From Parachlamydiales bacterium (lineage in GTDB: Bacteria; Chlamydiota; Chlamydiia; Chlamydiales; JAEMRK01), in contig JAEMRK010000001.1 of NCBI GenBank assembly GCA_016463375.1, forward strand, positions 17,604 to 81,603: 64,000 nt of DNA, read 5' to 3'. The notes beneath the pieces are model-generated. The model made no database searches. It was not told the origin of the DNA and saw only the letters and a list, made by a program, of their open reading frames with translations. Shown here piece by piece: positions 1 through 64,000 of this stretch; the first letter of the stretch is position 1, and each line of letters opens with the position of its first letter. Position numbers and translations under genes: made by a program.

Positions 1-29234: not shown

Positions 29235-30077
29235 TTAATCCTCTAAACACTCTATTGAATCTTCACCATCTTGACATTTGGTGATGCCTTGAGTACCTAA
29301 AATACCTCGCTTGGAACTTCTACAAAAATCAACCCAATGTTTGATTTCATCAAACATTTCAACTTCTATTACAATGCGCTGAACAGCATCTTCCAATGTC
29401 AAACCAGATCGAAATGTAATTTTAAACGCTAAGCTAAGAGCTTTTCTTTTTTCGTAACTAAAATTATGTCGTTTTAGACCAATGAGATTTATGCCACCAA
29501 ATTTATAAGGAATACCACCACCAAGGGTGTATGGGAGAATATCTTGAGTGACTCGACTCAAACCACCAACCATTGCATAAGCTCCGATGCGCACAAATTG
29601 ATGTACAGGAGTCATGCCCGCAATGATTGCATAATCTTCAACAATAACGTGTCCAGCAAGCGTTGCATTATTACTCATTATGACATGATTACCAACTTCA
29701 CAATTGTGAGCTATGTGGCAATAAGCCATGATTAAACAATGATCGCCGACTTTTACAATGCTGCCTTCGTGTGTCGATGAATTAATTGTGACAAATTCTC
29801 GAATTTCACAATGCTTGCCGATCTGAACGTAAGTCTTCTCACCAATAAATTTTTTATCTTGTGTCTTCGTTCCAATACTTGCCATTGGCCAGATGACCGT
29901 ACCCTCTCCAATAGTGGTGTTACCATCGATATAGGCATGGGATTTAATGACAACATTATCTTGGAGCGTAACAGTTGATTTAATAATCGCGTAAGGCTCA
30001 ATTGTGACATTTTTTCCGATGACAGCGCCTGCTTCGACAACCGCCATAGGGTGAATTTTTGCTTGTTCGTGGCTCAT
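29235..30077 (-). CDS. lpxA: Acyl-ACP:UDP-N-acetylglucosamine O-acyltransferase
   Basis: Left-handed beta-helix hexapeptide repeats plus a C-terminal helical domain, in lpxA-fabZ-lpxC context. Confidence 0.9.
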   Translation of the reverse strand: MSHEQAKIHPMAVVEAGAVIGKNVTIEPYAIIKSTVTLQDNVVIKSHAYIDGNTTIGEGTVIWPMASIGTKTQDKKFIGEKTYVQIGKHCEIREFVTINSSTHEGSIVKVGDHCLIMAYCHIAHNCEVGNHVIMSNNATLAGHVIVEDYAIIAGMTPVHQFVRIGAYAMVGGLSRVTQDILPYTLGGGIPYKFGGINLIGLKRHNFSYEKRKALSLAFKITFRSGLTLEDAVQRIVIEVEMFDEIKHWVDFCRSSKRGILGTQGITKCQDGEDSIECLED

Positions 30078-30116
30078 TGAACTTTTCTTCCTTTAGCCGA
30101 AAATTGCACTTAAAAC

Positions 30117-30593
30117 CTATATTTGTTTTTTATCGACTAAAGCAAAAGCAATCTCTGCCTCTGCTGCGTTTTTTCCGTCTACAATTGCTGTTGCTTTCAC
30201 CCTGCCCCCTTTGGAGCTAAAATGTAGGCCTTGACAACGTAATATAAGGATATCACCAGGATGAACAGGTTTACGAAATTTAGCGTTATTGACATTAAGC
30301 AACACCGCTATTTTTTCTGTGTATCCTTTTTGATGCACTAAGATCCCACCCGCTTGAGCTAGAGCCTCTAAAATGAGAACACCTGGCATTATGGGAGCGT
30401 CAGGAAAATGTCCTTGAAAAAAGGCTTCGTTAATCGTCACATTTTTTTGTGCGATAATAATTCCTTCTTCCAAATTAATTTCCAAAACCCTGTCGACAAG
30501 TAAAAAAGGATAGCGATGTGGCAAAATTTTCGCGATTTCTTTTACTCCCAACACCACTTTGCCTGTAGGGAAAGAGGTAGAGTCGGTCATCAA
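30117..30593 (-). CDS. fabZ: 3-hydroxyacyl-ACP dehydratase
   Basis: Contains LPHRYPFLLVDRV and GHFPDAPIMPGVLILEALAQ. Confidence 0.95.
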   Translation of the reverse strand: MMTDSTSFPTGKVVLGVKEIAKILPHRYPFLLVDRVLEINLEEGIIIAQKNVTINEAFFQGHFPDAPIMPGVLILEALAQAGGILVHQKGYTEKIAVLLNVNNAKFRKPVHPGDILILRCQGLHFSSKGGRVKATAIVDGKNAAEAEIAFALVDKKQI

Positions 30594-31468
30594 TTGTTCT
30601 CCATCGTAATATGGTTAAATAAAACTTTTGCAAAGGCGACATTAGAGAAGTGCCCGGAGCAGATAGCTATGACATGTGCCATCACTGGAAAACCAACTAA
30701 TGCTAAATCACCAATTAAATCTAAAACTTTATGCCTGACCATTTCGTCAGGAAATTTCAAACCCTCTTTGCTAAAAATCACGTCGTCTTTAATAACAACA
30801 GCGTTTTCTAAACTTCCACCTTTAATCAGACCTTTGTCCATTAAATATGCGACTTCATGGTAAAGAGAAAAGGTTCTACACGGAGAAATTTCTTGTACAA
30901 AGTTTTCGCTATTAACTTCAACAGTACAATATTGAGTCTTCAATGCTGCCGTTGCTGGATAATGCAGTGTATAACTAATTCTGTATTCATCGGATGGAAT
31001 AGCAACTAAATGAATTTTGCCATGTGACCAATAGACAGGTTGTTCTATATGAATAATAGGTATTGTCGCATCAAGCTCTTTCACGCCTGCTTTTAAAATC
31101 ATTTCTACAAATGGGCTTGAACTTCCGTCACCAACGGGAGGCTCAGCAGCAGAAACTTCAATCAAAGCATTATCAACTTGAAACGCTTTTAAAGCAGCCA
31201 TGATATGTTCGATTGTATGAATACGAACATTTCCGATACCAATTGTCGTGCTACGAGATGTATCCTGAACGTATTCGATAGTCGCTGGCACAACAGGCTG
31301 TCCAGGCAAATCCATACGCTTAAAGACAATTCCAGTGCCTTCTTGCGCAGGACAAAATGTCATATCGACAACATTGCCTGTATGGATGCCAATACCAGAC
31401 AAAGAAACTTTTTTAATAAAAGTTGTTTGTTTGCGACTTGACTTTGTTAAAGCAGGATTTAAAATCAC
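30590..31468 (-). CDS. lpxC: UDP-3-O-acyl-N-acetylglucosamine deacetylase
   Basis: LpxC pattern (GIGIHTG; TIEHIMAAL; HKVLDLIGDLAL). It overlaps the fabZ start. Confidence 0.9.
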   Translation of the reverse strand: MILNPALTKSSRKQTTFIKKVSLSGIGIHTGNVVDMTFCPAQEGTGIVFKRMDLPGQPVVPATIEYVQDTSRSTTIGIGNVRIHTIEHIMAALKAFQVDNALIEVSAAEPPVGDGSSSPFVEMILKAGVKELDATIPIIHIEQPVYWSHGKIHLVAIPSDEYRISYTLHYPATAALKTQYCTVEVNSENFVQEISPCRTFSLYHEVAYLMDKGLIKGGSLENAVVIKDDVIFSKEGLKFPDEMVRHKVLDLIGDLALVGFPVMAHVIAICSGHFSNVAFAKVLFNHITMENN

Positions 31469-31509
31469 AGATGTTCAACCGATAATTTGATATCGTTAAA
31501 CAATCTAGG

Positions 31510-33210
31510 TTAATTACTCAAAGGTTTATGAGCAAGGACTTTTCTTTTAATCACATAATGATCTAAAGCATAAACAATCAATAAGATCAGGCTAAAACCA
31601 ACAACTAACATATCACCAAAATATGAATAAATCGTATTGTAATTATAAGTTGGCACTTCAATATTAATAGCTCCGGCAGACCATTCGACCTCTCCTTCGT
31701 CTTCGCCTAAAATTTTTAATACTCGTCCAAATGAATCTACAGCACTTGTTACACCATTATTGCAAGCACGTACTAGCGGCACGCCATTTTCAACAGTACG
31801 TAATCTTCCAAGTTCAAAATGTTGTTGAGGTAGCATAGAATTCGGATACCAAATATCATTTGTCACATTTACAAAAATTTCCGCTCCCTGCACGCGGTTT
31901 TGCCGAACTAAATTTCCAAATGTTTCTTCGTAACAAATGCTAGCCCCTAATTTAAGTTTTCCTTTAAACACCTTTGCAACAGTCCCTGGTGTAAAAAAGT
32001 AAATAATACCCCACTTCTTAGCAATTTCTCGACACCAAGCATAAGGTACATATTCTGCCATTGGCACTAAAATTTGCTTTTCATAACGCTGCCATTCTTC
32101 TTTAAATGGAGCAAAATGAAAAGCCGCTTGATAACTGACGCTCGACTTCGTGCCATCCATTTCAAAATCTTCGAGCCCTGCAACGACTTCACTGGCAAAA
32201 TAATTTGCAATCGTTTGTGCCCAATAGGCGTTACCAACCCCCCAAAAAGGTTCGCCTTCGTCTGTAATCATATGAGCTAGTGGTGGTTTCAAAGGAGGAA
32301 AAAAGGTTTTATCCTTACTGCCTAAAATTTTTTCAAATGAATATTCCAAATCTTGAAAAGCAGTTAGAGGTTTAAAACTACCGTAAGGAACGACAGCTTC
32401 TGGTAAAACAATTAAATCCAAAGCATTGTGTTTTTGCGAACGTAATAAATACAAAACTCTTTGCCACTGCTCTAAAGGCGTATAAAGCATTTTTGCCTTT
32501 TCACCATAATATGGGAATTTTTCTTCCGGAAGCATCGCTGTTTGAACTAAAGCAACATGATAAGGATTTTGATTAAGAGAATCTTTTTTTAAATCATGCC
32601 AAGCTATAAATGCCGCCCCAAAAATATATGGGAGGCTAACACATATTATCCATCCTGCTTTAGTGGTTTTCAAACATGATTTAACCAATTTAAACAACAT
32701 TAAATTAACAAGTATTACCCAAAACGATAACCAGTAAATCCCCCCGATACTTGCCCATTGCCTAGAAAAGTCTGTGCAAGCAAGAGCCAGTCCAGTTGGG
32801 TTCCACGTATATCCACTTATAAAAAATAATCGTGCCCATTCAAAAATAGACCATAAAGCACATAACGCCATAAGGCGTTGTGTGCTTAACGGTTTATCAT
32901 ATGGTATACAATAAGATATGAGGCCAAATTGGGCGCCGACTGCTAAACACAAGAAGGCGTAGACAATAAGAATATACGGGCCAACATATTCATAGGATGT
33001 CATCCAAGAGAGTTGGTATAACTGAATTAAGCTAAACCAAATGAAAGGGATGACGAAAGAGCGTTTTTTTAAACCTAACCAAAATAAAGCATAACCACAA
33101 GTGGATGCTATGACTCCTATTAGAGGCAAGTTAGAAGGCTGTCCTAAACTCACAATAACTAATGATATTAGTATGAGGCTTACACGTTGAGCAAAAGTAA
33201 AAGAAGTCAT
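31510..33210 (-). CDS. lnt: Apolipoprotein N-acyltransferase
   Basis: An N-terminal polytopic membrane domain plus a CN-hydrolase domain (LPEA; ICYEETF). Confidence 0.85.
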   Translation of the reverse strand: MTSFTFAQRVSLILISLVIVSLGQPSNLPLIGVIASTCGYALFWLGLKKRSFVIPFIWFSLIQLYQLSWMTSYEYVGPYILIVYAFLCLAVGAQFGLISYCIPYDKPLSTQRLMALCALWSIFEWARLFFISGYTWNPTGLALACTDFSRQWASIGGIYWLSFWVILVNLMLFKLVKSCLKTTKAGWIICVSLPYIFGAAFIAWHDLKKDSLNQNPYHVALVQTAMLPEEKFPYYGEKAKMLYTPLEQWQRVLYLLRSQKHNALDLIVLPEAVVPYGSFKPLTAFQDLEYSFEKILGSKDKTFFPPLKPPLAHMITDEGEPFWGVGNAYWAQTIANYFASEVVAGLEDFEMDGTKSSVSYQAAFHFAPFKEEWQRYEKQILVPMAEYVPYAWCREIAKKWGIIYFFTPGTVAKVFKGKLKLGASICYEETFGNLVRQNRVQGAEIFVNVTNDIWYPNSMLPQQHFELGRLRTVENGVPLVRACNNGVTSAVDSFGRVLKILGEDEGEVEWSAGAINIEVPTYNYNTIYSYFGDMLVVGFSLILLIVYALDHYVIKRKVLAHKPLSN

Positions 33211-33224
33211 AGGTTTTTTTATTA

Positions 33225-33635
33225 TTAGTTATCCAAAGCCCAAGAGCCTGCACCGGTACCTAATAGTATAAACAATCCACCAGCAATTGCCATATTTTTC
33301 CAAAACATCATCATTTGTGTAGAATAGGCTGCAGAATGGACATTCCAATAGGAGTGAAAGATAAACGTTGTCGGAATTAAAAATATTAATAGCACGAAAG
33401 CCCCAAATCGAGCTTTATAACCTAACAAGAGCATTAAACCGCCGAGTAATTCAATGATTGTTGCCAGCAACAAAGATGCATAAGGCATAGGTATTTTGAC
33501 TGCATCTAAATAATCAGTCATTTCATGCCAGTGGGTGACTTTATAAATGCCTACAACTAGAAAAATTAAACTAATTAACACTCTTCCTATTAATATAGCC
33601 GCATTTTGTCCGCGAGTATAAGGGGTAATACGCAC
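33225..33635 (-). CDS. DoxX-family membrane protein
   Basis: Four TM helices with a DoxX-like pattern (LIGRVLISLIFLVVGIYK; ELLGGLMLLLGYKARFGA). Confidence 0.75.
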   Translation of the reverse strand: MRITPYTRGQNAAILIGRVLISLIFLVVGIYKVTHWHEMTDYLDAVKIPMPYASLLLATIIELLGGLMLLLGYKARFGAFVLLIFLIPTTFIFHSYWNVHSAAYSTQMMMFWKNMAIAGGLFILLGTGAGSWALDN

Positions 33636-33743
33636 TAATAACTCCTTTTTAAATTTATTAATCCAAATATTTTTTTATAATAAATTTCATCAATTAAATA
33701 AACCAACTTGCAAAAAAAAGTAATTGTATTTAAATTTTTTAGG

Positions 33744-34871
33744 ATGATTCCATTTAGACAACACCATTTAATTCAATTATTGCAAGAGTTTGACCCTCAA
33801 AAAGGGCCGCTGGATCTTTTCATGAGTTTATACTTTAGAGAAAATCGCGCTCTTGGCTCTAAAGACAAGGCCTTCATTAGTGAAGCTGTATATAAACTTA
33901 TAAGACATCAAACTCTTGTCGATTACCTTTCAGACTTTTCTGATGATTGGCTTGAGCGCTTAGATGTATTGGAAGAGTGGTTGCAAAACCCTGATGCATC
34001 GCTCCCATTGCACTTACAGCTTAGCTTTCCCGAAGATCTATTCATTAGACTTGTTAAGCAATATGGACAAGATCAAGCTAAAGCTATCTGCATAGCCAGC
34101 AATTTACCAGCTCCGACAACAATAAGAGTTAATACTTTAAAAATTTCGCGTGACGAACTTTTTGAAAAATGGAAAAATAACTATGATGTGTCATTGTGCC
34201 ATTACTCAGATTGTGGCATAGTCTTTAACCAAAAAGTTCATTTTTATTCGATGCCAGAATTTCAAAATGGTTTTTTTGAAATGCAGGACGAAGCTAGTCA
34301 ATTAGTTGCTTTACATGTCAAAGCTAGACCAACTGATCTTGTTCTAGATTATTGTGCTGGTTCTGGTGGTAAAACTTTAGCTTTCGCGCCTCTAATGCAT
34401 CAAAAAGGGCAAATTTTTCTTCATGACATCCGCCCCCATATATTATTAGAAGCTAAAAGGCGTTTAAAACGAGCGGGCATTCAAAATGCGCAATTGTTAC
34501 TCCCTGACAACACAGCTAAACAAAAAAAATTAAAGAAAAAAATGGATTGGGTACTTGTTGATGCTCCTTGTAGTGGTTCTGGAACATGGAGACGTAATCC
34601 TGATATGAAAGGCAAGTTCCACGAGGAAAGACTTCAGTCTTTAATTAAGGAGCAAAGAGTTATTTTTGAAAGAGCTTTGAGTTTTGTTAAGCCAGGTGGA
34701 CATATTGTTTATGCAACTTGCAGCCTCTTTGCTGAAGAGAATGAAAATCAAGCCGACTTTTTTAAAAAAAATTATAACTTAACATGTCAAATACCTTACT
34801 TCTTTACAATACCTAAAGAAAAAGAAATGGATGGTTTTTTCTGTGCCGTTTTTAAAAAATCCGGTAATTGA
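33744..34871 (+). CDS. rsmB: RsmB/Sun-family RNA m5C methyltransferase
   Basis: SAM motif DYCAGSGGKT and catalytic DAPCSGSGTWRRNPD and ATCS. The start is set at the ATG at 33744; the ORF-track start at 33708 is a TTG. Confidence 0.85.
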   Translation: MIPFRQHHLIQLLQEFDPQKGPLDLFMSLYFRENRALGSKDKAFISEAVYKLIRHQTLVDYLSDFSDDWLERLDVLEEWLQNPDASLPLHLQLSFPEDLFIRLVKQYGQDQAKAICIASNLPAPTTIRVNTLKISRDELFEKWKNNYDVSLCHYSDCGIVFNQKVHFYSMPEFQNGFFEMQDEASQLVALHVKARPTDLVLDYCAGSGGKTLAFAPLMHQKGQIFLHDIRPHILLEAKRRLKRAGIQNAQLLLPDNTAKQKKLKKKMDWVLVDAPCSGSGTWRRNPDMKGKFHEERLQSLIKEQRVIFERALSFVKPGGHIVYATCSLFAEENENQADFFKKNYNLTCQIPYFFTIPKEKEMDGFFCAVFKKSGN

Positions 34872-34904
34872 GTATACTGTAGTTAGTCTAACATTTTGGG
34901 ATCT

Positions 34905-35999
34905 ATGAAAAAAAATATCATTTTATGCGTTACTCTTTTAGCTCTAGGGACTTTACAAGCTGAACCTGCTCGTCAAGCTGCTATAAGCCAAAAATCTAAA
35001 ACAAATAATGACAGTCTTTTTCAAAAAAGTCCTGCTACTATAGCCGTTCAAAACCGAGTTTTAGCCAAAGCTAATTCCAAATTAATTACAGTTGTCGACG
35101 TCATGAAGAGGATGGATTTAGTTTTTTTTAGAGAATATGCTCACTTGGCCGATTCTTTAGAAGCTCGGTGCCAATTCTACCAACAAAATTGGCGTTCATT
35201 TTTAGATGACTTGATTGATTCTGAACTCATCATGGCTGATGCTGGTGAAAAAAAATACAGCGTTAGTGAAGGTGATGTGCGTGAAGAGATGGAAAGTTTA
35301 TTCGGCCCAAATGTTGTTTACAATATTGATAGCTATGGTTTGACATTCGATGAAGCAAAAAATATGTTAACGAGTGATTTGACAGTCCGTCGCATGACAT
35401 ATGCTATGGTTAACAACCGTGTGATGCATCAGATCCATCCAAAAGAAGTGCGTGAAATTTACGAAAAAGAAGTTAAAAATAATCCCACTGACGATGTGTG
35501 GACCTACCGCGTTCTTTCACTGAATGGTCCTAAATCAGATGAGTGCAAACAAGCTGCAGAAGTTGCTTACCAGTTACTCTCTGACAATAGCATTACTATC
35601 GACTCAATTAATGAAGCGCTTAAAGAAAAAAATGTTCTAACTAATGACATGACAGTGTCTGTATCAGACGAATTTGTGCGTCATGAAAAAGAGCTTTCCA
35701 CAAATCATAAAGATTCGTTGAAAAGTTTAAATAGCGGACAATATAGTAATCCGGCAAGTCAACTCAATCGTAATACCAATCAAACTGTATGGCGCATCTT
35801 TTATGTTAAAGATCATCAAGAAGGACGCATCATCCCTTTCCCTGAAGTTGAAGATCGCATTAAACAATATTTAATGGAAAAAGCTGTTGCTGCAGAAACT
35901 GAGCGCTACCGTACACATTTAAGAGAACGCTATAACATCGACAAGGATTATCTTAATGAGATGATCCCTGGCGATTTTCAACCCTTCCATCTTAATTAA
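34905..35999 (+). CDS. Periplasmic SurA/PpiD-like chaperone with a degenerate parvulin-like region
   Basis: Signal peptide MKKNIILCVTLLALGTLQA. The layout is SurA-N-like and the C-terminus resembles a PrsA/SurA tail. No clear catalytic parvulin motif is present. Confidence 0.45.
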   Translation: MKKNIILCVTLLALGTLQAEPARQAAISQKSKTNNDSLFQKSPATIAVQNRVLAKANSKLITVVDVMKRMDLVFFREYAHLADSLEARCQFYQQNWRSFLDDLIDSELIMADAGEKKYSVSEGDVREEMESLFGPNVVYNIDSYGLTFDEAKNMLTSDLTVRRMTYAMVNNRVMHQIHPKEVREIYEKEVKNNPTDDVWTYRVLSLNGPKSDECKQAAEVAYQLLSDNSITIDSINEALKEKNVLTNDMTVSVSDEFVRHEKELSTNHKDSLKSLNSGQYSNPASQLNRNTNQTVWRIFYVKDHQEGRIIPFPEVEDRIKQYLMEKAVAAETERYRTHLRERYNIDKDYLNEMIPGDFQPFHLN

Positions 36000-37303
36000 T
36001 AAGATGAAGTAGCAGGCCTTCTTCTTTTATTGATCCACCATAGAAGGCCTATCATAACTAAAACTAAACCTCCTAAAGCGTACCCTTTTTTACCTTTTAA
36101 TAATGTTGAGTATTCACCCAACTGATCTTGGAATTTGCTCGCGAAAGTTTGTTCTAACGCATTGAGTGCTAAAAGTGGGACTTCTTTTAAAACACGTCCT
36201 CTTTCATCTCTAACAACAATTGTGCCGACAATGCTATCTTTTTCAAGGGGTGCTATTAAATCTTCTTTCCAATTCAATACAGCTTTTACAGATGGTTCTT
36301 CGGACGGGTAAAACTTAACTGTTATATCGTCGCTCAAATATGTTTGTAAAACACCTTTGCCACCTTTAACTTTTACATTGTATTTTTGCGTTCCTTTGCT
36401 CATCAAATGACGAACTTGCAAAGGTTCTTTAAAAGCAGTATCAAACAATTTGATAGCATCTTTGAAAGCATCACCTCGTTCTGTACAATGCAAAATAATA
36501 GCGATTAACATGCGATCACCTTCTTGAGCCGCCGCAACGAGTGCATGTCCAGCTTTGGAGTAGTACCCTGTTTTTATACCTATTGCTTTTGGATAGTAAT
36601 ATGGACCTTGCTTAAGCAAACGATTAGTCTGCGTTAACATGTGAGCTGGTTGTTTATTAGTTTCTGGTCTGAGGTAACTTGTTGTTTTAACAATTTGTCT
36701 GAAAAAAGGGTTCTTCATTGCCTCTTGAGCTATGATGGACATGTCTTTGGCAGTTGTTTGATGGTCTGTTAGGTGAAGTCCGCTGGGATTGACAAAATGA
36801 GTGTTTTGACATCCTAAACTTTTTAAATAGACGTTCATCCCCTTCATAAAATCAGTGATAGTACCACCAACGTGCTGAGCAATCACATTGGCAGCATCAT
36901 TACCAGATGCTAACATCATGCCGTAAAACAGTGCCCTCAAAGGCATTGTTTCATCACGTTTAATTCCAATATGAGTTCCTCCAACTAAAAGCCAGTAAGG
37001 AGGAATTTTTCCTTCTTCTTGTCTCTTAAGAGATGCTGTTGTAATCGATGCAATAGCGTCTTGTTCAGCAGTAACCATTTCATCTAAACGATGTCCCACT
37101 TGATTTAATGCATATAGTGCTGTTGCGACTTTTGTTGTACTGGCAGGAAATTGGATTGCATTAGCGTTTTTTTCAAACAAGACTTGTCCAGTTTCCCCAT
37201 TAATCAAGATGACTGATTGCCCTAAGACATCTACATCTAATGGTTTAGCACTTAGTAAACCACATGTTAATAAACAAGCGATTAATAGGGTTTTGTAATA
37301 CAT
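35996..37303 (-). CDS. dacC: D-alanyl-D-alanine carboxypeptidase (PBP5/6 class)
   Basis: Signal peptide, SxxK (ASTTK), SxN (SGND), KTG (IKTG) and a C-terminal membrane anchor. Confidence 0.85.
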   Translation of the reverse strand: MYYKTLLIACLLTCGLLSAKPLDVDVLGQSVILINGETGQVLFEKNANAIQFPASTTKVATALYALNQVGHRLDEMVTAEQDAIASITTASLKRQEEGKIPPYWLLVGGTHIGIKRDETMPLRALFYGMMLASGNDAANVIAQHVGGTITDFMKGMNVYLKSLGCQNTHFVNPSGLHLTDHQTTAKDMSIIAQEAMKNPFFRQIVKTTSYLRPETNKQPAHMLTQTNRLLKQGPYYYPKAIGIKTGYYSKAGHALVAAAQEGDRMLIAIILHCTERGDAFKDAIKLFDTAFKEPLQVRHLMSKGTQKYNVKVKGGKGVLQTYLSDDITVKFYPSEEPSVKAVLNWKEDLIAPLEKDSIVGTIVVRDERGRVLKEVPLLALNALEQTFASKFQDQLGEYSTLLKGKKGYALGGLVLVMIGLLWWINKRRRPATSSY

Positions 37304-37523
37304 GACTCCCCTTTGTTTAAAAAGTCCCTTAAAATTGATAGCCTTATATGGATTTAATCGATTCTTCTCAAGTTTTTAGCCCAAAAGACCCGCTTTAAAG
37401 CATCATATATTCCATTTTTTGACTAAAATAGCGAGTTTTACACATCCCTTTTAACCTTTTATTCTACTTTTGAAAAAATGGCGACTCTCTTTCTCCTACT
37501 AAATCAGGGATTTAAAAATTTAT

Positions 37524-37553
37524 TTGACACTTCGTGAAAAAGATAAATATAAT
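37524..37553 (+). promoter_or_regulatory. Consensus sigma-70/66-type promoter
   Basis: TTGACA (37524-37529), an 18-nt spacer, then TATAAT (37548-37553). It lies ~95 nt upstream of the ATG at 37648, which is preceded by AAGGGAGA. Confidence 0.5.
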
Positions 37554-37647
37554 ATGTTATAGGCAAAAGAATCTTTGCGATAGGAATCCGCGCGCTTTTT
37601 CTATTCCTTCGGTAAGGTAACGAAAAAGTGTAAGGGAGAATATATTC

Positions 37648-38088
37648 ATGATCAACCCCGTAGAGCTGGAAAGTTCTTACCAGGAATTTATGGCAGATCT
37701 CGCTCACTGGATCCCAGATGGACCAATTCATGTGGATCTTGAGATGCTGCACTCGATGGGCCTAGTTAACGCCAACCTTTTTGAGCCGGATACTGCTCCA
37801 GCTCAAGGGACTGAGCAATTTTATGTCATTGAGACATCAGAGAAGCTCACTTTATTCAATAACGAATTTAGCGTCTGGATCGTCCCTCGTGTAGTGGACC
37901 AAGTCTCGACCACGCTCACCCTCGTAGCGGTAAACCATGCAGGGAAACCAAACCTAGAACTCGTATTTCTTACATCAGGCGTATATAATAATTCTCGCCT
38001 CGTCTTGGGCATTCTTGATTACTTCTTACAAGAAGTAAAAGAAAACGAAGACATGATCGTTCGATTTAATAAGATCATCAATAAATAA
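37648..38088 (+). CDS. Conserved hypothetical protein (146 aa; positional equivalent of CT550)
   Basis: ORF with a strong SD and a consensus promoter. No recognisable motifs. Confidence 0.55.
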   Translation: MINPVELESSYQEFMADLAHWIPDGPIHVDLEMLHSMGLVNANLFEPDTAPAQGTEQFYVIETSEKLTLFNNEFSVWIVPRVVDQVSTTLTLVAVNHAGKPNLELVFLTSGVYNNSRLVLGILDYFLQEVKENEDMIVRFNKIINK

Positions 38089-38103
38089 GTCACATTTTTA
38101 CGA

Positions 38104-38514
38104 TTAAAGATTTTTTCTTAGCTCTAAAATGTTGGCATCGTCTTCTCGCCGGTAATGGACATCATCCATTAACGATCGAAGAAGATGAATGCCAAGACCA
38201 CCTATAGGTCTCTCCTCAATTGAGAGGTCAAAATTAGGCTTTTTAGATTCCTTAGTTGGATCAAATGGTTTGCCCCAATCTTTGAGAATAAACTTTATTT
38301 TCTTATCATCTCTTAGACATTGAATATCTAAACGGCCCACCTTCTCACTTGAATAGGCATAATTGATAATATTAACGAGCGCTTCTTCAATGGCTAACTC
38401 AATATGATTTTTAGTTTTGGAAGGTAAGTCATCTAATTTGGTTTGTTCTGATATGTATAACATCATTTTCGTTAAAGATTCCAAATCAGCATTGAATTGC
38501 ACAGTGATCACCAA
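38104..38514 (-). CDS. rsbW: Anti-sigma factor / partner-switching serine kinase (RsbW-like, HATPase_c)
   Basis: N-box EEALVNIINYAY, G1-like DWGKPFDP, and GGLGIHLLRSLMD. Its ~136 aa size is typical. Confidence 0.75.
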   Translation of the reverse strand: MVITVQFNADLESLTKMMLYISEQTKLDDLPSKTKNHIELAIEEALVNIINYAYSSEKVGRLDIQCLRDDKKIKFILKDWGKPFDPTKESKKPNFDLSIEERPIGGLGIHLLRSLMDDVHYRREDDANILELRKNL

Positions 38515-39059
38515 TAAGCATTAAGGTAGGAAACAATTTTTTTTGCTAATTGGTCATAAAGAGGTGTATCAGAAGACTCTTTAGCCGAAGAGCGATAATT
38601 AAGCTGCCCTTGGGAAAACTGGGCAATATCTAGGTTACTTGTATCGGGCTGATAATCATAGTTAACAGAACTTGAAAAATATAAAGGCCCAACAAGGACG
38701 CAATTATTCGAACAATCAACTACAGTTACTTCAGCTAAAATAGAGGATCTATCTTCTGATGAAACTAAAGCTCCAATTCTTTCACCTTGCCCATTAGTTT
38801 CATAAGTGAATCCAATGGGTTCTGTACGTCTGCTTTTGATCTTTACTAAAAGATTAAGATCACCACCTGACGAAATGTATTGAAACCCACCAGATTCCCC
38901 AATGGCTCTAATTACTGATGTTGTCAAATCGCCTTTAGTGTCTCCATCAATGTAGGGCACGGATACTGTGCTATACGAATCACAAAGCACACCTTTACCA
39001 AAGTGATAACCACAACCACTCAGAGTTAGAGCTAAAAGAACAAGGCAGATTAATCTCAT
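38508..39059 (-). CDS. LptE-like outer-membrane lipoprotein
   Basis: The start is set at Met10 (ATGA overlap with the upstream gene). Lipobox LTLSGC is followed by GYHFGKG, resembling the LptE N-terminus (CGFHLRG). Confidence 0.5.
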   Translation of the reverse strand: MRLICLVLLALTLSGCGYHFGKGVLCDSYSTVSVPYIDGDTKGDLTTSVIRAIGESGGFQYISSGGDLNLLVKIKSRRTEPIGFTYETNGQGERIGALVSSEDRSSILAEVTVVDCSNNCVLVGPLYFSSSVNYDYQPDTSNLDIAQFSQGQLNYRSSAKESSDTPLYDQLAKKIVSYLNAYW

Positions 39060-40045
39060 TGAGCCACAGCAAAAAGATGAGGGCATTTTTGTTTTAACAA
39101 ATCAATACGATTTTGTGCATTGATTGCACTTTGAGTGTTCGGAAATTGTTGAATTGCAGTCATGTAATAAAGTATTGAAGCTTCAGGATGTTTTATCCTT
39201 TCGTAATAATAACCCATTTCTAAATAGACTTGAGCACCAGTTTCTTGCATGCTAGCTAATTGTTCTTCAGCTAGAGCTATACGTTCGTCTCCTGGGAAAT
39301 CCAAACGAAATCGCTTAAGATTAATTTGTGCCAAGCCTTGAATGTCTGGATTATTAGCTTGTGATAGGCTTTCGCAATAATAAGCTTGCGCAATGCCTAA
39401 ATATGCATCTGGTGCTAACTCGTTTTTAGGAAAACGCCTAATGAAATTTTGATAATTATCAATACTTTCTGTATACTCTTTCATTTGATAATGAAGTCTA
39501 GCTTTTGCATACATTGATTTGGCAGCTAATTCATCGTTAGGAAGAGCTGCAATAATTTCGTCGTAAATTGTAATAGCAAGTTCTGTAGAATCCATCCATT
39601 TCGGCAGCGCATGCAATCCAAATAAGTGACAACGAGCGCCCATTCCAAATTGCTCGGCAATGGCATACTTATATTGCATGGTTTCATAGAAATGTTTTGG
39701 ATGTGTTTGCATTTGCAAATACAAACTCAAATTTTGATTGGCAAAATCATAATCGCCTGTGTAGAAATAGCCTATACCTAAATAGTATAAACTTTCTAAT
39801 GCATATTTTGAATCGGGAAAACTTGTGATGACAACTTGAAATTGCATAACAACTTCATCCCATCTGCAAGCTTCAACTGCGTCAATTCCTGCTTGATAAT
39901 GCTCTTGAACTGTTGCTGTAGCTTGAAAACGCTTACTCATTTTAAGGTCGTTTTGGGGACCTATGACAGCATAACAAGGCGTAGATAATACAGACGTAGC
40001 TGCAATAATTGCTAAAGCAAAACGGTATGATAACTTATTAAACAC
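39056..40045 (-). CDS. TPR-repeat outer-membrane assembly protein (BamD/YfiO-like)
   Basis: Signal sequence followed by multiple TPR-like repeats (YYLGIGYFYTGDYDFA, YAKARLHYQMKEYTESI, YLGIAQAYY). Confidence 0.55.
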   Translation of the reverse strand: MFNKLSYRFALAIIAATSVLSTPCYAVIGPQNDLKMSKRFQATATVQEHYQAGIDAVEACRWDEVVMQFQVVITSFPDSKYALESLYYLGIGYFYTGDYDFANQNLSLYLQMQTHPKHFYETMQYKYAIAEQFGMGARCHLFGLHALPKWMDSTELAITIYDEIIAALPNDELAAKSMYAKARLHYQMKEYTESIDNYQNFIRRFPKNELAPDAYLGIAQAYYCESLSQANNPDIQGLAQINLKRFRLDFPGDERIALAEEQLASMQETGAQVYLEMGYYYERIKHPEASILYYMTAIQQFPNTQSAINAQNRIDLLKQKCPHLFAVAQ

Positions 40046-40096
40046 GTTGTATTTGATCCTTTTTTGGAAAAAATTATAGCAGGCTTGAGTTTGTTG

Positions 40097-43000
40097 TCAA
40101 TCTTCGACCATTTGGACAACATCCATAGCTTTTAAAGCTTGAATACATTCTACGCTCCCATCTATGCCCCAAGTACTTTCAATGGCTACTACTCCTAAAG
40201 ATTTTTCTCGTGATTCAAAATCAATATCTATAGGTCTTGACCCAGCATATTGTCTTAATATTTTTTTTATAGATAATACATGACTTAGTTGTAGTCGATC
40301 GGCATTAAGAGAAATTTTTAAGCGCGTGCTTTTAACTTTTGGCATGTCTTTGAGTGGGGGTAAAGGTTTCTTTTTAATATCTTCTTTGTCTTTCAGTTTA
40401 CTCTCTTTTTTCATAAAGTTCCGACCAGCCATTAGTTTGGCTTTATCGTAGGCTTTATCACAAGCATCAACAGTTGATTCGTTGACCTGAGTCAAATCAT
40501 CAAACCACTTACAAGAAATTTTTAGAACATCTTCTCTTTTATCAACTTGTAAAACCATATACAACAACTGATTTTCACGAAGCAGATGGCCTTTTTCTTC
40601 ATAAAGGTCAGACCAAATAGGAAGCTCATAACGCTCAGCACCATCACTGATCATAGTTATAGCAAATTTACGACCATTTTTCGATGAGATACGCGTTTCA
40701 ATGGATTCAATTAAAATGGCCGCTCGAAAAATGGCATCATGATCCATTTTTTCTGTATCGTGCAATGGGACACAAGATAATCGTTGCAATAATTCGCGAT
40801 AGCCGTCCATTGGATGGCCTGTTAAAAAGAAACCTAATAATTCTTTTTCTTTAATGAGTTGATAAAATTTTTCTGTTTTGATTTTAACATCCGGTTCTTT
40901 AGCAAAACGCTCTTCATTATCATCTCCCATCAAACCAAACAAAGTCATAATACCAGATGCTTTTTCTTTGCTCTCTTTAATAGCAGCATCATACATAGGA
41001 TCAACACTGATACGCAGCGCGTCGCGAGACCATCCGGTAAAATCAAAACATCCCGCATCAATCAGATGCTCAACATTTTTTTTACCAATTCGCTTAGTAT
41101 CGACCCGTGTTAAAAATTCATACAAACTTGCAAAAGGACCATTACTTGTTCGCTCTTGGACAATTGCATCGACGACACCTTGACCAATACCTTTAATACC
41201 AGTCATTGCAAAACGAATACCTTGAGTAGTGGGAGCAAACTCAGGACCTGCTTCGTTAACATCTGGTGGTAGTATAGGAATTGACATGTTTTGACATTCA
41301 CGTATGAATTTGGCAACTTTCGATAAATCATCACGATCACATGTCATCAAAGCTGCCATCCATTCATTAGGATAGTTAGCTTTTAAAAAGGCTGTAACAT
41401 AACTTAAATAGGCGTAAGCCGCAGAGTGCGATTTGTTGAAACCATAAGATGCAAATTTTTCGACTTTATCAAAAATTCTAGTTGATAGTTCTTTATCAAT
41501 ACCATTTTCAAGCGCACCGTTACTAAATTTTTCACGCTGGGTGGCCATTTCGGCCATGTCTTTTTTACCCATTGCACGTCTTAAAACGTCACCTTCACCC
41601 AAAGTATAGTTGGCTAATTTCTGAGCAATTTGCATGACCTGCTCTTGGTAAACCATAATACCATATGTTTCAGACAAGATCTCCGCCATCCAAGGATGGT
41701 CATACTCAATTGTTTCTTTTCCAAGCTTACGATTGATGTAAGATGGTATCATCTCCATCGGACCTGGTCTATACAAAGAACAAACAGCTATAATCTCTTC
41801 GAATTTATCTAAATGCAGATGTCTGCATAATTCTCTCATCCCCCCAGATTCTAACTGGAATACACCAAGAGTTTTACCTTGATTCAGTAGTGCAAATACA
41901 TTTGAATCCTCTAAATCAAGATTCGTCCAATCAATATTTAGTCCCGTATTAATTTTTACAGATTCAACAGCTTTTTGGATGCACGTTAAAGTTTTTAAAC
42001 CCAAAAAGTCGATCTTAAGCATTCCTACAAGTTCAACTGGCTTCATCGAATATTGCGTTGCCGCAATATGAGAATCTTTAGCGTTGCAAATAGGAATATG
42101 CTTTGTAAGAGGTTCACCAGATACAATGATTCCGGCCGCATGTATACCAGTATTACGTATGCACCCTTCCACTTGCTTGGCGATATCAATAATACGTCTT
42201 GCTTCTTGATCATTTTGATACAAAGTAAAAAGCTCAGGATCTGTATCAAGCGCTTTATCCAATGTCATTTTAGGATCTTCTGGTACCAGCTTCGCAATCA
42301 AATTAACTTTGGATAAAGGCACAGAAAGAACGCGACCAACGTCTTTAATGGCCATCTTAGCTTTCATTGTACCAAATGTAATGATCTGAGCGACGTTGTC
42401 TTTACCATATTTTTGTAAAGTATACTCAATAACTTCTGACCGTCTATCCATGCATATGTCGACGTCTATATCGGGATAGGATAAGCGCTCTGGATTAATG
42501 AACCGCTCAAAGAATAAACTAAATCGTAAAGGCTCGATATCGGTGATGCCCACCAAATATAAAATAATCGATCCGGCACCAGACCCCCTGCCAGGACCCA
42601 TGGGTATACCACTTTGCTTTGCCCAATGGATAAAGTCATAAACGATTAAGAGATAATCACACATGCCTTTGGATGTGATAATATCCATCTCCCAATTAAG
42701 ACGATCTTTAACAACATCCATTGGATCTTTACCAGGACATGAAGCCGCAACTTTTTTTAAACGCTCTGCAGTGTAGCGTTTCTCAATGCCCTCTTTGCAT
42801 AGCTGCCATAAAAAATCCTCAGCAGCTTTGATTTGTTCTTCTTTCGTGAACTCTTTGTTTTGCAAAGATGGTGGTATAAATATCGGATAGTGCTTTGTCT
42901 TGAAATCAATTTCTAAATTACACTTATCCGCAATCTCTATAGTATTTTGAATGGTTTCTGGAATATCACTAAAGATTTCCATCATCCTTTCTGGTGACTT

Positions 43001-43849
43001 GAAATGATACTCGTGACTTGGATAAACACGTCTTTTAGGGTTAGGGACACACACCTTAGGATTACCCAAAGAGTCGCGCTCCCAAATTTCACAAGGCTCC
43101 CCAGATTGCACATTGAGCAAAATTTCATGGGCTTTCCATTCATCTCTTTCAATGTAATGGCTATCGTTAGTTGCAACGACTTTTATGCCAAGCTCTTTAC
43201 CTGCTTTAATAAGGAGATTATTAAGTTTATTTTGTTTTTCTAATACATCTTTGTAATTTTGATAAAGCCAGGCCTCTTGGTCTATCCCATCATTTTGTAT
43301 ATCTTCTTCATGCATGGGATGGCGTTGTATTTCTAAATAAAAATCGTCTTTAAACAAGTCTTTAAACCAACGAATTTCTTGTAACAGCTCTTCATAAGAT
43401 CCATTTAAAGCAATTGTTGAAATACTACTGCTCATGCAACCTGATAAACAAACCAAACCTTGACTATGTTGCGCTAATAATTCTTTATCTATCCGCGGAT
43501 GGTAATAAAAGCCTTCCAAAAAACCTAATGAGGACAGCTTACATAAGTTCTTATAACCCTCAATGTCCTTGGCTAGTAAAGTCAAATGATAAGCGACTTT
43601 ACCATTTGGTCCTCGACTCTTATCTTTTCTAGATCCGGTAGCTACATAAAGCTCACAACCAATGATGGGTTTAACTCCTTCTTGCTTACATGCCTTATAA
43701 AAATCAACAGCCCCAAATAAATTGCCATGATCGGTTAGAGCGACCGCAGGCATTTTGAATTCAGCAGCTTTTTTAGCAATTTTGTTTACAGATGCCAAGG
43801 CATCTAGTATCGAAAATTGAGAATGGACGTGTAAAGGAACAAATGGCAT
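40097..43849 (-). CDS. dnaE: DNA polymerase III alpha subunit
   Basis: PHP domain (VPLHVHSQFSILDA), palm/fingers (PDIDVDI, GLLKIDFLGL) and an OB domain, total 1250 aa. Confidence 0.97.
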   Translation of the reverse strand: MPFVPLHVHSQFSILDALASVNKIAKKAAEFKMPAVALTDHGNLFGAVDFYKACKQEGVKPIIGCELYVATGSRKDKSRGPNGKVAYHLTLLAKDIEGYKNLCKLSSLGFLEGFYYHPRIDKELLAQHSQGLVCLSGCMSSSISTIALNGSYEELLQEIRWFKDLFKDDFYLEIQRHPMHEEDIQNDGIDQEAWLYQNYKDVLEKQNKLNNLLIKAGKELGIKVVATNDSHYIERDEWKAHEILLNVQSGEPCEIWERDSLGNPKVCVPNPKRRVYPSHEYHFKSPERMMEIFSDIPETIQNTIEIADKCNLEIDFKTKHYPIFIPPSLQNKEFTKEEQIKAAEDFLWQLCKEGIEKRYTAERLKKVAASCPGKDPMDVVKDRLNWEMDIITSKGMCDYLLIVYDFIHWAKQSGIPMGPGRGSGAGSIILYLVGITDIEPLRFSLFFERFINPERLSYPDIDVDICMDRRSEVIEYTLQKYGKDNVAQIITFGTMKAKMAIKDVGRVLSVPLSKVNLIAKLVPEDPKMTLDKALDTDPELFTLYQNDQEARRIIDIAKQVEGCIRNTGIHAAGIIVSGEPLTKHIPICNAKDSHIAATQYSMKPVELVGMLKIDFLGLKTLTCIQKAVESVKINTGLNIDWTNLDLEDSNVFALLNQGKTLGVFQLESGGMRELCRHLHLDKFEEIIAVCSLYRPGPMEMIPSYINRKLGKETIEYDHPWMAEILSETYGIMVYQEQVMQIAQKLANYTLGEGDVLRRAMGKKDMAEMATQREKFSNGALENGIDKELSTRIFDKVEKFASYGFNKSHSAAYAYLSYVTAFLKANYPNEWMAALMTCDRDDLSKVAKFIRECQNMSIPILPPDVNEAGPEFAPTTQGIRFAMTGIKGIGQGVVDAIVQERTSNGPFASLYEFLTRVDTKRIGKKNVEHLIDAGCFDFTGWSRDALRISVDPMYDAAIKESKEKASGIMTLFGLMGDDNEERFAKEPDVKIKTEKFYQLIKEKELLGFFLTGHPMDGYRELLQRLSCVPLHDTEKMDHDAIFRAAILIESIETRISSKNGRKFAITMISDGAERYELPIWSDLYEEKGHLLRENQLLYMVLQVDKREDVLKISCKWFDDLTQVNESTVDACDKAYDKAKLMAGRNFMKKESKLKDKEDIKKKPLPPLKDMPKVKSTRLKISLNADRLQLSHVLSIKKILRQYAGSRPIDIDFESREKSLGVVAIESTWGIDGSVECIQALKAMDVVQMVED

Positions 43850-43975
43850 GACTTTTTAAATAACTCATTGATTAAGCAATAGCGCTATTCTACATTTTCT
43901 ATTTTTTTACGAAGAGCTTTTTCCCATTTAGAAAATACCTTATACTAAAATTAATACTCATTTTTTGGAGAAGTT

Positions 43976-44644
43976 ATGCATTTTAAGGCCATTCTTTTTG
44001 ATTTAGATCGAACCCTTGCCTATGATCACCACTTAGAGCTCGATACATTTCGTTTATTAGTCCAAAAATTTAATATTCCAGCAAGCGATGCTGATCTTTT
44101 AATCGTACTCAATCAATTCCGTTCAGGCCAGTTGCCTTTAAATTCTGCTCTTGGCCAGGCTTTTACCAAATGGGGTTTGAGTCAACAAGAAAGCCAAGAA
44201 GCCGCTTTGTTATTTAGAAAACAAGTCTTAACAGAAGCTCACGAACGCGTCGAAGCTGTTGAGGGTTTTAATGAAGTGATATCCGAGGTAGAAAAAAGAA
44301 AAATACCATATGCCATGCTCACTAACGGATGGAAAGAACTTCAAGATACAAAAGCGTCCATAATTGGTTTTAAAAAAGAAGTTCTATCGTCTGAAGAACT
44401 TAAGGCCTGGAAACCAGACATTCAACTTTTTTCTAAAGCATTGCAACGTTTGAAATTCAACGCCAACGATACGGTGTATGTTGGCGACTCCCCCGAATCA
44501 GATATGGTTGGAGCTAAAGAAGCTGGAATGCAAACTATTTGGGCAAATTTTCAACATCAGCAATATCCATCTGGTATCGTTAAACCAGATGCTATCATTG
44601 AAAAATTTACAGACCTTATTACTTTGCTGCCTTTGCCATCCTAG
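43976..44644 (+). CDS. HAD-superfamily hydrolase
   Basis: Motif I LFDLDRTL and motif IV VGDSPESDMVGAKEAGM. Confidence 0.8.
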   Translation: MHFKAILFDLDRTLAYDHHLELDTFRLLVQKFNIPASDADLLIVLNQFRSGQLPLNSALGQAFTKWGLSQQESQEAALLFRKQVLTEAHERVEAVEGFNEVISEVEKRKIPYAMLTNGWKELQDTKASIIGFKKEVLSSEELKAWKPDIQLFSKALQRLKFNANDTVYVGDSPESDMVGAKEAGMQTIWANFQHQQYPSGIVKPDAIIEKFTDLITLLPLPS

Positions 44645-46010
44645 AAGGATTTGTGTTAACTGGCCATAATGGTAGCAATATCAAAGTGGCTACGATACTA
44701 CATGCTGCTATGATGACAAAATATTGATACCAACCAAACTTGTTAATAACCCAACCTAAGGGAAATCCAGCAACGGCTGCACCTAAATAAGCAAAACAAC
44801 CAGTGAAACCTGTAGCTGTAGCAGCAGCTTTTTTATGTGATAACTCAGCAGCAGCTACACCAATTAGCATTTGAGGACCAAAAACAAAAAAGCCTATTAA
44901 AAACACGAGCGCGTGATTTAGAACGACGTACTGACCAGGTGCAAAATAAAAGGCTACTACGGATCCAAAGACACCTACCATAAACAAAGCGTTTACAGGT
45001 CCTCTTTTGCCTTTAAAAATACTATCTGATCCCCAACCAGCAGCAAGGCTTCCAAAAAAACCTCCGACTTCAAAAAGAGAAACGCATGTCGATGCCATTA
45101 ACGCTTCATATCCCTTTTGTCGCATTAAGAATAAAACGCTCCAGTCGTTGATAGCTTGTCTAACTATGTATACAAAGAAATATGCTGCTGCTAACAACCA
45201 AATATATTTATTTTTTAAAATATAGCCGACTAAAATTTGTTTTACGCTCAGCTCTTTTTCAGTATCATTATGATCTTTAGTTGGATAATCATTTTTAAAT
45301 TTCTCGATACTTGGAAGCCCCAGAGATTGTGGTGTATCCCTTAAACGATTCATCAAAATGAACCCAAGACCTATACACGCAACACCGGGAACATACATAG
45401 CAGATCGCCAACCCCAGCGCATTGCACAATAAGCTGCAATAAGCGGAATAATGGCACCGCCCACATTGTGTGACGTGTTCCAAACACCCCACCAACGACC
45501 ACGCTCTTTTTGAGAATACCAATGTGTTAAAAGTCTTGCGCAACCTGGCCATCCCCATCCTTGGAACCACCCGTTTAATCCCCAGAAAAGGCTAAAAAAT
45601 ACAATGGACGATGATAAACCAAAAAAGATGTTAAGGATACCGGTTAATATAAGACCAATGCTTAAAAAATAACGAGGATTAGATCTATCGGCTAATATAC
45701 CTGATGTGAATTTGCTGATACCATAAGCTAAAGCCCATAAAGTTCCGAGCATTCCTAAATCGGCTTCATTTAAACCAAGATCTACCATTAAAGCTGGCAT
45801 AGCAAAAGTAAAGCTTTTGCGAGTGAAGTAGTAAAAAATATAACCGAAATACATCGAGTAGAAAATCCGCCAACGCCAATAACGGTACTCTTTAGCAACT
45901 TTAGCGTGGCCCTTAATTTCCGGAATAGGCGGTGCAGGTTTTAGTATTTTTATTAATCTACTCACAATAAATCTCCAATCCAGCTTCAATGGATATATTT
46001 CCGCTAACAA
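44619..46010 (-). CDS. uhpC: Hexose-phosphate transporter (organophosphate:Pi antiporter family, UhpC-like)
   Basis: MFS OPA-family pattern (YRYWRWRIFYSMYFGYIFYYFTRKS; DRSNPR). It is next to dnaE, as in Chlamydia. The start is uncertain: TTG at 46010 or GTG near 45962. Confidence 0.85.
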   Translation of the reverse strand: MLAEIYPLKLDWRFIVSRLIKILKPAPPIPEIKGHAKVAKEYRYWRWRIFYSMYFGYIFYYFTRKSFTFAMPALMVDLGLNEADLGMLGTLWALAYGISKFTSGILADRSNPRYFLSIGLILTGILNIFFGLSSSIVFFSLFWGLNGWFQGWGWPGCARLLTHWYSQKERGRWWGVWNTSHNVGGAIIPLIAAYCAMRWGWRSAMYVPGVACIGLGFILMNRLRDTPQSLGLPSIEKFKNDYPTKDHNDTEKELSVKQILVGYILKNKYIWLLAAAYFFVYIVRQAINDWSVLFLMRQKGYEALMASTCVSLFEVGGFFGSLAAGWGSDSIFKGKRGPVNALFMVGVFGSVVAFYFAPGQYVVLNHALVFLIGFFVFGPQMLIGVAAAELSHKKAAATATGFTGCFAYLGAAVAGFPLGWVINKFGWYQYFVIIAACSIVATLILLPLWPVNTNPSRMAKAAK

Positions 46011-46165
46011 TCATAAATTCTATTCGAATCAGCAGCTCAGGCAGATCTCAGCTAGGAATAAAAGTGAAATCTTGAGTCAATCTAGATTTAAACAGAAAAT
46101 TTTCCTCTAGATTTAATGTGCAAAAAAATTTGCCAATTTCTGCAAAATAACCCAATCTCTATATG

Positions 46166-46193
46166 TTGACAAGAAAAGCTTTTGAATTATTAA
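46166..46193 (+). promoter_or_regulatory. Putative sigma-70-type promoter
   Basis: TTGACA (46166-46171), a 16-nt spacer, then TATTAA (46188-46193), upstream of the FHA-like gene. Confidence 0.35.
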
Positions 46194-46259
46194 CTCAGCT
46201 AACGTAATGTGTTAGTAAAAACTCTATTTTTAGCCTTTCATCACTGTGGGATAACGGAT

Positions 46260-48497
46260 ATGATTAAACTGACATTAAATCCTTACTTAGAAGCTACACC
46301 TTTTTCAACATCTAAGAAAAAAGTTTTAATAGGCTCTGATGGAAACGTTGATTTAGCAATTGGAACTGACGCTGCATTTTTAAAAGAACCCATAGAAATC
46401 GTGCAAAGTGATGGTCAATATTTTTTACAAGTTAACGATTTTGATTCTTCAATTACGCTTAACGGTCAACCAGTTTTATCCAAAGAAAAAATCATAAGTG
46501 GCGATAGACTCTATATAGGTAATGCAGAATTGCTATTTGAGCAAGTCGACGCTCAAGAGGATTTATCTGACTGGCAACATTTGAGCGCTTATTTTGATCA
46601 CTCTAAGGACGATGAAAAAATTCATTTGAGTGATGCTGAAATTGACGAATTACTCAAACAATTAGAGGATATTCAACAACATGATGAATCACCAGTCTCT
46701 AAACAAGAATTGAATAAAGAAAGACAAAAGCTAATTGTTGACGATGCTGTTGATTCTTTAACTCCTTTAAAAACATCAAATTCATTATTTCCCAAAGGCA
46801 TCTTTTTTTTATTTCTCTTACTATTTTGCTTAAGCTCAGCATCATATTTATTTATTAAAAGAGAAAACGTAAAAAATGAATTAGATGCAGCTCGTGGTAT
46901 TGCAGATCTTAGCATGGTATTAACCCATGCAAAATTGCAGCATGTTCAAGTTTTTGGTCCTATGAATCAACAAATCATGGAACAACACATTAATGCTGTG
47001 CTATCTCCGGCTTATAGACACTTGTCATCCTTGACAAATCTAGGCCATCTAAAAAATTCTGAATACGATTTGCGTTTAATTTCAACTAATGACATGTCTC
47101 ACACAGTCTTAGTGGCAATACCCAAAGAAACTCTATTTCAAAGAATTATTCCTAAAAGTGCATTTATTATAGATTCTAAGACGATGGAAGTTTGCAGAAC
47201 TGACGATACATCTCAATGGGAATTGTTATTGAATGGTAAAGAAACACTAGATGAATACTCACCTGGTGATATTGAAAACCTTATAAAAGCTGCAGAGAGA
47301 CTTCCATTAACTTTTTTAGATGGCGGTCGTTTAGAAAATGGCTTTGCTCCACCTAATACATCAGATCACTCTCAATTGGAGCATCATATTTACAACGCCC
47401 CTAGATACTATATGTTTACAAAACCTCTTCTAGAACAAGCGATTGCACTTAATAAATCTCCAAACCATGAGCTGCATGAAGTCGCATCTCTTTTACATAT
47501 GATCAACGGCTATTCATCCCTGCCTAATTTAATTGTCTATTCACCAGAGGGTTTTGAAGGTGTTTATCAAGAATTAAAGAAATATGCCCCACAACACCAT
47601 TTTTTATTGGCTGATGTTCATTTAGAACCAAAATCGGGAATAATACTCGGCGCAACAATTGCTAACGAATCAGAGTTCGAAGTCGCTTCGGAAGAACCAA
47701 AAAGCCGTATTAGCATCGTATCAGAAGCTGTTCCTACATTTAAACCAGCTGAAATCGATTATGATTCTGCTGTTGGGTTAATTGAATCAAACGACCTATT
47801 AAATGAAGAAGACGCTTTAAGCCAACGCATTGAACAATTATCAAGCCTTTTAAATAACCGTCAGCAGTTATGGGAAAATCTCTTAAGTGCAGAAAAAAGC
47901 TATTGCAGCATTCCAGAACTAGCTTTAAGAAATTCTTTGAGAGAATTTCCTTTAATTATAGGCCAAGAGAATAAAGAGCGGTTTGAAAGGTACATTGAAA
48001 AAAAACTTTTTTTGATAGCGGAAGAAAACACTAATTTTAAACCACAAGAAGAAAAGCTTCTTTTACAACATGATCTGCATGAAATTTTAACCGATACGCT
48101 TATTACAAGAAATAATTGTTATGGCATTAGACAGGAGATGGAAACATATATCGAACGGCTTAATCATTTTGTATATGACCTAACACGTTCTAAAGAAGAA
48201 GGCTGCTTCATAAATAATCGTCAGTTTCATCAACTACTACTCAACAATACTCGTCAAAATTTAAAAATGGCAAAAAAATTAAAACAACATTTGTTCCAAA
48301 CAACTGAAACTGTTTTATCAATATGTCAAGAACAAGAAGAAATGGCTCAAGAACAGCTTGAAGCTGTTGAAGGCAACCGCGAATATACTCCGAATGACCT
48401 ACAAAATTTAGAAAAACGCTGGCATAATCTAACAGCTACAGGAATGATTGTAGATTCTCTTCACCAGATGGAAGAAAAGTTAGATCATACACGTTAA
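46260..48497 (+). CDS. Bitopic membrane protein with an N-terminal degenerate FHA-like domain (YscD-like topology)
   Basis: VLIGSDGNVDLAIG...ITLNGQPV...ISGDRLYIGNAELLFE fits the FHA beta-sandwich pattern but lacks the R/S/H phosphopeptide-binding residues. It has a single TM helix (GIFFLFLLLFCLSSASYLFI) near aa 190-210, then ~540 aa with a coiled-coil-rich C-terminus. The start is set at the ATG at 46260. Confidence 0.55.
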   Translation: MIKLTLNPYLEATPFSTSKKKVLIGSDGNVDLAIGTDAAFLKEPIEIVQSDGQYFLQVNDFDSSITLNGQPVLSKEKIISGDRLYIGNAELLFEQVDAQEDLSDWQHLSAYFDHSKDDEKIHLSDAEIDELLKQLEDIQQHDESPVSKQELNKERQKLIVDDAVDSLTPLKTSNSLFPKGIFFLFLLLFCLSSASYLFIKRENVKNELDAARGIADLSMVLTHAKLQHVQVFGPMNQQIMEQHINAVLSPAYRHLSSLTNLGHLKNSEYDLRLISTNDMSHTVLVAIPKETLFQRIIPKSAFIIDSKTMEVCRTDDTSQWELLLNGKETLDEYSPGDIENLIKAAERLPLTFLDGGRLENGFAPPNTSDHSQLEHHIYNAPRYYMFTKPLLEQAIALNKSPNHELHEVASLLHMINGYSSLPNLIVYSPEGFEGVYQELKKYAPQHHFLLADVHLEPKSGIILGATIANESEFEVASEEPKSRISIVSEAVPTFKPAEIDYDSAVGLIESNDLLNEEDALSQRIEQLSSLLNNRQQLWENLLSAEKSYCSIPELALRNSLREFPLIIGQENKERFERYIEKKLFLIAEENTNFKPQEEKLLLQHDLHEILTDTLITRNNCYGIRQEMETYIERLNHFVYDLTRSKEEGCFINNRQFHQLLLNNTRQNLKMAKKLKQHLFQTTETVLSICQEQEEMAQEQLEAVEGNREYTPNDLQNLEKRWHNLTATGMIVDSLHQMEEKLDHTR

Positions 48498-48535
48498 ATA
48501 TTATTTTGATTGAGCGTACCGAATAAAGCTTTGAG

Positions 48536-48561
48536 CCTTTACTCTTAAGTAAAGGTCTTTT
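48536..48561 (+). terminator. Rho-independent terminator
   Basis: 8-bp stem CCTTTACT/AGTAAAGG, loop CTTA, followed by TCTTTTAT. Confidence 0.6.
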
Positions 48562-48601
48562 ATAATTTAGCCATTTACTTACCTGAAGTTAATGGATAAA
48601 T

Positions 48602-49888
48602 ATGGAATTTTCCCACCCTAAAGGCACATATGATCTCATTCCTTTCGCCTCTGATCCAAAGGATCGATGGCGCTCGAGTTATTTGTGGCATCATGTGGAA
48701 AAATTCATTAAAGATTGTTGCGCTCTTTATGGTGTTAAAGAAATTAGAACACCTATTTTTGAAAAAAAAGAATTATTTTGTCGTAGCGTTGGTCAAGATA
48801 CCGACATCGTTTCTAAAGAGATGTATGAATTTCAAGATCGCGCCGGACGCGATATGGTTTTGCGTCCTGAAGGTACCGCTGCTGTTTCAAGAGCTTATGT
48901 CGAAGAAAAACTCTACATCTCAAATCCCATTCAAAAACTTTATTACATAGGACCTATGTTTCGCTATGAACGCCCTCAATCGGGTCGCTATCGCCAACAT
49001 ATTCAATTTGGTGCGGAATTTATAGGATCCAATGCTGCTGAAGTCGACGTGGAAGCAATAGATCTTCTTTACACTCTTTATTCAAATTTAGGCTTAAAAG
49101 GTCTTAAAGTTCAAATTAACAGCGTTGGAGATGCCAAAGCACGTTCCGAATTTCGCCAAGCGTTAAAAGATTATCTAGCGCCGTTTGCACAAAACTTATC
49201 TGCTGATAGCCAAACACGCTTAGAAAAAAATCCTCTACGCATTCTAGATTCTAAGGATTTAAACGATCAGAAGATTTTAGAAAATGCTCCAGCGCTTGAA
49301 AATTACTTGTCAGCTGAATGTAAAGAACATTTTGCGCGCGTATTATTTTTGTTAAAACAACTTAATATCCCTTACATTATCAATCCAAAACTTGTCAGAG
49401 GGTTAGACTACTACCACCGCACAGTTTTTGAAATCACTGCTGGTGAGCTTGGAGCTCAAAACAGTGTTGCGGGTGGTGGTCGTTATGATGGTTTAATTAA
49501 AACACTCGGGGGCCCTGATTTACCAGCAGTCGGTTTTGCAACTGGTCTTGAAAGAGTGATACAAACATTGATTGCGCAAAATGCCCCTATACCTAACAAA
49601 CCTACAACCGATCTCTTCTTAATTGGGATGGGCGATATCGCCAAAGAGACTTGCTTCTTGTTGATGAAAGAACTTCGCACAGCAAATATTAGTGTAGAGA
49701 TGGACTTTTCTTCGAAAAAGATCAAAGATCTTTTTCGCATGGCTGACCAATTAGGTGCTAAATACACAGCAGTAATTGGTGATAATGAACTGTTAAATAA
49801 AAAAATAGCAATTAAAGATATGGCTTCACGTACTGAGACTACTGTACCTCTGGATCAAGTTGTTCATTTTTTTCACAAAGCGCAATAG
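48602..49888 (+). CDS. hisS: Histidyl-tRNA synthetase
   Basis: Class II motifs (LRPEGTA; FRYERPQSGRYRQH; GGGRYDGL). Confidence 0.95.
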   Translation: MEFSHPKGTYDLIPFASDPKDRWRSSYLWHHVEKFIKDCCALYGVKEIRTPIFEKKELFCRSVGQDTDIVSKEMYEFQDRAGRDMVLRPEGTAAVSRAYVEEKLYISNPIQKLYYIGPMFRYERPQSGRYRQHIQFGAEFIGSNAAEVDVEAIDLLYTLYSNLGLKGLKVQINSVGDAKARSEFRQALKDYLAPFAQNLSADSQTRLEKNPLRILDSKDLNDQKILENAPALENYLSAECKEHFARVLFLLKQLNIPYIINPKLVRGLDYYHRTVFEITAGELGAQNSVAGGGRYDGLIKTLGGPDLPAVGFATGLERVIQTLIAQNAPIPNKPTTDLFLIGMGDIAKETCFLLMKELRTANISVEMDFSSKKIKDLFRMADQLGAKYTAVIGDNELLNKKIAIKDMASRTETTVPLDQVVHFFHKAQ

Positions 49889-49902
49889 ATTTTAAGGAAT
49901 AT

Positions 49903-51672
49903 ATGTTTGATTTTCGCCGTAGCCACGATTGTGGGGCACTTAAAAAAGAAGATATCGGTCAATCAGTGACTTTGTCAGGATGGGTACATCGTAGACGCGA
50001 TCATGGCGGCGTTATTTTTATCGATTTGCGCGACCGTTTTGGACTGACACAACTTGTCATCGATCCACACACCGGTGAAAAGCTTTATGCCATGGCTAAT
50101 CAGTTGCGTCAAGAATGGGTTATTTCTGTTAAAGGTAAAGTGATTGCTCGCCAAGAAGGCATGTCTAATCCCAAAATGAAGACGGGCGATATCGAAATTG
50201 ACGTGAATGATTTAGATATATTATCAAAAAGTAAAGTCCCACCTTTTACAATTGCCGATGAAAATCTTAATGTTAACGATGAACTTCGTTTAAAATATCG
50301 CTATCTTGATATGCGTCGTGGCCCTATTTTAGATAACTTGATTCTTCGTCATAAAACGATGATGTGTGTTCGCAAATTCATGGATAATAACCAATTCGTT
50401 GAAGTGACAACACCGCTTCTTGGCAAGTCAACCCCTGAAGGTTCAAGAGACTATTTAGTGCCCTCTCGCATTCATCCGGGCCACTTCTATGCACTTCCTC
50501 AGTCACCTCAGCTTTTCAAACAAATTTTAATGGTGGGCGGACTTGATCGCTATTTTCAAATCGCACCTTGTTTGCGCGATGAAGATTTGAGAGCTGATCG
50601 TCAGCCTGAGTTTAGCCAAATCGATATGGAGATGAGTTTTGCAACTAAAGAAGAGTTGTTTAAACTTGTTGAAGGGTTAATGCACTCTATTTTTAAAGAG
50701 TGTCGAGGGCTTGAAATTCAAACGCCATTTAGACATATAACTCATCATGACTGTTTAGAAAATTATGGAACAGATAAACCTGACTTACGTTTTGGGATGT
50801 CTTTAAAAACTATTGATGACATTGCGAAGCACTCAACTGGCACATTATTTATAGAAGCTATTGAGAGTGGCAATACTGTTAAAGGATTCTGTGTAAAAGG
50901 CGGAGCTGATTTATCTAGAAAAACATTAGAAGATTATGTCGCTTTTGTAAATCTACTCGGTGTTAAGGGTGTCGCTTGGATGAAGCGTCAAGGCAATGAA
51001 TTAACAACAGGTGTTGCAAAGTTTTTCCCTGTGGAACAACAAGCACAACTCATTGAGCGCTTTGACATGCAAGAAGGTGATTTGTTGTTAATTGTTGCTG
51101 ATGAAAAATCACTCACCAACAAAGCGCTTGATCATTTAAGACGCCGCATTGCTAAAGAACGTAATTTGATCAAGCCAGACCATTTTGAGTTTTTATGGGT
51201 CACTGAATTCCCGCTATTTAATTGGAATGCTGAAGAGCAACGTATCGAATCCGAACACCACCCTTTTACATCCCCTCTGTTTGAAGATATCCATTTATTA
51301 AAAACTGACCCATTGAAAGTACGCTCGTTAAGCTACGACCTTGTTTTAAATGGCTATGAATTAGCATCAGGGTCTCAGCGTATTCACAACGGCGATCTAC
51401 AACAAACAATTTTTGAACAACTTAAATTAACTGCTGATGAGATCAATCAACGCTTTGGATTTTTTATAGAAGCTTTAAGCTACGGCACTCCACCACATCT
51501 GGGAGCGGCTTTAGGTTTTGATCGAATTATTATGTTATTGATTGGAACTGACAACATACGAGAAGTAATTGCTTTTCCTAAAACTCAAAAAGCCACCGAT
51601 TTAATGATGGAAGCGCCATCTGATATCCCTGAAAAACAGCTAAAAGAATTAAAATTGCGCATTTTGAGTTAA
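49903..51672 (+). CDS. aspS: Aspartyl-tRNA synthetase
   Basis: OB anticodon-binding domain, QSPQLFKQ, FRDEDLRADRQPEFSQ, and GSQRIH...GAALGFDR. Confidence 0.95.
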   Translation: MFDFRRSHDCGALKKEDIGQSVTLSGWVHRRRDHGGVIFIDLRDRFGLTQLVIDPHTGEKLYAMANQLRQEWVISVKGKVIARQEGMSNPKMKTGDIEIDVNDLDILSKSKVPPFTIADENLNVNDELRLKYRYLDMRRGPILDNLILRHKTMMCVRKFMDNNQFVEVTTPLLGKSTPEGSRDYLVPSRIHPGHFYALPQSPQLFKQILMVGGLDRYFQIAPCLRDEDLRADRQPEFSQIDMEMSFATKEELFKLVEGLMHSIFKECRGLEIQTPFRHITHHDCLENYGTDKPDLRFGMSLKTIDDIAKHSTGTLFIEAIESGNTVKGFCVKGGADLSRKTLEDYVAFVNLLGVKGVAWMKRQGNELTTGVAKFFPVEQQAQLIERFDMQEGDLLLIVADEKSLTNKALDHLRRRIAKERNLIKPDHFEFLWVTEFPLFNWNAEEQRIESEHHPFTSPLFEDIHLLKTDPLKVRSLSYDLVLNGYELASGSQRIHNGDLQQTIFEQLKLTADEINQRFGFFIEALSYGTPPHLGAALGFDRIIMLLIGTDNIREVIAFPKTQKATDLMMEAPSDIPEKQLKELKLRILS

Positions 51673-51722
51673 ATCGATTAAGATATTATTATTATTTTTG
51701 TTCCCTTAGGAGGAATCTTTTC

Positions 51723-52562
51723 ATGACCATTCGGGATTTTTTAAAGAGCTCCATTTGCTTGCCTCTACTAGCTGTAGGCGCTACTGCTTTTGCACCAGTT
51801 TGGGGTGATGTACCATCCAAACAACCAGCGCAAGTGCACGATGTCAAAGACAGTTCAACCAAAATTGCTGTAGCCTCTAGCGATTTGCAAGACCAATCTA
51901 AATCTAATGAAGATACAATCGATGTTTCCCGTGTTTCTGAAGCTTTCGGACATTTGATTGTGACAAACCTAGAAAATCCAGGATTTCATTTTAATATCGA
52001 CGCTATTATTAAAGGTATGAAAGACGCAGTAGCAGGTCTTCCTTCCCCTATGACAGAAGATCAGTACGAAAAAGCAATCACGTCGATCCAAGAAAAAATC
52101 TTTAGCGAAATGGCATCGCGTAATATGTCTGAAGCCAACGCCTTTTTAGATAAGAATCGTCGAGAAGCCGGTATAGTAGTTGTTGAAGAAGGTAAACTTC
52201 AATACCGTGTCACACAACCAGGACAAGGTAAAGAAGTGCCTCAAGATGGCACTCCATTAATTACTTATACAGGACGATATCTTGATGGAACAGTTTTTGG
52301 AAGTTCACAAGAAAGTGGTGCTCCAGTCACTCTACCGCTTGATCGCACTATTCCAGGTTTTCGTAAAGGTTTAGTTGGAATGAAAGAAGGCGAAAAACGC
52401 ACTCTTTACATCCATCCTGATCTAGCCTACGGCATGTCTGGACACCTTCCTCCAAACTCACTTCTTGTTTTTGAAATTGAAGTGATTGAAGCAAACCGCG
52501 AAGTTGCTACATCAGATGATGCTAAAACACCCGATGCTTCTGCAACAGAAGCTATACGTTAA
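51723..52562 (+). CDS. mip: FKBP-type peptidyl-prolyl isomerase (Mip-like)
   Basis: Signal sequence, a Mip N-terminal dimerisation-like region, and an FKBP domain (YTGRYLDGTVFGSS; IPGFRKGLVGMKEGEKR; LVFEIEV). Confidence 0.85.
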   Translation: MTIRDFLKSSICLPLLAVGATAFAPVWGDVPSKQPAQVHDVKDSSTKIAVASSDLQDQSKSNEDTIDVSRVSEAFGHLIVTNLENPGFHFNIDAIIKGMKDAVAGLPSPMTEDQYEKAITSIQEKIFSEMASRNMSEANAFLDKNRREAGIVVVEEGKLQYRVTQPGQGKEVPQDGTPLITYTGRYLDGTVFGSSQESGAPVTLPLDRTIPGFRKGLVGMKEGEKRTLYIHPDLAYGMSGHLPPNSLLVFEIEVIEANREVATSDDAKTPDASATEAIR

Positions 52563-52570
52563 GGTTTTAC

Positions 52571-52600
52571 AGCCGCGCTAAAACGCGCGGCTTATAATTT
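52571..52600 (+). terminator. Rho-independent terminator after mip
   Basis: GC-rich 8-bp stem AGCCGCGC/GCGCGGCT (52571-52592), followed by TATAATTT. Confidence 0.6.
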
Positions 52601-52602
52601 CT

Positions 52603-53058
52603 ATGAAACTTATTTTATTCCAGCCTCAGATTCCACAAAATACTGGTAATGCAGTTCGCACATGTGCTGTAACTGGTACCGATTTAATTCTTGTTCACCC
52701 TTTAGGTTTTGATATTTCATCAAGATCGTTAAAAAGAGCGGGACTCGATTACTGGGAAGGTGTTAATGTAGAATCGATCGAAGATCTTTTTACGTATCTA
52801 GAACAACAAACTGTTCCTTTTTATTTTTTCTCTTCTAAAGCCAAAAAACTTTACACGGATGTTTCTTATACAACTGATAGCATTTTGATATTTGGTTCTG
52901 AAACGAAAGGATTACCTGATATATTTTTTGAGCGATGGCCAGAAAAGTTTGTCACACTGCCCATGAAAGAAGGTGTTCGTTGTTTGAATTTAGCAACAAG
53001 TGTCGGTATTGGTTTATATGAAGCTTGGAGACAAACGAATTTTTCTAACTCAAAGTGA
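52603..53058 (+). CDS. trmL: SpoU/TrmL-type tRNA 2'-O-methyltransferase
   Basis: At 151 aa it has an N-terminus IPQNTGNAVRTC and SPOUT motifs LIFGSETKGL and LNLATSVGIGLYEA. Confidence 0.85.
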   Translation: MKLILFQPQIPQNTGNAVRTCAVTGTDLILVHPLGFDISSRSLKRAGLDYWEGVNVESIEDLFTYLEQQTVPFYFFSSKAKKLYTDVSYTTDSILIFGSETKGLPDIFFERWPEKFVTLPMKEGVRCLNLATSVGIGLYEAWRQTNFSNSK

Positions 53059-53883
53059 TACGATAACAAGTCCTAATTGGTTAGCGATATCAATCGTTTC
53101 AGCATCAATCAAAAGTGTCTTATCTTTTTCGATTGCTAATGCTGCAGCGCCAATTTTATTAAGCTTTTGAATGGTGTTAATACCAATTACTGGTACATCG
53201 AAACGCATATCTTGATTGGGTTTTGCCATCTTCACAACAACACATCCGCTACCTGCAATATGTCCTGCACGCTCTAAGCAAGAATCAGTCCCTTCCATAG
53301 CTTCTACGGCAACAATAGTTTTGTTTTTTACAACAACCGTCTGTCCGATATCTAATTGACCCATAGCTTTTGCAATATCTTTTCCAAAAATAATATCGTC
53401 TAAAACTTTAGAAGAGGGCTTAAGCTTTGTCAATAATCCTTCCTTTGCCAAATATTTTTTAAGATATTTTGTAGAATCAATCACGTGTACCCCTTTTCTT
53501 TCAAAAGCATCGACAATGCCATGCAATAAATTATCAGTACGAAAATCTGGTAAACTTAACCAAATTCTTAAGGTTGTCCAATCAAATTTAAAAAAAGACA
53601 AAGAAAATACAAAGCGGTGACGAATACGTCCTGCCATAATAAGTTCTTTCACATCGTGTTTTAAACAAGCTCGAATTGCCTTACCAACTTGAGTAAGCTG
53701 AATAAAAATATATTCGTCGGCTTTGTTGATAAGATCTTGAGGTGTGATTCCAGGGACAGCTAAAAGAAAGACTTTGCCACCTTGCCGATGAATTTCATCG
53801 GCAATGGTAAGCGGCATTTTTCCTTCCCCTCCAATTAAAGCTATCGGAGAGTTAGGTGTAATATTACAGAGCTGATTGGACAA
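53050..53883 (-). CDS. lpxI: UDP-2,3-diacylglucosamine pyrophosphatase LpxI (DUF1009 family)
   Basis: IALIGGEGKMP, LDIGQTVVVKNKTIVAVEAMEGTD and AKPNQDMRFDVPVIGINT match my recollection of LpxI conserved blocks. Confidence 0.75.
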   Translation of the reverse strand: MSNQLCNITPNSPIALIGGEGKMPLTIADEIHRQGGKVFLLAVPGITPQDLINKADEYIFIQLTQVGKAIRACLKHDVKELIMAGRIRHRFVFSLSFFKFDWTTLRIWLSLPDFRTDNLLHGIVDAFERKGVHVIDSTKYLKKYLAKEGLLTKLKPSSKVLDDIIFGKDIAKAMGQLDIGQTVVVKNKTIVAVEAMEGTDSCLERAGHIAGSGCVVVKMAKPNQDMRFDVPVIGINTIQKLNKIGAAALAIEKDKTLLIDAETIDIANQLGLVIVSL

Positions 53884-54193
53884 GAGCTTTTAAAGCTGTA
53901 GCATCTTTTAAACCAACAACACGATTGACCTCTTCGCCATTTTTGAAAAGAATCAAAGTTGGTATAGACGTGATCCCGTATTTACCAGCTGTCTTTTCAG
54001 CTTTATCAGTATCAACTTTTGCAAATTTAGCTTTGGATTCTAACTCTTGAGCAACTTTTTCAAGAATTGGGGCCATCATACGACAGGGTCCACACCAATC
54101 AGCGTAAAAATCAACAAGTGTCACTCCGGTACTAATTCCATCTTTAAAGTTATCATCATTAAGAGGAACGATATGTTCTTTGTCTGCGGCCAT
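53864..54193 (-). CDS. trxA: Thioredoxin
   Basis: Active site WCGPCRM. The start is set at the ATG at 54193, preceded by GGTGAGG. Confidence 0.9.
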   Translation of the reverse strand: MAADKEHIVPLNDDNFKDGISTGVTLVDFYADWCGPCRMMAPILEKVAQELESKAKFAKVDTDKAEKTAGKYGITSIPTLILFKNGEEVNRVVGLKDATALKALVQSAL

Positions 54194-54261
54194 AGCCTCA
54201 CCATTTAAAATAATCAATATAACTTATCCCACAATGATGGCATAGTTTAACTATTTATTTC

Positions 54262-54290
54262 TAGACAAAACGGTATTGTTTGGATAGAAT
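54262..54290 (+). promoter_or_regulatory. Putative promoter for tRNA-Leu(CAG)
   Basis: TAGACA (54262-54267), a 17-nt spacer, then TAGAAT (54285-54290), ~15 nt before the mature tRNA 5' end. Confidence 0.4.
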
Positions 54291-54304
54291 AACGGCCCTT
54301 TTAC

Positions 54305-54388
54305 GCGGCCATGGCGGAATTGGTAGACGCGCTAGATTCAGGTTCTAGTCGGGGAAACTCGGTGGATGTTCGAGTCATCTTGGCCGCA
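54305..54388 (+). tRNA. tRNA-Leu (anticodon CAG), class II with long variable arm
   Basis: Acceptor GCGGCCA/TGGCCGC, D-loop GGAATTGGTAGA, anticodon stem-loop CTAGA-TTCAGGT-TCTAG, and T arm GGATG-TTCGAGT-CATCT. Discriminator is A. Confidence 0.9.
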
Positions 54389-54416
54389 TAATAAATATGA
54401 ACCGCAACCGATTCTA

Positions 54417-55040
54417 ATGGCAGTGAATATTAAATTAGATGAACCTATAGCTTTAATTGCAGCTGGTGAATTTTGCAACTCCTTAGCAAAAGAACTATCG
54501 CAATATCCAACACTTGTCGCAATTGATGGCGGCATGAATCATTTAAAAAAACTTAACATCACACCTCATTTAATCGTCGGCGATCTTGATTCCATCGAAC
54601 ACTACGATTCATCTATTGAGACGTGGAAATTAGATATTCACAAAGATCATTCTGATTTAGAAATTGCAATCATGCGTTTGTTTGAAGCTGGTGCGCATTC
54701 TTTAAATATCTATGGAGCTTTAGGTGGCCGAGCAGATCATGCGCTTTATAATTTAAGATTAGCTTGTCAATATGCAGGACAAATCATTTTAGTGACACCC
54801 AAACAAACTATTCGCGCTCTTAAAAAAAATTACTCAAAGCGACTAGCTGTGGGCAAAACTATTTCTTTGATGCCACTTATTGACTCTGTCACCAATGTTA
54901 AAACAAACGGTTTAAAATGGCCTTTAAATGGCCAAAATTTATCTGCAAGTTTTTGTTCATTATCAAATGTGACTAGTGCAGAAGAGTATTCTATAACTTT
55001 TGATCAAGGCACTCCCCTTCTTTTTGAAGAAAAGAATTAA
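54417..55040 (+). CDS. Thiamine pyrophosphokinase
   Basis: VGDLDSI, KDHSDLEIA and GALGGRADH motifs. The start is moved to the ATG at 54417 so the CDS no longer overlaps the tRNA. Confidence 0.75.
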   Translation: MAVNIKLDEPIALIAAGEFCNSLAKELSQYPTLVAIDGGMNHLKKLNITPHLIVGDLDSIEHYDSSIETWKLDIHKDHSDLEIAIMRLFEAGAHSLNIYGALGGRADHALYNLRLACQYAGQIILVTPKQTIRALKKNYSKRLAVGKTISLMPLIDSVTNVKTNGLKWPLNGQNLSASFCSLSNVTSAEEYSITFDQGTPLLFEEKN

Positions 55041-55702
55041 GGGGGGAATCCTTGAGCTCCATTGTCATACCATTGCTTAAGATCAAGTATAGCTTGATAT
55101 AATCTTTGAGCTACTTTTTCTTGTGCTTCTTTGCGATCCATCTGAGAGTATTCATTAAGATCAATTGCCGATCCAAAGACTACAGCAACTTTTCCAAAAA
55201 GTTTTGGTGCTTTTCTTTGTCGTCCCCATGCATCATATGTCCCGTAAACGTAGACTGGAATTATAGGAACGTTTGATCGCAATGCAATAAATGCAATGCC
55301 TCCTTTAAAAGGAGCAAGCTGTCCATCTGGAGTGCGTGTTCCTTCAGGAAAAATTAAAACCTTTTTCCCTTCCTTCAATAATTTACATATTAACTTAATA
55401 GAATTGAGATCACTTCCACCGCCTGCTACGGGATGAGCATGAGCTTTGCGTATAAGATATCCAAAAACAGGATGCTTGAATAAACTCTCACGAGCTAAAA
55501 AATGGATGTCATCAGGACATGCAACACCAACTAATGGAGGATCAAAATAGGACGTGTGATTGGCGGCAAGTATGGCTCCGCCATGAAAAAAATCTTTAGG
55601 TAAATAGACTTGATTTTTATAAAAAATACGAAAATACATGCGAAATAAAGCACGTCCAAATCGAAAAATCATCGTCATTTTTAGAGCCTTTTTTGATACC
55701 AC
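55037..55702 (-). CDS. plsC: 1-acyl-sn-glycerol-3-phosphate acyltransferase
   Basis: HxxxxD motif NHTSYFDP and FPEGTRT. Confidence 0.85.
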   Translation of the reverse strand: MVSKKALKMTMIFRFGRALFRMYFRIFYKNQVYLPKDFFHGGAILAANHTSYFDPPLVGVACPDDIHFLARESLFKHPVFGYLIRKAHAHPVAGGGSDLNSIKLICKLLKEGKKVLIFPEGTRTPDGQLAPFKGGIAFIALRSNVPIIPVYVYGTYDAWGRQRKAPKLFGKVAVVFGSAIDLNEYSQMDRKEAQEKVAQRLYQAILDLKQWYDNGAQGFPP

Positions 55703-56346
55703 TGTTGAATAATGACTTCTACGACTTGCTCAATATTTAGATTCGTACAGTCGAGTAAGAAAGCATCGTCTGCTTTTTTTAAAGGAGCAATGGCTCGAGA
55801 TGAGTCATAAGCATCTCTTCGAATTATATCTTGTAATATTTGCTCTTGACTCATCTCAAAATCATTCTTTCCAATTAGTTCCAAATAACGTCGTGTAGCT
55901 CTAACCTGTGCAGATGCTGTTAAAAAAACCTTCATATCTGCATCTGGAAAGACGACCGTTCCCATATCACGCCCTTCAAAAACGGCATTCATGTTTTGAG
56001 CTAATTTTTGCTGCCATTGTAACAATTCACTTCTGACAAAATCCATCGCAGAAATTTCTGATACATGTGTAGTTATAATTTGAGATCGAATTTCATCAGT
56101 TATATCTTCACCATTTAAAATGTAATGCTCTTGGCCATCTTCGTTTTTAATTTCATAATTAAGATGACGCAAACATTCTTTTAAGGATTCAGTATCCTGA
56201 AAGGCCAAATTATTATTTATGAATGCATAAGTCACTGCACGAAACATTGCACCTGTATTAAAAAATACAAAGCCTAATTTTTTTGCCACTAATTTAGCTA
56301 TTGTGCTTTTCCCCGTACCAGACGGTCCATCAATTGTGATGATCAT
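55681..56346 (-). CDS. cmk: Cytidylate kinase
   Basis: P-loop ITIDGPSGTGKST and GRDMGTVVFPDA. Confidence 0.9.
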   Translation of the reverse strand: MIITIDGPSGTGKSTIAKLVAKKLGFVFFNTGAMFRAVTYAFINNNLAFQDTESLKECLRHLNYEIKNEDGQEHYILNGEDITDEIRSQIITTHVSEISAMDFVRSELLQWQQKLAQNMNAVFEGRDMGTVVFPDADMKVFLTASAQVRATRRYLELIGKNDFEMSQEQILQDIIRRDAYDSSRAIAPLKKADDAFLLDCTNLNIEQVVEVIIQQWYQKRL

Positions 56347-57206
56347 CCAAGTATTCCTGATTTTAGGAAGAATAATAAAAGTGGTGCTGTGAATAATATG
56401 GCATCAAGCAAATCTAAAACCCCACCCATTCCAGGAAGATTGTGGCCACTATCTTTAATTTTAGCATCACGCTTAAACAAAGATTCAGCCACATCGCCAA
56501 CTTGTCCAAATATGGCAATGAGTACACCCAACCATAAAGCCTGAATTAATGTGATGTTCAAAGGAGATACAGGTTTGGATTGCGCTAGATAATAAAGAAT
56601 TAAGCTTGCAGCTACCGAAAAGATAATACCGCCAATAGATCCTTCCCATGTTTTTTTGGGACTCAATTTTTTTGCTAGTTTATGACTACCGATCCATTTG
56701 CCAATGAAAAATCCACCGACATCACTCATTTTAGTCACAACTATCAAATACACTAACCACCAACGGCCATCATAATACTGCTCTGGCAAAAAGAAATAGG
56801 TGATACATACGAGGCATGACATCGGTACTGCTACATAAAGTAGGCCAAAAACAGATGTCGATATATTAACAATAGCAGACTCTATCCCGTGAAATTGCTT
56901 TAAAATAAACGCTAAAAAAGCAACTCCTAAAACAACAGATGGCAAATACGTATAATCATAATAATTAGAGCTGACTAACGTGCTGAATATAAATATAACT
57001 GTAAATACAACACCAGTACGAGCCATGGGTTGGAAACCCTTAAGTTTGGCCATTTGGTAAAATTCCCAAACTCCCATAGCAGCTAAAGCTGCGATCATGG
57101 CGACAAAAACGGGCTTAAATGCTGGATATGTTGAAAAAGGAATGAAGATGCAAAGAAAGACTATTGCCATTGCGCTAGTCATTATCCGGCGTTTTAGTTC
57201 ATTCAT
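56343..57206 (-). CDS. cdsA: Phosphatidate cytidylyltransferase
   Basis: A polytopic membrane protein with a CDS signature region, SLFKRDAKIKDSGHNLPGMGGVLDLLD. Confidence 0.9.
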   Translation of the reverse strand: MNELKRRIMTSAMAIVFLCIFIPFSTYPAFKPVFVAMIAALAAMGVWEFYQMAKLKGFQPMARTGVVFTVIFIFSTLVSSNYYDYTYLPSVVLGVAFLAFILKQFHGIESAIVNISTSVFGLLYVAVPMSCLVCITYFFLPEQYYDGRWWLVYLIVVTKMSDVGGFFIGKWIGSHKLAKKLSPKKTWEGSIGGIIFSVAASLILYYLAQSKPVSPLNITLIQALWLGVLIAIFGQVGDVAESLFKRDAKIKDSGHNLPGMGGVLDLLDAILFTAPLLLFFLKSGILG

Positions 57207-57209
57207 GCT

Positions 57210-57986
57210 CTACTTCCCCCTACGGCGGTTACGTTTTTGAAAACTAAGTAGAATATCTAACAAATGATCTCTATTAAAATCTGGCCACAAAGTATCTGTA
57301 AAAAATAACTCTGCATAGTGCTGTTGCCATAATAAGAAATTACTTGTTCGCATTTCTCCACTTGTTCGTATCAAAATATCTAAATCTCCCCAAGGGCTCG
57401 TATCAAGATGCTCTGAAATTGTTTGCTCAGTGATTGACTCTGGAGTTATTTTCCCTTCTAAACAGTTTTGACTAATTTTTGCAACAGCTCGGCGAATTTC
57501 GTCTCTTCCCCCGTAATTTAATGCTAAGACTAAATTAATCGATTTACAATGAGATGTTTCTTGTTTGGTATATTCCAATAAGTCTTTTAATTTTTGAGGG
57601 AAGGGATCCAATAATCCAATCGTTTGTAAGCTAACATCGTTGAGTAACATGTTGGCTTTTTGTTCGATCAGAAAATGCTCAAAAATTTCAAAGAGGGCTT
57701 CTCTTTCCTCTTCTGGCCGATGCCAATTTTCAGTTGAAAACGAATAAACTGTTAGAGTCTTAATACCTAAGTCTTTGGCTGACTCGACAATTTCAATTAG
57801 AGTCTGGGCGCCAGCCCAATGTCCATAATAATGAGAAACGCCATTATCAGCAGCCCAACGTCGATTCCCATCCATAATAATTCCGACATGGGATGGTGAG
57901 GTTTTAATATTTAATAACTTTAATTTTTTATTAAAAATAAAATCATCACTTTGCTTTTCAATAGTTTGACTCGTTTCAATTTGCAC
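57210..57986 (-). CDS. uppS: Undecaprenyl pyrophosphate synthase
   Basis: Contains HVGIIMDGNRRWA and RTSGEMRTSNFLLWQ. It has a GTG start. Confidence 0.9.
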   Translation of the reverse strand: MQIETSQTIEKQSDDFIFNKKLKLLNIKTSPSHVGIIMDGNRRWAADNGVSHYYGHWAGAQTLIEIVESAKDLGIKTLTVYSFSTENWHRPEEEREALFEIFEHFLIEQKANMLLNDVSLQTIGLLDPFPQKLKDLLEYTKQETSHCKSINLVLALNYGGRDEIRRAVAKISQNCLEGKITPESITEQTISEHLDTSPWGDLDILIRTSGEMRTSNFLLWQQHYAELFFTDTLWPDFNRDHLLDILLSFQKRNRRRGK

Positions 57987-58107
57987 TATCAGTTAACCTA
58001 ATCTTTTAAAATTTAGAATTAGGATAACCTAAATGGTTTTTTTTCTAAAAGCAACAAATGGCTTCGAACTTGCCTAAAATGAGTGATATTAATATGATTT
58101 TCGAACC

Positions 58108-64000: not shown

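Follow-up and report, generated by a model that had tools for sequence, protein, structure and literature searches.

The complete gene at 46260..48497 on the + strand (745 codons plus stop) of the 64-kb window, the whole stretch of DNA analyzed here, encodes an FHA-like, single-pass membrane protein, hereafter X. We found X to be a member of a large family of bitopic inner-membrane proteins that extends across Chlamydiota and occupies a fixed position in a housekeeping gene block. Members of this family have so far carried only the name 'hypothetical protein', and the family can now be defined by its transmembrane (TM) helix, a core with invariant residues and a slot between uhpC and hisS. As for function, we tentatively regard X as a bitopic scaffold or adaptor of the envelope that occurs throughout the lineage, is embedded among housekeeping genes and has an FHA-like module in the cytoplasm that works independently of phosphorylation, an explanation whose chances we put somewhat below even.

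The product of the gene is an exact match to the NCBI entry 'hypothetical protein JHC93_00375 [Parachlamydiales bacterium]', which derives from a MAG. The mechanical ORF list opens further upstream, at GTG 46209; the ATG at 46260 was favored as the start because orthologs share the same initial MIKLT. Within its family, the window's X is a divergent member, with ~25% identity to the others, no family His44 or DPF loop, and a 5-residue deletion at the NWSDP motif. The extent of the family could be seen only by exhaustive profile search together with a genome scan. At E<1e-3, the family profile recovered 679 cluster representatives; at E<1e-30 it recovered 338, so that the family comprises at least this number of clusters at 50% identity. 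Word-indexed protein searches found 3, 2 and 1 matches, also when the query was an alignment of 35 sequences or of the core alone. Domain fusions were sought in the ten longest members, in which only FHA, PF16697 (Yop-YscD_cpl, the cytoplasmic domain of YscD) and isolated sub-threshold matches were detected. A literature search gave nothing relevant on a chlamydial FHA membrane protein, Cpn0664 or the CT543/CT544 adjacency; CT544 is uhpC in the literature.

The N-terminal domain (aa 1-95, 46260..46544) was predicted by AlphaFold to be a confident beta-sandwich (pLDDT ~90). Almost all of its best 50 Foldseek matches were solved FHA domains (E 3.5e-5 to 1e-3, target TM 0.6-0.82), including those of FhaA, GarA/OdhI, Ki67, CT664 (3gqs) and YscD-N (4a0e, 4d9v), and the family profile matched the FHA domain of FhaA (E 0.003). 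The Pfam FHA family, PF00498, scored 15.5 bits (E 0.024) on the window's X, below its GA of 20.7, which was exceeded by some orthologs (e.g., 22.8 and 21.5 bits), and matched 14/35 orthologs at E<=0.01. On its modeled structure, the N-domain is a member of the FHA superfamily at the level of the fold.

Phosphothreonine is contacted in FHA domains by the GR, SxxH and NG motifs (PMC3162421), and these positions were examined in an alignment of X with FhaA and by column counts in 120 family sequences. As in canonical FHA domains (PF00498), the family has an 11-stranded beta-sandwich, the Gly of GR and, in most members (104/120), the His of SxxH at position 44. Unlike in these domains, the Arg of GR is never dominant, position 26 being Ser, Ala, Lys or Asn; the Ser of SxxH is replaced; and the NG loop has in most members given way to a near-invariant apical loop, N-A-N-D-P-F. 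The window's X has Ser26, Pro44 and NDFDSS at these sites. Judged from its residues, the N-domain is not a canonical phosphothreonine-binding FHA domain, and the preliminary description, which had read the N-terminus as an FHA fold devoid of phosphothreonine-binding residues, is borne out by the model, the Foldseek matches and the column counts. A few family members do without this part altogether (L006 and L025, and also P0094 and P0106, matched by the profile only from ~position 170-214), in line with the periplasmic part being the core of the protein.

The N-domain is followed by an acidic linker (aa 96-180, 46545..46799) that is for the most part disordered, varies in length and has low conservation and occupancy. 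AlphaFold gave it pLDDT <50 at aa 100-122 and 141-173, and it carries one amphipathic helix (aa 125-140), with the family motif DIxxLxxEVExL. As a sign of an FHA-linker interaction in the family, an association between loss of the N-A-N-D-P-F loop and loss of the linker motif KDxYLxExDDE was sought and none was found (44/109 vs 4/11).

A single TM helix (IFFLFLLLFCLSSASYLFI; aa 181-199, 46800..46856) was assigned from hydropathy, flank charges and the model, slightly N-terminal of the one helix proposed earlier at aa 190-210. Hydropathy showed one ~19-residue peak in 109/120 family members. The charges flanking it favor an N-in orientation in the family (net +1.5 upstream vs -1.0 downstream); the window's X itself has more Lys/Arg on the C-terminal side (three) than on the N-terminal side (one). 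In the AlphaFold model, the segment sits inside a continuous helix, 177-226. The family profile also gave matches to VAMP2 (SNARE plus TM, E 0.09-0.22), which were weak, insignificant and ascribed to TM-helix composition. Some 546 aa lie C-terminal of the TM helix, in agreement with the large domain of ~540 aa expected there.

The best-conserved part of the protein is the ~270-aa alpha/beta core (aa 200-470, 46857..47669), presumed to be periplasmic. Seven positions, D216, R272, P288, M309, N379, R382 and Y383, are invariant across 120 family sequences that are otherwise 25-50% identical in this region, and all of them are kept in the window's X; the signature motif IYNAPRYY (aa 377-384, 47388..47411) is invariant in the 35-sequence alignment. 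The core was modeled with pLDDT 88.7 and pTM 0.88. Foldseek with this model found no fold match in the PDB (best E 0.25, query TM 0.17) or in the BFVD viral library, a sequence profile search of the PDB gave 0 matches at E<=10, and no Pfam or NCBIfam family covers the region. We therefore refer to an orphan fold, meaning one with no match in PDB or BFVD; the best-conserved domain of the family has neither a curated family nor a structural relative in the PDB. A type IV pilin match (4d40, E 0.25, probability 0.35, rmsd 8.4) and recurrent matches to adenylation-domain fragments (E ~1) were judged to be noise. The ring-building or other defined periplasmic fold that the preliminary description had proposed to look for did not emerge: none of the PDB matches listed for the model is a T3SS basal-body or other ring-building-motif protein, and an hhalign comparison with YscD aligned only the FHA region. 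Instead of a binding surface, the invariant D, R, N and Y residues might just as well indicate an active site.

Downstream of the core, a disordered and poorly conserved spacer (aa 471-513, 47670..47798; pLDDT <50 at aa 477-511, occupancy 0.44-0.53) leads to a moderately conserved C-terminal region (aa 514-745, 47799..48494). AlphaFold places long helices here (514-549, 569-602, 621-646 and 654-704; pLDDT 40-88), and the family consensus is AWIxDPxExxFYLxEFDL. The C-terminus had been described as coiled-coil-rich. It is indeed predicted to be helical, but a crude heptad-periodicity score was no higher than that of shuffled sequences, and the description as coiled-coil-rich is thus not supported.

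The gene for X lies between uhpC (44619-46010, - strand; NCBIfam UhpC, 578.9 bits) and hisS (48602-49888, + strand; TIGR00442, 476 bits). By its position, the divergent intergenic region between uhpC and X (46011..46259) presumably contains the promoters of both, although promoter-like matches in it were weak and their count was not above that in shuffles. In the gap between X and hisS, a terminator-like hairpin (48535-48556) overlaps a promoter-like site (48538-48566; together 48535..48566, + strand), both by pattern match only, and because of this hairpin co-transcription of X and hisS is not established in this genome. The genome-collection scan was pattern-based, with patterns present in about half of the known members, and gave 42 loci with an X ortholog in GTDB species-representative Chlamydiota, of which 33 have uhpC divergently upstream, 24 have hisS downstream and 21 have both. 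hisS lies within 300 nt in 15 of the 24 loci, with overlap in some, and in 6/24 the two genes are <=20 nt apart or overlap. Occupied slots of the uhpC/X/hisS type were found in Parachlamydiaceae, Waddliaceae, Simkania and other Chlamydiota, and two further contigs agree. Across the 42 genomes, the conserved neighbors are dnaE, uhpC, hisS, aspS, mip and spoU, arranged as a block of dnaE-uhpC followed by X-hisS-aspS-mip on the opposite strand. That genes for aminoacyl-tRNA synthetases are syntenic with X is in itself uninformative on function.

It had been proposed that the gene is an insertion into conserved synteny. This view does not hold, since the MAG in which the window lies is of Parachlamydiales and not of Chlamydiaceae, and since orthologs fill the same slot across environmental chlamydiae. 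X is apparently absent from the uhpC-hisS slot of Chlamydiaceae. If Chlamydiaceae do lack it, either it was lost there or it was gained when the environmental clade arose, and X would be a candidate for an envelope component that sets the large-genome lineages associated with amoebae apart from the pathogenic Chlamydiaceae. The statement that no secretion genes adjoin X could be extended, as none occur anywhere in the 64-kb window, which contains only housekeeping and envelope-biogenesis genes. Among the latter, in the wider neighborhood of X, are lnt-lpxC-fabZ-lpxA, lpxI, uppS and genes for PBP5-like and BamD-like proteins. X is probably expressed constitutively and involved in basic envelope biology rather than in an accessory virulence or secretion module; its constitutive expression is suggested by the operon-like arrangement with hisS and aspS.

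In the explanation that we favor, X would act as a transmembrane scaffold or adaptor, with its FHA end in the cytoplasm and the remaining ~546 residues in the periplasm. The orphan periplasmic domain may bind a conserved envelope partner or ligand via its invariant surface, and the helical tail could extend or oligomerize in the periplasm. By analogy with SctD-type FHA folds, the FHA-like module may recruit a cytoplasmic protein without phosphorylation.

Several other readings were considered. X could be a transmembrane sensor, in which a periplasmic ligand or envelope signal is passed through the TM helix to an FHA-like hold on a cytoplasmic effector, possibly with a link to UhpC. The invariant polar/aromatic cluster of the periplasmic domain would fit a ligand pocket, and a long helix that continues through the membrane (177-226) is typical of signaling receptors. 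However, Foldseek showed no likeness to Cache, PAS, CHASE or other sensor folds, the sole candidate for an output is a degenerate FHA domain that some members lack, and 85 aa of disordered linker between this domain and the TM helix are ill suited to conformational signaling. The divergent arrangement with uhpC, kept in 33/42 genomes, might also be quoted in support, but it is not specific evidence for a sensor, because the whole gene block is syntenic. We consider a sensor unlikely.

Alternatively, X might be a scaffold of envelope growth or division, analogous to the mycobacterial FhaA or FipA (FhaB). In its favor, chlamydiae have no FtsZ and probably use divisome parts that are yet to be identified, and envelope genes are plentiful in the wider neighborhood. 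FhaA (Rv0020c) and FipA/FhaB (Rv0019c) are the best matches of the N-domain (sequence E 0.003, fold E 3.5e-5, target TM 0.7-0.82), with FhaA leading in both sequence and fold, and the mycobacterial FHA scaffolds resemble X in concept, combining an FHA module, a long disordered linker and an envelope-associated function. Yet these proteins work via canonical phosphothreonine binding, and the Arg, Ser and Asn by which FhaA binds phosphothreonine are replaced in X. In addition, FhaA has neither a TM helix nor comparable C-terminal domains, and identity is ~15%. The neighborhood is ordinary chlamydial synteny with no dedicated operon, and Chlamydiaceae, in whose uhpC-hisS slot X is apparently absent, use the same division mechanism. 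A role of this kind is rather improbable.

X could also be a membrane-anchored periplasmic enzyme, with the invariant D, R, N and Y as its active site and the FHA-like part as a regulatory or localizing appendage. Such an enzyme would be expected to show a few polar residues that are strictly invariant in an otherwise divergent domain, as seen here, and the core is retained in FHA-less members. On the other hand, the residues usual in hydrolase or transferase sites (His, Cys, Lys, Glu or Ser) are not among the invariant ones, and no enzyme fold was matched, the adenylation-domain fragments being insignificant. We give this possibility little credence. Similarly slim are the chances of a bolder proposal, that the family forms the membrane-spanning core of a Chlamydiota-specific envelope machine, an SctD-like oligomeric scaffold with a new periplasmic fold that would work independently of T3SS, e.g., as a trans-envelope tether or as part of the FtsZ-less growth/division apparatus of environmental chlamydiae, and that would have disappeared from the reduced Chlamydiaceae or given way to something else there.

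The preliminary description had likened X to YscD/EscD, which raises the question of whether it is an orphan inner-ring protein of the SctD type (YscD/EscD/CdsD) that serves a secretion system, or else a ring scaffold paralogous to such proteins. The SctD proteins (YscD, EscD, PrgH, MxiG and the chlamydial CdsD/CT664) assemble as a 24-mer inner-membrane ring around SctJ. They share with X the order of parts, i.e., a cytoplasmic FHA fold at the N-terminus whose phosphothreonine pocket is not functional, a single TM helix and, C-terminal of it, a large part in the periplasm, and structures of YscD-N and of the CT664 FHA domain were among the Foldseek matches noted above. SctD FHA folds are in fact the precedent for phospho-independence (PMC3162421). 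PF16697 matched 19/35 orthologs at E<=0.01 (best E 4.9e-8), but these matches are weak, the listed ortholog scores of 19.5-27.4 bits lying below the gathering score of 33.2, and the window's X had none at E<=0.1. Nor is the N-domain specifically near SctD: it is no closer to it than to generic FHA domains, and FhaA, GarA and Ki67 outscored SctD-N in Foldseek, with the mycobacterial FhaA and GarA as best matches.

Beyond the membrane, the likeness ends. The periplasmic part of SctD consists of three ring-building (alpha-beta-beta-alpha-beta) modules, whereas X has its orphan ~270-aa alpha/beta domain and ~230 aa of helices, and among the matches listed for the model of this part there was no PrgH, YscD, EscD or ring-building-motif structure. 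There was no profile similarity outside the FHA region, hhalign against YscD aligning aa 18-94 only, with 1.6% probability. X also differs in its acidic disordered linker of at least 85 aa before the TM helix and in its location, which is not in a T3SS cluster but fixed beside uhpC and hisS across Chlamydiota, among conserved neighbors that are all housekeeping genes. The bitopic topology is thus only superficially SctD-like; a secretion ring component is very improbable, and X gives no hint of a new secretion system. Rather, X probably adds a second, T3SS-independent example of an inner-membrane-anchored, phospho-independent FHA fold, and bears on how SctD-type proteins arose.

Finally, X is a chlamydial protein without an assigned function, with a hydrophobic segment, a helical C-terminus and the insignificant VAMP2 matches, but that it is a secreted effector or Inc-like protein inserting into the host or inclusion membrane is extremely unlikely, given that Inc proteins have a bilobed hydrophobic domain of ~40-60 residues and an N-terminal type III secretion signal, whereas X has a single 19-residue TM segment, a housekeeping operon context and, in place of a disordered signal, residues 2-6 of the conserved MIKLT start, which form strand 1 of the FHA sandwich.

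The gene at 46260-48497 (+) encodes a 745-residue protein that is identical to the NCBI entry 'MAG: hypothetical protein JHC93_00375 [Parachlamydiales bacterium]'; therefore, the window derives from an environmental chlamydia outside the Chlamydiaceae. Its reading frame is uninterrupted to 48497, with a GTG at 46209 as the start in the ORF list and a first ATG at 46260 that gives 745 codons. Because an N-terminal M-I-K/R-L-T is common to all orthologues, the start was placed at 46260, in agreement with the preliminary description. When 1.84 billion cluster representatives were searched exhaustively with a profile, 679 proteins matched at E<1e-3, of which 338 also passed E<1e-30. The family is unnamed ('hypothetical protein' in every source), and a literature search found no paper on it. 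We show here that it is a conserved bitopic membrane protein, restricted to Chlamydiota as far as sampled, and that constraint on it is strongest in an orphan alpha/beta domain located after the transmembrane (TM) helix.

A full-length AlphaFold model was built from an alignment of 120 family sequences (mean pLDDT 75.9). It contained a beta-sandwich (residues 1-95, pLDDT about 90), an acidic linker with one amphipathic helix and disorder at residues 100-122 and 141-173 (pLDDT <50), a long helix (177-226) with the sole hydrophobic segment of the protein (181-199), a compact alpha/beta domain that ends near residue 470 (pLDDT >90) and, beyond a disordered spacer (477-511), long helices up to the C-terminus, which were modelled with low to medium confidence. 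A single TM peak was found by hydropathy in 109 of the 120 sequences. Family-wide, net charge was +1.5 in the 15 residues before the TM segment and -1.0 in the 15 after it, which favours a topology with the FHA end inside and the remainder outside; since the TM flanks of the window copy lack this bias, the topology is still one that we infer. Conservation peaked at residues 200-470, where D216, R272, P288, M309, N379, R382 and Y383 were invariant (120/120) and the motif IYNAPRYY (377-384) served as a family signature.

The FHA fold of the N-terminus is clear in the predicted structure. Nearly all Foldseek matches of the model in the PDB were solved FHA domains (E from 3.5e-5, target TM up to 0.82), including FhaA/Rv0020c, GarA/OdhI, Ki67, DgcB, CT664 (3gqs) and the YscD N-terminal domain (4a0e, 4d9v), and the family profile matched the FhaA FHA domain (E 0.003). 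The Pfam FHA match of the window protein was sub-threshold (15.5 bits, gathering score 20.7). Among 35 orthologues at E<=0.01, PF00498 was detected in 14 and PF16697, the YscD cytoplasmic domain, in 19; scores of the latter among the orthologue matches listed were 19.5-27.4 bits, under the gathering score of 33.2. Phosphothreonine-binding FHA domains are defined by GR, SxxH and NG motifs (PMC3162421). In the present family, the Gly of the first motif (Gly25) was retained in 118/120 sequences and followed by Ser, Ala, Lys or Asn; the Ser of the second was absent and its His present in 104/120; and the NG loop was replaced by a distinct, nearly invariant N-A-N-D-P-F. As judged from these residues, the fold would be unable to bind phosphothreonine canonically, and most members keep their own invariant apical loop. 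The proposal of a degenerate FHA domain was thus correct.

The window copy is more degenerate in this domain than the family norm. Of the 120 sequences, it alone had Pro in place of the conserved His44 and it alone had Ser in place of the conserved Pro63, its loop reading N-D-F-D-S-S. It also carried a five-residue deletion, missing the core-conserved NWSDP after residue 237, and was approximately 25% identical to other members, compared with a mean column identity of approximately 48% among the others in the core. Some members contained no FHA domain. At two loci, L006 (6633-7700, preceded by 1 kb of stop-rich DNA) and L025 (6800-8100), one from a Waddlia-like MAG and one from a Parachlamydiaceae MAG, the ORFs opened within the acidic linker, and none of the frames upstream encoded an FHA domain; two representatives from the profile search matched the family profile only from about position 170-214. 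Therefore, the core function of the family lies in the TM helix and periplasmic part. At a further locus, L011, the FHA domain was present in another frame, reflecting a frameshift or an assembly error.

The preliminary description had also likened the topology of the protein to that of YscD/EscD proteins, but the part beyond the TM helix is not YscD-like. Residues 200-476 were modelled separately from a 42-sequence alignment (pLDDT 88.7, pTM 0.88), and this model had no Foldseek match at E<=0.001 among 350,542 PDB chains. The best fold match, a type IV pilin, was rejected (E 0.25, query TM 0.17, rmsd 8.4); adenylation-domain fragments followed at E about 1, and T3SS basal-body or other ring-building-motif structures were absent from the PDB matches listed. 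No fold match was found in a viral structure library, no PDB chain was recovered by sequence-profile search even at E<=10, and no Pfam or NCBIfam model covered the domain. An hhalign comparison of YscD from pCD1 against the family profile aligned nothing but YscD residues 18-94, the FHA fold (1.6% probability). Because nothing beyond the FHA domain was found by fold, profile or hhalign searches, the resemblance to SctD, the T3SS inner-membrane ring family, is limited to the order of parts: an FHA-like domain, one TM helix and a large periplasmic region. For the FHA domain alone, generic FHA domains are no more distant than the N-terminal domain of SctD. The protein is an FHA-fold protein anchored at the inner membrane, distinguished by a periplasmic domain without known relatives.

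We tentatively regard the protein as a transmembrane scaffold or adaptor; the descriptive part of this reading is secure and the mechanism weak. The periplasmic core would bind a conserved partner or ligand in the envelope, the tail of helices might extend or oligomerise, and the FHA-like module may engage a cytoplasmic protein in a phosphorylation-independent manner, like SctD proteins. A transmembrane sensor is unlikely. A scaffold for division or envelope growth, similar to the mycobacterial FhaA or FipA, is less probable still, and a membrane-anchored periplasmic enzyme slightly less so. A true SctD-like ring protein is very improbable, and a secreted or Inc-like protein hardly deserves consideration. 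The family is well suited to structural and interaction studies in environmental chlamydiae, and the evidence gives no pointer to a new secretion system or other surprising mechanism.

As previously described, the gene is flanked by uhpC (44619-46010, -; NCBIfam NF008661, 578.9 bits) and hisS (48602-49888, +; TIGR00442, 476 bits), with aspS, an FKBP-type mip and a SpoU methylase downstream and a HAD hydrolase and dnaE upstream. It had been viewed as an insertion into conserved synteny, but it is not one: the gene recurs at this position in environmental Chlamydiota. Two homologues from a word-indexed search showed the contig order dnaE(-), uhpC(-), FHA-like gene(+), hisS(+). Two peptide patterns, applied to a collection with a single genome for each GTDB species, detected 42 loci in Parachlamydiaceae, Waddliaceae, Simkania and unclassified Chlamydiota, a lower bound since just about half of the known family carries the patterns. 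Neighbours, identified by ORF calling and BLAST against those of the window, included divergent upstream uhpC in 33/42, same-strand downstream hisS in 24/42 and both in 21/42. Given this recurrence across sampled Chlamydiota and the large family, the gene is a long-standing resident of the housekeeping block. The lineage-specific addition is instead the HAD-family hydrolase gene (43976-44644, +; PF13419, E 1.4e-22; nearest NCBIfam a YjjG-type pyrimidine nucleotidase, under cutoff) between dnaE and uhpC, because none of 44 related loci has it there; its 3' end overlaps the convergent uhpC 3' end by 26 nt. CT544 presumably adjoins hisS (CT543); if so, the FHA-like gene would have been either lost in Chlamydiaceae or gained in the ancestor of the environmental clade. 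CT544 is uhpC (PMC2817459).

The gap to hisS was <=300 nt in 15 loci, and <=20 nt or an overlap in 6; several of the remaining loci stopped at contig edges. This fixed position adjoining, and often abutting, hisS-aspS suggests that expression may be constitutive. In the window, pattern matches at 48535-48566 (+), just upstream of hisS, comprised a terminator-like hairpin (9-bp stem, T-rich tail) overlapping a 10/12 sigma-70-like promoter match, suggesting that the two genes could be transcribed separately here, though they abut or overlap elsewhere. Several genomes had extra DNA at this junction: a GT92-family glycosyltransferase gene in L001 (12816-13691) and L018, and 2-6 kb of other genes in L028, L031, L034 and L037. 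Insertions therefore seem to recur at this junction.

Pfam was run on 42 of the 52 window ORFs of >=150 aa, and no secretion genes were detected among these 42. Except for one F-box-like protein and five ORFs without Pfam match, they represented housekeeping or envelope biogenesis, including glyA, clpP, dapF, gapA, rpoA, secY, ribosomal proteins, lnt-lpxC-fabZ-lpxA-fmt, lpxI, plsC-cmk-cdsA-uppS, a PBP5-like carboxypeptidase and a BamD-like TPR lipoprotein. The 239-aa protein with the eukaryote-type F-box-like domain (7246-7965, -; PF12937, E 2.4e-13; PF00646, E 3.6e-9) is a candidate host-directed effector by analogy with amoeba-associated bacteria. An Rsm22-like methyltransferase (58108-59043, +; PF09243, E 2.8e-74) belongs to a family that takes its name from a ribosomal protein of the mitochondrial small subunit. 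Finally, two ORFs overlap within 3001-4765 (+): 3001-4092, in which UPF0158 (E 1.7e-80) covers only residues 17-173 of 363, and 3869-4765, with DUF6624 at residues 166-295. Probably, either their start calls are too long or one of the two carries a frameshift.
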